NCBI GenBank assembly: GCA_965224085.1
Contig: CBDCYI010000011.1
Coordinates: 1,568,001 to 1,632,000, forward strand
DNA length: 64,000 bases
Source: Candidatus Marinacidobacterales bacterium
GTDB taxonomy: Bacteria; Acidobacteriota; Vicinamibacteria; Marinacidobacterales; SMYC01
Reading direction: 5' to 3'
Positions 1 through 64,000 of the stretch are shown piece by piece. The notes under the pieces were generated by a model. The model worked only from the letters and a program-made list of their open reading frames with translations, was not told the origin of the DNA and did no database searches. Position 1 is the stretch's first letter. The number at the start of each line of letters is the position of its first letter. The translations under genes were made by a program, and so were the position numbers.

Positions 1-8
1 TTCACTTC

Positions 9-1046
9 CTAGCTCTCACGGAGACTCGACCAATAGGCTCCGTGCGCCTGGCGCACCTCACTAACGAGCTCCTGGGCCGCCTTTCCGAAATCCGCAGCCT
101 CCGGCGTCTGCTCGCCGGTCATGACCGCGAGCGTAGAGACGATAGACTTCTCGAGCGCGTGTAGGTCATAACCACCTTCGAGCGCGAACACGACCTTCCC
201 CTCACAGGTGCTCCTCGCGAGCCGTAGAATCTCTTGCGTGATGCCGGCATAGCCATCGCGTGTGAGATTCATGCCGCCGAGCGGGTCGTCTCGATGTGCG
301 TCGAAGCCCGCCGAGACGAGGACGAGCTCGGGCGCAAACTCGAGTCCGACGGGAACCACGACATCGCGAAAGACTCGCAGAAATTCCGGATCTCCCATCC
401 CGGGTGGCATCGGTACGTTGAGCGTGAATCCCTCGCCTTCCTCTTTGCCGATCTCGGTCAAGTCGCCCGTGCCGGGATAGTGCCCCGACTGGTGGGTCGA
501 CACAAAGAGGACTTCGGGTGATGTATAAAACACTTTTTGCGTCCCGTTTCCGTGGTGGACGTCGAAATCCAGGATCAAGATCCTCTTGACCTGATATCGT
601 TTCTGCGCGTATTGGGCTGCGATGGCAACGTTGTTGAAAACGCAAAAGCCCATGGATTTGTCCGGCTTCGCGTGATGTCCGGGCGGCCGAGGAAAGGCGA
701 AAGCGTTCGTGACCTTCCCGTCCATGACCGCCTCGGTCGCCGTCAATACAGAGCCCGCAGCGAGGTGTGCCACATCTGCCGTGTCCGGAGATGTGACCGT
801 ATCCGAGTCCAAATGGGTCCGTTTCTGTCCCGCGGATTCGAGGACCTCTTCATATAAGCGGTCCCAATGCACGAGCAGTATTTCTTCCCGCTCCGCGATA
901 CGCAGCGGGAGTGCTTTGATTTTCTCTGCCAGCGAGGGATCGCGAAGAGCACGGGCGACCGCATCGACACGAGCTACCGAGTCGGGGTGGCCTCTTCCAC
1001 TATCGTGCTTCTTGAAATCTTCGGTGAAAATGACGCCTGTCCTCAT
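9..1046 (-). CDS. Zn-dependent histone deacetylase-family (class II/AcuC/APAH-like) hydrolase
   Basis: Motifs RPPGHHA, GFCVFNN, DFDVHHGNGTQ, SAGFDAH and LEGGY. Confidence 0.93.
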   Translation of the reverse strand: MRTGVIFTEDFKKHDSGRGHPDSVARVDAVARALRDPSLAEKIKALPLRIAEREEILLVHWDRLYEEVLESAGQKRTHLDSDTVTSPDTADVAHLAAGSVLTATEAVMDGKVTNAFAFPRPPGHHAKPDKSMGFCVFNNVAIAAQYAQKRYQVKRILILDFDVHHGNGTQKVFYTSPEVLFVSTHQSGHYPGTGDLTEIGKEEGEGFTLNVPMPPGMGDPEFLRVFRDVVVPVGLEFAPELVLVSAGFDAHRDDPLGGMNLTRDGYAGITQEILRLARSTCEGKVVFALEGGYDLHALEKSIVSTLAVMTGEQTPEAADFGKAAQELVSEVRQAHGAYWSSLRES

Positions 1047-1139
1047 CCTCTCACCTCTTGACGGTCTTTGCAGCCTTTACGCGCGCATTTGACCGCATGC
1101 GTGTTCCGAGCTCGATAGTGGTGACGACAGTGCTTCAAT

Positions 1140-2381
1140 TTATGCTAGGTGGTGCTTGAGCAACAGTGCTCCGTTGGTTCCCCCGAATCCGAACGAGTTC
1201 GAAAGAGCGTATTCGAACGAAAGTTTCCGAGCCTCGTTCGGAACGTAATCCAAGCTGCATTCGGGGTCCGGATTCTCATAGTTCGTCGTCGGGGGCACTA
1301 TTTGTTTTTTCAAAGCGAGGGCGGTAATCCCGGCTTCGAGCCCCCCGGCACCTCCGAGGAGATGGCCCGTCATGGACTTCGTGGAGCTTATAGCTAACTG
1401 CTTCGCGTGGTCGCCGAACACGGCGCGGATCGCCAGGGTCTCTGTACGGTCGTTATAGACGGTGGACGTGCCATGCGCGTTGACATATCCGACATCGGTC
1501 AGCGCGATTCCCGCATCGGCGATCGCGTTCCGCATGACGCGCTGCGCGCCATCCCCGCTTTCCGACGGTGTGGTCATGTGATAAGCGTCGGAGCTCATGC
1601 CATAACCCACGAGCTCCGCATGGATGTCCGCGCCACGCGCCTTCGCACCTTCGAGCTCCTCGAGTACGAGGACGCCGGCACCTTCACCGACAACAAAGCC
1701 GTCGCGATCTTTGTCGAACGGGCGTGAAGCTCGCTCGGGATCGTCGTTGCGGACCGAGAGCGCTTTCATGGCCGCAAAGCCCCCGATACCCATCGGCGTA
1801 ATCGCAGCCTCGGACCCGCCAGCGATCATCGCATCCGCGTCGCCACGCTGAATGATCTTCATCGCGTCGCCGATAGCGTGGGCGCTGGCCGAGCAGGCGG
1901 TCGCGGTAGCCGAGTTGGGCCCTTTGGCCCCGAAGCGGATCGAGACTTGGCCCGCCGCGAGATTGATGATGGTTGCCGGGATGAAGAAAGGTGAAATGCG
2001 ACGGGGGCCTCCATTCAAGAGGGCGGTGTGCTCTCGCTCGATGGTACCGAAGCCGCCAATACCGGACGCGATGAAAACACCCACGCGCGCGGCATTATCT
2101 TCCTCTATCAAGAAGCCCGAATCTTCCACGGCGATCTCGGATGCCGCCAACGCATATTGGATGAAGGCGTCCATCTTCTTGACGTCTTTTTTCGGGATGA
2201 AACGAAGAGGATCGAAATCCTTGAGCTCACCCGCAATGCGCACGCTGAAATCGGACGCGTCGAAATGCGTAACCGGCCCGATACCCGACCTGCCGGCCAA
2301 CAAACCTTCCCACGTCTCCTTCGTGCCGAGCCCAAGCGCCGAAACGAGCCCGATACCCGTAATGGCTACTCTACGATTCAA
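1140..2381 (-). CDS. fabF: 3-oxoacyl-ACP synthase II
   Basis: TACSASAHAIG catalytic Cys, NAHGTST, KSMTGHLLG and NSFGFGGTN; fab cluster context. Confidence 0.97.
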   Translation of the reverse strand: MNRRVAITGIGLVSALGLGTKETWEGLLAGRSGIGPVTHFDASDFSVRIAGELKDFDPLRFIPKKDVKKMDAFIQYALAASEIAVEDSGFLIEEDNAARVGVFIASGIGGFGTIEREHTALLNGGPRRISPFFIPATIINLAAGQVSIRFGAKGPNSATATACSASAHAIGDAMKIIQRGDADAMIAGGSEAAITPMGIGGFAAMKALSVRNDDPERASRPFDKDRDGFVVGEGAGVLVLEELEGAKARGADIHAELVGYGMSSDAYHMTTPSESGDGAQRVMRNAIADAGIALTDVGYVNAHGTSTVYNDRTETLAIRAVFGDHAKQLAISSTKSMTGHLLGGAGGLEAGITALALKKQIVPPTTNYENPDPECSLDYVPNEARKLSFEYALSNSFGFGGTNGALLLKHHLA

Positions 2382-2441
2382 AAGCCCTCCGCCGCCCAGC
2401 GACTACTAAGTGCTGACCACTAACACCGAAGCCAAGCAAAA

Positions 2442-2678
2442 TCACTTACCGTGCTCGGTAATATAAGAGATCGCCTCCCTGACACGGGTGATCTTCTCCG
2501 CATCTTCATCGGGAATCTCGACGCCAAACTCTTCCTCGAGCGCCATGACGAGCTCCATTTGGTCGAGAGAATCAGCGCCGAGGTCATCGACGAACGAAGC
2601 GTCTTCCGTAACCTGATCCTCGCTGACGCCGAGCTGCTCGATGATAATGCCTTTTACTTTATCTGGAATCTTACTCAT
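2442..2678 (-). CDS. acpP: Acyl carrier protein
   Basis: DLGADSLD phosphopantetheine motif; ATG at 2678 follows a GAGGAGG SD. Confidence 0.97.
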
Positions 2679-2689
2679 GGAATCCCTCC

Positions 2690-3424
2690 TCACATGTATA
2701 AACCGCCATTGACTTGCAAAACTTGTCCTGTAACGTAACTCGCGCCTTCGGACGCAAGGTACAACACCGCGGCCGCCACATCCGACGGTTGGCCGATGCG
2801 CTTCATCGGGATCGCCTCGTGGAGCGCCTCAGTCGCCCCTTGCGCAAGCTCCCGCGTCATATCGGTCTCGATATAACCAGGGGCAATCGCATTCACCGTA
2901 ACGTTACGAGAAGCGACTTCACGGGCGAGCGCTTTGGTAAAACCCAAAATCGCGGCCTTAGACGCCGCATAATTGACCTGTCCCGCATTCCCCATCAGGC
3001 CGACAACAGAGCTCATGTTGATGACGCGCCCGGAGCGCTGGCGAATCATAGGCCGGAGAACTGCCTGGCTGCAATAGTAGAGCGCGTTGACGTTCGTCGC
3101 CATAACCGTGTTCCACTCTTCCGGCTTCATCCGCATGAGCAAGTTGTCTCGCGTGATACCGGCATTGTTGACGAGAATGTCGATACGTTCATGCTTGTCG
3201 AGAACCGATTTGATCACACGGTCGACGGCCTCCCGGTCGGAGACGTCCATCGCGAGACCTTGGGAGCCGGAGCCAAGCTGTTCGGCAGTCTTCCGCGCGC
3301 GATCTTCGCTACGCCCGGTGAGGACAACCCGCACACCCCGCTTTGCTAAAGCAGCGGCAATCGCGCGTCCGATGCCGCGGGAGCCTCCGGTGACGAGAGC
3401 GAGCTTTGCATCCCATTCAGACAA
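2690..3424 (-). CDS. fabG: 3-oxoacyl-ACP reductase
   Basis: SDR motifs [16 protein letters not shown] and YAASK; lies between fabD and acpP. Confidence 0.96.
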
Positions 3425-4361
3425 CGCTCGCCTCCGTCAAACGTTTCACGCCGTCGGACGAGCTCACCGTGAGCGTCTCTACATTCTTGACGATCTTCCT
3501 CACGAGCCCGGAAAGAACTTTAGAAGGCCCGACTTCCACAAATCGCTCAACACCTGCGGTGGCCATGGCCCCGACGATGGCCTCCCAGCGAACGGGTGAG
3601 GCCACTTGTCGCTCGAGTGCGTCACGCGCCGCCGCCCCAGAGGTGATGGCCTCTGCATCGACATTCGTGAAAAGGGGCACATCGAAATCTCGGAACGCTG
3701 TGCTCCCTAAATCCTTGGCGAGCTCGACCGCGGCAGGCTTCATGAGCGTGCAATGAAACGGCGCGCTCACCGCAAGCCGCAGAGCCCTGCGCGCGCCGCG
3801 CTCTTTGGCGAGCGCGCAAGCACGATCGACGGCCTCTCGGTGTCCCGCAATGACGACTTGCCGCCCGCCATTCAAATTGGCGGGCTCGAGCACTTGCCCC
3901 TCACGGGCGTCGCGGCAAAGAGCTTCGACGTCATCGACAGAAAGTCCCAGAATGGCCGCCATCGCACCGACGCCGACGGGCACTGCGTCTTGCATATATC
4001 GCCCACGCTTTCTCACGAGCGTGACCGCGTCCGAGAAGCTCAACCCGCCCGCGGCCACAAGGGCCGAATATTCACCGACACTGTGTCCTGCCACATAATC
4101 CGGCTTGATACCGGCGCCGCGCAGAACTTCCCAAAGGGCGATACTCGTAGTCAAGATCGCGGGCTGCGTATTTTCGGTAAGTTTGAGCTCCTCGTCCGGG
4201 CCTTCGAAACAGAGCTTCTTGATCGAAAACCCGAGCGCTTTGTCGGCTGTCTCGAAAACCCGACGGGCGCGGTCGTAGCTCTCGAACGCGTCTTTCCCCA
4301 TTCCCGTCTCTTGCGAGCCCTGTCCGGGAAAGAGGAGCGCAATCTTACCTTCTCCACTCAT
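3417..4361 (-). CDS. fabD: Malonyl-CoA:ACP transacylase
   Basis: FPGQGSQ, GHSVGEY and SAPFH motifs. Confidence 0.96.
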   Translation of the reverse strand: MSGEGKIALLFPGQGSQETGMGKDAFESYDRARRVFETADKALGFSIKKLCFEGPDEELKLTENTQPAILTTSIALWEVLRGAGIKPDYVAGHSVGEYSALVAAGGLSFSDAVTLVRKRGRYMQDAVPVGVGAMAAILGLSVDDVEALCRDAREGQVLEPANLNGGRQVVIAGHREAVDRACALAKERGARRALRLAVSAPFHCTLMKPAAVELAKDLGSTAFRDFDVPLFTNVDAEAITSGAAARDALERQVASPVRWEAIVGAMATAGVERFVEVGPSKVLSGLVRKIVKNVETLTVSSSDGVKRLTEASVV

Positions 4362-4443
4362 CGAAGCATGCCTTCCCTTGTTCCATCGCCCGCTCGGGTC
4401 ACGTGGATTCGACCGAGAGAAACACGCAGGATGTGCCCCCGCG

Positions 4444-4558
4444 CTAGCAGCCGAACCCGCTAATGCTACCGTGAATTCCTGGCCTTGGCCTTGTGCAGCG
4501 AGCGAAGTCGAACGTAGCCTTCGGCGCCGGCGGACACGCTCTGCGGTTCGAGCACTAG
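4444..4558. mobile_element. Putative MITE-like element (about 115 bp) bounded by CTAG at both ends
   Basis: Imperfect terminal inverted repeats CTAGCAGCCGAACCCGC ... GCGGTTCGAGCACTAG; the right-hand CTAG contains the rpmF stop codon. Confidence 0.5.
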
Positions 4559-4737
4559 CGCTCTTTGACTTCCATCACTTGGGCACCCTTGTAGTACCCA
4601 CAATTTGGACACACTCGGTGTGGATGTTTGGCTTGGTGGCAATGCGGACACTCGGAGAGCGGCTTGTGAACGAGCGCATTATGTGCCCGGCGTTTACCTC
4701 GCCGGCTCTTCGAATGTCTACTCTTGGGATTGGCCAT
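4555..4737 (-). CDS. rpmF: 50S ribosomal protein L32 (Zn-ribbon form)
   Basis: MANPKSRHSKSRRGKRRAH followed by CPHC...CPNCGYY. Confidence 0.97.
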   Translation of the reverse strand: MANPKSRHSKSRRGKRRAHNALVHKPLSECPHCHQAKHPHRVCPNCGYYKGAQVMEVKER

Positions 4738-4785
4738 TTTCGAATAATCTCCTTTGCCGGCCTTGGCGTCCTTGTCGGGCCGAGC

Positions 4786-5322
4786 TCACGGGTCGATCAG
4801 GCCGTTCAACGCCTGCCGTCTCGGGTCGGTATCGTCTTGAACGCAACTGCAGCTAGCCGCGTTGCGATTGACCCCGCAGTCGGGACACAAGCCCTCGCAA
4901 TCAATCTTGCAGAGTGGCTTCATCGGAAGTGCGAGAACGATCTGCTCCCAAGCCATATGCGACAGATCGAGCTGGTCGTCACGATAGAAGGCCACTAAAA
5001 GCTCGTCTTCGCCCAAACCTCGGTCGTCCTCTCCTGCCCGAGCGACGTTTTTGGATTGAGGCAAATAGTGAAGGTCCAAATTCTCGCGAAGCTCTGTTTC
5101 GAACGGTATGAGACACCGACCACAAGCGAGCTCGACATCCGCAGCAAGGCGACCCGTCAGTCGAAACGCTCGCTTGTCATCATCCGTGCTCGAGATGCGA
5201 CCGATGACCCGAGCGGGCTCCGCGAGCCGAAACTCAAGCCTTCGCGTGCCCTCGTCCGCGAGACTTACCGCGTGATCGATGGCCTGACCCTCCACGGGCA
5301 CCTTTCGCAAATCGACTAACAC
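4786..5322 (-). CDS. yceD: YceD/DUF177 family protein
   Basis: CGRCL and LALPMKPLCKIDCEGLCPDCG motifs; directly upstream of rpmF. Confidence 0.92.
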   Translation of the reverse strand: MLVDLRKVPVEGQAIDHAVSLADEGTRRLEFRLAEPARVIGRISSTDDDKRAFRLTGRLAADVELACGRCLIPFETELRENLDLHYLPQSKNVARAGEDDRGLGEDELLVAFYRDDQLDLSHMAWEQIVLALPMKPLCKIDCEGLCPDCGVNRNAASCSCVQDDTDPRRQALNGLIDP

Positions 5323-5348
5323 GTTGAGTCTCTTACGTTAAGCGGTGA

Positions 5349-5376
5349 ATTATAGCACGCGAGCTTACCTCGTCAA
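5349..5376 (-). promoter_or_regulatory. Sigma70-type promoter of the yceD-rpmF-fab operon
   Basis: Minus strand TTGACG-N16-TATAAT with an extended TG and an upstream A/T-rich, UP-like tract. Confidence 0.75.
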
Positions 5377-5424
5377 TAAAGGTGAATAAAAAGCAAATAA
5401 AAACAACCATTGTGACGAAGAGAT

Positions 5425-5688
5425 TTACTCTTTTTGCTCGGTTTGCTCGGCAACGCGTTCGAGATTCATGTAGTTGCCGAATTGGCGGTTTCCACTGATC
5501 GTGGAGATGGCATGCTTGAAAAGCATCTGGTCGACGCCGCCACTTTCCAAAATGATGGCAAAGCGGTCGAAGTTCTTGATTCGCCCCGTCAGCTTGGCCC
5601 CGTTTACCAGATAAATGGTCAGGTTGATCCGCTCTCTTCGTACGTGGTTCAGGAAGCTGTCTTGAACGTTAGGGGCCTGTTTCTGCAT
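5425..5688 (-). CDS. hfq: RNA chaperone Hfq
   Basis: NVQDSFLN, YLVNGAKLTG and MLFKHAISTI; start reassigned to ATG 5688 with a GGAG SD; follows miaA. Confidence 0.96.
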   Translation of the reverse strand: MQKQAPNVQDSFLNHVRRERINLTIYLVNGAKLTGRIKNFDRFAIILESGGVDQMLFKHAISTISGNRQFGNYMNLERVAEQTEQKE

Positions 5689-6643
5689 GAACTGTCTCCA
5701 CATTCCGGCCGGGCCGGCCGAGGCCGAGCTCCTGCCCAAGATATTGCAGCACCGCATCCTGAACGGGAGCATCGTCGCCGCTGCCGCGAAACCATTCGAC
5801 GCCCTGTTCTCGACGGAACCACGTCATCTGCCGTTTCGCATATTGCATCGTCGCAAGAGTAATGGCCGCAAGCATTCGATCCTCGTCGAGCCTGCCCGCG
5901 AGATAGTCGATCGTCTCGCGATAGCCGATGGCTTTGAACGCCGGAAGGTTCTCGCCATGCTCACGACAGAGTCCACGCACTTCATCGACGAAACCCCTTG
6001 CAAACATTTTTTTGACTCGCCTTCCGATTCTTTTTTCGAGCTCCTCGCGGCTCAGCGTCAGGCCGACTAGTATAACTTGGAAGTCCGATAACGGGCTTCG
6101 GCGCGCTCCCATCAACTCGCTCATCGGCTGACCACTTTCTATTTGCACCTCGAGGGCTCGGATGATCCGAACGCGATCGTTCGGATGGATCCGCTTAGCA
6201 GAGGCACGATCCCATTGCCCTAGAATACGATGCAATCGTTTCGAACCTCGACGCTCGGCGATCCTGGTGAGACGCTCACGAATCTCCGGCGAGCGCCCGG
6301 GGCCTTCGAAAAGCCCCCGACGTAGCGCGCGCAGATAAAGTCCCGATCCGCCAACCACAACCGGCAGTTTCTTTCTTCTTGCGATGTCTTCGATGACCGG
6401 CACCGCTAGAGTGATGTAATCCGCCGCCGAGAATTCTTGGTCGGGCGGCATCTGGTCGACAAGATGATGAGCGATACCTCCTCGCTCATCCGGCGGAACC
6501 TTTGCGGTACCGATGTGAAGCTGTTCGTATATCTGAAGCGCGTCGCAACCGACGATTTCACCTTCGAGCTCACGAGCAACTCGGATCCCGAGATCGCTCT
6601 TACCCGACCCGGTCGGCCCGACAACAGCTACCAAGCGCTTCAT
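5669..6643 (-). CDS. miaA: tRNA dimethylallyltransferase
   Basis: GPTGSGKS, IGTAK, VGGSGLY and YAKRQMTWF motifs. Confidence 0.96.
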   Translation of the reverse strand: MKRLVAVVGPTGSGKSDLGIRVARELEGEIVGCDALQIYEQLHIGTAKVPPDERGGIAHHLVDQMPPDQEFSAADYITLAVPVIEDIARRKKLPVVVGGSGLYLRALRRGLFEGPGRSPEIRERLTRIAERRGSKRLHRILGQWDRASAKRIHPNDRVRIIRALEVQIESGQPMSELMGARRSPLSDFQVILVGLTLSREELEKRIGRRVKKMFARGFVDEVRGLCREHGENLPAFKAIGYRETIDYLAGRLDEDRMLAAITLATMQYAKRQMTWFRREQGVEWFRGSGDDAPVQDAVLQYLGQELGLGRPGRNVETVHAETGP

Positions 6644-6729
6644 TGAAAACGCCAACGTACGAACAGCGTTACCAGGATGAAACTGCCCAGCACCACCGCT
6701 CCCACAAGCTGTGCGCGCGTGAGCCCCAT
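6640..6729 (-). CDS. Small single-TM protein, 29 aa (MGLTRAQLVGAVVLGSFILVTLFVRWRFQ)
   Basis: Translated manually. It fills the gap between the DUF4388 gene and miaA, its TGA overlaps the miaA ATG (ATGA), and it has a hydrophobic core followed by RWR. Confidence 0.6.
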   Translation of the reverse strand: MGLTRAQLVGAVVLGSFILVTLFVRWRFQ

Positions 6730-6739
6730 GAAAGAGGAT

Positions 6740-7903
6740 CTATCCGGCAGCCTCGTTCTGCATCTCACGAAACAGCTGGATGAGCTGGCTCTCGTGGGAT
6801 GCGCCGAGCGTTCGCTTCACCGCAAGCAGCTCCGAGTAAAGCAGCTCGTTCAACGCCGAGATCAAGCGGTCGTGGCGTTCTCCCTCCGGAAGACGCTCGA
6901 GGTTTTGCTCGAGCTGTGCGGGATCGAGGGCTCCGCCCTGCCGCAAGCGAACCCGGTCGAAAAGAGAGCCCGGACGCTCTTTGAGCTCTTTCAAGTATTT
7001 CTCGAGGATGATCTCGGCAATCGGGCCGACCTCCTCCGACATATGTCGGAAAAGCCGACGAAACATTTCGTTGTAGAGCTCGACGACGGACGTGTAATCC
7101 TGACTGTCATCGAGTGTTTTCTGCAAAGTTGCTTGCGTCGGTCCATGCGATTTCAATACTCCGATGGCGAGAAAAGAATGAAGAACCTTTCGTGTCTCGG
7201 CCTCACCAATCTCGCTTTCTTGACAGATGTCGGAGATCGCACGCTCGCCGTCGGCAAGCTCGATGACGTGACGCTCGTGCGGGTCGAGTTCGACAGGTGG
7301 CTCCTTGTTCTCTCGATGGAGCACCGAATCCATGGACAGAAAGTGCTCTCGAATGGCACCGGTGCCGTCGGAGCGCCGGATGCCTTCCACGACGAGCTTT
7401 TCGACGTCGAGGTCGAAGGTGATTTTTTCCTTTCGGGGTTGTTCGTCTTCATCGAAATGAAAATAGCCATCTTCCCAGTTGAAGATGCTCCAGACGATCT
7501 CCTTCACTTGCTGCTCGATCGCCCACCAGAGATCTTTTGGCGACAAGACGCCGCTTTCTACGAGAGCTTTCCCGAGACGCTGCCCGCCTCGGATCATCTG
7601 CGAGAGGCGCAGATACTCATCCGCAGAAATCTTTCCGCCCCGCAGCAAAACTTCGCCCAGCCTGTCTTGGGTGAGGCTCGAAGCAGCAAAGACGAGCTTG
7701 CCGTCGAGGAAGTAGATGGATTTCCGCACGCCGGCATTCACGAGGGAGACGACCCCGGTGCGCTTCGCGTCCTTCAGAATAGAGAGCACCGTTGGGAGCC
7801 CGACATCGGAAAGTCGGCCCCGTAGCGTGCCACGCTCCGCGGTACTGTCGGCACTCCTTGCGTTGGACGAGCTCATAAGCGTCAGGAAGACTGGGTAGAA
7901 CAC
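6740..7903 (-). CDS. DUF4388 (PATAN-like) domain protein with an unknown helical C-terminal domain
   Basis: LRGRLSDVGLPTVL...RTGVV...IYFLDGKLVFA, DRLGEVLL and FNWEDGYFHF; start uncertain. Confidence 0.8.
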   Translation of the reverse strand: MFYPVFLTLMSSSNARSADSTAERGTLRGRLSDVGLPTVLSILKDAKRTGVVSLVNAGVRKSIYFLDGKLVFAASSLTQDRLGEVLLRGGKISADEYLRLSQMIRGGQRLGKALVESGVLSPKDLWWAIEQQVKEIVWSIFNWEDGYFHFDEDEQPRKEKITFDLDVEKLVVEGIRRSDGTGAIREHFLSMDSVLHRENKEPPVELDPHERHVIELADGERAISDICQESEIGEAETRKVLHSFLAIGVLKSHGPTQATLQKTLDDSQDYTSVVELYNEMFRRLFRHMSEEVGPIAEIILEKYLKELKERPGSLFDRVRLRQGGALDPAQLEQNLERLPEGERHDRLISALNELLYSELLAVKRTLGASHESQLIQLFREMQNEAAG

Positions 7904-7906
7904 ATG

Positions 7907-10228
7907 CTAAGGGGTGCTTTGACCCTTGTCAACATCAGCGGAAGGCGAATTCTCGCCAGTGCGCGCGATGCGTGTGCCGGGATAGTAATGGCTCAGGATC
8001 TGCCGGTAGCTGTAGCCGGCCGATGCCATGCCGTAAGCCCCAACTTGGCACATCCCGACCCCATGCCCCCACCCGCGGCCGGTGAAGACCCAGCTCTCGG
8101 CGCCGCTTTCTTTCGAACGCTGGGCGTCGAGAAAAAACAAGTTCTCGCGAATGCCCAGGGTTCGCCGAACCGCAAGCCCCTCGACAACCGCCGAGCCTGC
8201 AGTCCCGATAATCTCGAGCTCGACGATACGGCCCGAGCGCCCATAGCGCTTCGGGCGCAGCTCCTGAACCGTTCCGACTCGGTGGCGCATATTCACGTCG
8301 CGCGATAGGTCTTCCTTGGTTTTGCGAACCACCCAGTGAGAAAAGCGCGAGCTCCGGTCGAAGCTCGCCCCGCCCGACAGCACAACGAGCACGTCGATAC
8401 CAGAATCGTCCAAGTGAAACAAGACTTGGTCACCGGCGAGCAGCGAGACACGCTCCATGTAGTACACGGTCTCGCCCGATTGACGGTACAAATAGCGCTG
8501 GCGTGCGAGAGCGGTCGCAACAACGTTGTCCTCTTCGCCGAGCCCGTCATCAGTTAAACGAATGCGGGCGCCGTCGACGCTCTCTATCGTTCCTCGGCGA
8601 AGGGGCGTCTCTCCGATCTGACTGACGAGCCGATAGAGCGTTCCCAATATCGTGGCATGTGAGAGCGGGGTCCCACGTGCGATACCCTGTGCGCCCGGAC
8701 GGATGAGGTCGCGCTGTATTGCGTAAGCCAAATGTCGACGTTCGGGATTCGAGAGGCCCGCATCCATGGCGAGTCTCGAGGCGTCTAGCTCCGAGATCAA
8801 GAACGGTAGGCGCCGCTCCCAACATAACCCGCCGGCGAGAAGCTCCGAAAGCGCGACCACGTCGAAAGGACCTGCTTCGCGGGCTCCGAAGCACGGCGAC
8901 TGCCCGATATGAGAGATGGCGCGCTCGACCCATAGACGCACGCTTGCCGCCGTCGCCGGTCCCTCGTTCTTTGCCGGGGCGATACCTAAACGCTCGAGCA
9001 TGGCGGCTTCGAGCGATAGCGGTCTTGGATTGGACGAGCTCATGACAGCGAGGCGCGATTCGAGAAAACAGGCGCGACTCACCAGATAGGGCTCGGGGTT
9101 TACGAATACGTTCTCAGCGTTCTCCGTCCGGCCACCACAGGTCGACGTGTAGAGCGCATCGACGAGCGCCCCGTTATACGTCAATACCTCTCCCGAAGTC
9201 TCGAGGACAGCCTCGCTCGCCATCGGTTGTTCTGCCGCAACACCTTGATAGACCTGGCAGGCGGGCGTCGCGCAGATGTCGTAACCTTCGGCGGCGAATT
9301 GCCCGCGCCGTTTCTGAACGTAGGTACGAGCGGCAAGGGCCTGAGCCTTGATGGCTTCTTTTTCCGGAAACACCGCGGGCGAGAGCTCGGCGGGTACAAC
9401 CCCTTTGAGATAGTCCTCGAGGTTCACGACGTTCACGACCGTGAAGAGATTCGAGGCATTTACGAAAACTTCCAAGTAGCCGCGATACGGACGGCCGTCG
9501 ACTTCGACGAAAGCGTTCGTGGATGCCGGCACGGCGTAAAGCGTGAGCCCGCTCGTCTCGATCGCGGGCTGTCCCGAAGTCCGCAGCACGACTGCTCGAG
9601 GACGCGCGACCCGCGACGGCTCACGCGTGACAGCGACCCCTTCGAAGCCGAGCGCCGTGAGCTCAGCCGCGCGGGCGCGCGCAGCACTCTCGGTGGTGAA
9701 CCCACCAACCCGCACCGCGAAACGCCCACTTCCCGGCTCGCGCCGCAAGACGATCTCGTCATCCAGCTCTTCACGCGTGCTCGCCTGTAGCGCCAACGCA
9801 ACCTCCTGGGTCGGGAACGAACCGAGCTGCAGCCGAAACACCGCTCCTTCGAGGACGCTCGAGCGCGCGGGCTCGATGAGAACGTCTTGCGTCTCGATGA
9901 GCCGTCTCGAGCCGCTGACACGGAAAGGACGAGAAGACGTGAGCCTCAAAGCCTCGGTGCGGGCCGAAAGACCGACGCGGATTCTCGGAGCGGGCGCGAG
10001 CCGGTCCATCTCCGAGGGTGTGAGCGGTGCCGCGGTCGGGGGGGGCGGCAACGTGCGCACGGAGTCCGGAGCCCCCCGCGCCGGTGATGGCGGGGGCGGG
10101 GGGAACGCCTTTGAAGGCTGCCCCGCCAGTGGAGGAGACGGCGGAACATTCGGAGGGTGTGGGGGGACGTCCTTTCCCCCACAGGCCAAAGCCAGCGCGA
10201 TCAGGAAAAAAGGTATGCTCTTAGCCAA
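7907..10228 (-). CDS. SpoIID/LytB-domain lipoprotein with SPOR domain (putative lytic transglycosylase)
   Basis: Lipobox LALAC, Pro-rich linker, SPOR-like LQLGSF, LEDYLKGVVPAE, KAQALAARTY and GRGWGHGVGMCQVGA. Confidence 0.9.
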   Translation of the reverse strand: MAKSIPFFLIALALACGGKDVPPHPPNVPPSPPLAGQPSKAFPPPPPSPARGAPDSVRTLPPPPTAAPLTPSEMDRLAPAPRIRVGLSARTEALRLTSSRPFRVSGSRRLIETQDVLIEPARSSVLEGAVFRLQLGSFPTQEVALALQASTREELDDEIVLRREPGSGRFAVRVGGFTTESAARARAAELTALGFEGVAVTREPSRVARPRAVVLRTSGQPAIETSGLTLYAVPASTNAFVEVDGRPYRGYLEVFVNASNLFTVVNVVNLEDYLKGVVPAELSPAVFPEKEAIKAQALAARTYVQKRRGQFAAEGYDICATPACQVYQGVAAEQPMASEAVLETSGEVLTYNGALVDALYTSTCGGRTENAENVFVNPEPYLVSRACFLESRLAVMSSSNPRPLSLEAAMLERLGIAPAKNEGPATAASVRLWVERAISHIGQSPCFGAREAGPFDVVALSELLAGGLCWERRLPFLISELDASRLAMDAGLSNPERRHLAYAIQRDLIRPGAQGIARGTPLSHATILGTLYRLVSQIGETPLRRGTIESVDGARIRLTDDGLGEEDNVVATALARQRYLYRQSGETVYYMERVSLLAGDQVLFHLDDSGIDVLVVLSGGASFDRSSRFSHWVVRKTKEDLSRDVNMRHRVGTVQELRPKRYGRSGRIVELEIIGTAGSAVVEGLAVRRTLGIRENLFFLDAQRSKESGAESWVFTGRGWGHGVGMCQVGAYGMASAGYSYRQILSHYYPGTRIARTGENSPSADVDKGQSTP

Positions 10229-11552
10229 AGATGTCGTAAGGGCGCTCGTTGTACCAGAAAACGATTACGATATCGAAGGTCTCGTCGGGGTAGTCCGCGG
10301 GTAGCGGCATCAAATCAGCGCCTCGAATTGCGCCAACAGCGATATTGTCGAAACCAACCACTCCAGACGGAACGAGCGTCTGGTAAGAGAGGACCGCCCC
10401 GTCCCGGGCGACCTTGAAGCCCACCGCGACATGCCCCGCGTAGATGTTCGCCGCCCAGGGCATACCGGCCCGCCAAATTCTGCCGACTTCGCTCAACATA
10501 CGGCGGATCCAAGGCACGAAATTCGCGCCTTTGTCGTTGTAGTACATCGTGTTGTTGGTGTTGACAACGAGTCCGCCTTCCGGGTTGTGAAACTGGGCGC
10601 CCGCGAGAAAACGGCGGATGTCCGTGAAGTCACCGTTCTCGCCACCTTCACCGACTGGATTTCGCGTCGGCGCGGGCTGCGGCGGGCGCATCTGCCGCCG
10701 CCTGCGGGCTTCTGCTTCCGCTTGCTTCCGAGCTTGCTCTTCGAGATCCGGTGGATAGAAAAGGAAGTCGCCGGGCAATTCCGGATCGACGCCGCCGTCG
10801 GCGACCTCGGATCCCAACTCTTCCTCCAGGAGTCCGTCACCGTCTAGCTCGTCCTCGCCGGATTCGGCGAGCTCCGCCACTTCGGGAGGCGCCTCCTCTT
10901 CGGGAGTGCCTTCCGTTCCAGGATCCTCGACCTCCTCTTTTGTGTAGAACTCTTCCGTATTGCCGGACGAGAACGGCAAGTCGTTCATGATCTCGGGGCG
11001 CGTTTCCGGCGCCAGCATCGCTTTCGGGATCAAAAGGCGATTATCCGCCACTTGCGGCGGCGGCTCTGGCGGGGGCTGCGCCTCCGGGACAACCGGAACT
11101 GGAACGGCAGCGACAGGAGGTGCAACTTGTTCAGGCTGGGGCTCTTCCATGAAGAGCACGAGAGGCTCCTTTTTGTCGATCTCAGCGACCCTTTCTTTCT
11201 GGTCGATCGGCAAGTCGAAGAACTCGTTCAAATTGGGCTCGAGCAACATGAACACGAGCAGCACAACGTGCAAGACCGCAGAGACGCCGAAACCGGATCG
11301 CGGATCGCTCGCGAGCGGATCGCGGTCCTCGCCGCCGCGCTCGAGAAACTCGGCGGCGTCGTCAGGGTTGTCTAGCCATTGCGAGAAGAAGAAGTCCTCG
11401 GAGCCATCCTGGGAAATGAGGTTCTCGAAGCCGCTCGCGGTTTGGCGGAATGGATGGGGCTCGTGCGGCGCGGGCTGCTTAGGAAGGAAGGGCTGGCCCC
11501 GGCGGGTCATTCCCCGCCTCATTCCAGAACCTCGTTGCACGCGCACTCCCAA
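10221..11552 (-). CDS. TonB/TolA-like membrane protein with acidic Pro-rich linker and TonB C-terminal-like domain
   Basis: TM helix with SAVLH (SxxxH) motif; C-terminal SGVVGFDNIAVGAIRGA...PLP; start uncertain. Confidence 0.75.
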   Translation of the reverse strand: MGVRVQRGSGMRRGMTRRGQPFLPKQPAPHEPHPFRQTASGFENLISQDGSEDFFFSQWLDNPDDAAEFLERGGEDRDPLASDPRSGFGVSAVLHVVLLVFMLLEPNLNEFFDLPIDQKERVAEIDKKEPLVLFMEEPQPEQVAPPVAAVPVPVVPEAQPPPEPPPQVADNRLLIPKAMLAPETRPEIMNDLPFSSGNTEEFYTKEEVEDPGTEGTPEEEAPPEVAELAESGEDELDGDGLLEEELGSEVADGGVDPELPGDFLFYPPDLEEQARKQAEAEARRRRQMRPPQPAPTRNPVGEGGENGDFTDIRRFLAGAQFHNPEGGLVVNTNNTMYYNDKGANFVPWIRRMLSEVGRIWRAGMPWAANIYAGHVAVGFKVARDGAVLSYQTLVPSGVVGFDNIAVGAIRGADLMPLPADYPDETFDIVIVFWYNERPYDIFG

Positions 11553-11592
11553 TCGCCAACTGCCAACTGATTGAAGGGAAACGACCTACCGG

Positions 11593-11621
11593 ATTATAAC
11601 CATCGCCGATCGGCTGAGCAA
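11593..11621 (-). promoter_or_regulatory. Sigma70-type promoter upstream of the TonB-like gene
   Basis: Minus strand TTGCTC-N17-TATAAT. Confidence 0.6.
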
Positions 11622-11646
11622 GAAGACCGACACAATCTTTACATCC

Positions 11647-12624
11647 TTAACGATTGGAGTCCTTTATCGCCCCGAGCGACTCCATCGACTCCATCGACTC
11701 CATCGACTCAATGATGCGTAGGGCAAGCTCCAACGCGCGTGTGCCATCCGCGCCGGTCACTCGGGGACTTCGACCCTCGGTCACCGATTCGAGAAAGTCT
11801 TCAAGTTCTCGTTTGAGCGGCTCTTCGTTGACGAGGGTCAGCTCTTTTCTCTCGATGTCGGGCTGCTCGCCAACGCCTTGGAAGATTCGGTAGCGGATAG
11901 CCTCTTGACTTTGGTAGTCGAGCGAAACGTAGCAATCGCGCTCGAAAACCCGAAGCTTTCGCACCTTTTCCTGCGAGACCCGGCTTGCAGTGATGTTGGC
12001 GACCGCCCCCCCTTGGAAGCGAAGACGTGCGTTGGCGATATCTACGCGCGGTGTCAGCACTGGGACACCGACGGCTTCGAGAGATACGACTTCCCTCCCC
12101 ACGAGCGACATGACGACGTCGAGATCATGGATCATCAAGTCCAGCACGACGTCGATGTCGAGACTGCGCGGGCTGAAGGAGGCGAGACGGTGAACCTCGA
12201 TGAAGCGCGGATCCTTCCGCTGGCTCAACAAGGCCTCGACCGCCGGGTTGTGACGCTCGGTGTGCCCCACAGCGAGGCACAGACCTCTATCCGCAGCCGC
12301 TTTCGTCATGCGCTCGGCCTGTGCTCGGGACGAGGCAATCGGTTTTTCTACGAGCACGTGGATCCCGGCTTCGAGAAGCTCGAGCGTCACCGCCTCGTGA
12401 TCGACCGTCGGGACCGCCACGCTCGCGGCGGAAACGTCCTTCACGAACTCCCGGAAATGGGTGACACCGCGAACCCCGTAGCTTGCCGCGACCCTCTGAG
12501 CGCGCTCGAGATCAGAATCGGCAACACCCACGAGCTCGGCACCGTCGAGCTCGGAGAAGACACGCGCGTGACGCGAGCCGAGCTGCCCGACCCCCACTAC
12601 GGCCACTTTGAGCCGCTCGGTCAA
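11647..12624 (-). CDS. Gfo/Idh/MocA oxidoreductase, GnnA-like (UDP-GlcNAc 3-dehydrogenase)
   Basis: GVGQLG, VEKP, VGHTERHNP and DVVLDLMIHDLD; located right after lpxA-lpxI. Confidence 0.85.
   Translation of the reverse strand: MTERLKVAVVGVGQLGSRHARVFSELDGAELVGVADSDLERAQRVAASYGVRGVTHFREFVKDVSAASVAVPTVDHEAVTLELLEAGIHVLVEKPIASSRAQAERMTKAAADRGLCLAVGHTERHNPAVEALLSQRKDPRFIEVHRLASFSPRSLDIDVVLDLMIHDLDVVMSLVGREVVSLEAVGVPVLTPRVDIANARLRFQGGAVANITASRVSQEKVRKLRVFERDCYVSLDYQSQEAIRYRIFQGVGEQPDIERKELTLVNEEPLKRELEDFLESVTEGRSPRVTGADGTRALELALRIIESMESMESMESLGAIKDSNR
11677..11710. repeat. 9-bp tandem repeat (CGACTCCAT)x3 plus a partial unit, encoding ESMESMESMES
   Basis: Read directly from the sequence. Confidence 0.9.
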
Positions 12625-13449
12625 CTAGATCCCCACCACGGTGATCGCGCGCTCGTCCGCGTTTCTCAGAAGCGCTTCGCGCTCGAGAAGAAGCACGCGC
12701 CCGGTCTCGAGCCCGAGTGCAGTCGCTCCCGACGCCGTCATCGAGTCGATCGTCGTTGGTCCGATGACGGGGACGTCGAAGCGCATATCCTGTTGGGGCC
12801 GAGCCACTTTGACGACCGTGAGCGGTCCTTCGACAACATCACCCGCACGGAGGACGGCGGCATCGGTACCTTCCATGGCCTCCGCCGCCACCACGGTCTT
12901 GTTTTTGACAATGACTGTCTGCCCGATATCGAGCTCCGCGAGGCCGCGAGCCATCTCGACCCCGAAAACAAAATCCAAGCGCTCGCGCTTGTTCGGACCC
13001 CGCTTGGTCATCGGCCCCTTCGTCATCAGATGCGAGCGCAGCAGCAGCGTCGAATCGACAAGCTCAACCCCTTCCTCTCCGAGCACCTCCGCAAGGGTCT
13101 TCAACATCTCGTCGGTACTTCGTGACGAGAGCCTCGAGAGGACTTTGAGCGTGAGGCGATCCGGTCGCAGGATGTGAAAGGCGCTGACATGGCGGACGCG
13201 GCCCGCCATGATCGCTCGCGATACACCCGCATCGCCAAAAATCCGCACGCATTTCGAGAGCTGTCCGATACCGATCGTATGAAATGGCCCTGCGGCTTTT
13301 TTGGCGAGCTCGGGATCCGCCTCGCCTTCGATCGCGAGCGTCACGACTTCGATCCCGTGGCGCGCGGCTTCATCGAGCACTATGAAGGGAAACGCCCCTT
13401 CCCCGGCAATCAAGCCAATGGTCGAGGGAAGTGAGCTCGGCTCGGACAC
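12625..13449 (-). CDS. lpxI: UDP-2,3-diacylglucosamine pyrophosphatase LpxI (DUF1009)
   Basis: GLIAGEG.FP, DIGQTV, EAMEGTD and QDMRFDVPVIG; start likely GTG 13449. Confidence 0.92.
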   Translation of the reverse strand: MSEPSSLPSTIGLIAGEGAFPFIVLDEAARHGIEVVTLAIEGEADPELAKKAAGPFHTIGIGQLSKCVRIFGDAGVSRAIMAGRVRHVSAFHILRPDRLTLKVLSRLSSRSTDEMLKTLAEVLGEEGVELVDSTLLLRSHLMTKGPMTKRGPNKRERLDFVFGVEMARGLAELDIGQTVIVKNKTVVAAEAMEGTDAAVLRAGDVVEGPLTVVKVARPQQDMRFDVPVIGPTTIDSMTASGATALGLETGRVLLLEREALLRNADERAITVVGI

Positions 13450-13465
13450 GCGTTTAGAGAAATCC

Positions 13466-14317
13466 TCAGTCCGCGTCCGAGTCCTCACGGCCGCGCTTGA
13501 CGATAACGCCTCGCTCGGAGCCACGCACGAAATCGATGATCGCGCGCACATCGGGGCTCACGTCGCACGCATCGGGATCATCACGCCCGTCAATATCATC
13601 AGGCCCATCAAGCTTGTCGAGCGCCTGAGAGACGTTGAGGCTCGATTGCTGGAGCGTGCGGAAAGCGGAGCGGATCTTTTCGATGCGGTCGCGGCCGAAT
13701 TCCCGTCGCTCGAGACCGACTGTGTTGGCCCCATAGAGTCGCGCACGATTGCCGACGGTTTTCGAAAACGGCAAGACATCTTTGGTGACGACCGAATAGC
13801 CTCCTACGAAAGCGTAGGTGCCCACGCGGCAGAACTGATGGACGCCGGAAAAAGCGCTCACCGTCGCGTGATCCTCCACGGTCACATGGCCGCCCAGGGT
13901 AGCCGCATTGCCGAAGATGGTGCCGCTGCCGATCTGGCAATCATGCGCCACATGGGTGTAGGCCATGAATAGATTTTTGTCGCCGATGACCGTGCGACTG
14001 CCACCGAGAGCGGTACCGCGATGAATCGTGACGAACTCGCGAAAAACGTTCTCGTTGCCGATCTCGAGAGTCGAGACCTCGCCTTCGAACTTCAGGTCCT
14101 GGGGCTCGAGACCAATCGAGGCAAACGGGAAAACGCGACACCGCTCGCCAATCTTCGTATAACCGTCGATGACGACATTCGAGTCGATGACGGTGTCCCG
14201 TTCGATCTCGACGTGCTCACCAATGACGGTATAGGGCCCGACGCGAACGCCCTCGGCGAGCCGCGCTCTATCGTGCACGACAGCCGTCGGGTGACACTCC
14301 ACAGCAGCGGTGCTCAT
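13466..14317 (-). CDS. lpxA: UDP-N-acetylglucosamine acyltransferase
   Basis: Hexapeptide repeats, PQDLKF, HRGT, HVAHDC and VHQFCR. Confidence 0.96.
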   Translation of the reverse strand: MSTAAVECHPTAVVHDRARLAEGVRVGPYTVIGEHVEIERDTVIDSNVVIDGYTKIGERCRVFPFASIGLEPQDLKFEGEVSTLEIGNENVFREFVTIHRGTALGGSRTVIGDKNLFMAYTHVAHDCQIGSGTIFGNAATLGGHVTVEDHATVSAFSGVHQFCRVGTYAFVGGYSVVTKDVLPFSKTVGNRARLYGANTVGLERREFGRDRIEKIRSAFRTLQQSSLNVSQALDKLDGPDDIDGRDDPDACDVSPDVRAIIDFVRGSERGVIVKRGREDSDAD

Positions 14318-14754
14318 CCCGCGTCCACACCCGTCAGCACCAGCTCGGCTTCGGCCGCTAGCTGTTGTTCGACCTCGACGCGAGCCGCGAGCTTACGGAA
14401 ATTGCCGCGCGCTTTCGCGACCGTCACATGGATCTCGAGCCGATCCCCCGGAACGACCGGCCGTCGGAACTTGGCGTGATCGATGCTCACAAGATAAAAC
14501 GCTTTTCCTCGAGCGCTTCCGTCTGCCGGCAACACCATCAGCCCCCCCGCCTGCGCCATAGCCTCGAGGATCAAAACCCCGGGCATGACGGGCAAGTTGG
14601 GAAAGTGCCCCGCAAAGAATTCTTCGTTGATGGTGACGTTCTTTCGGGCGTGGATACGCTCGTCGGGTACGAGCTCGACGATCCTATCTAGCATCAGGAG
14701 CGGATAGCGATGCGGCAGCCGCTCCATGATCCACTGGATGTCCATCTCGGGCAT
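14314..14754 (-). CDS. fabZ: 3-hydroxyacyl-ACP dehydratase
   Basis: LPHRYP and FFAGHFP..PVMPGVLILEAMAQ; start trimmed to ATG 14754. Confidence 0.95.
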   Translation of the reverse strand: MPEMDIQWIMERLPHRYPLLMLDRIVELVPDERIHARKNVTINEEFFAGHFPNLPVMPGVLILEAMAQAGGLMVLPADGSARGKAFYLVSIDHAKFRRPVVPGDRLEIHVTVAKARGNFRKLAARVEVEQQLAAEAELVLTGVDAG

Positions 14755-14777
14755 CAGGGATTCGTTGTCCGGCGGTC

Positions 14778-15377
14778 TTACTGTGGATTTGCCGGCGGGA
14801 CGCCTTGTTCGCCGGGCGGGGCCATCATCTCGTCGAGCTTCTTCACGATCAACGGGCTGATGTCGAGCGTCGGATCCAAGACGAAGGTCAGACCCGGCGT
14901 AACACGGAAGATGAGACCGATCCCATTTTCTTGTGCAACTTGCTCGACGACCGGCGCAACCTTTTCCTGGAACTTTGCTTCGCCATCCTGCCGCTTTGCT
15001 TCGAAATCTGCTTGAGCATCCTCGACCCACCGCTGGGCGTCGGTGCGCTTGCGCTCGATGTCCCGCTGGAGCCGCACTTTGGCGTCCTGCGACAAAATTT
15101 CGGAGTTCAGCTTGGTCTGCAAGTCAACGATCTCCTGCTGCAGCCGCTGGGTCTCGGTCGCGATCTTTTCGTTCTCGCCTCGGAGCGAGTCGAAAAGCGC
15201 TCTGCCTGCGGTGGATTCCGCCGCGATCCGGTCGATGTCGATGACTGCGATCTTGGTCGCGCCCGAGAGACCCTGAATCGGCGCCCCAGAAGCCTCCTGC
15301 GCAAGGGCGCCCGCATGCGCCACCGCAACGAACGCCATCGCCAAAGTGGCGATGCTAGCTACTCTCGATAAATTCAT
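14778..15377 (-). CDS. skp: OmpH/Skp periplasmic chaperone
   Basis: Signal peptide, KIAVID, long coiled coil and LDIS C-terminus; follows bamA. Confidence 0.9.
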   Translation of the reverse strand: MNLSRVASIATLAMAFVAVAHAGALAQEASGAPIQGLSGATKIAVIDIDRIAAESTAGRALFDSLRGENEKIATETQRLQQEIVDLQTKLNSEILSQDAKVRLQRDIERKRTDAQRWVEDAQADFEAKRQDGEAKFQEKVAPVVEQVAQENGIGLIFRVTPGLTFVLDPTLDISPLIVKKLDEMMAPPGEQGVPPANPQ

Positions 15378-15430
15378 GATTGCAGTTACTCCTATAAGTT
15401 CTTGTTGGGATCCGAGCTCCTCTTGACGTT

Positions 15431-17848
15431 CTAGAACGTCGTTCCTATACCGAACCGAAAAGCGGTGGCCGGCTGGAAAGCATCGCGATGGGGATTATAA
15501 GCCCAAATCAGGCGGAACGGAACGTTCAGGACCGGCACGAAGAACCGCATTTCCGCCCCCGTCGACGTCCTCAAGTCTTCGAACATGGAAAAACTCCACG
15601 ACGTGTTCTCGGCATAGGCCTGCCCGGCATCGAAGAACAGAACCAAACGCAGCGGACCAGCGAGTGGGATGTAATATTCCGCGTTCAACAAGATCATCTT
15701 GTTTCCGCCGATGAAGCGACCGAGAGGGTCGCGGGGGCCGACCGTGCGAATGTCGTAGCCGCGAATTTGATTCTCACCACCGAGGAAGAAGCGCTCGAAG
15801 AACGGAATGCCCGTTTGCTGGACGTCGAGAATGAGGTCTCCGGCCTCTTCGTCGAGCTCTCCTTCGACGACGCGCCCTTCGGCGGTCCCTTTGAGCCAGG
15901 AGACCATCGCGCGAAATCCGAGATTGGTCGTACGAGTCAGAGGGAGGTACCAGATGCCTTCGAAAGTCGGTTTGTAGTAGTTGACCGTGCCCCCGAGAAC
16001 GCCACCGGCAACTCCGAAGCTAGCAGTGTAGCGCTTGCCCCGGAACGGAAAGAGCGGGTTGTCAGTCGTATTGTGGATGAAAGATGGCGTCACCTTGCTC
16101 GAGATAAAGTTGCCTTGGATGCCGAGAAAACGCGGATCGAGGAAGGCGGAGTTTATGAACAAATCGTTGATGGTCAGGACTAGATCCGGATCGGGCTCCG
16201 CGGTCTTGATCACCGAGTAGTTGTAGTTCAAGAAAAGGCGCGAGAAGCGTTTGATCGGGATACCCCAAACGAGCCCGGCGCCCGTGTCGTGACGCGTGAA
16301 CTGCGGAAGACGTAGCGTCCGCTTGAAGACGTCGAAGCCGAGTGTTATCGGCTTGTCCATGAAGTAGGGGTCGGTGATCGCGATCTGAAAGTTTCGAGTA
16401 CGGCTTCCCGTTTGGAGCGAGAACGAGGCCGTTTCTCCACGGCCGAGAAAGTTCGTCGTCGAAAAAGCGAGGTTGATGAACGCACCTTCGAGCCCGGATA
16501 CTCCACCGCCGAAAGTAAACTGGTTGCGATTCTGCTCGGCGAGCCTGAGGGTGATATCGAGCTTGTTATCCTCGCCTTCCACCGGCAAGATCTCGGGCTC
16601 TTCGATGGGCTGAAAGTAGCCGAGCTGGTTGATGCGCTGAATCGACATCTTGAGCAGCTCCATATTCATGACGTCTTGCTCGTTCAGCCACATCTCGCGA
16701 CGGATGACTTTGTCGCGCGTCGTCGTATTGCCTTTGAAGTCGATCTGATTGACGAAATATTGCTTGTCTTCGTTGAGATTGATCGTCACGTCGACGAGGT
16801 CCGTCTCCGGAACAGGCTGCTTTATGGGGAAGCCGGTAAACTGGATGTAGCCGCGAGCGCCGTAGAGCTCACGCAGCTTCTCGAGCCCCTTGGTAATCTT
16901 GGATTCGTCGTAAACCTCTCCTGGCAAAAGCTTGAAGTAGCTCTTGATGAACTCCTCGGGCATGAGCTCCGAGCCCTCGACGGACACGTTCCCGACCCGA
17001 TATTGCTTGCCTTCGACAACGGGAACTTTGAGACTCAGCCAGCGGCGCGGTTTCTTCCAAAAGAGAAAGCGAGAGCTCCCGTCTTCGTACTCCATCTCGG
17101 GAGGCCCAAAGGACACGTCCACGAAGCCGCTATTGAGATAGATTTCCCGCACGAGCTCGATATCGGCCGCGTATTGCTCTTCCGTATACGTACTGCCACC
17201 CATGAGAGCGCCCAGCGCGTGGCTCTCTTTGGTCTTCTTCATCCCCCAGCGAAGCCGCCAGTCGTCGAAATACTCGGCACCGTCGAACTGGATTTGCTTG
17301 ATCCGAATCTTCTGCTCGTCTTTGATGTCGAAAACGATTTTGACACCGCCTGACTCGAGCGCATCGACACGGGTCGACACCGAGCCGTCGGTCCGACCTT
17401 TATCGATGAGCATCGCCCGGATGATGTTCTCCGCTTTGACGACTTTGGCCGGATCGTAGAACGACTCGATCGGGATCTCGACGCCTTCTTCTTCGAGCTG
17501 CTCTGTAATGTCGCTGGCGTCGATCTCTTTCGAGCCAACAAAGTCGAGAGCTTGGACCCTAGGACGCTCGGCGACGACATAAGTGACGACTTTGCCGCGC
17601 TCGCCATCGGTCACTTCGAGAGTCAAGTCGTCGAGAAAGCCCGTACCCCACAAACGGCGGAAATCGTCGAGAGCGTGCCCACGGTCATAGGGGTCGCCGA
17701 TTTTCTGGGTCAAGTGAAACAAATAGGTCTCTGAGTCGACAATGCCATTACCCTGAATCTCTATCCGCTCGATATTGTTCTCCTGAGCGAGGACTAGGGA
17801 AGGGAGCAATATCGACAAGAGAACGCTGATGAAACGCCGGTTGGGCAT
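15431..17848 (-). CDS. bamA: Outer membrane protein assembly factor BamA
   Basis: POTRA repeats (GNTTTRDKVIRRE), IRGY loop-6 motif and C-terminal Phe. Confidence 0.96.
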   Translation of the reverse strand: MPNRRFISVLLSILLPSLVLAQENNIERIEIQGNGIVDSETYLFHLTQKIGDPYDRGHALDDFRRLWGTGFLDDLTLEVTDGERGKVVTYVVAERPRVQALDFVGSKEIDASDITEQLEEEGVEIPIESFYDPAKVVKAENIIRAMLIDKGRTDGSVSTRVDALESGGVKIVFDIKDEQKIRIKQIQFDGAEYFDDWRLRWGMKKTKESHALGALMGGSTYTEEQYAADIELVREIYLNSGFVDVSFGPPEMEYEDGSSRFLFWKKPRRWLSLKVPVVEGKQYRVGNVSVEGSELMPEEFIKSYFKLLPGEVYDESKITKGLEKLRELYGARGYIQFTGFPIKQPVPETDLVDVTINLNEDKQYFVNQIDFKGNTTTRDKVIRREMWLNEQDVMNMELLKMSIQRINQLGYFQPIEEPEILPVEGEDNKLDITLRLAEQNRNQFTFGGGVSGLEGAFINLAFSTTNFLGRGETASFSLQTGSRTRNFQIAITDPYFMDKPITLGFDVFKRTLRLPQFTRHDTGAGLVWGIPIKRFSRLFLNYNYSVIKTAEPDPDLVLTINDLFINSAFLDPRFLGIQGNFISSKVTPSFIHNTTDNPLFPFRGKRYTASFGVAGGVLGGTVNYYKPTFEGIWYLPLTRTTNLGFRAMVSWLKGTAEGRVVEGELDEEAGDLILDVQQTGIPFFERFFLGGENQIRGYDIRTVGPRDPLGRFIGGNKMILLNAEYYIPLAGPLRLVLFFDAGQAYAENTSWSFSMFEDLRTSTGAEMRFFVPVLNVPFRLIWAYNPHRDAFQPATAFRFGIGTTF

Positions 17849-17872
17849 CGCTGATTCCCTTATTCCAAATTT

Positions 17873-20314
<2,442 letters not shown>

Positions 20315-20448
20315 CCAACGTGGTGTTTCGTCATTATATCACACGCGTATAAATCGTTGCGACAGTTGAGGTTCAAGCTTTTGGATGCATGCGGCATCCC
20401 TTGGAGCATAGCACTTTCGATGCCTCGTAACCAGTGAACGACAGCTGT

Positions 20449-21117
20449 TCACATCCGCAACGTGCCATTTTCCATAAAGAACGTTCGATCGCACACGAAA
20501 GCCACGGCTTCGGAGTGAGTCACGATAACCGAGGTTAGATCGCGTTTTTCATGAAGATGGCGAAATAGGGACACGAGCCCTTCGCTGTTGCCTGTGTCGA
20601 GGTTCCCTGTGGGCTCGTCGGCAAGCACGAGGCTCGGCTCGGTGACGAGTGCCCGCGCCACGGCCACCCTTTGCTGCTCCCCGCCGGAGAGCTGAGACGG
20701 CCGGTGCGAGCCACGCTCCGAGAGGCCTAGCTCCGCGAGGAGCCTCTCGGCTCGCCGCAAGGCCTCGGCCCGCTCCATCCGGCCGATCATGAGCGGCATC
20801 GCAACGTTTTCCGCGGCCGTGAATTCTGGCAACAAGTGATGGAACTGAAAGACGAAGCCGATCGTCTCGTTGCGGAGCCGCGTACGCGCGTCCTCGTTGA
20901 GTTCGAAGAGCGACTTATCGCCGATATGTACCGTTCCCGAGTCGGGAACGTCGAGGCTGCCGAGAACGTGCATGAGCGTGCTCTTCCCGACCCCGGAGGC
21001 CCCGACAATCGCAACCATCTCCCCCTTCTCGATAGAGAGATCCACACCGCGCAGCACGTCCACACGCCTACCATTCGAAGCAAAAGCCTTGGTGAGGTTA
21101 TGTGCTTCTAAAAACAT
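20449..21117 (-). CDS. lolD: Lipoprotein-releasing ABC ATPase
   Basis: GASGVGKS, FVFQFHHLLPEF and LSGGEQQRVA motifs. Confidence 0.93.
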   Translation of the reverse strand: MFLEAHNLTKAFASNGRRVDVLRGVDLSIEKGEMVAIVGASGVGKSTLMHVLGSLDVPDSGTVHIGDKSLFELNEDARTRLRNETIGFVFQFHHLLPEFTAAENVAMPLMIGRMERAEALRRAERLLAELGLSERGSHRPSQLSGGEQQRVAVARALVTEPSLVLADEPTGNLDTGNSEGLVSLFRHLHEKRDLTSVIVTHSEAVAFVCDRTFFMENGTLRM

Positions 21118-21189
21118 GCGTCAGCTTCCGGTAGCAGCGCTGAACTCACAGTGGTAGCAGGCAGCAAAAACAACGATTCACAGAAAAAA

Positions 21190-22455
21190 TCATTCGAATC
21201 TCAAAGCTTCCGTAATAACCAATTGAGCGGCCCTTCGCGCGGGGTAGAGTGTCGCAGCGAAACACATCAGAGGGGCCGCGATGACCACCAGCATGAAATC
21301 CGCGGGGAGCAGCTTGAACGGCACCCACGCCACCTGGTAGACGTCCTCGGGGATCGAGATCACGCGATAGTGATCGAGCACCCAGGAGATCGTAACGCCC
21401 AGCGCCGCTCCCACGGCGGTTCCCGCCACACCGATGATGGCGCCCTGCAACATGAAGATGCGCATGATGCTCTTGGCGCTCGCCCCCATCGATCGAAGAA
21501 TGGCGATGTCCCGTGTCTTGTTCATGACGATCATGATCTGGCTCGCGATGATATTGAGAGCGGCCACACCCACGATGAAGCCGATGAAGATCGTCGTCAC
21601 CACCTTCTCGACCCAGAAGGCGGAAAAAAGACTACGGTTCGTTTCCTTCCAGTTCATCGAGCCGTACTCGCCACCAATCGCTCTCATAACGTCCAACTCG
21701 ACGCGCCCGACGTCGAAGATATCCAAAACTTTCGTCTCGACATACATCGCCTCATCCCCGACACCGAGAAGCCGCTGCGCGTCGGGAAGATGCAGAAGCG
21801 CCCACGAGTTGTCGAAGTTATAGAGCCCGAGCTGGAAAATACCCACGACGCGAAAGCTTCGCGTGCGCGGCAGCATGCCGAACGGGCTTAGATGGCCTTC
21901 GGGCGACGTGACTTTCATGATATCCCCGATGAAGACGCCGAGCGTCATCGCAAGCTCTTCCCCGACGATGATAGGCGGCGGCTCGTTCGCAAGCTCCTCA
22001 CCCGAAACATTTCCCTCAGACTTTTCGGGCTCGGACAGGCGCATCAGCTCTCCGACCAACATTTTCTGCCCGAACTCGGTGACGGTGGCTTCGAGCTCCG
22101 GCTCGATGCCCTTGAGCGTCACGAGCCCGGAGCCGGTCGCGCTCGAGACGAGCGCTTTGCCGTACAACACGGGGGCAGCCCCCACGACGGCATCGATACC
22201 GCCGAGCTTCGCCATAACGTCCCGATAATCCGCGAAGGCTTCCCCTCCACCTTTGTAGATGCTCAGATGGGAGGCGGCTCCGAGGATGCGTGAGCGCAGC
22301 TCGCCTTGCATCCCCGTCAAGATCGCGAGTGCGATGAGCAGGATCATGACACCCACAACGACGCCTAGAGTGGAGATGGTCGAGATCACTGCAATGAAGA
22401 GCTGACGTCGTTGCGCGAAGAGGTAGCGCAGCGCGATCCTCAGCTCGAAAGGCAT
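21190..22455 (-). CDS. lolE: Lipoprotein-releasing ABC permease LolC/E
   Basis: MPFELRIALRYL start, MacB/FtsX topology and YPARRAA motif. Confidence 0.88.
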   Translation of the reverse strand: MPFELRIALRYLFAQRRQLFIAVISTISTLGVVVGVMILLIALAILTGMQGELRSRILGAASHLSIYKGGGEAFADYRDVMAKLGGIDAVVGAAPVLYGKALVSSATGSGLVTLKGIEPELEATVTEFGQKMLVGELMRLSEPEKSEGNVSGEELANEPPPIIVGEELAMTLGVFIGDIMKVTSPEGHLSPFGMLPRTRSFRVVGIFQLGLYNFDNSWALLHLPDAQRLLGVGDEAMYVETKVLDIFDVGRVELDVMRAIGGEYGSMNWKETNRSLFSAFWVEKVVTTIFIGFIVGVAALNIIASQIMIVMNKTRDIAILRSMGASAKSIMRIFMLQGAIIGVAGTAVGAALGVTISWVLDHYRVISIPEDVYQVAWVPFKLLPADFMLVVIAAPLMCFAATLYPARRAAQLVITEALRFE

Positions 22456-22456
22456 G

Positions 22457-23992
22457 TTATTCCTCGCCCTCGCGCGCATCCGCTGCAGCGGAGCGCCCGC
22501 TCTCAGGCCTCAGGTGCGGGAACAAGATGACGTCGCGGATGGAGTGCGAGTCCGTGAACAGCATGACGAGCCGATCGATACCGAGTCCCTCGCCTCCGGT
22601 GGGCGGGAGGCCGTGCATCAAAGCCCGCACATAATCCTCGTCCATATCGTGCGCTTCCGCGTCACCGCGGGCGCGCTCTTCGAGCTGCGCCTCGAAGCGG
22701 GCTCTCTGATCGTCGGGATCGTTGAGCTCGCTGAAGCCGTTCGCAACCTCCATTCCAGCGATGAACAGCTCGAACCGCTCGACGAACACCGGATCGTCGC
22801 GCTTCTTCTTGGAGAAAGGAGAGACATCTACCGGATAGTCTGTTACGAAAGTCGGCTGTACGAGTGACGCCTCGATGAGATGATCAAAGAGCACGCTCAG
22901 GAGCTTTCCCCACGGGGCGCCCTCGTCTAGGCCGAGCTCGAGCTTGCGGCCAAGCTCGACGAGCACTTCGCGCTCCCGCAACTCCTCCGGCCCGATTTCG
23001 AGGTCGTGTATGCGGAGCGCTTCGACGACGCCGTCGAGCATCGCGAGGCGCCGGTACGGCGGTGTCAGATCGATCTCGACCTCTCCGTAGCGAAGCGGCT
23101 TTCCGTCGTGGACGTTTTTCTGGAGCTCGGCCAGAAGCTCTTCTGTGAGCGCCATCATACTCTCGACATCACTATAGGCTTCATAGAACTCGAGCATGGT
23201 GAATTCGGGGTTGTGGCGCGTCGAGATTCCCTCATTGCGGAAATTGCGATTGATCTCGTAGACCTTTTCGAGCCCGCCCACGGTCAGTCGCTTGAGATAG
23301 AGCTCGGGGGCGATGCGCATATAGAGCTCGATCCCGAGAGTGTTGTGAAACGTTTTGAACGGCCGCGCGGTGGCACCACCGGCGATGGGCTGAAGCATCG
23401 GAGTCTCGACTTCAATATATCCGTGTGCGTCGAAGAAATCTCGGATCCGGGCGACAACGCGGCTGCGGGTGACAAAAATGGCGCGGGAATCTTCGTTCGC
23501 AATGAGGTCCAGATAGCGTTGGCGGTAGCGGATCTCCACATCGGCCAGGCCATGCCATTTTTCGGGGAGCGGCTTGAGAGCTTTGGCGAGAAATGTGAGT
23601 TTTTCGACTCTGAGCGTGAGCTCGCCTGTTTTAGTCCGAAACAAAGGTCCCTGGACACCGATGAAATCTCCAATGTCGAGCTTCTTGTAAATGGCGAAAC
23701 CCGGATCCTCGACCGTGTCCTTGCGTACGTAGATTTGGAGCTTGCCTGCACCGTCGCTCAATCGCAGAAATCCTGCTTTCCCGAATTTGTTCAGGGCCAC
23801 GATGCGCCCGGCCGTTCGGACCTGAACCGGATCTTTATCGAGCTCCTCCTCGCTCTTCGTATCGAACGTGGTGAACGCCTCCGAAACAGTATGCGTCCGG
23901 TCGAAGCGAGTCGGATAGACGTTCACTCCGAGCTCTCCGAGCTCCTGTCTCTTCGTGCGCCTTTCCTTTTCGATACGGTCTTCGACACCCAC
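22457..23992 (-). CDS. lysS: Lysine-tRNA ligase (class II)
   Basis: LPEKWHGL, RYRQRYLDL, FRNEG..RHNPEF and GLGIDRL; start reassigned to GTG 23992 adjoining the nusB stop. Confidence 0.97.
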   Translation of the reverse strand: MGVEDRIEKERRTKRQELGELGVNVYPTRFDRTHTVSEAFTTFDTKSEEELDKDPVQVRTAGRIVALNKFGKAGFLRLSDGAGKLQIYVRKDTVEDPGFAIYKKLDIGDFIGVQGPLFRTKTGELTLRVEKLTFLAKALKPLPEKWHGLADVEIRYRQRYLDLIANEDSRAIFVTRSRVVARIRDFFDAHGYIEVETPMLQPIAGGATARPFKTFHNTLGIELYMRIAPELYLKRLTVGGLEKVYEINRNFRNEGISTRHNPEFTMLEFYEAYSDVESMMALTEELLAELQKNVHDGKPLRYGEVEIDLTPPYRRLAMLDGVVEALRIHDLEIGPEELREREVLVELGRKLELGLDEGAPWGKLLSVLFDHLIEASLVQPTFVTDYPVDVSPFSKKKRDDPVFVERFELFIAGMEVANGFSELNDPDDQRARFEAQLEERARGDAEAHDMDEDYVRALMHGLPPTGGEGLGIDRLVMLFTDSHSIRDVILFPHLRPESGRSAAADAREGEE

Positions 23993-24411
23993 TATCTGCT
24001 CTCCGATGTCGCTTCGATATTGGCACAAACGGCGTCGAGCACGCCGTTCACGAAACTGACCGCGTCGGGCGCGGAGAAGCGCTTCGTGATCTCGAGCGCC
24101 TCGTTGATGACGACCCTTTTGGGGGTCTCGGTATCGAGAAACTCGTAGACCGCAATTCTCAGAATGTTGCGATCGACGGCCGCCATCCGAGAAAGCCTCC
24201 AGCGGTCGGACTGCGCGGTGATGAGCGCATCGATCTCTTCTACGCGGCGGATCGTTTCTTCCGCGAGCGAGCGACCGAAATCCCGCGCCTCTTGGCTCGG
24301 ATTTCGGATCTCGTCCATCGACCAAACGACCTCTCCGACGGACGCACGGGTGACATCCCATTGGTAAAGCATTTGAACTGCGAACTCACGCCCTTTCCTG
24401 CGCACCCCCAT
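23992..24411 (-). CDS. nusB: Transcription antitermination factor NusB
   Basis: RRKGREFAVQMLYQ, DRNILR, INEALEI and FVNGVLD motifs. Confidence 0.96.
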   Translation of the reverse strand: MGVRRKGREFAVQMLYQWDVTRASVGEVVWSMDEIRNPSQEARDFGRSLAEETIRRVEEIDALITAQSDRWRLSRMAAVDRNILRIAVYEFLDTETPKRVVINEALEITKRFSAPDAVSFVNGVLDAVCANIEATSESR

Positions 24412-24436
24412 GCTCAGCCTCTGACTTTCGACACTT

Positions 24437-24919
24437 TCATTCGTCTTCCAACTTCTCGAACAAAAAAGCCATCTCGACTGCGGCGAGCGCGGCGTCGTAG
24501 CCCCTGTTGTTCTTGTTTTCGCTTCCTTGGCGAGCGCGCTCGACCGCCTGCTCCATCGTGTCTGTGGTCAAGACGGCGTTCGTCATCGGAACGTTCGTAG
24601 CAAGCGACGCTTGGCAAATCCCGGAAGTCGCCGTCTTGCTGAGGTAATGCCAATGCGGGGTGTCGCCCTTGACGATCGCACCGAGACAGATGACCGCGGC
24701 GAAACGGCCGGTCTCCGCGAGGCGTTTCGCCGCGAGCGGGATCTCGAACGCTCCCGGGACGCGCACCACTTCTACGTCGGCCTCGCCGACGCGGGCGCGA
24801 CGGAGCGCTTCGAGCGCACCTTCAAGGAGCTTGTCTGTCACCATATTGTTGAACCGACCGAGGACGATTCCGAATCGCAGCCCAACACCTACCGGCTTGC
24901 CTTCCCAGATCTTCGTCAC
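24437..24919 (-). CDS. ribH: 6,7-dimethyl-8-ribityllumazine synthase
   Basis: RFN, VPGAFEIP and GAIVKGDTPH motifs; ribH-nusB synteny. Confidence 0.95.
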   Translation of the reverse strand: MTKIWEGKPVGVGLRFGIVLGRFNNMVTDKLLEGALEALRRARVGEADVEVVRVPGAFEIPLAAKRLAETGRFAAVICLGAIVKGDTPHWHYLSKTATSGICQASLATNVPMTNAVLTTDTMEQAVERARQGSENKNNRGYDAALAAVEMAFLFEKLEDE

Positions 24920-24935
24920 GTCGTGTCGTTCTCGC

Positions 24936-25718
24936 TCACCTACCGGTGAATTTCGGGGGACGCTTCTCGACAAACGCCTTCATACCTTCGCGCCAGTCAT
25001 CGCTTCCGGCGAGTACACCGAAGAGCGTCGCTTCGAGCTCGAGCCCTGTCTCGAGATCGGCGTCGAGTCCTCGGTTCACCGCGAGAATGACGCTCCGCAG
25101 AGCGCCCGGCGCATTCTTGATGATTTTCCGCGCAAGGTCGTCGGCAGCCGTCGCGAGCTCGTTGTTCGGTACCACACGGTTCACGAGGCCGATGCGATAG
25201 GCCTCCGCGGCGTCGACAGGCTGGGCGCTCAAGATCATCTCGAGCGCCCGTCCGCTCCCCACGAGGCGTGCGAGGCGTTGGGTCCCGCCATAACCCGGAA
25301 TCGCGCCGAGGCCGACCTCGGGCAAGCCGAGCTTGGCGGTGTCCGATGCCAGGCGTATGTGGCAAGCGAGCGCGAGCTCGAGTCCACCCCCGAGCGCGAA
25401 CCCGTTCACCGCGGCAAGGACCGGCTTTCCGAGCGTCTCCAGCTTGCGAAAGATTGCCTGATCGCGTCGTGCGGCAAGGTGGCCTCCCTCGGCCGATAGC
25501 TCTCGAAGCTCCTTGATGTCCGCACCTGCAACGAAAGCTTTCTCGCCGGCGCCGGTGACGATAAGAGCGCGTATGTCCGTGGCGGCGTCCACGCTCTCGA
25601 GCGCGGTCTCGAGCTCAGAAAGCGTCGCCTCATTGAGCGCGTTGAGCTTGTCGGGCCGCTTCACGGTGAGCGTCGCGATGCCGTCGCGATCCGTCAGCAT
25701 GAGATTTTCGAAATTCAT
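24936..25718 (-). CDS. Enoyl-CoA hydratase/crotonase
   Basis: AFVAGADI, NGFALGGGLEL and LPEVGLG.IPGYGGTQRL motifs. Confidence 0.93.
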   Translation of the reverse strand: MNFENLMLTDRDGIATLTVKRPDKLNALNEATLSELETALESVDAATDIRALIVTGAGEKAFVAGADIKELRELSAEGGHLAARRDQAIFRKLETLGKPVLAAVNGFALGGGLELALACHIRLASDTAKLGLPEVGLGAIPGYGGTQRLARLVGSGRALEMILSAQPVDAAEAYRIGLVNRVVPNNELATAADDLARKIIKNAPGALRSVILAVNRGLDADLETGLELEATLFGVLAGSDDWREGMKAFVEKRPPKFTGR

Positions 25719-26161
25719 TGCGACTTCTCAGTGATCCTGGTCGAGCGTTTCTCGTGAGATTCCTCGTATATGATATTCCCTCGAGACTCTATTTGGCGCA
25801 CTCGCACGCTCCAAAACGTCGAGAGCGTCCGTCCTGCCAAGAACGCTCCCAGCGCATCAAACGAGACATCATAGGCATCCCCGACGCGCGCCGGTACGAA
25901 CGATTGATGCCACTCGTCACACGCACCATATAGCACTGCGACCGCCACGCCGCCCCAAAGCTTCGCGCCCGAAACAGGCTCGGCAAGGCCGTGCCCGAAC
26001 GCGCGTATCGCAAGGATCGCCATCACGAAATACGCGCCGCCATGGAGGACAACATCCGGAACCGCCGAGACACCTTCGGGCCTCGGCCGGGAGGAGACCC
26101 AAAACACAAGTCCCATGTACAGAAGTAGCGGAGCCCAGCAGCGCGCGAAAGAAGCAATCAC
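25715..26161 (-). CDS. VanZ family membrane protein
   Basis: LHGGAY and YGACDEWHQSFVP.R...D...D motifs; start likely GTG 26161, overlapping the upstream stop. Confidence 0.85.
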   Translation of the reverse strand: MIASFARCWAPLLLYMGLVFWVSSRPRPEGVSAVPDVVLHGGAYFVMAILAIRAFGHGLAEPVSGAKLWGGVAVAVLYGACDEWHQSFVPARVGDAYDVSFDALGAFLAGRTLSTFWSVRVRQIESRGNIIYEESHEKRSTRITEKSQ

Positions 26162-26331
26162 GAAGGAAAAGGGTACATCAACCAGCCTATGATGAAGGCT
26201 GAGCCAACGAAACAAGCAAACGCGAACAAGCCAAATTTGACTTGCTCTTTCGGTTCTTCGCGCATGAGGAGAGCAAATCCTGTCGAGACGAGAACGGCGA
26301 AGATGCTCAAAATCAGGAAGTGGCTCGTCAT
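26158..26331 (-). CDS. Small 2-TM protein, 57 aa (MTSHFLILSIFAVLVSTGFALLMREEPKEQVKFGLFAFACFVGSAFIIGWLMYPFPS)
   Basis: Translated manually; two hydrophobic segments; GTGA overlap with vanZ; starts 8 bp after the upstream stop. Confidence 0.75.
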   Translation of the reverse strand: MTSHFLILSIFAVLVSTGFALLMREEPKEQVKFGLFAFACFVGSAFIIGWLMYPFPS

Positions 26332-26339
26332 TCGGTTAG

Positions 26340-26735
26340 TCAGTCCTTCCTCCCGACCAAGATGTCATAGACGTCGAGCACGATGAGCATGTTCAAAAGC
26401 CCCGCCACGATGCAAAAAGTGTAGCCGTACTCGTAAGTGACGGAGGTCACGGCCCCCGCCCCGAATCCCATCATTTTGATAATAAAATACGGAAGCCCAA
26501 CACCCATCTCCGCGAGACCGGCAAGCAGTGTGAGCAATGCCCCCGTATCGAGCTCGAAGAGCTCGCCTTGGAGCTGAATGCCAAGGGCAAACAAAGCGAC
26601 AACGACGACAAAGAAAATAATGCCGCGGTTGCGCTTGCCGATCATGAAATGCCCGAGCCCAGGCACGAGCCACCCAGAAAGGCACGCAGGGATGGCCGCA
26701 AACGAAAACTCTGCTGAAACGTCCTTAGCCGGCAT
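26340..26735 (-). CDS. Conserved membrane protein (DUF6677-like)
   Basis: WLVPGLGH, EYG.TF..VAGLLN.L..LD motifs. Confidence 0.75.
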   Translation of the reverse strand: MPAKDVSAEFSFAAIPACLSGWLVPGLGHFMIGKRNRGIIFFVVVVALFALGIQLQGELFELDTGALLTLLAGLAEMGVGLPYFIIKMMGFGAGAVTSVTYEYGYTFCIVAGLLNMLIVLDVYDILVGRKD

Positions 26736-26774
26736 GAACGTTCATTTTAGTACAAACGCTCACTCCAAAGGGAG

Positions 26775-26828
26775 AGCTTCAAGAGATCGATATCAAAAAA
26801 GCGTAACAGTAGACCGATCCTTGAAGCT
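26775..26828. repeat. Inverted repeat downstream of upp (terminator-like hairpin or mini-element)
   Basis: AGCTTCAAG(A)GATCG ... CGATC(C)TTGAAGCT around an AT-rich loop. Confidence 0.5.
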
Positions 26829-26846
26829 TAGGCCCCTAAAAGGTTC

Positions 26847-27467
26847 TTACGGGGTCCCGTAGAGCCGGTCTCCGAAGTCACCCAGCCCAGGGACGATATA
26901 TTTGCGCTCGTCGAGGCCGCGGTCGACCGCCGCGGTGTAGATATCGACCTCGGGGCAGTCCTGGGACAGCCGGTCGATCCCTTCGGGAGCGGCAACGATA
27001 CACAAAAGACGAACGTTCGTCGCAGCGTGCTCCTTCAACAAAGACACCGCGGCGCTGGCCGAGCCACCGGTGGCCAACATGGGGTCGAGCAGAAAAACGA
27101 AACGGCCAGAAAGATCCGGAAGCTTTCGATAATATTGACGCGCAACCGCCGTCGATTCGTCTCTCTCGAGCCCGACATAGCCGACCGATGCGGAGGGAAA
27201 GACCAACAGCATGACTTCGAGCATGCCCATTCCCGCACGCAAAACGGGCACGAGCACGACGCTTGCATCCAGCTTTTGGACATCGGTCTCCTCGAGCGGC
27301 GTGCGGACACGCTCCGTACGACCCCGTAGATCGCGCGACGCGTCATAGGCGAGAAGCGTCGTCACCCGACTCGCGAGCGGGCGAAAACGCTCCGGCGGTG
27401 TCGAGGCATCTCGAAGTTCCGAGCGCACGTCATCGATCAAGGGATGCTTCACATGATGAAGCGCCAC
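26847..27467 (-). CDS. upp: Uracil phosphoribosyltransferase
   Basis: VPVLRAG, LDPMLATGGS and YIVPGLGDFGDRLYG motifs. Confidence 0.97.
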   Translation of the reverse strand: MALHHVKHPLIDDVRSELRDASTPPERFRPLASRVTTLLAYDASRDLRGRTERVRTPLEETDVQKLDASVVLVPVLRAGMGMLEVMLLVFPSASVGYVGLERDESTAVARQYYRKLPDLSGRFVFLLDPMLATGGSASAAVSLLKEHAATNVRLLCIVAAPEGIDRLSQDCPEVDIYTAAVDRGLDERKYIVPGLGDFGDRLYGTP

Positions 27468-27515
27468 TTCGGACTCCTTTCAACAGAAAGCTGTTATTAT
27501 CCTATCCTTTCGGCG

Positions 27516-28835
27516 ATGAGAGCGGTTGATCTACTCCACAAAAAAAGACACGGGCTCGCACTCGAGCCCGAGGAGATTCGCTTTCTCGTCGATGGCTTCA
27601 TCGCAGATGCGATCCCGAGCTACCAAATCTCTGCTTTTCTCATGGCGGTGAGCATCCAAGGGATGAACGAGCGCGAGACGCGCGCGCTCACGGAAACGAT
27701 GCTCGCGAGCGGCGCCGTGCTCGATCTCTCGGACATTCCGGGACCCAAAATCGACAAACACAGCACCGGCGGCGTCGGGGACAAGACGTCGCTCATAGTC
27801 GCCCCGCTCGCCGCAGCGGCGGGGCTGCGCGTGCCGATGATCTCCGGCCGCGGCCTCGGGCATTCGGGCGGAACGCTGGACAAGCTCGAGGCCATTCCGG
27901 GCTTCGAGATCCGAATCGACGAGAAGCGTTTTCGCGAGCTCGTCGCCTCTGTCGGATGCGCGCTCATTGGTCAGACCGATGGCATCGCTCCCGCCGACCG
28001 CAAGCTCTACGCGTTGCGGGACGTGACCGCCACGATCGACAGTTTGCCGCTGATTACCGGCAGCATCCTCTCGAAAAAGCTCGCCGAAGGGATTTCCGGG
28101 CTCGTTCTCGACGTGAAGTTCGGAAGCGGCGCGTTCATGAAAACTGTCGAAGAAGCGAACGCCCTCGCGAAACTTCTGCTCAAAACCGCAGCTCACATGG
28201 GCAAGAGAGCCGTCGCCCTCCTCACCGACATGAGCCAACCGCTCGGGAATTATGTCGGCAACGCACTCGAGGTAGAGGAGTCGATCGCCGTGCTCAAAGG
28301 CCACGGCGCCCGCGACTTGGCCGAGCTTTCGTTGACGCTCACAGCGCACATGCTGGTGCTCGGCGACTTGGCGCGGACGGTCGAAGACGGAGAGAAAAAA
28401 GCGTCGCAGGAGCTTCAGTCCGGGCGAGGCCTCGAGAAGCTTCGGCAGATCGTCCGAGCACAAGGGGGCGACGCTGCCGTGATCGACGAGCCCCGCCTCC
28501 TTCCACAAGCGAGCGCGAGACGCGTCCTACAGGTGGCAGCCGGGGGCCACGTTTCCGCGATCGAGACGGAAGCGCTCGGGCACGCGGCGATGCTCATTGG
28601 CGCTGGACGACGGACGGTGGACGATGTGATCGATCCGGCTGCGGGTCTCGTCATTCACAAGAAGCTCGGGGATAAAGTCACGAAAGGCGAGCCGCTCCTC
28701 ACATTTCACTACAACGATGACACGAACCTCGAAGAGGCTGCCGAGCTGGTGGCGAACGCCTATCAAATCACCGATGCTCGAAACGCTCCGCGCGAGCTCG
28801 TGCACTCGGTTCTCACGACGGAAAGGAAGACTTGA
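27516..28835 (+). CDS. pdp: Pyrimidine-nucleoside (thymidine) phosphorylase
   Basis: DKHSTGGVGDK, SGRGLGHSGGT.DKLE and YALRDVT; start trimmed to ATG 27516. Confidence 0.96.
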   Translation: MRAVDLLHKKRHGLALEPEEIRFLVDGFIADAIPSYQISAFLMAVSIQGMNERETRALTETMLASGAVLDLSDIPGPKIDKHSTGGVGDKTSLIVAPLAAAAGLRVPMISGRGLGHSGGTLDKLEAIPGFEIRIDEKRFRELVASVGCALIGQTDGIAPADRKLYALRDVTATIDSLPLITGSILSKKLAEGISGLVLDVKFGSGAFMKTVEEANALAKLLLKTAAHMGKRAVALLTDMSQPLGNYVGNALEVEESIAVLKGHGARDLAELSLTLTAHMLVLGDLARTVEDGEKKASQELQSGRGLEKLRQIVRAQGGDAAVIDEPRLLPQASARRVLQVAAGGHVSAIETEALGHAAMLIGAGRRTVDDVIDPAAGLVIHKKLGDKVTKGEPLLTFHYNDDTNLEEAAELVANAYQITDARNAPRELVHSVLTTERKT

Positions 28836-30037
28836 TGGAGCAATATATCGGCATCGTCGGGCTCGTCGTCCTTTTGGGGATAGCCTATCTCGCGTCACAG
28901 AATCGGAAAGCCATCGGCGGGCGCGTCATCGTCTGGGGCCTCGTTCTCCAATTTGCTTTCGCTTTGTTCGTGATAAAGGTTCCGGTCGGCGTGTCGATCC
29001 TTGCATGGGTGAGCGGCGTCGTGACTGAACTCATGAACAAAGCTTCGGCCGGTGCGGCATTCGTGTTCGGAGAGGAGCTCGCTAAGAATCAAAGCCTCGG
29101 CTTCATCTTCGCGGTCAAAGCCCTCCCTATCATCATCTTTCTTTCTTCCCTATTCGCGGTCATGTATTACATCGGGCTGTTGCAGATCATCGTTCTGGCG
29201 ATGGCCAAAGTGATGGCGCGCACGATGGGGACGAGCGGCGCGGAGTCGCTTGCGACCGCGGCCAACGTTTTCATGGGTCAGACCGAGGCCCCTCTCGTCA
29301 TCGCGCCCTACATCGACAAGATGACCAATTCGGAGGTCGCCATGTTGATGGTCGGCGGGATGGCGACGATCTCGGGCGCCGTTTTGGGCGCGTATATCAG
29401 TTTCGGGGCCGAAGCACAATTCTTGTTGGCCGCGAGCATCATGAACGCGCCCGCTGCCATCGTGATGGCGAAGATGCTCGTTCCGGAAATGGGTGAGCCC
29501 CTCACACGCGGCGAAGTCAAGCTCGAGCTCGAGCGAAAAGAAGTCAACATTATCGACGCCGCCGCGCGGGGCGCGAGCGCCGGAATGACGCTGTCTCTCA
29601 ACATCGCAGCCATGTTGATAGCCTTCGTGTCGCTCATAGCACTCGTTAATTGGCCACTCCAATATTTCGATCTCTCGCTCGAGCAGATCTTTGCCAGGTT
29701 GTTCGCGCCTCTCGCTTACTTGATGGGCGTCCCTTGGGCGGAGTCGGGCACGGTCGGGAACCTGATCGGGCAGAAAGTGATCATCAACGAGTTCGTCGCC
29801 TATCAATCGCTGGGCGCGCTCAAGACCGCCGGTGCTATCGGCGCGCGCGCAGAGCTCATCTCCACCTACGCTCTGTGCGGTTTCGCCAATATCGGCTCTA
29901 TCGCGATCCAAATAGGCGGGATTGGCGGCCTTGCACCAGCACGCAAGCAAGACCTCGCCCGCCTCGGGCTTCGTGCGCTGCTCGGCGGGTCGCTCGCCAC
30001 GTTCATGACCGCGACGATTGCTGGACTATTGAGTTGA
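28832..30037 (+). CDS. nupC: Concentrative nucleoside transporter (NupC/CNT)
   Basis: FMGQTEAPL, GGMATISG, NEFVAY and LCGFAN motifs. Confidence 0.95.
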   Translation: MMEQYIGIVGLVVLLGIAYLASQNRKAIGGRVIVWGLVLQFAFALFVIKVPVGVSILAWVSGVVTELMNKASAGAAFVFGEELAKNQSLGFIFAVKALPIIIFLSSLFAVMYYIGLLQIIVLAMAKVMARTMGTSGAESLATAANVFMGQTEAPLVIAPYIDKMTNSEVAMLMVGGMATISGAVLGAYISFGAEAQFLLAASIMNAPAAIVMAKMLVPEMGEPLTRGEVKLELERKEVNIIDAAARGASAGMTLSLNIAAMLIAFVSLIALVNWPLQYFDLSLEQIFARLFAPLAYLMGVPWAESGTVGNLIGQKVIINEFVAYQSLGALKTAGAIGARAELISTYALCGFANIGSIAIQIGGIGGLAPARKQDLARLGLRALLGGSLATFMTATIAGLLS

Positions 30038-30074
30038 GTGTCGTTTTCCCCGTTTTCTATTGTCAGGAAGTCCT

Positions 30075-30899
30075 GTGAATCTCGTTGAGAAAATTCAAGA
30101 GGCAGCCACCTATATCGGGTCGAAGACGAGGATTCGGGCCAAGGTTGGTATCGTGCTCGGGTCGGGGCTCGGCGCATTCGCCGATTCCTTGACGGAGGCG
30201 ACCGAATTTCCCTACGAGGCTATCCCTCATTTCCCGAGCTCGAGCGTCGAAGGGCACAAAGGCAAGTTGATCGCGGGAAAGTTCGCGCACGTTCCGGTGC
30301 TCGTCATGGCCGGCCGCGTACATGCCTACGAAGGCTATAGCGCTGCGGACGTCGTGTTCCCGGCTCGCGTCATGGTGACGAGCGGCGCACAGAACCTCGT
30401 CCTCACCAATGCCGCTGGCGCTGTCAATGCCGCTTTCAAGCCGGGCGATCTGATGGTCATCACCGATCAATTGAACTTGACCGGCTTGAACCCTCTCGTC
30501 GGCCCAGAGCTGCCCGAGCTCGGACATCGCTTCACCGACGTTTCTTCCGCCTATCATCCCGCTCATATCGAGACGTGCAACAAAGCCGCGCGCCGAATCG
30601 GATTGACCTTGAGAAAAGGCGTCTATGCGGGGCTTCTCGGGCCGAGCTTCGAGACGCCAGCCGAGATTCGTATGCTCCGCACGATGGGAGCCGACGCCGT
30701 CGGGATGTCCACCGTGCTCGAGACGATCGCCGCGCATCAGATGCGTGCCCGCGTGCTCGGGATCTCCTGTATCACCAACATGGCAGCTGGAATCCTCCAG
30801 CAAAAGATCAACCATCAAGAGGTCAGGGAGGTAGGCGCTCGCGTTAGCTCCGTATTCCTCGAGCTCATCAGCTCACTCTTACCGGACCTAATGAAATGA
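30075..30899 (+). CDS. punA: Purine nucleoside phosphorylase (trimeric, PunA/XapA type)
   Basis: LGSGLG, GRVHAYEG, GPSFETPAE and VGMSTV.E motifs. Confidence 0.94.
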   Translation: MNLVEKIQEAATYIGSKTRIRAKVGIVLGSGLGAFADSLTEATEFPYEAIPHFPSSSVEGHKGKLIAGKFAHVPVLVMAGRVHAYEGYSAADVVFPARVMVTSGAQNLVLTNAAGAVNAAFKPGDLMVITDQLNLTGLNPLVGPELPELGHRFTDVSSAYHPAHIETCNKAARRIGLTLRKGVYAGLLGPSFETPAEIRMLRTMGADAVGMSTVLETIAAHQMRARVLGISCITNMAAGILQQKINHQEVREVGARVSSVFLELISSLLPDLMK

Positions 30900-31291
30900 T
30901 TGACATTCCAAAAGACCTCGTCGAGCACGCCACGCGCGTCCGCGAGAATGCAGTGGCGGATTTCTCCAAGTTCAAAGTCGGCGCAGCACTTCGCAGCAAC
31001 GGAGGCGACATCTTTACTGGCTGCAACGTCGAGAACGCTACCCTCGGACTGACCATATGCGCCGAGCGCGTGGCGCTCTTCAAAGCGCTCTCAGAAGGCG
31101 CCCGGGCCTTCACCGAGATCGTCGTCGTCACCGCCGCCGACAAACCGACGCCACCCTGCGGCGCCTGCCGGCAAATGCTGTGGGAGTTTTGTGGCGACAT
31201 CCCCGTCTACATGGTGAGCACCAACGGAACGAACGACACGATGAAGATGAGCGAGCTGTTTCCGAGAGCGTTCGATAAATCGGGCCTGTGA
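30896..31291 (+). CDS. cdd: Cytidine deaminase (tetrameric type)
   Basis: GCNVEN, CAER and PCGACRQ motifs. Confidence 0.95.
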   Translation: MIDIPKDLVEHATRVRENAVADFSKFKVGAALRSNGGDIFTGCNVENATLGLTICAERVALFKALSEGARAFTEIVVVTAADKPTPPCGACRQMLWEFCGDIPVYMVSTNGTNDTMKMSELFPRAFDKSGL

Positions 31292-31356
31292 GGCTGTGAC
31301 GGAAGTTGACGTCCGTGCTGCCGGCTACCCGTGCGTTTCGCCACGTCCCAGCTGAC

Positions 31357-31862
31357 TCAATCTCGTACGGCGACAAACGGTAGTTGACGGTAGCGTTGGT
31401 TGTCGTCTAGGCCGTAGCCGACGACGAGGCGATCGGGGACTTCGAAGCCGACATAATCGACAGCAACGTCGAACTCGCGCCGGGACGGCTTCGATAGAAA
31501 CGCGGCCACCTTTAATGTAGCCGGCTCGCGCGAACGGAGCATGTTGAGAAGATAGTTGAGCGTGAGCCCTGTATCCGCAATGTCCTCGACGACGATCACG
31601 TCGCGGCCCGCGAGCGACAAGTCCAGGTCCTTCGTCAGCTGAACCTCTCCGCTCGAAGTTTTGCCCTTCCCATAGGATGACACCGCGAGGAAGTCGAGCG
31701 TCACCGGCACTTCCATCGCTCGCGCGAGATCGGCGAGAAAAGTATAGCGCCTTTCAGCACGCAGATGAGATGGACCGTCTTCCCTTGATAGTCCGCGCTG
31801 ATTTCTTTAGCCAGCTCGCGGACGCGCCTCGCGATTTGTTCTTCGCTGATCAGGACTTCCAT
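31357..31862 (-). pseudogene. hpt: Hypoxanthine phosphoribosyltransferase split by a 1-bp frameshift near 31740
   Basis: The N-terminus (MEVLISEEQI...VLKGAILF) and the remainder (LADLARAMEVPV...VEDIADTG..VVGYGLD) are in different frames. The break lies in CTTTTC and could be a sequencing error. Confidence 0.88.
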
Positions 31863-31912
31863 TCTCTCTCTAGTGTCTAACTCGCTCACCGAGCGCGGGC
31901 GGCAGCTCGCGC

Positions 31913-31958
31913 GAAGTGTAAGGCGATTAGGGAAGTGTAAGGCAGGGACGTGTAGGGA
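31913..31958. repeat. Direct repeats GAAGTGTAAGGC x2 plus a degenerate third copy, upstream of hpt
   Basis: Copies at 31913-31924 and 31932-31943; GACGTGTAGGGA at 31947-31958. Confidence 0.7.
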
Positions 31959-32054
31959 CAGGAGGGGATAAGGGGATCTCCGCCTCTCCACACATCCCCA
32001 CCGCTCGTTTTCTGATACATCGACGGGCGGTAGGTCTTCACCACTCTGAGCGGA

Positions 32055-32978
32055 TCAGCCTTGGGCGAACAACTCGAACGTCACGGTAATGACGCCGTAG
32101 GCTTCGATCGGCCGGCCCTCTTTGAGGGCGGGCTTCCACCTCCAGAGTTTGGCATTATCTTTAGCAGCCTCGACGCAATACCGAAGGGATTTCAAGACCC
32201 GGACGACTTCGGTGGTCCCGTCGAGCTTCACGAGGACTTCGAGCAACACTTCCCCTCGCACCATCTTTTCGCGGGCAGCGGCCGGATAGTCGGGGCTCGG
32301 AGGCTTGAAAACAAGAGCGGGCTCGATATCCCACGCGCCCGGCGAGTAATCGCCGCCGCCGAAACCGCCTCCGCGCCCGGGGCCGACCGCCCAGCCTTCG
32401 CCGCTACCCACGCCCGTGCCTTCGCCGCCGCCGACACCGCCATCGGTGCCTGCGCTCGGTCGGTTGTCGAGGCCGCCGAAATCCCGCATGTCATCCAAAG
32501 ACAATCCGGGGAACTCTTGCTCATCCGGCGAGAACACCCCAGCGAAAATGATATCCGTATCGGTAGGTAAATCCGGAACGTTCAAGTCGTCGAAACGGAG
32601 CTTTGGCGGCTTTCGGGGCGCCACTGGCGCGCGACGCGGCTCCGGCTCCACCTCGGGCTCCGGCGCCTCCGGCGGTGGTCTTGTGCGGATAAAGGCGGAA
32701 ATCCGCTCCCCACCCGAGCCGCCACCACCGCCACCGCTCCCGCGCCCACTCCCGCCTGGCTCATAGAAGCGGACGAGCACCCCTCCCGCTTCCATCGGAT
32801 CTTGGGACATCCAGCTAGCTATGGGCGGGAGAAGCATGAAGAGGAAGACGAGAACATGCACACCCCCGGCGGCCGAGAGAGATTTTGTGCGTTCGTCCCA
32901 ACCGAGCTTTGGCGCACTCTCCTCGGAGAGGCGTTCCATTCCGGAAAAGAACTCCGGACCTTGGCTCATGTCACCCAT
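32055..32978 (-). CDS. TonB family energy transducer
   Basis: N-terminal TM with His, Gly/Pro-rich linker and TonB-C domain (YPAAARE..VRGEV.LEV.V..DG; WRWKPA). Confidence 0.88.
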   Translation of the reverse strand: MGDMSQGPEFFSGMERLSEESAPKLGWDERTKSLSAAGGVHVLVFLFMLLPPIASWMSQDPMEAGGVLVRFYEPGGSGRGSGGGGGGSGGERISAFIRTRPPPEAPEPEVEPEPRRAPVAPRKPPKLRFDDLNVPDLPTDTDIIFAGVFSPDEQEFPGLSLDDMRDFGGLDNRPSAGTDGGVGGGEGTGVGSGEGWAVGPGRGGGFGGGDYSPGAWDIEPALVFKPPSPDYPAAAREKMVRGEVLLEVLVKLDGTTEVVRVLKSLRYCVEAAKDNAKLWRWKPALKEGRPIEAYGVITVTFELFAQG

Positions 32979-33089
32979 CCTGGCCAAATGTTAGCACGGC
33001 GGCCAGGACGACGCCCGTCGCCGGCCATGAACTTGCGTCCTACGGGTCGGCCCCGACGGACCGCGGATTTCCGTCGCCGATTCAAGGGC

Positions 33090-33118
33090 TTGCAAGAAAT
33101 CAAGGGGCGTCATAGATT
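33090..33118 (+). promoter_or_regulatory. Sigma70 promoter of rpiB-deoC, probably giving a leaderless mRNA
   Basis: TTGCAA-N17-TAGATT, 7 nt before GTG 33126. Confidence 0.65.
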
Positions 33119-33125
33119 AAGCCGA

Positions 33126-33758
33126 GTGGCCGACGACAAACGCCGCATCCTGACGGGCGAGGATGTCCAATCGATTCCTGAAGGAGGTATTCTCGACATC
33201 ACGCCGGGCACGTTGCTCACCGACATCGCTCGTGAGTGGGTCGACCGGCGCAAGATCCGAATCGTCGAACGCATGCGCTCGGGCGACGACGCCATCGCCG
33301 CAGTGAAGCTCGCGATCGGCTCTGACCATGGCGGCTTCGAAATGAAAAGCGCCCTCAGGGAATACCTCGACGTGCTAAAAGCGAGTTATATCGACTATGG
33401 CACCCGTTCGAAAAGAGCGGTCGACTACCCGGACATCGCCCACGCCGTCGCTCTCTCCGTCGCCCTCGGACAGGCGAAGCAAGGGATCATCATCGACGGC
33501 GCCGGTATCGGCTCAGCCATCGTCGCTAACAAAGTCCCTGGCATTCGCGCAGCAGCGTGCTACGAGGAAGCGGGCGCTATGAACGCACGCGAGCACAACG
33601 ACATCAACGTGCTCACGCTCGGCTCCAACCTGATGCTCCCCGAAAAGCTGCGGCCCATCGTGCGCATCTTCATGAGCGCCGAGCACCGCGAGCCCCGTCA
33701 CAAGAACCGGGTGGCGAAGATCATGGCGGTCGAAAAGAAGTATTATCGACCCGTATGA
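33126..33758 (+). CDS. rpiB: RpiB/LacAB sugar-phosphate isomerase with a BMC-associated (EutQ-N-like) N-terminal domain
   Basis: [26 protein letters not shown] and AREHND; N-terminal RILTGEDV...[12 protein letters not shown]. Confidence 0.9.
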
Positions 33759-34588
33759 GCTGGGACCTGGAACGTCTCACAGACGCGGTGACCGAGGCTG
33801 TGCTCTTGGAGCTCGGCGCCGCCGATCGTCCATGCAGCTGCCATCATCTCGATCGCAGCCAGTGTCCCGACGTGATGCAGCCGCTCGTCGATCGCGGCGC
33901 GGAACGGTTTGGCCTAACGGCTTCCGCTCCTCATCGAAGCCTCGCCGCTCTCATCGACCACACGCTTCTCAAACCCGACGCCACCGAAGAGCAGATCCGA
34001 ACGCTGTGCGCCGAAGCGGCCACGCATCGATTCGCGACTGTATGTATTCAGCCAACCTGGGTGCGGCTCGCCGCCCAGCTTCTTCGCGGAACGAGCGTCG
34101 GCGTTTGCACCGTCTCCGGATTTCCGCTTGGCGCCAATAGTCCGGACGTCAAAGCCTACGAGACCCGTCGCGCAATATTCGACGGCGCCAATGAAGTCGA
34201 CATGGTGATCAATATCGGCGCACTCAAGTCGATAGACTACCGCACCGTCGAAGACGACATCCGCGGAGTCGTCGAAGCGTGCCGAGAAGGATCCGCGCTG
34301 AGCAAGGTCATCATAGAGACGGCGCTTCTCACCGAAGACGAGAAAGTCAAAGCATCCACGCTCGTGGCTGCGGCCGGCGCCGACTTCATCAAGACCTCGA
34401 CCGGATTCGGGCCCGGAGGCGCAACCGTCGAAGACGTCGCGCTCATGCGGGACATCGTCGGCCAGAAAATGGGCGTCAAAGCCGCAGGTGGCGTCCGCGA
34501 TCGCGCGACCGCAAAACAGATGGTGGATGCCGGAGCAACCCGGATCGGCGCGAGTGCGGGGATCCGCATCATTCAGGCGAGCGACTAA
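33755..34588 (+). CDS. deoC: Deoxyribose-phosphate aldolase with encapsulation-peptide-like helix and Cys/His-rich N-terminal extension
   Basis: [29 protein letters not shown] and RIGAS; ATGA overlap with rpiB. Confidence 0.95.
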
Positions 34589-35216
34589 GAGCCCGACTCG
34601 CTTGCTCGTAGTCCTCTGGCGTATCGATATCGACGCAAACTCCCGGATCCTCGACAGGTATCTCGAGTACTTCGTCGTGGTGGCGCGCGAGCAAAGACTT
34701 CCCGCCCTGATCGCCGACGAGGGTCAGAAACTCCTCGACAAGCTCCGCGACAAAGAGCACAGGATGCCCCTGCTCGCCTCGATAGACCGGATGGGCGATG
34801 CGCGCACCGACTTCGTCGAAGGTGGCCGTGAGCGTGCGGATCGTCTCAGGCTTCACGAGCGGTTTGTCGGCGAGTGCTACGAGCACGATGCGCGTTTCTT
34901 CGGGCAAGCGCTCGAGCCCGCATCGGAGCGAGCTCGCGAGTCCGTCGTTGCTGCCAGGATTTATTACCACCTCGACGCGCTCATCATCTTTAAATAGTTT
35001 GAATGGTTTAAATGGCTTGAATGGTTTATGAGGCTCACAAAGCTCGCTCGGAGACTCGCCAGGCGAAGCGACGACGACGAGAACACGATCAAGCTCGGCG
35101 GCCAACAAATTGCGGAGGCTCCTCGACAGCATCGTCTCGCCGCCGAAAGCGAGATCGAGCTTCGGACGCCCCATTCGGCGCGATGCGCCCGCCGCAAGAA
35201 GTACCGCGACGCGCAC
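34569..35216 (-). CDS. mocA: Molybdenum cofactor cytidylyltransferase-like NTP transferase (MocA/YgfJ)
   Basis: [24 protein letters not shown] and DIDTPEDY motifs. Confidence 0.85.
34989..35030. repeat. AT-rich 9-bp tandem repeat inserted in frame in mocA ([14 protein letters not shown])
   Basis: TTTAAATAG TTTGAATGG TTTAAATGG CTTGAATGG. Confidence 0.85.
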
Positions 35217-35219
35217 CGG

Positions 35220-36005
35220 TCACTCCGCCTCGGGACGCATTCGATAGAAACATTCGGTCGGCTTGATCGCTTCGCCGAAGACAACCTCTGAAACACCTTG
35301 CTGCAATAGGCGCTCTCCGATGCTTTCCGCAGCTTTCAGACGGTAGTCGACGGCCTTGTTCAACAGGACGGTGTGGCGGCTCCCCTTCGGGATCTTAGGA
35401 AGGTAGCCTTTGACGATCGTGGCTGCGATGACGGCGTCGGTGACGTCCATGCCCGGCGACGCTCCCGATAAGCTAGCCACGATCTCGAGTCTATGGACAT
35501 GCTCCCCATCGAGCTTGTGGTCGAGAACGTCGAGGCCGACGAGGATCGCGGTGAGCGTCGTTTCAGCCGGAATCACAGGTTCGTGGCTCGCCGGCGCTTT
35601 CAAGGAACGCCCACGAGCACCGTCGGCCTCGATGACAACACAATCGGCAAGACTTCGGAGCGGGTCCAGCATCACGGGATCTACTCCAGCGAGCTTGTCG
35701 TCCCGTTTCCGATCCTGAATCACGATCACCGAGCCGTAGCGCCGAAGCCGCGCTTTGACCGTAGTGAGCCAATTGTCTTGCTCACCCACGACGACGAGCG
35801 GCGGCATCGTCGTCGCCGTCATAGGCATCTGCATATGGGTCGTCGACGTCGCGACGACGCTCAAGCCCTGGCGCCGGAGCTCCCCCGTGAGCGCGTAGAG
35901 CACGGTGGTCTTGCCGCCCGCGCCCACGAGGCTCACAACGTCACCTTTGCCTATCGATAGCGCGTCGGCGAGCCCAAAACTCGAATCGATCGCGATTTTC
36001 GCCAT
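35220..36005 (-). CDS. yqeC: YqeC, selenium-dependent molybdenum hydroxylase accessory protein
   Basis: SLVGAGGKTT, STTHM, IEADGARGRSLKAPASHEP and LLNKA; start trimmed to ATG 36005. Confidence 0.9.
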   Translation of the reverse strand: MAKIAIDSSFGLADALSIGKGDVVSLVGAGGKTTVLYALTGELRRQGLSVVATSTTHMQMPMTATTMPPLVVVGEQDNWLTTVKARLRRYGSVIVIQDRKRDDKLAGVDPVMLDPLRSLADCVVIEADGARGRSLKAPASHEPVIPAETTLTAILVGLDVLDHKLDGEHVHRLEIVASLSGASPGMDVTDAVIAATIVKGYLPKIPKGSRHTVLLNKAVDYRLKAAESIGERLLQQGVSEVVFGEAIKPTECFYRMRPEAE

Positions 36006-36050
36006 TCGTCGAGAGAGTACTATAGGATACACGGTGAGAGAACTGGAACG

Positions 36051-36755
36051 ATGCGCATTCCCGTCGCGATCCCCGTTGTCCTCATGAGCTTGGCCGCCGC
36101 GCACTGCGCCGGCCAAGAGGACTATGCGGAGGCGCGCCGAACCATGGTGCGCGAGCACCTGCAGGGGCGGGACATCTCCGACCCTCGAGTCCTCGAGGTC
36201 ATGAGCCATGTGCCGCGACACGAGTTCGTGCCCGCCATGTTGCGCTCGCAAGCCTATGCCGATCACGCCCTGCCAATAGCGGAAGGTCAAACGATCTCCC
36301 AACCCTACATCGTTGCGCTGATGACCCAGCTCGCCGAGATCGAGGAGGACCATGCGGTTCTCGAGATCGGGACCGGCTCCGGCTATCAGTCAGCCGTCCT
36401 CGCCGAGATGGTCCGTGAGGTCCATACCATCGAGATCATCCCCGAGCTCGCCGAAAGCGCCCAAGCGAAGCTCGCGGCTCTCGGTTACGAGAACGTGCAT
36501 GGAAAAACCGGAGACGGTTATCTCGGGTGGGCGGAAAAGGCTCCCTACGACGCCATTCTCGTCACCGCGGCAGCCCCTGAAGTGCCGCCGCCTCTCATAG
36601 CACAGCTCGCCCCCGGCGGTATTCTTGTCATCCCCGTCGGCCCTCAATCGCAAGTTCAAAAACTCCTTCGGATCGAAAAAACGAATGACGGCACGACAAC
36701 GACCGAAGAGATAATCCCAGTCGTCTTCGTACCCCTCGTCCGCGAGCGGCGATAA
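36051..36755 (+). CDS. pcm: Protein-L-isoaspartate O-methyltransferase
   Basis: GQTISQPYIVA, LEIGTGSGYQ, APYDAI.VTAA and FVPLV motifs. Confidence 0.95.
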   Translation: MRIPVAIPVVLMSLAAAHCAGQEDYAEARRTMVREHLQGRDISDPRVLEVMSHVPRHEFVPAMLRSQAYADHALPIAEGQTISQPYIVALMTQLAEIEEDHAVLEIGTGSGYQSAVLAEMVREVHTIEIIPELAESAQAKLAALGYENVHGKTGDGYLGWAEKAPYDAILVTAAAPEVPPPLIAQLAPGGILVIPVGPQSQVQKLLRIEKTNDGTTTTEEIIPVVFVPLVRERR

Positions 36756-36764
36756 CGAAGAAGG

Positions 36765-37049
36765 CTAGTCTTCGACGCTCACTTCACCCCAAAAGGCCAC
36801 GTAGCCTTCGAAACGCTTGGCAGCGTCCTTGACCTCTGGATAGAACCACGCCGCATCTTTCCCCTCGGTGCCGTCGACGACGACGTTGTAATAACTGGCC
36901 TTCCCCTTCCAGGGGCAAACGGTATGCGTATCACTCGGCTGCAGATATTCCTGCTTTACTGAAGCCGGCGGAAAATAGTGGTTGCCTTCAACCACTTCGG
37001 TCTCCTGCGACTCAGCAATCACGGTTCCATGAAAAACCGCTTTTGACAT
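36765..37049 (-). CDS. DUF427 family protein
   Basis: VEGNHYFP, CPWKG.ASY, AAWFYP and VAFW motifs. Confidence 0.92.
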   Translation of the reverse strand: MSKAVFHGTVIAESQETEVVEGNHYFPPASVKQEYLQPSDTHTVCPWKGKASYYNVVVDGTEGKDAAWFYPEVKDAAKRFEGYVAFWGEVSVED

Positions 37050-37118
37050 ATCGTGACTCCTTTTCTTGCTTCCGCTCTTTCCTATTGCTATTGTTACTTT
37101 TCTGACCTGCCATCCGCT

Positions 37119-37643
37119 ATGAAGAATCGCGTCCCGCTGGCCGTCGCACCCCTGCTCGGTTTGTTGGTTTCCTCATGTGGCGGAAGCGGTCCGTCAGGCC
37201 CGACCGCCCCAACCACTCCGCCCACGAGCACTCCCGTGCTCCCGGTATCGCCATTCGAGATTACAACCCTCATTACCGTGTACCAAAACGCCGCGAGCTT
37301 TGCCCAGTTCACCGAAGACACAACATCCGACGAGAACATCGGAAAAGTCCTTCTCGGCGTCGACGAGCTCACCGCCGGGGGCACGCTTCTCGATAACGAG
37401 CTCTTGCGCTTCGATCTGCAACAAGCCATCAATAGGGCCAACGAGCAGTTCTCGGACGCGGACTTCGAAGCCGCGTTCGGTGAAACCAAGGAGAATCTGC
37501 GCCGCTTCTTCAACGACGCCGACAACGACGGCTGGTCCGTCGATGGCCGCCACGGAGAAGGACGTGACTGGCCCCATGACGCCGACGGCAACGACCCCGA
37601 TGGCTGGCTAGCCCAAATGGCCATCACCGTAACTCGCCGATAA
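37119..37643 (+). CDS. Hypothetical lipoprotein with DxDxDG-like motifs
   Basis: Lipobox LVSSC, Pro/Thr linker, DADNDG and DADGND.DG. Confidence 0.75.
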   Translation: MKNRVPLAVAPLLGLLVSSCGGSGPSGPTAPTTPPTSTPVLPVSPFEITTLITVYQNAASFAQFTEDTTSDENIGKVLLGVDELTAGGTLLDNELLRFDLQQAINRANEQFSDADFEAAFGETKENLRRFFNDADNDGWSVDGRHGEGRDWPHDADGNDPDGWLAQMAITVTRR

Positions 37644-37680
37644 CTACCTTAGCTGATCCGCACCTATCCTGAATGCTGAT

Positions 37681-38457
37681 CTAGGAAACTCCGAGCTCCT
37701 CCAGCTTCTCGACGATCGACTCGAACCAAACTTGGGCCATCGTCTCGTAGCCCAGATTGTTCGGGTGCACGCCGTCGGAGCCTACGCCACGGAAGCGTTT
37801 CGGCGCCGCGACTTCGTGGTCGGCGATCGGGACGTTCTTTCTTTTCCCTTCCTGGCGGATCACGTCGTTGAGACGCGTGATGTTCTCGACCGCGAAGACA
37901 CGGAACCCGTCCGGGTTTACCGGCAGATAGGTTCCGATGATGACGAACTTGCCTCGGAGGATACCGATCCGCATCATCTCGGCGAGATTGGAGCGCACGA
38001 CGGGAAAACGGGCGACGTCGTTATTGACGTCAACGATGCCTTCCAAGATAAGAATCAAATCCGGCTCATGGCGCCTTATCATCGTATCGATACGGTCGAG
38101 GCCTTCTCTCGTGTTCTCGCCGCCAATGCCTTCATTGACTAGCTCGAAACCGGTGCCGAAGCGCTCTTCGAGCAGCCGCCATAGCTTTGGGACATAGCCT
38201 TCGACGGTGGTGAGCACGGGCCGGATCCCGCCCGAGCCGCTATATTGCTGCGTCACGCCGAAAGTCACGCTGTCACCGAAGCAAAGAATTTTCTTGATGG
38301 GGAAGTTTTCGGGAAGGTCCATACGCCGGGCCGAATCGGCTAGTGCGACGGCGCTTTCGCCTGGGACTTCCACGTCCGGCGAGGCAGGTGAGCTATCTGT
38401 TCCGCAGCCAGCCGTGATGAGGATACCAAGAAGACATCCAGCTATCGTTACTCTCAT
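37681..38457 (-). CDS. SGNH/GDSL hydrolase lipoprotein
   Basis: Lipobox ITAGC, FGDSVT, NEGIGGE and DGVHPN. Confidence 0.88.
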   Translation of the reverse strand: MRVTIAGCLLGILITAGCGTDSSPASPDVEVPGESAVALADSARRMDLPENFPIKKILCFGDSVTFGVTQQYSGSGGIRPVLTTVEGYVPKLWRLLEERFGTGFELVNEGIGGENTREGLDRIDTMIRRHEPDLILILEGIVDVNNDVARFPVVRSNLAEMMRIGILRGKFVIIGTYLPVNPDGFRVFAVENITRLNDVIRQEGKRKNVPIADHEVAAPKRFRGVGSDGVHPNNLGYETMAQVWFESIVEKLEELGVS

Positions 38458-38592
38458 TCTAAAATACGCTCCGAGCGTTCCTTTAAATGCCCGCGCTCTG
38501 GTGCGCGGCTTGTTCAAATTCGAAGAACCTATCATTGCTATACAGAATTATCCGGTTGACAATAACCGTGACGAGCTGGGTGTTTCCGAGCC

Positions 38593-39807
38593 TCATGTCC
38601 CGAAAACACCGCTCTCCCGGAGACGCCGAAGTGCCTCGTTGTCGATGCCAAGCCGCTCGCGCAACACGGACTCCGTGTGCTCGCCGAGTATGGGCGGCGG
38701 CGCGTGGTCGCGTTCGCCCGCCTCGGAGAGCTTGAGGGGGTTACCCGTCAAAAGTAGCTCTCCGAGTTTCGGATGTTGCACATGAAGCTTCATGTTCCGA
38801 CTTTCTATCTGCGGATTCTCAAAAACCTCAGCGACGTTTTGTACACGGCCGACCGGGATGCCGGCTTCATCGAGGAGCGCGACCCAAGCCTCCGTACTCT
38901 TCGACGCGAAGATGGGCTCGAGCAACGCAGAAAGCTCGCGGTAGCGGGCGACACGGTCGGCATTGACTTCAAATTCGGGCACGTCGAGCTCCGGTCTTCC
39001 GACGACGGCGACGAAGCGTTTCCACAAACTGTCGTTACCGACACCGACGATGACGTGACTATCGGCCGTGCGAAACGCCTCGTAGGGCGTCAGCGACGAA
39101 TGCCGATTGCCGAGCCTGTTCGGAAGCTCGCCCGTCATCAGAAAACCCTGCGCCTGATAGCATAGCGTCGAGAGCACGCTATCGAACAAAGACACGTCGA
39201 TGCGCTCACCCGATCCTGTTTTCTCTCGACGATAGAGCGACGCCAAGATTCCCTCGCAGGCCATCATACCTGTCACGATATCGGCGAGCGAGGCGCCGAC
39301 TTTCATCGGCATTCCGTCGGGCTCACCCGTGAGCGCCATCCAGCCGCCTTCTCCCTGTATGACGGCGTCGTAGCCTGGCCGCTCACGAAGAGGTCCCGTC
39401 TGCCCATAGCCCGAGATCGAGCAATAGATGAGAGATGGAAGCTGCTCTTTGAGCGCCGCGTAGCCGAAACCGAGACGGTCCATCGTGCCCGGGCGAAAGT
39501 TCTCGATGAGAATGTCGGCAGTGTCCAGCAATCGAAGCAAAACGTCCTTGCCCCCGTCTTTTTTGAGATCAAGGCAGAGGCTTTTCTTGTTGCGGTTGAC
39601 CGCGAGGAAATAGGAGCTCTCACCATCGAAGAAGGGCGGTCCCCAGTGGCGACAGTCGTCTCCCGTGGGAGGCTCGATTTTGAGGATGTCAGCGCCCATA
39701 TCGCCGAGCATCATCGTGCAATAGGGCCCGGCGAGAATGCGTGAAAAATCGAGAACGGTGACGCCCGCTAGAGGAAGTCGTTTGCCCGCTTCCGAAGAGC
39801 TCATCAA
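38593..39807 (-). CDS. Family III CoA-transferase (CaiB/BaiF)
   Basis: LAGPYCT..LGDMGA, NRNKKS, ENFRPG and PGYD motifs. Confidence 0.93.
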   Translation of the reverse strand: MMSSSEAGKRLPLAGVTVLDFSRILAGPYCTMMLGDMGADILKIEPPTGDDCRHWGPPFFDGESSYFLAVNRNKKSLCLDLKKDGGKDVLLRLLDTADILIENFRPGTMDRLGFGYAALKEQLPSLIYCSISGYGQTGPLRERPGYDAVIQGEGGWMALTGEPDGMPMKVGASLADIVTGMMACEGILASLYRREKTGSGERIDVSLFDSVLSTLCYQAQGFLMTGELPNRLGNRHSSLTPYEAFRTADSHVIVGVGNDSLWKRFVAVVGRPELDVPEFEVNADRVARYRELSALLEPIFASKSTEAWVALLDEAGIPVGRVQNVAEVFENPQIESRNMKLHVQHPKLGELLLTGNPLKLSEAGERDHAPPPILGEHTESVLRERLGIDNEALRRLRESGVFGT

Positions 39808-40562
39808 GTGTAGCGGATCGCGATCCCCGTCACATTATCCTTCCCGCCGTTCTCGTTAGCGGTCGCGATGAGGCCAGTCACGAGTTCCTCGAGCGAAGGG
39901 CCAGCGTTCAGGATGATTTCCGTGAGCCGCTTTTCGGTCATCATCCCATGCAAGCCGTCGGAGCAGAGCAAGTAGAGGTCATCGCTTTGTAGGCTGTGCT
40001 CATCGACGTCGACGTCGATCTCCTCTTTCGCGCCGATGGCCTTCGTGATGATGTTCTTCATCGGATGGTTCTCGGCCTCCTCCGGTAACAGCACGCCTTC
40101 GTCCACTGCGGCTTGAACCCAGGAGTCATCCACCGTCAACTGGCGAAACTCGCCGTCGCGCAAGCAGTAGGCGCGGCTGTCCCCCGCGCTCACGAAGCTG
40201 ATGCTATGGCTGTTCGTGAGCGCTGCGACGATCGTCGTGCCCATGCCGGTGTAGTCCTGCCGACTATCCGCTTCCTTGAAGACTCTCTTGTTGGCAAGCA
40301 TCACCGCCGTTAGAAGGCGGTTGGAATTGATGGAGAGTTTGGGATCGACACCATAGGGCCAAGTGATCTCGTCCTCTTCGGACGAGCGCTGCACGAAATT
40401 GGCAACGGTTTCGACCGCCAGATGGGATGCGATCTCGCCCGCATTGTGCCCCCCCATCCCATCGGCGACGACGAAAAGCCCAATCGCGCTATCCACGAGA
40501 AGGCTGTCTTCGTTCAGCTTGCGACGAAGCCCTACATCCGTGGCGCCAAAGCTCTCGAACAT
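39804..40562 (-). CDS. PP2C-type Ser/Thr phosphatase (Stp1/PrpC-like)
   Basis: NED, VADGMGGH, GMGTT, GDSR, LCSDGL and GGKDN motifs. Confidence 0.94.
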   Translation of the reverse strand: MFESFGATDVGLRRKLNEDSLLVDSAIGLFVVADGMGGHNAGEIASHLAVETVANFVQRSSEEDEITWPYGVDPKLSINSNRLLTAVMLANKRVFKEADSRQDYTGMGTTIVAALTNSHSISFVSAGDSRAYCLRDGEFRQLTVDDSWVQAAVDEGVLLPEEAENHPMKNIITKAIGAKEEIDVDVDEHSLQSDDLYLLCSDGLHGMMTEKRLTEIILNAGPSLEELVTGLIATANENGGKDNVTGIAIRYT

Positions 40563-40691
40563 CGTCGTCTCTGGGTTGTATCTTGACGCGATTTCCCGCT
40601 GGTACGCGAATAGGGATGAAGCACGTCTCTGAAAAAGCAGGATAACACTACTATTTACAAGGGTTCAAGGATTGCTCCGAGCCCACCCACG

Positions 40692-40721
40692 TTGACAGTC
40701 CCTCCGGTTGCTTGCTAAATT
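40692..40721 (+). promoter_or_regulatory. Sigma70-type promoter
   Basis: TTGACA-N18-TAAATT with an extended TG. Confidence 0.55.
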
Positions 40722-40758
40722 AAGTCTTGCGCTTCGGAAAAAAACTCGTGGAAACTGG

Positions 40759-41472
40759 ATGTCTCGTTATCGTGTTCTCCTTGTAGAGCCCAACGCCGAA
40801 CTCCGGCGCATTTTTTCCGACCATTTCAAACGCTCCGGCTTGGAAGTGGTCGACGCGATCGACGCAGGAAGCGGGCTCGAGACTTCACGGCGTCACTGCC
40901 CCGACATGATTGCCTGCGAGACGGAGCTCCCGGGCGGCGCGGACGGGCTCGAGCTCGTGCGCGCGTTGCGAGCAGACTCAGACCTCAAGAGCATACCCGT
41001 GCTGATCCTCTCCGGCTCGATTACACCCGAAGAGCGTTGGGAAGCGATTGCCTCGGGAGCGGACGATTATCTCCTGAAGCCTTTCACCATGCGCAAGCTC
41101 ATTTACCGCTGTGAACGGCTCATCAGTTTCTACCGAAGCAACGAGCCCGGAGAGCTATCCGGAGATCTCGCGCGCTTCAAGAGCACGGATATCCTGCAAA
41201 TGCTCGAAGCCAACCAGGCGACGGGTGTCCTCCACATCGACGGCAACCACAAAGGCGAGATACATCTTCTCGACGGCTCCATCTGCGGCTGTTTCTCGAA
41301 CGAGGTCAAAGGCGAAGAAGCGGCCTACCGGCTGATACCGGTGCGCGTTGGCCGGTTTCACTTCGTCCGGGCCAACATCCGGAGCAACATCGAATCCGTT
41401 CGCTCCACCACCGAGTTCATGATGAAAGCTTTCCGCCGTCACGATGAAAGCGAGAAGCAGCCGGCGCAATAG
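40759..41472 (+). CDS. Atypical response regulator (receiver plus DUF4388)
   Basis: Receiver fold with GADDYLLKPF and Glu at the phospho-acceptor position; C-terminal LSGDL...DILQML...TGVL. Confidence 0.85.
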   Translation: MSRYRVLLVEPNAELRRIFSDHFKRSGLEVVDAIDAGSGLETSRRHCPDMIACETELPGGADGLELVRALRADSDLKSIPVLILSGSITPEERWEAIASGADDYLLKPFTMRKLIYRCERLISFYRSNEPGELSGDLARFKSTDILQMLEANQATGVLHIDGNHKGEIHLLDGSICGCFSNEVKGEEAAYRLIPVRVGRFHFVRANIRSNIESVRSTTEFMMKAFRRHDESEKQPAQ

Positions 41473-41531
41473 GTTTTTGTTCCGCTATTCGGTGTTTGCC
41501 TCCTACCACTTGGTCCCGCTCATTTCTTGGC

Positions 41532-42593
41532 TCAGAATAGGCTGACCTTGATTCTTAAGTATTTCTTCGGGTCTTCGCGGATGTCGCCGATGAGGCCTTG
41601 GAGCTCGGTCGCGGTCTTGTTTAGGTTCTCGTAGAGCTCGCGGTCGTGGAGGAGCTGACCGGCAGTCCCTTCGCCACGCTCGAGCCGGGACGTTATCGAG
41701 CCGAGGTTCGCCGAGAGCGAGTCGAGCTTGTCATAGAGCTCGCGTTCACGTAGCAACGCGCCGAGGGTTCCCTCTCCTTGATCGAGGCGGTCGGTCGCGC
41801 GGGCGAGGTTCTCGGTCGTCGTCGAGATCTGTCGGCCGATCTCGCGATCGTAGACGAGCCGTCCGATGGCGCCTTCACCACTGTCGATGCGCACCACCAG
41901 ATCTTTCATGCTGACGATGAGCTGATTGAGATTGTCGTAGATCTTCGGGTCGTGGATGAGCTTGCCAAAAGTACCGTCCTGGCGATCGAGGCTCGCAAAA
42001 ACATCCTCGGCCCTCGTTACGAGAACGAGGAGCTGATCGTGCAGCTCTTCTCGTTTGAGTATAGCCCCGAGCGTCCCTTGCCCGTCTTGGATCTCGGCCG
42101 CGAGGTCGCGAATATCTTTCATTGTGCTGGAGGCGTCGAGGATGATGCCCTTGATAGGGTCACCCTCCGCTTCACCGGGAATCTCTCCCCCGTCCTCGAT
42201 GGAATCGCCTCTCAGCTCGCCTGGGTCGACGTCGAGCATCTTTTCTCCCAAGACACCGAGGCTTCCAACGGTCACGAGCGAGGTCGTCGTGATGCGGTCT
42301 TGCACGTCGGTGCGGATCGTCATCGTCACTTTCACGGGCGCCGGCGCATCGGCCCCGGCAAACTCCACCTTCTGGACCGAGCCGACCTCGACTCCCGAAA
42401 GGTGGATCGGCGAGCCGGCTTTCAGGCCGTTCACATCGCGGAGGTAGCTGTAAACCGTGTACTGCCCGCCAAGAAAAGGCAGCCCTCCTTCGCGGGTAAT
42501 GTACATGGTCGCCGCCATCGCGACGATGAGCGCGATAGCCACAACGATGCCGACTCTGAGCTCGGCGTAGGTGATAGATTTTCTGCCTGGCAT
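41532..42593 (-). CDS. mlaD: MlaD/MCE family protein with long helical repeats
   Basis: ELRVGIVV TM, NGLKAGSPI.LSGVEVG and repeated G(E/Q)GT(L/A)G.L units. Confidence 0.9.
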   Translation of the reverse strand: MPGRKSITYAELRVGIVVAIALIVAMAATMYITREGGLPFLGGQYTVYSYLRDVNGLKAGSPIHLSGVEVGSVQKVEFAGADAPAPVKVTMTIRTDVQDRITTTSLVTVGSLGVLGEKMLDVDPGELRGDSIEDGGEIPGEAEGDPIKGIILDASSTMKDIRDLAAEIQDGQGTLGAILKREELHDQLLVLVTRAEDVFASLDRQDGTFGKLIHDPKIYDNLNQLIVSMKDLVVRIDSGEGAIGRLVYDREIGRQISTTTENLARATDRLDQGEGTLGALLRERELYDKLDSLSANLGSITSRLERGEGTAGQLLHDRELYENLNKTATELQGLIGDIREDPKKYLRIKVSLF

Positions 42594-42632
42594 TTTCACT
42601 CTCCCTCGAAGCGGCTCGCGTTTCTCATTTTT

Positions 42633-42672
42633 ATCGGCTCAATTGGCTCCATTCGCTCAATTCGCTCCATTC
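42633..42672. repeat. Degenerate 9-bp tandem repeat between mlaF and mlaD
   Basis: ATCGGCTCA ATTGGCTCC ATTCGCTCA ATTCGCTCC ATTC. Confidence 0.8.
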
Positions 42673-43495
42673 ACCGGCCCGGTATCTGACCATCCAAGAA
42701 CTTCCTCACATAGGGCTCGTCGGAACGGAAGAGCTCTCTTTGCGGGCCGGCAAAAACGATGCGGCCTTCATTGAGAACGATGAAATCGCTCCCCACGAGT
42801 AGGTCGACATCCTCTATCCGGTTGTAGATGAACTCGCCGTTCTTGCGCATCACGAAGCTTTGCACGACCTGAAAGGCGTCCCGCAATTGATGAGTAACGA
42901 GGACCGACGTCACCCCTTCGAGATCTCGAAGCTTCACGATCAGATCGCAAATCGTCGAGCCGGTGATGGGATCGAGCCCCGTCGTAGGCTCGTCATAAAG
43001 GATGAGTCCCGGGCGATGGGCCATCGCACGCGCTACCGAGACGCGCCGTCTTTGCCCTCCCGAGAGATCCGAGGGCGCCCGCTCATAGAACTCTCCGAGC
43101 CCAACGAATCCGAGCATGCGGCTCACGCGCTCCTCGACCTCTTCATCGTCGAGTTGGTCGTGCTCTCGCAATCGAAAGCCGACATTCTCCGCGACCGAAA
43201 GCGAGTCGAAGAGCGCGCCTTCCTGGAACACCATTCCGATCCCGGCGCGCACCGGCATGAGGGCGGACTCTCTTAGACCAGAGATATCGACGCCACCGAC
43301 TTCGATGACGCCGGATTCCGGCTTGATGAGCCCGAGCACGAGTTTGAGAATCGTCGACTTTCCCGACCCGCTTCCTCCGATAATGATCACGGTGCCGCCC
43401 AACGCGACGTCGAAGCTCACGTCTTTCAACGTGTAGTCTTCGTTGCCGGGATAGGCGTAGTAGACGTTTCGGAACGAGATCGCTAGCGTCGGCAT
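42671..43495 (-). CDS. mlaF: MlaF/Mkl-type ABC ATPase
   Basis: GGSGSGKS, MVFQEGALFDSL, LSGGQ and YDEPTTGLDP motifs. Confidence 0.92.
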   Translation of the reverse strand: MPTLAISFRNVYYAYPGNEDYTLKDVSFDVALGGTVIIIGGSGSGKSTILKLVLGLIKPESGVIEVGGVDISGLRESALMPVRAGIGMVFQEGALFDSLSVAENVGFRLREHDQLDDEEVEERVSRMLGFVGLGEFYERAPSDLSGGQRRRVSVARAMAHRPGLILYDEPTTGLDPITGSTICDLIVKLRDLEGVTSVLVTHQLRDAFQVVQSFVMRKNGEFIYNRIEDVDLLVGSDFIVLNEGRIVFAGPQRELFRSDEPYVRKFLDGQIPGR

Positions 43496-43498
43496 CGC

Positions 43499-44275
43499 TC
43501 AGGGATACACGAACTTTAGCACCAAGAGATTGAGAAAGTAGTCGGTGGCGAGGATCAATACCGAAGCAACGACCACAGATTGGGTCGTCGACTCGCCCAC
43601 GCCGCGCGTTCCGCCCGTGGTCGTGAGCCCTTGATAACAGCCGACGGCGACGATGATATAGCCGAAGACAAGAGGCTTCACGAGCCCCATGAACAAATCG
43701 TGCAGCTTGATCGCATCGAGCGCCGAATGCCAGTAAAGGCTCGTCGCGAGACGCAGGGTAAACCTGGCGACAAGAAAGCCGCCAACCATGCCGACAGCAT
43801 TGCTCAACACGGTCAGCACCGGCACCATGATGACGCCCGCGATCATGCGCGGCACGACGAGCTTTCGGATGGGATCCGTACCGAGCGAGCGTAAGGCGTC
43901 GATTTGTTGCGTAACAACCATCGAGCCGAGCTCCGCCGCCATTCCAGAACCGACACGGCCGCTCACCATCAGCGCCGTGAGCACTGGTCCGAGCTCACGA
44001 AGCATCGATAGCGACACCATCCGACCTACATAAGGCCGCGCGCCGAACGCATCGAGCGTGGCCGAGCTCTGCACCGTGAGCACCATGCCGGTGAACAGTC
44101 CGGTCAACGTCACGATCGTCAGCGAGCCCACCCCAATCGAGTCCATCTGCTCGAGTGTCTCACGCCAGTATCGAGGCCTCGAGAAGAGACTCACGAAGGC
44201 GTCGAACGAAAGTTTCGAGAACGCCTGCAGAGCCGCGAGCCGCTCTTTGACCCAGTTACTCGCCGCGTTCACCAT
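43499..44275 (-). CDS. mlaE: MlaE permease
   Basis: RELGPVLTALM..GRVGS..AAELG.M and GVGESTT.SVV motifs. Confidence 0.93.
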   Translation of the reverse strand: MVNAASNWVKERLAALQAFSKLSFDAFVSLFSRPRYWRETLEQMDSIGVGSLTIVTLTGLFTGMVLTVQSSATLDAFGARPYVGRMVSLSMLRELGPVLTALMVSGRVGSGMAAELGSMVVTQQIDALRSLGTDPIRKLVVPRMIAGVIMVPVLTVLSNAVGMVGGFLVARFTLRLATSLYWHSALDAIKLHDLFMGLVKPLVFGYIIVAVGCYQGLTTTGGTRGVGESTTQSVVVASVLILATDYFLNLLVLKFVYP

Positions 44276-44276
44276 T

Positions 44277-44496
44277 CTAATGCTCAATGCTCGCTCTCTC
44301 TTGAACTCTGCGCCGAGCTCGCCTGATCTGTCGTCGGCGCATTCGCGCCGGGCTCGCTCCGCTCGCAGCAGAGTGCAGATGACTTTTCAGCACTCTGCTA
44401 ATGCTCAATGCTCGCTCTCTCTTGACCTTGCGCCGAGCTCGCCCGGTGTGCATCGGGCCGAAGGCTGCGAATGTCCATTTTTTAGCAGCCTGCTAG
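44277..44496. repeat. Two tandem, diverged ~100-120-bp units (MITE/REP-like) with a 46-47-bp shared block and hairpins
   Basis: CTAATGCTCAATGCTCGCTCTCTCTTGA..GCGCCGAGCTCGCC at 44277 and 44398; stems AGCAGAGTGC/GCACTCTGCT and AGGCTGC/GCAGCCT; ends at the CTAG of the uvrB stop. Confidence 0.8.
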
Positions 44497-46532
44497 TGGC
44501 GGTCTCCGCCCGTTCGGTCGAACAGCTCGATCTGTTTCAGCTCGCGAATTCGATCCCGGTGCTCCGCGGCTCCTTCGAAGTCGAGATCTTTCGCAGCTTG
44601 CTTCATCTTTCGTGTCACCCGCTCGATCTCGCGCCGAATCTCTTGCGGGCTGCCAAAAAGCAAATCGTCTTCCGCAACACTCCCGGCGTCGCCTTTCTCG
44701 TCTTTTTCACCGTCGCGGATCACGCCGCGGATTGATTTCACAATCGTCTCGGGCGTGATGCCGTGCTCGTCGTTATATTCCTTTTGCAGTCGGCGCCGAC
44801 GTCCGGTCTCGCTAATGGCGCGCTTCATCGAATCGGTTTCTTTGTCTGCATAGAGAAGCGCCATACCGCTCAGGTTACGGGAGGCCCGGCCAATGGTCTG
44901 GATGAGCGAGCCCGCCGAGCGCAAAAAACCCTCTTTGTCGGCGTCGAGGATCGCGACGAGGGAGACTTCAGGCAAGTCGAGCCCCTCGCGCAACAAATTG
45001 ATGCCGATGAGAACGTCGAACTCTCCGAGTCGCAGGTCTCGAAGAATGTTCATACGCTCGAGCGTATCGATGTCGGAGTGCAGATAGCGGCACCGTACGC
45101 CGAGCTCGGTATAGTACTCGGTCAAATCCTCCGCCATCCGTTTCGTCAGCGTCGTCACGAGCACACGCTCGCTCTTGTCGACGCGCTTGCGAATCTCGTC
45201 GAGAAGGTCATCGACCTGGCCACCGACCGGACGCATGTCGATTTCGGGATCCATGAGGCCGGTGGGTCGAATGATCTGCTCGACTACAACGCCACCGCTA
45301 CGCTCGAGCTCGTAGGGGCCGGGCGTGGCGGACACATAGACCGTGTGCCCGATCCGGAACTCGAACTCCTCGAAATTCAAAGGACGGTTGTCGAGCGCCG
45401 ATGGCATGCGAAATCCGTATTCGACGAGGGTCTCTTTCCGGGCGCGATCGCCGTGATACATCCCGCGAACCTGAGGCACCGTTTGATGGGACTCGTCGAT
45501 GATAATGACCGTGTCCTTCGACAAATAGTCCATTAGCGACGGCGGCGGCTGGCCCGGTTTCAGCCCAGTGAAATGGCGTGAGTAGTTCTCGATACCGTGA
45601 CAATAGCCGACCTCTTGCAACATCTCGAGATCGAAGAGCGTTCTTTGCTGGATACGCTGCGCTTCGAGAAGCTTGCCTTCACCGTGCAACTTGCGGTGAA
45701 ACCAATCTAGCTCCTCACGGATCGTATCGATGGCGCGAACCGTTCGCTCGCGGGGCGCGACGTAATGAGTCTTCGGAAAAATCGTGACCCGCTTCATCGG
45801 CCACAGTGTTTTCCCCGTAAGCGGGTCGAATTGTGCAATCGACTCCACTTCATCACCGAAAAGCTCGAGGCGAACACCGAGATCGTCATAGCCCGGAATG
45901 ATCTCGATGACGTCGCCGCGCACGCGAAAGGTGCCACGGCTCAAGTCGTAATCGTTGCGCTCGTATTGGATCTCGACGAGCTTGCGCAACACCGCCGCGC
46001 GATCGATCTCGTCGCCCTGCTCCACGTTTAGGAGCATGCCGTAATAGGCCTCCGGCGAGCCGAGACCGTAGATGCAAGAAACGCTCGCGACGATGAGCAC
46101 GTCTTCGCGCTCGAAAAGAGAACGCGTTGCGGAGAGCCGCATGCGGTCTATCTCGTCATTGATCGTGGCTTCCTTCTCGATAAAGGTGTCGCTCGCCGGC
46201 ACGTAAGCTTCAGGCTGATAGTAGTCGTAGTAGCTTACGAAATACTCGACCGCGTTTTCGGGAAAAAACTCCTTGAACTCCTGATAGAGCTGCGCCGCGA
46301 GCGTCTTGTTGTGCGCGATCACAAGAGCTGGACGGTTGACCGCTTCGATGAGCTTCGCCACCGTGAAGGTCTTGCCCGAGCCGGTCACGCCCAGGAGGAC
46401 CTGGTCTTTTTCGCCCTGCTCGAGACCGCGTGTCAGCTCTTCGAGTGCTCTCGGCTGATCCCCTTCGGGCTCAAAGCTCGAAGAGACGCGGAACTCACCG
46501 GAGCGCCTTGCTGGCAGCGGATGGGTAGCCAT
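44493..46532 (-). CDS. uvrB: Excinuclease ABC subunit B
   Basis: [26 protein letters not shown] and C-terminal UVR motif. Confidence 0.98.
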
Positions 46533-46641
46533 GAAACGGGCCTATAAGTATATACGAATCCAGAACTTAGCACGTGTGAAGGAACTGGTCAAACCCGAAC
46601 GAAGCCCATTCGGATCGCGGCAACGGATGTGAATGGCTCAG

Positions 46642-46989
46642 CTACGCGAGCGCGCCGCCCTTTTTCTTGTTGTAGGTGCGGTAGTCGAAGCTGCGTTCCT
46701 CGGCCTCGCCGAGACGAAGGCCCTCGTCGTGCTTGAACATATGGATGGCGTCGTAATCGGGCGGGCAAAACTTCGCGCAGAGCTGACAGCCGATGCAAGT
46801 ATCCACGTTGACCTCGCAAACTTCGCCCATCGCGCTGGGCTCAGGGTCGGGCACAAGATAGATACAATCTTGGACCGGGCAGACATGGATGCACATCTCG
46901 CATCCACGACCGAAGCACTTCCCTTTGTCGACGAAGGCCAACATCTTGGGTTGTTTCTTCCGTGGCCCGGTGATCAATTTGTCCTGCAT
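46642..46989 (-). CDS. 4Fe-4S dicluster ferredoxin-like protein
   Basis: CFGRGCEMCIHVCP and CIGCQLCAKFCP motifs; GGAGG SD. Confidence 0.88.
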   Translation of the reverse strand: MQDKLITGPRKKQPKMLAFVDKGKCFGRGCEMCIHVCPVQDCIYLVPDPEPSAMGEVCEVNVDTCIGCQLCAKFCPPDYDAIHMFKHDEGLRLGEAEERSFDYRTYNKKKGGALA

Positions 46990-47089
46990 CCGCTTGTGTC
47001 CTCCCTCGCAATGTAATTATATCGAAACCGGTAGACAAAACACCAGATCTGGTGGCTAGGGTCTACGTAAACAACTATACTCGGTTGAC

Positions 47090-48304
47090 ATGGCGAGCGT
47101 AGATCCCGAATCCCGGCTTTATCGGAAAGGCCTCGGCCTCAGAGCGCAAGTGCAAGAGCCTCTGAGAAAAGACTATGAGGGCCTCATCGTGGACTTCGCC
47201 CGCGAGCGCGACTTCAAGCTCGTCGCCGGCGAGCTCACCTTCCGGCTCGCCAGGGAGTTCGGATTCTGCTACGGCGTCGATCGCGCGGTGGAGTATGCCT
47301 ACGAGGCGCGTGCACGCTTTCCCGGCAGGAAAATCTTCATTACGGGCGAGATCATCCACAACCCATACGTCAACCGGCGTTTGTCGGAAATGGGGGTCGA
47401 ATTTCTCGATGGCCCCTATGGAACCGACGAGAAGTTTGCCTCCATCACCAACGACGACGTCGTGCTCCTCCCCGCTTTTGGCGTGAGCACCGGCGAGCTC
47501 GAGATTCTGCAGAGAAAGGGCATGGTCCTCGTCGACACGACGTGCGGTTCGGTGATGAACGTGTGGAAAAACGTCGAGCACTATGCGCGGGACGGCTTCA
47601 CATCCGTGGTCCACGGCAAGTGCGGGCACGAAGAGACCAAAGCAACCGTCTCACGCGCAACAAACGGCCATGGGCACTATCTCGTCGTCCGTGACTTGAA
47701 CGAGACCGATATCGTTTGCGACTACATCGAGACATCGCGCGACAAGGCACGTTTCGTCGAGTTTTTCTCGGACGCGGTCTCGCCCGGTTTCGACCCCGAT
47801 AGCCACCTGACCCAAATCGGACTCGCCAACCAAACGACCATGCTCAGCAGCGAGTCGCTCGAGATTGCGGAGCGGCTCCGGCAATCGATGGTGCGCCGCT
47901 ACGGCGAGAGCGAGCTCGAAGCTCGCTTTCGCTCTTTCGATACGATTTGTAGCGCGACCCAGGAAAGACAAGATGCCGTTGTCGAGCTGTGCGAGGAAGG
48001 CGTCGATCTGATGCTCGTCATCGGAGGCTACAACAGTAGCAACACGGCGCATCTCGCCGAGATTTGTTCGGCGAGATTCCCGACCTACCACATCGCAGAT
48101 TCTCACTCCATGGTGTCCCCCGCCCTCATCCGCCACAAACCCCTTCACGATCAGAACGAAGTGGATGCTACCGATTGGCTTCCGGAGGGCACTCTCAAGA
48201 TCGGTGTCACCGCCGGCGCCTCGACGCCCGACGTCAAAGTTGACGAGGTCATCGATCGCGTTCTGGGGTTTCGCGGCCTCACGAGGCACGACGTGACCGC
48301 GTGA
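47090..48304 (+). CDS. ispH: 4-hydroxy-3-methylbut-2-enyl diphosphate reductase (long form)
   Basis: FGFCYGVDRA, DTTC, NQTT, DTICSATQERQ, NSSN and GASTP motifs. Confidence 0.95.
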   Translation: MASVDPESRLYRKGLGLRAQVQEPLRKDYEGLIVDFARERDFKLVAGELTFRLAREFGFCYGVDRAVEYAYEARARFPGRKIFITGEIIHNPYVNRRLSEMGVEFLDGPYGTDEKFASITNDDVVLLPAFGVSTGELEILQRKGMVLVDTTCGSVMNVWKNVEHYARDGFTSVVHGKCGHEETKATVSRATNGHGHYLVVRDLNETDIVCDYIETSRDKARFVEFFSDAVSPGFDPDSHLTQIGLANQTTMLSSESLEIAERLRQSMVRRYGESELEARFRSFDTICSATQERQDAVVELCEEGVDLMLVIGGYNSSNTAHLAEICSARFPTYHIADSHSMVSPALIRHKPLHDQNEVDATDWLPEGTLKIGVTAGASTPDVKVDEVIDRVLGFRGLTRHDVTA

Positions 48305-48452
48305 ATCGCTATTTTCGCGCTCGCACAATTTGCCTACCGGGTGGTAAGCCACCGAGTGGGTCCGTCGCGACCTTTCAGATATAATTGTCTGACTAGCACG
48401 GGGTCTTACAACATCGAACGGGCTTTTCAAGTTCACGTCGATGGAGGTTTGC

Positions 48453-50591
48453 ATGGAGAGCGGAGCGAAGCCACGAGCGGAACCCGTACTTAGTCTGGGA
48501 ACAGAAGTATATGACCGCTATCACGGCCTCACCCGCGAAGAGCTCATCGGCGCTTATCGATGGATGCTCCTCTCCCGAAAAGTCGACGATCGGGAGATTC
48601 AGCTCAAACGCCAAAACAAAGTCTTCTTTCAGATCAACGGTGTTGGCCATGAAGCTGTGCTCGTAGCCGCAGCCATGCATCTTCGGCCCGGCAAAGATTG
48701 GTATTTTCCTTACTACCGCGATCGCGCGCTATGTCTCGCGACGGGCGTGGCACCTGTCGAGCAGTTTCTCGCATCGGTCGCCGCTTTGGAAGATCCCGCC
48801 TCGGCCGGCCGCCAGATGCCATCCCATTGGAGCCATCCGAAGCTCAACATCGTGAGCCAGTCGAGCTGCGTGGCAACTCAGTTTCTCCACGCCACCGGCG
48901 CCGCGGTCGCCGGCCGCTACGCGAACCAAGGATCTTCTTCGGCAGGGAACGCTCCAGGTGAAATCGTCTACGTGTCCGGGGGCGACGGCTCGACGAGTGA
49001 AGGCGAGTTCTGGGAAGCGCTGAACAACGCGTGCCTCCAGAACCTTCCCGTGCTCTTCTTCATCGAAGACAACAGCTATGCGATCTCCGTACCCGTTGAA
49101 ACGCAAACGGCGGGCGGCAACATTTCGAGACTCGTACGGAGCTATCCCGGACTGTTCGTAACCGAGTTCGACGGCACGAGCTTCGTCGATAGCTACGGCC
49201 GGCTCCAAGATGCGGTTGCCTATCTTCGCGAGGGCCACGGACCGGTTCTCGCACACGCGCATGTCGTGCGCCCTTATTCGCACTCGCTATCGGATGACGA
49301 GAGGCTGTACAAGACCAAGAAAGAGCGCGACGACGAGGCGAAGCGCGACCCGCTCATCCGCATGAAAGACTTTCTCATCGCGGAGAATCTCGCGACGAAT
49401 GACCAGCTCCAGACCCTCGAAAAGAGCGTGCACGACGAAGTGACCGAAGCCGCCGACCAAGCGCTTTCGATGCGATGGCCCACCAAAGACAGCTGGCGCA
49501 AGCATCGCTACAGCGAGACCGTTGACCCGGGCTCGAGCGCCTTCTCCACCGAGCCGAGTTTTTCCGGCAAGGACGGCACCGTAGTGGACCTGCTTCACGC
49601 GTGCTTGCGGGACGAGATGGCGCGGGATCCGCGCATCGTCATCTTCGGCCAGGACGTTGCCGATGCGAGCCGCGAAGCTAATCTCGACGAAGTCAAAGGC
49701 AAAGGCGGGGTCTTCAAAGTCACCTTCGGCCTGCAGCGCGAGTTCGGCGGTGAACGCGTGTGGAACAGCACGCTGGCGGAAGCGAGCATCGCCGGCATGG
49801 CCGCCGGGGCCGCCATCCGCGGATTGAAACCGGTCGTCGAGATCCAGTTCTTCGACTATATCTGGCCTGCCTTCATGCAGATCCGAAATGAGATCGCGCC
49901 GATGCGTTGGCGCTCCGGTGGCACTTTCAGCTGCCCGCTCGTCATTCGCGTGCCCATCGGCGGCTATCTGACCGGAGGGGCAATTTATCATTCGCAATCA
50001 GGCGAGGTCTTGTTCGCACATATTCCGGGGCTGCGTGTCGTAATGCCTTCCAACGCCCTCGATGCGAACGGTCTTCTTCGAACGGCGATCCGCTGCGACG
50101 ACCCGGTTATCTTCCTCGAGCACAAGCACCTGTACCGCCAGACCCACAACAAGAGCCGCTATCCCGGCCCGGACTACATGATCCCGTTCGGCAAGGCACG
50201 CACGGTACTCGAAGGTGCGGATCTCACCATCGTGACTTTCGGAGCGCTCGTACGCCGCGCACAGGTCGCCGCACAAAAAGCACAAGCGGAAGGCGTCTCC
50301 GTCGAGATCCTCGATTTGCGCTCCCTGTCGCCCTATGACTGGGAAGCGATTGCGACCTCGGTCACGAAAACGAGCCGCGTCATCGTCGCTTACGAGGATG
50401 GGCGGACGTTCGGCTACGGCGCTGAAATCGCAGCCCGTATCTCGGAGGAGCTCTTCGACGAGCTCGACGCGCCCGTGCGGCGCGTGGCGGCGAAGGATTG
50501 CTGGGTCGCTTATAACCCCGACCTCGAAAACGCAATCCTCCCACAATCCGAAGACCTCTACGGCGCGATTATCGAGCTCGCGCGTTTCTAA
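48453..50591 (+). CDS. 2-oxoacid dehydrogenase E1, fused alpha/beta (branched-chain-like)
   Basis: [19 protein letters not shown] motif, HSLSDD and beta-part [11 protein letters not shown]. Confidence 0.93.
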
Positions 50592-50609
50592 CGATTTACT
50601 AATTGCGAT

Positions 50610-51806
50610 ATGAGTACCGACGTCGAAACCCGTTTGCCGGAGAAAACAGCCGCCCTCACCGAGCTTTCGGCCGACGAAGAGCTCTTTCGGAGCATGGTGC
50701 GTGAGTTCGCCGAGAAAGAGATCGGGCCGCTCGTCCGGAAGATGGACCAGGACGCCAAGATCGATCCGGCCCTCCTACAGAAGTTCTTCGAGCTCGGCCT
50801 CATGGGTATCGAAATCCCCGAAAGCTACGGAGGCTCGGGCGCGAGCTTTTTCATGGCCGCACTCGCTGTCGAGGAAGTTTCCCGCGTCGACGCCTCGCTC
50901 GGGGTTTGTATCGACGTCCAAAACACGCTCGTCAACAACGCCGTCATGCGCTTTGGCAATGGCGAGCAGAAAAAACGCTACTTGCCTCGCCTTGCCCTGG
51001 ACACCATCGGCGCCTACGCTCTCTCGGAGCCCGATTCTGGAAGCGACGCTTTCGCGCTCACGTGCCGCGCCGTCGAGCACGACGATGGCGACGCGAAAGC
51101 GTACCGTCTGACCGGCACCAAACTCTGGATCACGAATGGAGCGGAGGCGGGACTTTTCATCGTCTTTGCAAGCGTAGACCTGAGCGCAGGCTACAAGGGC
51201 GTCACCGCCTTTCTCGTCGAGCGCGACTTCGAAGGCTTCACCGTCGGAAAAAAGGAAGACAAGCTCGGCATCCGCGCCTCGAGCACGACGGAGCTCGTCC
51301 TGGAAGACTGCGTCGTCCCGAAGTCGAATGTGCTCGGTGAAGTCGGCAAAGGCTACAAAATCGCCATCGAAACGCTGAACGAAGGCCGCATCGGGATCGG
51401 TGCTCAGATGATCGGGGTAGCGGCAGGAGCGCTCGAGCACGCGATGACCTATACGAAAGACCGCAAAGCGTTCGGGAAGTCCGTCGCCGAGTTTCAGGGC
51501 GTCCAGTTCCAGCACGCGCAATGCGCGACCGAGCTCGAAGCGGCGCGGCTTCTCGTCTATAACGCATCCCGGCTGCGCGACGCCAAGAAGCCCTACCTCG
51601 TCCAGGCGGCGATGGCCAAGCTCTTTTCATCGCAAGTCGCCGAGCGGGTGACCTCGCAAGCCATCGAGCACTATGGCGGCTACGGCTACAGCAAGGACTT
51701 CCCTGTCGAGAAATTTTGGCGCGACGCCAAGATCGGCACGATCTACGAGGGAACGTCCAACATGCAGCTCCAAACGATAGCAAAATATCTGCTCAAAGAC
51801 GGTTAG
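50610..51806 (+). CDS. Acyl-CoA dehydrogenase (short/branched-chain-like)
   Basis: ALSEPDSGSD, KLWITNG, KLGIRAS, LNEGRIG and IYEGTSN motifs. Confidence 0.94.
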   Translation: MSTDVETRLPEKTAALTELSADEELFRSMVREFAEKEIGPLVRKMDQDAKIDPALLQKFFELGLMGIEIPESYGGSGASFFMAALAVEEVSRVDASLGVCIDVQNTLVNNAVMRFGNGEQKKRYLPRLALDTIGAYALSEPDSGSDAFALTCRAVEHDDGDAKAYRLTGTKLWITNGAEAGLFIVFASVDLSAGYKGVTAFLVERDFEGFTVGKKEDKLGIRASSTTELVLEDCVVPKSNVLGEVGKGYKIAIETLNEGRIGIGAQMIGVAAGALEHAMTYTKDRKAFGKSVAEFQGVQFQHAQCATELEAARLLVYNASRLRDAKKPYLVQAAMAKLFSSQVAERVTSQAIEHYGGYGYSKDFPVEKFWRDAKIGTIYEGTSNMQLQTIAKYLLKDG

Positions 51807-51836
51807 AATCCCTCTCCTAGATTCGCAGATTCACGG

Positions 51837-51998
51837 ATTCGTCTTGCGACTCTGAGCGCTCTTTTTCTCGCCCTTGTCACGCTTCCGTCATCGTGGTCGT
51901 TCACGAGCGACGTTCAACAACCGCGACACGACGCGGCGGCAGCGGCGGAGCTTCTCGACGAGCTCGGCTGGCGCGACCGCACTGGGTCTGATTGCTGA
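51837..51998 (+). pseudogene. Possible remnant of a peptide-ABC substrate-binding protein gene
   Basis: Open frame IRLATLSALFLALVTLP...HDAAAAAELLDELGWRDRTG: a signal-like segment joined to a family-5 SBP-like motif; no ATG start. Confidence 0.35.
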
Positions 51999-52017
51999 AT
52001 GCTGTAATGTAGGCGTT

Positions 52018-52506
52018 GTGACAATAATACTAGAAACAGAACGACTCTTCCTTCGAGAGCTATTGCTCAACGACGTCGAGCCATTGACGGCTCTCTTATC
52101 GAGCCCCGAGGTCACACGCTTCACCGGCGGGCCGCGCGATGCGAACGCCGTGCGGCGTTTCGTACAGGCCCAGCAAGAAAGCTATCGCGAGCATCGCTAC
52201 GGCTGCTGGGCCGTCGTGCATCGGGATTCTGGAACCCTCGTGGGACAAGCCGGTATCACATCGGCGTCGAGCCCAACGCTCGGATGTGAGCTCGACGCTG
52301 CCTACTGGGGACACGGCCTCGGGAAAGAAGTCGCGGCGGCCCTTCGGGACTATGCCTTCGATCAGCTGAGCCTCGACCGCATCGCCGCCTCGGTGGATCG
52401 CAAAGACAAAGCCGGACGCAAGCTCGCCGAAGCCATCGGGATGGAGCTTCTGAGCGACGACGACCCTCTCGTCATCGTTTATGGGATCCGCAAGGAGCAG
52501 AAGTGA
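52018..52506 (+). CDS. GNAT acetyltransferase (RimJ/RimL-like)
   Basis: ILETERLFLR and YWGHGLGKEVA motifs; start GTG 52018. Confidence 0.88.
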   Translation: MTIILETERLFLRELLLNDVEPLTALLSSPEVTRFTGGPRDANAVRRFVQAQQESYREHRYGCWAVVHRDSGTLVGQAGITSASSPTLGCELDAAYWGHGLGKEVAAALRDYAFDQLSLDRIAASVDRKDKAGRKLAEAIGMELLSDDDPLVIVYGIRKEQK

Positions 52507-53933
52507 AGAGCTATCATATGACGGCGGACGAATTTCGCCGCTGCGGCCACGAGCTCGTCGACTGGATCGCAGATTACCGCAGCCGCGTCGAAGACCTTCC
52601 CGTGCTCTCGCTATCGAAGCCGGGCGAGCTCAGAGCAGCGCTTCCGGAGCATGCCCCCGACAAAGGCGAATCTTTCGATGACATCCTCGCCGATATCGAT
52701 CGCTTGATCGTTCCCGGAATCACCCATTGGCAATCGCCCAATTTCTTCGCCTATTTCCCTTCCAACTCATCGGAGCCCGGGGTCCTCGGCGACCTCCTCT
52801 CGGCGGGACTGGGCGTACAAGGGATGATCTGGGCAACGAGCCCCGCATGCACCGAGCTCGAGACCCACGTCCTCGACTGGCTCGTCGAGATGCTCGGGCT
52901 TCCGGATTTCTTCAAATCCTCGAGCACGGGCGGCGGTGTTATCCAAGATACAGCGTCGAGCTCGGCCTTGTGCGCTCTTTTAGCCGCGCGTGAGCGCGCC
53001 AGCAACCTCGCGACCAACCGCGTCGGGATCCGAGGAACGATGGTCGCCTATACATCCACGCAAACCCATTCGTCGATCGAGAAAGCCGCGAAGATCGCAG
53101 GGATCGGCTCGGAAAACCTCCGGCTCATCGAAGTGGACGAGGCCTTCGCGATGCAACCCGAAGCGCTCGCACAGCAGATCGCCGCCGACCGCAACGAGGG
53201 GCTCACGCCTTTCTTCGTTTGCGCCACCATCGGGACGACATCGTCGAACGCGATAGACCCGCTTCCTGCAATTGGCCGTATTTGCCGCGCAGAAGACCTC
53301 TGGCTGCATGTCGACGCGGCGATGTCCGGCCCCGCCGCGCTCTCACCAGAATACCGCTTCATCCATGAAGGAATCGAGCACACCGATAGCTATTGCTTCA
53401 ACCCCCATAAATGGATGTTCACAACCTTCGATTGTGACTGTTTCTACGTGAAGAGCCGCAAGGATCTCATCGACACACTGAGCATTCTTCCCGAATATCT
53501 TCGCAACGAAGCCACCGAGTCCGGTGCGGTCATCGACTACCGTGATTGGCACATCCCGCTCGGGCGCCGCTTCCGCGCTCTCAAGCTGTGGTTCGTCATT
53601 CGCCATTACGGCATCGAAGGCCTGAGACACCACGTCTCGCGACACATCGAGCTAGCGCAGCAGTTCGCGAGCTGGATCGAAGCCGATGAGCGATTCGAGC
53701 TCGCCGCACCAGCGCCTTTGAACCTCGTGTGTTTTCGCCATCTGGGCGGCGACGCCGTGAACGAAGCTCTCATGAACCGCTTGAACGGGAGCGGCAAAGT
53801 CTACCTGACCCACACCAAGCTCGACGCTCGCTTCGCTCTCCGCATGGCCATTGGACAGACGATGACCGAAGAGCGCCACGTCCGCGCCGCCTGGAATTTG
53901 ATCCGCGAGTTCGCGCCGCCCAAGCCGGTCTAG
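52503..53933 (+). CDS. PLP-dependent aromatic-L-amino-acid decarboxylase (DDC/TDC family)
   Basis: HWQSPNFFAYFP, SPACTELE, HVDAA, NPHKW and DWHIPLGRRFRALKLWFV motifs. Confidence 0.93.
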   Translation: MKSYHMTADEFRRCGHELVDWIADYRSRVEDLPVLSLSKPGELRAALPEHAPDKGESFDDILADIDRLIVPGITHWQSPNFFAYFPSNSSEPGVLGDLLSAGLGVQGMIWATSPACTELETHVLDWLVEMLGLPDFFKSSSTGGGVIQDTASSSALCALLAARERASNLATNRVGIRGTMVAYTSTQTHSSIEKAAKIAGIGSENLRLIEVDEAFAMQPEALAQQIAADRNEGLTPFFVCATIGTTSSNAIDPLPAIGRICRAEDLWLHVDAAMSGPAALSPEYRFIHEGIEHTDSYCFNPHKWMFTTFDCDCFYVKSRKDLIDTLSILPEYLRNEATESGAVIDYRDWHIPLGRRFRALKLWFVIRHYGIEGLRHHVSRHIELAQQFASWIEADERFELAAPAPLNLVCFRHLGGDAVNEALMNRLNGSGKVYLTHTKLDARFALRMAIGQTMTEERHVRAAWNLIREFAPPKPV

Positions 53934-54075
53934 TTTTGGCTCGAAGGCGTTGGATTGCCGATATCGAGGACGACCTTCCACTCACCATCGGTGTTGCGGC
54001 GGAAAATCGTCACGTAGCGGCCCGTTTCGACCACCGTGTTACCTTCGGATCGACGCGTTCACGCCGATAGTTCAT
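53930..54075 (-). pseudogene. Truncated, frameshifted NTF2-like (DUF4440/YybH) fragment
   Basis: NYRRERVD(P) / EGNTVVETGRYVTIFRRNTDGEWKVVLDIGNP, with a 1-bp shift near 54047; only the C-terminal half of the fold is present. Confidence 0.65.
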
Positions 54076-54620
54076 AAGAGTCCCTCGAGTTGGAACAGCC
54101 AAAAGAAACCAACAACGACGAGCGCGTGCGAGATGCGTCCCTCACGCAGAAGACGCGGGACCTCCTCGCGCGGATAACAGACGACTTCGATGTCCTCGGT
54201 CTCGTCGGGCCGAGGCGGCCCCGCGAGATACGCGTCTTTGGCGAGATAGGTAAAGCACCGATTGCCCTGCAGCGCGGGGTTCGGATGGACGACACCGAGC
54301 TCCACGAGCTCGGGAGACGTATAGCCCGTCTCCTCCATAAGCTCGCGCAGCCCCGCGGCCATCGGAGACGCGTCGCCTGGATCGATCATGCCGCCTGGGA
54401 TCTCAAGGCTCGTTTCATCGGACCCGTGCCGGTGCAGCTCTATGAAAACGATCTCGTCATCCGGTGTCAGCGGGATCACATTGACCCAGTCCACGGAGTC
54501 GATGACGTAGAAGTCGTGAGAGGTTGCCGAGCCGCGGCGTTGTTTGCGGTCCCGGCGTAGCGAGAACACCGGCGTCTCGAAAACGATCTCGCGCGCGGAG
54601 GTACGCCAATTCTTCCTCAA
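54072..54620 (-). CDS. NUDIX hydrolase (ADP-ribose pyrophosphatase-like)
   Basis: Nudix box GGMIDPGD....AGLRELMEETG; PNPA motif. Confidence 0.92.
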   Translation of the reverse strand: MRKNWRTSAREIVFETPVFSLRRDRKQRRGSATSHDFYVIDSVDWVNVIPLTPDDEIVFIELHRHGSDETSLEIPGGMIDPGDASPMAAGLRELMEETGYTSPELVELGVVHPNPALQGNRCFTYLAKDAYLAGPPRPDETEDIEVVCYPREEVPRLLREGRISHALVVVGFFWLFQLEGLL

Positions 54621-54623
54621 GAT

Positions 54624-57521
54624 TCAAGAGCCGAGGCGCGACCTGGCGTCCCCGACCATCTCGAGCTTCCAATCGGCCGCGCCCCAGAGGTCGAGGAATC
54701 TCCGGAGCAGTCGCCGCCCTTCCTCCGCTCGTCCCTGTTCTAGCTCGAGAACACCGAGACGGTAGAGCGTGCTCGCGTAGATGACCGGATGGTCCAGCCG
54801 CTCGGCGCCGCTCGAAAGAATAGTTAGAAACGTCTCCTTGGCCCGCCGGGTGTCCCCGCTCGCGAGATAGCTGCGCGCAAGCCCGTCACGAATCGCGGCG
54901 CCTGCGCTCGAGCACGTCGAAGCCCAATCGAGCATGAGCGAGGCGGACGTGGCGCGCTCGAAACTCAATATTGCGTGCTCCACATCCCCGGAGTAAAGCG
55001 CAAGCTCTCCCGACAGCGCCTCGTGATAAACGCGCGCCGAAGTGCTCGACTCGGTGGCGGGAAGATCCGCGAGCGTTTCGAGGTAGCGGGCCGCGGCCTC
55101 GACATCGTCGTCGAACTGCGCCATCCGTCCTGCCATGTAGAGGCCGCGAAAGCTTTCGGGCTGCATGGAGAGCGCCCGCTCGACCTCGATACGAGCTGCG
55201 CCGCTTTCACCGTTCAAGTAGTAGAGCTCGGCCATGCCATGAAGCGCGCTCGCGGGAACCCCCCCGCTTCCACCTTCATGCGTTCTGAGACCGCTCGCCA
55301 TGCCCGCTTGTCGAAGAAAATCCACGGCGCTTTCGAATTCGCCCACGTAAGCGTGAAAGACGCCACGGTTGCGCAGAGCCCAGGCACGTAAGTGATCGGA
55401 ACGCCACTCGTCGGGATTTTGCTCGACGAATCGGCGCGCGATATCCCAGCGCGACGCCATAATGGCAGCGGAAGACTGAAAGAGCGGCCCTTCGATCCAC
55501 GAGAAAACTTGATCGAAGCCGAGCGCTTCTTCCGGCTGGCCTTCGAGCGTCGCTAGGATAGCTCGAAGACCCATGACTTTGTCTGGACGGCTCGACTCCC
55601 ACTCCGCCATTCGCTCACGCGCGCTCTCCGGCTCTCCCCGAAAGGCGTAGCTCAAGGCGAGGCGGTCATAGACCTGGTGAAAGGATGGGTCGAGCGCAAG
55701 GAGCCGCTCCATGTGCTCGATCGCGAGATCGGTATCGCCGTCGCGTAGCGAGTGGACATAAATCTGGCTGAGAATGTAGAGCGCCTCTTTCTGCTCCGCG
55801 TCGCGGGCGAGCACGTTCTCGAGAAGGGGTATCGCCTGCGCGAAGGCACCGTCCTGATAGAGCGCATTGGCCTCGATGATCCCGCGCAGATGCGCTGGCG
55901 CTTGCTCGACGAGCGCCGAGGCGCGCCGCGCCGCTTGATGCGCCAATGGGCCGTCAGAGAGCCAGCGCGCCGTCATGCTCAGGCGATGGTGCGCGAGCGC
56001 GAATCCAGGATCGACTCGCACCGCCTCTGAGAACGATTCGACCGCGTCGTCGAGCTCCGAAGCGTGCAGATAGAGCTCCCCCTCGACATATCGTCGATAG
56101 GCTTCGATCGACGTTGGCTCGGTTGTGTCCCACACGCGCTCGTGAGCAGTTTCACCGAGCTGGGCCCGCACTTGCTCTCCGAGTGAGTCCGCGAGCACGA
56201 AGATATCCTCGGCGCTCGCCCCACTCGCCCGTTGAGAGGCGAGAGATCGTCCCGAGGCTACGTCGACGAGCTCTGTTGTCGCGACCATTCGGCCACCGGC
56301 CGAAACGAGCTGTCCCACGACCATGGTGCGAACGCCAGCCGCTTCGGCCACGGAGGTTGCTACGGAGCGATCGACGTCGATCAGTTTGCTAGCCTGACCC
56401 CGAAGACTCGCGGCAACATCGTGAATGCGCTGGCGGCTCACGACATGGAGCTCTTCGAACGACGAGAGCTCGCTCGTCAACAGATGCGTCAGCATGCGTC
56501 CGAGCTGCTGGCCATCCTCCGGGTCCGACAGGTTGTCGAAGTACATGACGGCGACCGCGTCCGTTTCAGGTGGCGACACTCCGCTCGGAACGAGGAAGAA
56601 GAGTGCGGTGGCCACCAAGACTCCGACGGCTGCCAACCACATCGGTTTCTTCCTACGAATAGGAGCCGTAGCGAGTGATTTCGAGCGAGCGTCATCTCTG
56701 AGCGCCGCTTCGAGTTCGCCCATGCTTTGGTAGCGTTCGTTCGGATCTTTGCGAAGACACCTCGCGACCACGCGCGCAAGCTCAGCGGATACATCGCCCT
56801 TTATCCCGTCGAGAGGCGTGGGCTCGTCGTGGAGGAGCCGATCGAGAAGCTGGGTCGCGGTCATCCCCGAGAACGGCGGCTTGCCCGCGAGCATCTCGTA
56901 CAGAAGGCAGCCAAACGAGAACACGTCACTTCTTGCATCGACGTGCTGTCCCAATGCCTGCTCGGGCGCCATATAGGCCATCGTCCCCACGATCATCCCG
57001 GCTTGGGTCAGCCGCAGCATCGTTTCCGTCTCGGGCTCCACCGATGAAACGATCGTTTTCGCGAGACCGAAGTCCAGGATTTTGGGAATGCCGAGATGCG
57101 AGAGAACGAGGTTCGCCGGCTTTAAGTCCCGATGCAAGATGCCGCGCTCGTGCGCATAGGCAAGCGCACCCGCCAAAGGAAGGGCGAGCTCGAGAACATG
57201 CTCTGGCCTAAGGCACCCCTCGCGTTCGAGGATGCGTTCGAGCGTCTCGCCGTCGACGAACTCGAACGCGATGTAGTGGAGACCGTCGGCCTCGCCGATC
57301 TCGTGAATCGTAGTGATATTGGGATGGTTCAGCGCCGAACAGGATCGTGCTTCGGAAACGAAACGCTCGCGAAATTCCGGCTGGCGCGCGAGCTCGGGCG
57401 AGAGTACTTTGAGCGCGACGTCGCGCGACAAGCGCGGGTCATGCGCCAAGTAAACCGAGCCCATTGCTCCGCGTCCCAGCAAACGTTTCATCTGGTAAAC
57501 GCCGAGGATGTCTTCGTCCAT
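54624..57521 (-). CDS. Hanks-type Ser/Thr kinase with TM, TolB/FlgO-like domain and TPR repeats
   Basis: GRGAMG, VALK, HRDLKPAN, DFG and APE; hydrophobic helix; VAVMYFDNLS; TPR-like helices. Confidence 0.93.
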   Translation of the reverse strand: MDEDILGVYQMKRLLGRGAMGSVYLAHDPRLSRDVALKVLSPELARQPEFRERFVSEARSCSALNHPNITTIHEIGEADGLHYIAFEFVDGETLERILEREGCLRPEHVLELALPLAGALAYAHERGILHRDLKPANLVLSHLGIPKILDFGLAKTIVSSVEPETETMLRLTQAGMIVGTMAYMAPEQALGQHVDARSDVFSFGCLLYEMLAGKPPFSGMTATQLLDRLLHDEPTPLDGIKGDVSAELARVVARCLRKDPNERYQSMGELEAALRDDARSKSLATAPIRRKKPMWLAAVGVLVATALFFLVPSGVSPPETDAVAVMYFDNLSDPEDGQQLGRMLTHLLTSELSSFEELHVVSRQRIHDVAASLRGQASKLIDVDRSVATSVAEAAGVRTMVVGQLVSAGGRMVATTELVDVASGRSLASQRASGASAEDIFVLADSLGEQVRAQLGETAHERVWDTTEPTSIEAYRRYVEGELYLHASELDDAVESFSEAVRVDPGFALAHHRLSMTARWLSDGPLAHQAARRASALVEQAPAHLRGIIEANALYQDGAFAQAIPLLENVLARDAEQKEALYILSQIYVHSLRDGDTDLAIEHMERLLALDPSFHQVYDRLALSYAFRGEPESARERMAEWESSRPDKVMGLRAILATLEGQPEEALGFDQVFSWIEGPLFQSSAAIMASRWDIARRFVEQNPDEWRSDHLRAWALRNRGVFHAYVGEFESAVDFLRQAGMASGLRTHEGGSGGVPASALHGMAELYYLNGESGAARIEVERALSMQPESFRGLYMAGRMAQFDDDVEAAARYLETLADLPATESSTSARVYHEALSGELALYSGDVEHAILSFERATSASLMLDWASTCSSAGAAIRDGLARSYLASGDTRRAKETFLTILSSGAERLDHPVIYASTLYRLGVLELEQGRAEEGRRLLRRFLDLWGAADWKLEMVGDARSRLGS

Positions 57522-57643
57522 CGCCCCTCCGAGCCGACCTACCTTTTTGAGATCCTAACATCAAGACACGTGAACGGCTATAACGTATAAAATGCTCAGC
57601 CCATGAGACAGATCGCCGGTATGGGCTACGACGCGCTAGAGTG

Positions 57644-58606
57644 ATGACTCTCGCACCGAATCGACAGGACATCGACGAGGCGCGCACGCGCATCGATGGG
57701 CTCGTGCACCGAACGCCGCTCCTGTCTTCCCGCGCTCTCGGCGTGCGATCCGGGCTCGAGGTGTTCGTGAAAGCCGAGAATCTGCAGAAGACCGGTAGCT
57801 TCAAGCCGCGCGGCGCGTTCAACAAGGTTTTGAGTCTCACGGCGGACGAGCGCGCCAAAGGGATCATCACCGCGTCCGCGGGGAATAACGGCCAAGCCGT
57901 GGCTTTCGTGGCTGCTCACCAACGCGTTCCCGGCTGGGTCGTCATGCCCGAGGCGGCCAACCGCAGCAAGGTCGCCGCCGTCCGGGAATATGGCGCCGAG
58001 GCCGTTCTTCATGGCGCCGTTTGGGACGACGCTTATGCCCGCTCCGTCGAGATCGCCAGAGAGCAAGGCCTCAGCTACGTTCACCCCTTCAAGGACCGGC
58101 ACATCATGGCAGGACAAGCGACGATCGCGCTCGAGATCCTCGAAGACTTGCCCGATGTGGAAGCCGTGCTCGCACCGATCGGAGGCGGCGGTCTCATCGT
58201 GGGTATGGCAAGTGCCTTCAAGCTGATCGCACCAAACGTAAACGTGATAGGCGTCGAGCCGGAAGGTGCGGCGAATATGGCGAAAAGCCGGGAAGCGGGC
58301 AGACCGGTGGAACTCGACGCGGTCGAGACGATCGCCGACGGCCTCGCGACAAAAAAAACCGACCCCGAAGTGTGGGAGGCCATCGCACCGAACGTGGAGA
58401 CCTTCGTGACGGTCAGCGATGAAGAGATGCTGACTGCCATCCGGTTTCTGCTCGAGCGCGCCAAGCTTCTCACCGAAGTATCCGGAGCCGCCACAACGGC
58501 CGCTCTTTTGTCCGGCAAGTTGAATCTACCCGCGGGAACCAAGACTGTCGCCGTACTCTCCGGAGGGAATTTCGACGTCTCGGGCAAGCTCGAGCTTCGA
58601 GCTTGA
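57644..58606 (+). CDS. PLP-dependent threonine/serine dehydratase (serine racemase-like, no regulatory domain)
   Basis: KAENLQKTGSFK.RGA, SAGN, GGGGL and LSGGN motifs. Confidence 0.9.
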   Translation: MTLAPNRQDIDEARTRIDGLVHRTPLLSSRALGVRSGLEVFVKAENLQKTGSFKPRGAFNKVLSLTADERAKGIITASAGNNGQAVAFVAAHQRVPGWVVMPEAANRSKVAAVREYGAEAVLHGAVWDDAYARSVEIAREQGLSYVHPFKDRHIMAGQATIALEILEDLPDVEAVLAPIGGGGLIVGMASAFKLIAPNVNVIGVEPEGAANMAKSREAGRPVELDAVETIADGLATKKTDPEVWEAIAPNVETFVTVSDEEMLTAIRFLLERAKLLTEVSGAATTAALLSGKLNLPAGTKTVAVLSGGNFDVSGKLELRA

Positions 58607-58676
58607 AACAACGGACGCCCCTCATCGACCGGGTCGTCTCCGCGCGTAGCGTGATAGTGGCGTCATCGAAGCTCCC

Positions 58677-58705
58677 TTGACCCACACCGATTTTCGCGTT
58701 AGATC
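58677..58705 (+). promoter_or_regulatory. Sigma70 promoter of the PaaK-like gene (leaderless)
   Basis: TTGACC-N17-TAGATC, 6 nt before ATG 58712. Confidence 0.5.
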
Positions 58706-58711
58706 AGCGCG

Positions 58712-59979
58712 ATGGCCGTAACTCGCGAACAAATTGCGCGACGACAATTGGAGAAGCTGAATCGGCCTGACTCCGGACTCGCGCTCTTGAGAAAAAAAAC
58801 GCGTTTTATAGGAAAAAGCTCGAAAGCGTCACGCTCCCCATTTCGGCGCTCGACGTTTTTCTCGGCATGCCGTTTACCACCAAGCAGGAGCTAGTCGACG
58901 ATCAGGCGGACTACCCGCCCTATGGAACGAATCTCACGTTCGAGCAAGACGCCTACACTCGCATTCACGCTACCTCGGGCACGACTGGGAGGCGCCTTAC
59001 ATGTCTCGACACCAACGAGAGCTGGGCGTGGTTCACATTTTGTTGGCAAGAGATTTATCGCGCCATCGGCATCAATCGTGAGGACCGCATCTTCGCCGCG
59101 TTCGGTTTCGGCCCGTTCGTGGGTTTTTGGGCGGGCTATGAGGCGGCACAGCAGATCGGCGCGCTTGCAATCCCCGGCGGGGCACAAAGCTCCGAGCAAA
59201 GGCTTCATTGGCTCATGGAAGCGCAAGCCACCGTTCTTCTCTCGACGCCGACCTATGCACTCCGGCTTATCGAAGTCGCGCGGGAAAAGGATATAGATCT
59301 TCGAACGAGCGCCATCCGCCATACGATTCACGCCGGCGAGCCGGGAGCCAATGTGCCGTCCATTCGTGAGCAAATCGAGTCCGCTTGGGGTGCGCGCTGC
59401 TGGGACCACGCCGGGATGAGCGAGGTCGGGGCCTGGGGCTATCCGTGTCCGGACGATCAAGGGCTGCACTTGCTGGAATCAGAGTTCATCGCCGAAGTCG
59501 TCTCGGTGAAGACCGGGGAGCCCGTCGCTGAGGGAGAGACGGGCGAGCTCATCTTGACGAATCTCGGCCGGTGGGCGATGCCCGCGTTGCGCTACCGCAC
59601 TGGGGACGTCGTCAAACGGGTGTCAACGCCGTGCACATGTGGGAGCCCGTTCATACGCTTTCCTGGCGGCGTTCTGGGCAGGGTCGACGACATGATCCAA
59701 GTGCGTGGCGTCAACGTCTACCCGAGCGCGGTCGAGTCGATCATCCGCGAGGAGCCCGCGGTGGTCGAGTTTCAAGTCGATATCTCAAAAGAGCGTGGCA
59801 TGTGGGAGCTCCACATCGTGGTGGAGGTCGCCCCGGGCGCTGACTCAGAGGCGATCCGAGTGGGCGTCGCCGAAGCCCTAAGAAACCGGCTCGGGATCAG
59901 CGCGACGGTTGAGATCGCCGCACCATCTAGCCTTCCCCGCTACGAGCTCAAAGCGCGCCGATTCCGTTTCAAGACGTAA
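58712..59979 (+). pseudogene. Phenylacetate-CoA ligase (PaaK)-family gene with a frameshift at or near the A8 run 58792-58799
   Basis: N-terminus MAVTREQIARRQLEKLN continues in the -1 frame as NAFYRKKL...PFTTKQEL, TSGTTG, YRTGD and GRVDDM..VRGVNVYP. Confidence 0.85.
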
Positions 59980-60170
59980 CGACGTTGATTTCGAGCTCGT
60001 AGTCGAAACCCCACATTCGCCGCCGACCAACAGTGGGGAACTCCCCGCAGCTTTCCCATGACCGGACAGTAGACTCGCGCCCTTCCCCAGCTGGTCGTAC
60101 ATAGCTTATCTACTGCTGTTGCTCCACTTAAGTTCAAGAGCTGACGTTTTTGTGCGCGGCGTCACGCATC

Positions 60171-60186
60171 TGGAACGCATCTTGTA
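60171..60186 (+). promoter_or_regulatory. Possible sigma54 (-24/-12) promoter of the PilZ gene
   Basis: TGGAAC-N5-TTGTA, compared with consensus TGGCAC-N5-TTGCA. Confidence 0.4.
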
Positions 60187-60211
60187 AAGGGTTCCGGGAA
60201 GGAGACCCACC

Positions 60212-60784
60212 ATGCCTGCGGTACAAGGCCACATCTACGATATTTTTAAGCAATATTCTCGGCTCTACCAGCAGCGAAACCGAGTCGACGGGCAGCTCAC
60301 TCCCGAGCAGCAAAAGGAATGGGTCGAGGTCACGTTCACGCTCGACAGCATCTTCTCGGGTCTCTACCGGCCCGAAGTGCCGATGGAAGACTTGCCCACC
60401 ACTTCAGCGGAGATGTTGAGGCACAAAGTCCCCGTGGATTTTTTGCGCATCCCCGCCGACGCGGATGTTTTGTGCGAGACGCGCAACAACTTCTTCTCCG
60501 GCAAGCTCCAGGACATCAGCGTGGGTGGCGCGTATGTCCATTCACCGATTCCCTTCCGTGTGGACAGCACCGTCCGGCTGACTTTCTGCACGTTTCGCGA
60601 GCGTCAACCTCTCGAGGTGGAAGGGCGGATCGCGTGGAGCAACCCGGGCGGCGTCCGGAAGAACGACTTTCCCGAGGGCGCCGGCATTCAGTTCACGAAT
60701 TGCGACCAAACCCGAACGGCGCAGATTCAAGACTACGTGTACGAGCTTGTCGAAGAGACGCTCTCGCGGGCGCATCTCATCTGA
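60212..60784 (+). CDS. PilZ-domain protein with N-terminal helical extension
   Basis: DISVGG.YV, EGRIAW.N and GAGIQF motifs; AAGGAG SD. Confidence 0.85.
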   Translation: MPAVQGHIYDIFKQYSRLYQQRNRVDGQLTPEQQKEWVEVTFTLDSIFSGLYRPEVPMEDLPTTSAEMLRHKVPVDFLRIPADADVLCETRNNFFSGKLQDISVGGAYVHSPIPFRVDSTVRLTFCTFRERQPLEVEGRIAWSNPGGVRKNDFPEGAGIQFTNCDQTRTAQIQDYVYELVEETLSRAHLI

Positions 60785-60879
60785 CGTCCACGATAGACTT
60801 CAGACCTCAGTTCCGCCTTCGACGAAGACCGGGCAGCAGAGTGCATCCCGCTTGTTAACACCCTGCTAGAATGGGCCGC

Positions 60880-61365
60880 ATGGCGCCCGGCGCAGTGCTC
60901 GCTCTCGTCTTCGTCTTGATGCTCGCGGGTATTTTGGGCTCGTTTCTGCCCATGATTCCGGGAACACCTCTCATTCTTTTGGGCGCTGTTGTGTACGCAC
61001 TCGCCACTGACTTTCAGCCCGTCGACACCTGGCGACTCGTCTTTCTCGTCGCGCTCGCCGGGGTCGCTTACGCGCTCGACTATCTCGCCGCGGCGCTCGG
61101 AACGAGGAAGCTGGGCGGAAGCCGGTGGGCGATGCTCGGCGCAGTGCTCGGAGGTGTCGCCGGGCTTTTCTTCGGACCGATTGGAATCCTCGTCGGCCCC
61201 ATCCTCGGTGCGATTGGTGTCGAGCTCATTCACAGGAAGGATGTCAACATTGCGCTCAAGAGCGGGCTCGGCGCGGTCGTGGGCGTTTTTCTGGGAGTGG
61301 TTGCCAAGCTCTCCATTTCCGTGATGATGGTCGGGCTTTTCACGTTCTGGGTGATACAAGGGTGA
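60880..61365 (+). CDS. DUF456 family membrane protein
   Basis: LP.IPG.PL, DYLA..LGTRKLGGS and GPILGA..EL motifs. Confidence 0.88.
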   Translation: MAPGAVLALVFVLMLAGILGSFLPMIPGTPLILLGAVVYALATDFQPVDTWRLVFLVALAGVAYALDYLAAALGTRKLGGSRWAMLGAVLGGVAGLFFGPIGILVGPILGAIGVELIHRKDVNIALKSGLGAVVGVFLGVVAKLSISVMMVGLFTFWVIQG

Positions 61366-61811
61366 GTGACGAGCGCTTTCGGACCTGGCTCACGTCAGCC
61401 GTCGAGCAAGCGGAGAAGTCATGGAGCGAAGGAGGCATCCCCATCGGCGCCGTGCTGGTCGCCCCCGGCGGCGAGATCGTGGCGCGGGGACACAACGAAC
61501 GTGTGCAAACGGGCGACCCCACCGCGCACGCCGAGATGGTCGCCATCCGCCGCGCTGGCCGACGCCGCGATTTCTCGAAGCTCACTCTCGTCTCTACCTT
61601 AAGCCCATGCCCAATGTGCTCGGGCACGGCGATCCTCTACCGCATCCCTACCGTCGTCATCGGCGAGAACAAGACGTTCATGGGCGCGGAGGACTGGATG
61701 CGCCAAAACGGGACCACGCTTCACGTTCTTCAGGACTCGCGTGCGATCGCGCTCATGGAACGACTCCAAAGAGAAAACCCCGACCTTTGGGCGGAAGATA
61801 TCGGCGAATGA
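61362..61811 (+). CDS. Nucleoside/cytosine deaminase (yeast FCY1-like)
   Basis: EGGIPIG, HAEM, LSPCPMC, IGEN and WAEDIGE; GTGA overlap with DUF456. Confidence 0.9.
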   Translation: MSDERFRTWLTSAVEQAEKSWSEGGIPIGAVLVAPGGEIVARGHNERVQTGDPTAHAEMVAIRRAGRRRDFSKLTLVSTLSPCPMCSGTAILYRIPTVVIGENKTFMGAEDWMRQNGTTLHVLQDSRAIALMERLQRENPDLWAEDIGE

Positions 61812-61846
61812 GGTAAACTGCGCACCGCAAGAATTGGAGAGTCGAC

Positions 61847-62536
61847 ATGGCTAGCCGAGCACACATCACTCCGGAGCTTTTCAAGTTCTTTCGTGAATTG
61901 AAGCGGAAAAACAACCGCGAGTGGTTCCAGAAGAACAAGTCGCGCTACGAAGAGATCGTCCGCAACCCGCTTCTCGAGTTCATTTCCGAATTCGCGCCCA
62001 AGCTTCACAAACTGAGCCCCCATTTCATCGCGGATCCTCGTCCCGTAGGTGGGTCGTTGTTTCGCATCTACCGCGACGTGCGTTTTTCGAAGGACAAGAC
62101 CCCCTACAAGACAGCCGCGGGCGTGCACTTCCGCCACGAAGATTGCAAGAACGTGCACGCTCCGGGCTACTATTTGCATCTCGAGCCTGGGATGGTTTTC
62201 GCCGGTGCCGGGATCTGGCGCCCGGAATCGAGAACCCTTCACAAAGTGCGGGAGGCGCTCGTCGCGGACCCGAAAGGCTGGAAACGCGCTGTTTCTGGAA
62301 AGGCGTTCACGACAGAGTGCAAGCTCGATGGAGAATCGCTCAAACGTCCTCCGAAGGGATACGACCCGGAGCACCCGCTCATCGACGATCTCAAGAGAAA
62401 AGACTTCACCGCCTCGGTCAAGTTCACAGAGAAACAGGCTTGTGAGAAAGACTTCATGAAAACACTCGCGGCGTCCTACAAGACGATGGCGCCCTTCAAC
62501 CGGTATTTGACCCGCGCCGTAGGTGCCCCATGGTAA
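61847..62536 (+). CDS. DUF2461 family protein
   Basis: NNREWF, FRIYRDVRFSKDKTPYK and LKRPPKGY motifs. Confidence 0.93.
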   Translation: MASRAHITPELFKFFRELKRKNNREWFQKNKSRYEEIVRNPLLEFISEFAPKLHKLSPHFIADPRPVGGSLFRIYRDVRFSKDKTPYKTAAGVHFRHEDCKNVHAPGYYLHLEPGMVFAGAGIWRPESRTLHKVREALVADPKGWKRAVSGKAFTTECKLDGESLKRPPKGYDPEHPLIDDLKRKDFTASVKFTEKQACEKDFMKTLAASYKTMAPFNRYLTRAVGAPW

Positions 62537-63135
62537 CGATGCCCCTTCTACTTTTGGCGGCGACGCTGTCCGCAGCCGAAATGCTGGAGCGCTCGATCGG
62601 CTATCACGATTCCGATGGACGGTTCGCGACGTCCGCCGTCGCGATGGAGCTTTCGGAGTCACGCGCCGAGGGACGCGTTCGCAAAACGAGCATTGTCATC
62701 GACAACCGCCACAGTCGTTTCGAGATGCGACGCATCGCGGACGACGAGGGGGAGGTCTACTTCTCGATTGAAGGAGACAACGTCAAAGTCTATCTCGACG
62801 GCTCGACTAACTTTTCGAAAGAAGAGGCGGGGCAATACCGGCTCGCGCCCGAGCAAGCCAAACGAACGAGGAACTACTACATTTATCTCTATGGGCTCCC
62901 GATGAAGCTCCTCGATCCCGGCACGCGGCTCGATCCCAAGACCCGTGAAAAAGAATATCAAGGCCACGCGGTGTACGAGCTCAAAGTCACCTACGACGAA
63001 GAGGTCGGACAGGACACTTGGTATTTCTATCTCGATCGCGAGACCTATGCGCTCGTCGGCTACCGCTTCTACCACGATGAGGGCAAGAATGACGGCGAGT
63101 ACATCGTGCTCGAGGGCGAAGCGAACGGTGCCGGA

Positions 63136-63722
63136 CTGAGCGGGTGCGCTCCATCGCCTAAAGGCGATGGGTTCGCGGGCGACTAAAGTCGCCTAAAGGC
63201 GCACGGCGGAGGATTACTCGCTTACCCTGAACGACTCGTCGTCTTCCGGCAGCTCTCCTTGCAGCTCGATGTACTTGGCCACAACCTCATCGGTCACGTT
63301 TCCGCTCGTCGCTACAAAATAGCCGCGCGCCCACAGGTGCCGACCCCAAAACTTCTTGCGGATCGCTCGAAAATCACGCATCAGCTTGTGCGATGTCTTC
63401 CCCTTGATCGCCTGCATTACTCGGCTCGGCGACAGCCGTGGCGGCACGCTCAGCAACAGATGAACGTGCTCTGGCCGTACATGGCCCTTCAGTATTTCTA
63501 TGTGGTGCGTCGCACAGATCTCTCTTATCAACTCCCGCAGGCGAAGTGCTACATCTCCTCTCAATACCGGCTTGCGGTACTTCGGGATGAATACGAAATG
63601 GTAGTTTAATTGATACGTCGTGTGCGATGATTTCCGATATCCTTTCATCCGGGGATCGTACCGCAAGCCTCCTAAAGGCTTCGCCTGAAGGCGAGGGGTT
63701 TCAACCATCCCCGAGTGAGACA
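63136..63722 (-). mobile_element. IS200/IS605-family insertion sequence, tnpA only, 587 bp
   Basis: Subterminal hairpins at both ends; inserted 3' of TTAG (minus strand); right end TCAG; no target duplication. Confidence 0.93.
63214..63648 (-). CDS. tnpA: IS200-type Y1 HUH transposase
   Basis: YHFVFIPKYRK, EHVH (HUH), IKGKTS, LWARGYF and catalytic YIELQ. Confidence 0.96.
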   Translation of the reverse strand: MKGYRKSSHTTYQLNYHFVFIPKYRKPVLRGDVALRLRELIREICATHHIEILKGHVRPEHVHLLLSVPPRLSPSRVMQAIKGKTSHKLMRDFRAIRKKFWGRHLWARGYFVATSGNVTDEVVAKYIELQGELPEDDESFRVSE

Positions 63723-63786
63723 CTAAAGTTACCCAAAACTCGCAAATGGTACCGGCACACAGATGACGGGTTTTTAGGGACGGACA

Positions 63787-64000
63787 CTATCGAGTCGATG
63801 CGTCGCCCGTAAGCGGGTGATGCACGATCAAGTGCTCCTCCACGATCTCGCCCCCGATGAGGTGGCGCTTCAGGATCTGCTCGAGAACGTCGGGATGGCA
63901 CCCTCCATACCACGCCCCTTCGGGATAGACCACCGCAATCGGACCGCCCTCACAAATACGTAGGCAGTTAGCCTTCGTGCGTGCGACGCCTCCTGCTTCG
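63787..64000 (-). CDS. Thioredoxin-like (2Fe-2S) ferredoxin, C-terminal part (cut by the window edge)
   Basis: Manual translation [25 protein letters not shown]...HLIGG. Confidence 0.85.

Follow-up and report, generated by a model that had tools for sequence, protein, structure and literature searches.

Acidobacteria are abundant in soils, and the ACI organelle is a microcompartment of soil and sediment Acidobacteria. The accessible text of its published description catalogues 125 loci and gives the type no assigned substrate (PMC8217296). Sugar-phosphate-utilisation (SPU) microcompartments, the other closely comparable system, contain RpiB proteins (RPI) marked by a Cys-to-Asp change; in the SPU6 subtype, RPI is almost inactive on ribose-5-phosphate and forms a complex with the aldolase DERA (DeoC) without the DERA extension, and other RPI substrates were left open by Dwyer et al. 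2024 (PMC11585597). Literature searches, with subscription journals mostly outside their scope, found no paper linking ACI with DeoC or RpiB. Here we describe an rpiB-deoC pair on contig C11 of a Candidatus Marinacidobacterales genome, within an analysed stretch of 64 kb (the window), and relate it to the shell genes encoded elsewhere in that genome. We take Ca. Marinacidobacterales to be placed in the phylum Acidobacteriota, the host phylum of ACI; the closest named record to RpiB (94% identity) is from a genome of the same group, with further matches in Pyrinomonadaceae, Bryobacteraceae and Terriglobia.

The rpiB-deoC neighbourhood and its two proteins

The original prediction placed the pair near upp, pdp, nupC, punA, cdd and hpt, and profile matches located all six. 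The uracil phosphoribosyltransferase gene upp (26847..27467, minus strand; PF14681) is divergent from a plus-strand run formed by pdp (pyrimidine-nucleoside phosphorylase, which would yield deoxyribose-1-phosphate; 27516..28835; TIGR02644), nupC (Na+/nucleoside transporter; 28832..30037; PF07662/PF01773), punA (purine-nucleoside phosphorylase; 30060..30899; TIGR01700) and cdd (cytidine deaminase; 30896..31291; PF00383). Two minus-strand genes stand between cdd and the pair, namely hpt (31357..31861), whose reading frame shifts by one base near 31745 and leaves two PF00156 pieces, and a gene for a TonB C-terminal-domain protein (32055..32987; PF03544). The plus-strand genes rpiB (33126..33758) and deoC (33755..34588) are coupled by the expected ATGA overlap at 33755-33758. 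This strand layout rules out a single operon of rpiB-deoC with pdp-nupC-punA-cdd. In the search for a shared promoter or regulator motif, no sigma-70-like site was found. The region has a GC content of 58-63%, where the genome as a whole has 60%, and gene order is conserved, save for one or two genes, in the six same-family stretches examined; on these grounds both a recent transfer and the proposed "nucleoside-salvage island" are rejected. Near the window the DeoC tree tracks host taxonomy, which also argues against recent transfer. What is supported of the predicted link to nucleoside salvage is therefore a loose conserved neighbourhood, and not an island or a shared operon.

DeoC is single-copy in the genome, scores 290 bits against the TIGR00126 cut-off of 117 and retains the catalytic residues D149, K213 and K242. 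Its barrel starts near residue 61, bearing out the predicted N-terminal extension of ~60 aa, and an extended DeoC/DERA with the catalytic Asp/Lys/Lys is among the features that define an SPU locus. Residues 5-19 (33767..33811, plus strand) are a helix in the AlphaFold model, at low confidence (pLDDT ~65), with a conserved pattern that suggests an encapsulation peptide (EP). The earlier description of this helix as amphipathic fared less well: its hydrophobic moment is ordinary (rank 54 among 262 16-mers of DeoC), and the case for an encapsulation peptide is made by its conservation and position, not its moment. Conservation also picks out a CxCH...CP motif that may bind metal, after which comes a GAxR segment resembling the last helix-strand of the barrel (together 33833..33910, plus strand); C27, C29 and C37 are conserved in at least 90% of sequences and H30 in 17/17. 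No stand-alone copy of the extension was found in ACI main loci.

RpiB matches PF02502 (E = 1.8e-44) and scores 121, under the TIGR01120 rpiB equivalog cut-off of 138.65. Alignment indicates GTG 33126 as the most likely start. At 33495..33497 (plus strand) an Asp codon replaces that of the catalytic Cys of solved RpiBs, and this Asp at the catalytic-base position is invariant (17/17 aligned), as are the REHND-motif His and adjoining residues. An adjacent RpiB with this change is a further SPU-locus feature present here, and the protein is predicted to be an inactive scaffold. Ahead of the isomerase domain lies an extra piece of ~55 aa, as had been noted, in which residues 7-47 are modelled as a small folded domain on a flexible linker (pLDDT 83-89); fold searches with the RpiB model returned RpiB folds. 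The presumed likeness of this ~45-aa BMC-accessory module (33141..33269, plus strand) to EutQ found no support, since no EutQ model was among the matches listed at E<=0.5 and the module gave only a weak match to the PduM C-terminus (TIGR04493, E 0.0085). A profile made from RpiB modules only retrieved the acetaldehyde dehydrogenase (AldDH) of the genome's own shell satellite as second match among 78,816 ORFs (E 0.0017), and a profile from 28 AldDH tails matched 59 RpiB and 5 DeoC ORFs; the latter profile gave no match at E<=2 to this genome's own RpiB. In four loci where Cys-to-Asp RpiB is absent (L087-L090), the module is found on DeoC. Judged by these profile searches, the module is homologous to the C-terminal tail domain of the ACI AldDH, which has no assigned function. 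ESM Atlas matches to it were all <=0.81, one cluster with 12% PF15953 being a lead only.

Shell genes in the genome and across the phylum

No shell gene, AldDH or deoB was found inside the window by genome-wide searches, in agreement with the original prediction. The genome, 95% complete in 12 contigs, has two BMC-H and three BMC-P genes. On contig C5 the main locus (L006) combines a class II aldolase (PF00596) carrying a C-terminal helix, judged an EP by eye, with BMC-H, an adjacent BMC-P triplet and a 72-aa three-Cys protein (L006:9204-9422). The last corresponds to the ~80-aa ACI protein with an N-terminal EP and three Cys, and its ORF is conserved in 9/21 main-locus stretches. A separate satellite on C5 holds BMC-H and an acetylating acetaldehyde dehydrogenase that passes the TIGR02518 cut-off (624 vs 620) and has the EP near its C-terminus and the ~50-aa tail domain of ACI satellites, in which BMC-H is often present. 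The hydroxyacid dehydrogenase and two further uncharacterised ACI proteins are absent from the main locus, which makes it a reduced ACI variant; PF02826 genes are present elsewhere in the genome.

The predicted distant "SPU-like" organelle is thus encoded, but it belongs to the ACI type described by Sutter et al. 2021 and is not an SPU locus. The signature enzymes of an SPU locus are encoded together with the shell genes and AldDH, whereas here rpiB-deoC is on C11 and the shell and AldDH genes are on C5. BMC-T, another SPU feature, was not found: the only two PF00936 matches in the genome are single-domain, and tblastn with a BMC-T query gave none. As no other shell set was found in the genome, the ACI shell is the only candidate destination of the pair. 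A search for shell genes, AldDH, PduL and deoB had been suggested; it returned the first two, and neither deoB, PTAC, acetate kinase nor PduS was found in the 95%-complete genome. Together with the lack of BMC-T, this leaves unaccounted for the mutase step, how CoA and NAD are recycled and how sugar phosphates would pass the shell, and counts against the reading given below.

In a sample of 251 Acidobacteriota genomes, the Cys-to-Asp motif occurs in 62, which by kinship are not independent and come from about 25 families, and fully extended DeoC in 56; BMC-P accompanies them in 62/62 and 56/56, respectively. Neither marker was found in the 116 genomes without BMC-P (0/116), 46 of which have a listed DeoC, fully extended in none. 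Both the tags and the Cys motif are kept across several classes. The ACI organelle itself occurs in roughly 4 in 10 sampled genomes. Neither marker was scored in 51/111 genomes with ACI-type AldDH, the cut-offs having missed about ten of these that carry the tagged pair or a tagged DeoC. DeoC is absent or rare in whole families, among them f9 (0/4) and f34 (1/19), and is therefore not a universal ACI signature. Family f3, a small-genome family that represents a single loss, has BMC-P, RpiB and Pdp in 0/28 each and one partial DeoC match. The deoB gene adjoins the pair in 16 loci. PF01791 matches in G127 and G163 were not recovered by the DeoC profile and are read as probable other class I aldolases. 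L097, where DeoC lies beside aldolase II and BMC-P, was considered as a joined ACI locus; it has BMC-T genes, looks SPU5/HO-like and was not used.

The backbone of the DeoC tree is poorly resolved. A group of 130 rows (support 87) takes in both the window's DeoC and 42/44 shell-adjacent DeoCs, and 16/20 DeoCs from shell-less genomes fall outside it. Within family f52, one DeoC clade (SH-aLRT 99) whose genes lie near nupC, pdp and cdd has the extension in L045, beside shell genes, and lacks it in L232 and L233, from genomes without shells. The tagged pair therefore tracks shell genes across the phylum, and with shell genes and a BMC-type AldDH on another contig, the satellite-locus branch of the original prediction is supported; its other branch, a shell-free complex, is not, given the 0/116 count.

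A proposed destination for the pair

We consider it probable that rpiB-deoC, as a third locus with no shell genes of its own, supplies the ACI organelle with cargo of the SPU type, and that DeoC would make acetaldehyde there. NupC would bring in deoxynucleosides, from which Pdp and PunA would free deoxyribose-1-phosphate in the cytosol. A PGM/PMM-family mutase, invoked because no deoB was found, would then form the 5-phosphate, and this is the weakest step. The helix would package DeoC into the shell, RpiB would be a catalytically dead DeoC-binding partner, by analogy with SPU6, and its small module may help to tie the cargo to the shell. In the main locus, the class II aldolase would provide aldehyde as a second and more constant source, so that the organelle would run on two aldolases, with the DeoC pair as an optional input. 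The ACI organelle thereby likely gains a predicted job, the splitting of the sugar of scavenged DNA.

That the pair instead forms a cytosolic DeoC-RpiB complex, with tags that are relics of SPU ancestry or mere DeoC-RpiB holders and an ACI shell that takes only aldolase II and AldDH, appears unlikely. It would fit the observations that the tagged pair adjoins no ACI main locus in the 21 stretches examined, that many ACI genomes are without it, that SPU6 DERA and RPI associate without the extension (PMC11585597) and that the genome's sole DeoC copy could have a cytosolic role; however, several classes retain the tags, the Cys motif and the predicted dead RpiB, all of which were found only alongside shell genes, and the tags are missing from close shell-less kin. 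Still less probable is an encapsulated pair with wider or different chemistry, in which Asp-RpiB would be an isomerase of some other sugar phosphate and supply the class II aldolase, giving one pathway and not two inputs. The invariant Asp, REHND His and adjoining residues, the substrates left open by Dwyer et al. (PMC11585597) and an aldolase II that clears none of the cut-offs of the 25 NCBIfam families listed are consistent with this; against it stand the near-inactivity of SPU6 RPI on ribose-5-phosphate (PMC11585597), the absence of the RpiB domain in loci where the module stays on DeoC, and the deoxynucleoside-salvage neighbours. An SPU locus hidden in the unassembled part of a 95%-complete, 12-contig genome and served by the pair would be a real surprise, because single-contig relatives such as G002, G003, G010 and G025 have a single shell set, with exactly three BMC-P genes, and the same shell-free pair.

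Extending the preferred reading, in which the pair supplies the ACI shell, we suggest tentatively, and at slightly less than even chance, that in over half of the genomes bearing it the ACI organelle is a three-locus, two-aldolase compartment for recycling DNA sugar, whose SPU-type cargo was missed through its distance from the shell genes. The mobile ~45-aa domain, on an AldDH tail, a dead RpiB or DeoC, would then be an unrecognised shell-docking tag bringing scattered, separately expressed cargo to the shell.

If true, ACI, among the larger catalogued microcompartment types, would receive a specific input, deoxyribose-5-phosphate, which would account for the acetaldehyde-type score of its dehydrogenase. 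This locus also qualifies a published claim that DERA is confined to SPU loci, and surveys confined to genes near shell genes overlook whole cargo loci. The module is also a candidate small folded targeting domain, useful for loading enzymes into shells. The underlying chemistry is already known from SPU6, making the surprise moderate.

Comparison with known microcompartments

The genome resembles published ACI systems in the gene content of its main locus (class II aldolase, BMC-H, BMC-P triplet and short three-Cys protein), in a satellite AldDH that carries a helix and, at its tail, a ~50-aa domain of unassigned function, and in having an Acidobacteria host and no other BMC type (PMC8217296). 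It differs in lacking the main-locus hydroxyacid dehydrogenase and in having a third, shell-free locus with both enzymes, DeoC and RpiB, neither of which is named in the accessible text of that description, and in the recurrence of the AldDH tail domain on RpiB. With SPU loci it shares adjacent rpiB-deoC in the same order, an extended DeoC with intact catalytic residues, a Cys-to-Asp RpiB, an acetylating AldDH and a BMC-P triplet (PMC4207490, PMC11585597). SPU enzymes, however, lie within the shell locus and not on another contig, SPU RPI has a plain helix tag where RpiB here has a folded module (in the model), and BMC-T is present in most subtypes, inconsistently in SPU4, whereas no BMC-T, PTAC or PduS was found here.

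The shell-cargo linkers PduM and EutQ are likewise small non-catalytic parts tying cargo to shell, in the accessible accounts (PMC12108088, PMC12487888); the module resembles PduM only weakly and, unlike these linkers, is fused to enzymes. By analogy, close precedents are the FRAG5, FRAG8 and HO types, as far as the accessible text describes them (PMC8217296). All have fragmented loci and come from other phyla, with 3-41 loci. FRAG5 and FRAG8 contain SPU enzymes and an AldDH closest to that of ACI, but their enzymes are near shell genes, and in some HO genomes a remotely encoded DeoC whose extension resembles an EP has been proposed as cargo, a remark that concerns DeoC only.

Shell genes and the setting of the rpiB-deoC pair

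The original prediction allowed for a distant organelle served by RpiB (33126-33758, plus strand) and DeoC (33755-34588, plus strand), and a genome-wide search did locate shell genes outside the window, on contig C5 of the same assembly. Here, a main locus at 1.486-1.488 Mb contained a class II aldolase gene, one BMC-H gene, three BMC-P genes and a gene for a 72-aa three-Cys protein, while a satellite at 0.809 Mb paired a second BMC-H gene with an aldehyde dehydrogenase (AldDH) scoring barely above the cut-off for acetylating acetaldehyde dehydrogenase. The 72-aa protein (9204-9422 of L006, the main-locus stretch) carries a helix resembling an encapsulation peptide (EP), matches no NCBIfam family and is the small protein of the catalogued acidobacterial (ACI) type. 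YHS-domain and TPR genes (L006:11407-12283) precede the aldolase gene in 11 of 21 main-locus stretches. The 95%-complete genome yielded no deoB, PTAC, acetate kinase, PduS or BMC-T; four PGM/PMM genes and one TPI gene were present outside the window.

ORF and family scans of the window placed upp (minus) first in the series, followed by a phosphorylase operon (pdp, nupC, punA and cdd, plus), by hpt and TonB-C (minus, between cdd and rpiB) and by the two-gene unit rpiB-deoC (plus); mocA/ygfJ-like and yqeC genes follow deoC (34569-36005, minus). The ATGA overlap noted between rpiB and deoC was present at 33755-33758. The proposed nucleoside-salvage setting held in part: salvage genes are near, but two opposite-strand genes part the pair from the phosphorylase operon, making rpiB-deoC a separate unit. 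The label of an island was wrong, because GC content is 58-63% in the region versus 60% genome-wide and gene order is maintained among relatives of the same family. At least one salvage gene was found in 32 of 42 shell-free stretches (hpt in 27), deoB adjoins the pair in 16 loci, chiefly of Pyrinomonadaceae (its identity being confirmed on one representative), and a Planctomycetota locus has deoB beside the pair together with pdp, nupC and punA. This neighbourhood in relatives supports deoxyribose-5-phosphate as the substrate.

The hpt gene (31357-31861, minus) carries a one-base frameshift near 31745 that is shared with the main contigs of three runs, each from another study (X1, X3 and X7); a fourth run (X9) and a minor X7 strain lack it. 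The gene is therefore a strain-level pseudogene. At 31913-31932 all four runs are 19 bases shorter, and at 32551 they have C where the window has A; both are probably small assembly errors in the window. The mocA/ygfJ-like and yqeC genes, which come after deoC in this order, are markers of selenium-dependent molybdenum hydroxylases, and xdhC-like genes lie near the pair in relatives; a link between these neighbours and purine base catabolism is possible. Upstream, 17873-24361 appeared by translation to be an ordinary housekeeping neighbourhood, with genes that we take to be clpC, lolD, lolC/E and lysS.

Architecture of RpiB and DeoC

RpiB has Asp at the position of the catalytic Cys of solved RpiBs, invariant in 17 of 17 aligned sequences. 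In the available text of Dwyer et al. (PMC11585597), this change is reported for all RPIs of sugar-phosphate-utilisation (SPU) microcompartments; the authors also report that isomerase activity is negligible, that DERA and RPI form a complex and that no BMC core other than SPU contains DERA. The window's DeoC is a clear member of its family (TIGR00126, 290 bits against a cut-off of 117); D149, K213 and K242 are invariant among 17 aligned homologues and, judging from their motifs, would correspond to the E. coli catalytic triad. Its N-terminal extension is real: a helix (residues 5-19, pLDDT about 65 in the predicted structure) is followed by a CxCH...CP motif and then by a GAxR segment. Of the shell-free rpiB-deoC loci, 70 of 75 have this segment, as do 30 of 44 shell-adjacent loci; none of 20 DeoCs encoded in shell-less genomes has it. 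The amphipathic, EP-like character proposed for the helix fared less well: a helix is predicted, but its hydrophobic moment ranks only 54th among 262 windows, and thus amphipathy by itself is weak proof. The end of the extension (33890-33910) resembles the last helix-strand of the barrel (34520-34545), with the extension profile matching both, possibly reflecting an internal duplication.

The N-terminal module of RpiB (about 45 aa; 33141-33269, plus) is predicted to fold into a small alpha/beta domain, joined to the rest of the protein through a flexible linker. A first, narrow profile of it returned the tail of the genome's own satellite AldDH as second match (E 0.065); a wider profile of 103 RpiB sequences alone detected this AldDH at E 0.0017 among 78,816 ORFs, and also matched 24 AldDH ORFs in the loci examined. 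The reciprocal profile of 28 AldDH tails matched 59 RpiB and five DeoC ORFs among 20,847, the window's own RpiB not being among those recovered. Of 90 RpiBs whose stretch contains no shell genes, 89 bear the module, versus 5 of 45 shell-adjacent ones, a split inflated by profile training, ranking and short contigs. In seven loci (L087-L091, L265 and L266) it is fused to DeoC ahead of the helix, and those genomes gave no match to the Cys-to-Asp RpiB motif; in Chloroflexota SPU loci L157, L166, L175 and L187 it is a separate protein of 110-150 aa among shell genes. The C-terminus of PduM matched it weakly. Since Salmonella PduM and the EutQ N-terminus are described as joining core to shell (available portions of PMC12108088 and PMC12487888), the module may reasonably be regarded as a candidate shell-docking domain.

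Several of the same Chloroflexota loci contain an AldDH about 50% identical to the ACI AldDH. In two Rhodothermales loci the ORF after the module-bearing RpiB (L188:8702-9529, L190:7877-9331) has a strong C-terminal copy of the module and matched none of the queries used. In Chloroflexota L130 and L131, module-RpiB, DeoC, BMC-H and a BMC-P triplet are contiguous, with no AldDH within the stretch; these could be intermediates between SPU and the dispersed form.

Co-occurrence with shell genes

The scan of 61 relatives detected BMC-P and DeoC in 32 genomes each, RpiB in 30 and Pdp in 28. In family f3, none of 28 genomes had BMC-P, RpiB or Pdp, and there was one partial DeoC match; these absences amount to one loss event in a family of small genomes. 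Across the phylum (251 genomes, of which G082, flagged as unpublished, enters only the denominators), BMC-P occurred in 135, DeoC in 160, the Cys-to-Asp motif in 62 and a control pattern in none. All 62 motif genomes, which span about 25 families and are not independent, were BMC-P-positive. DeoC start positions were taken from the 150 matches listed out of 167; among these, all 56 genomes with DeoC aligned from profile position 12 or earlier were BMC-P-positive, and each of the 46 DeoCs from genomes lacking BMC-P aligned only from position 23 onwards. The link between tags and shells is strengthened by a contrast within family f52, where the DeoC encoded near nupC, pdp and cdd has the extension when shell genes adjoin it (L045) and lacks it in two members of the same clade whose genomes are without shells (L232, L233).

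An AldDH close to that of this genome (E<=1e-135, a cut-off chosen here) was found in 111 of 251 genomes, 110 of them with BMC-P. Sixty of the 111 scored a marker and 51 none, although about ten of the latter do carry tags missed by the cut-offs; families such as f9 and f34 are without the pair. Thus, rpiB-deoC would be a common, optional cargo.

In a quick maximum-likelihood tree of the DeoC core (161 rows; short loci L008-L037 and L122 left out as largely duplicate), the window's DeoC grouped with those of the order it belongs to (SH-aLRT 98). This cluster is nested in a group of 130 rows with support 87, to which 71 of the 75 DeoCs from dispersed loci and 42 of the 44 shell-adjacent ones belong; 16 of 20 DeoCs from shell-less genomes fell outside that group. 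As the backbone is unresolved, we claim no direction of change.

Relation to catalogued microcompartments

Gene maps revealed two layouts, contiguous SPU loci versus a dispersed form in three places: aldolase II with shell genes, BMC-H with AldDH, and rpiB-deoC. The pair works like an SPU core, but the contiguity and BMC-T of an SPU locus are lacking here, and it is not an SPU locus. The ACI type, in the available text of Sutter et al. (2021; PMC8217296), is nearly identical in description to the C5 loci, including an AldDH with a domain of about 50 aa, of unknown nature, after the EP; its role is proposed there only as 'carbohydrate degradation', and the entry names neither DeoC nor RpiB. The shell set here is a reduced ACI, its main locus having no counterpart of the hydroxyacid dehydrogenase described for the published one. 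The literature searched held no paper connecting ACI with rpiB-deoC, although supplements or subscription journals might contain one. The rpiB-deoC feature is real, and we consider it likely that the pair is ACI cargo. Precedents appear in the same text of Sutter et al. (2021; PMC8217296), where SPU enzymes of FRAG5 and FRAG8 are accompanied by the AldDHs closest to the ACI one, and a remote EP-bearing DeoC is suggested for HO.
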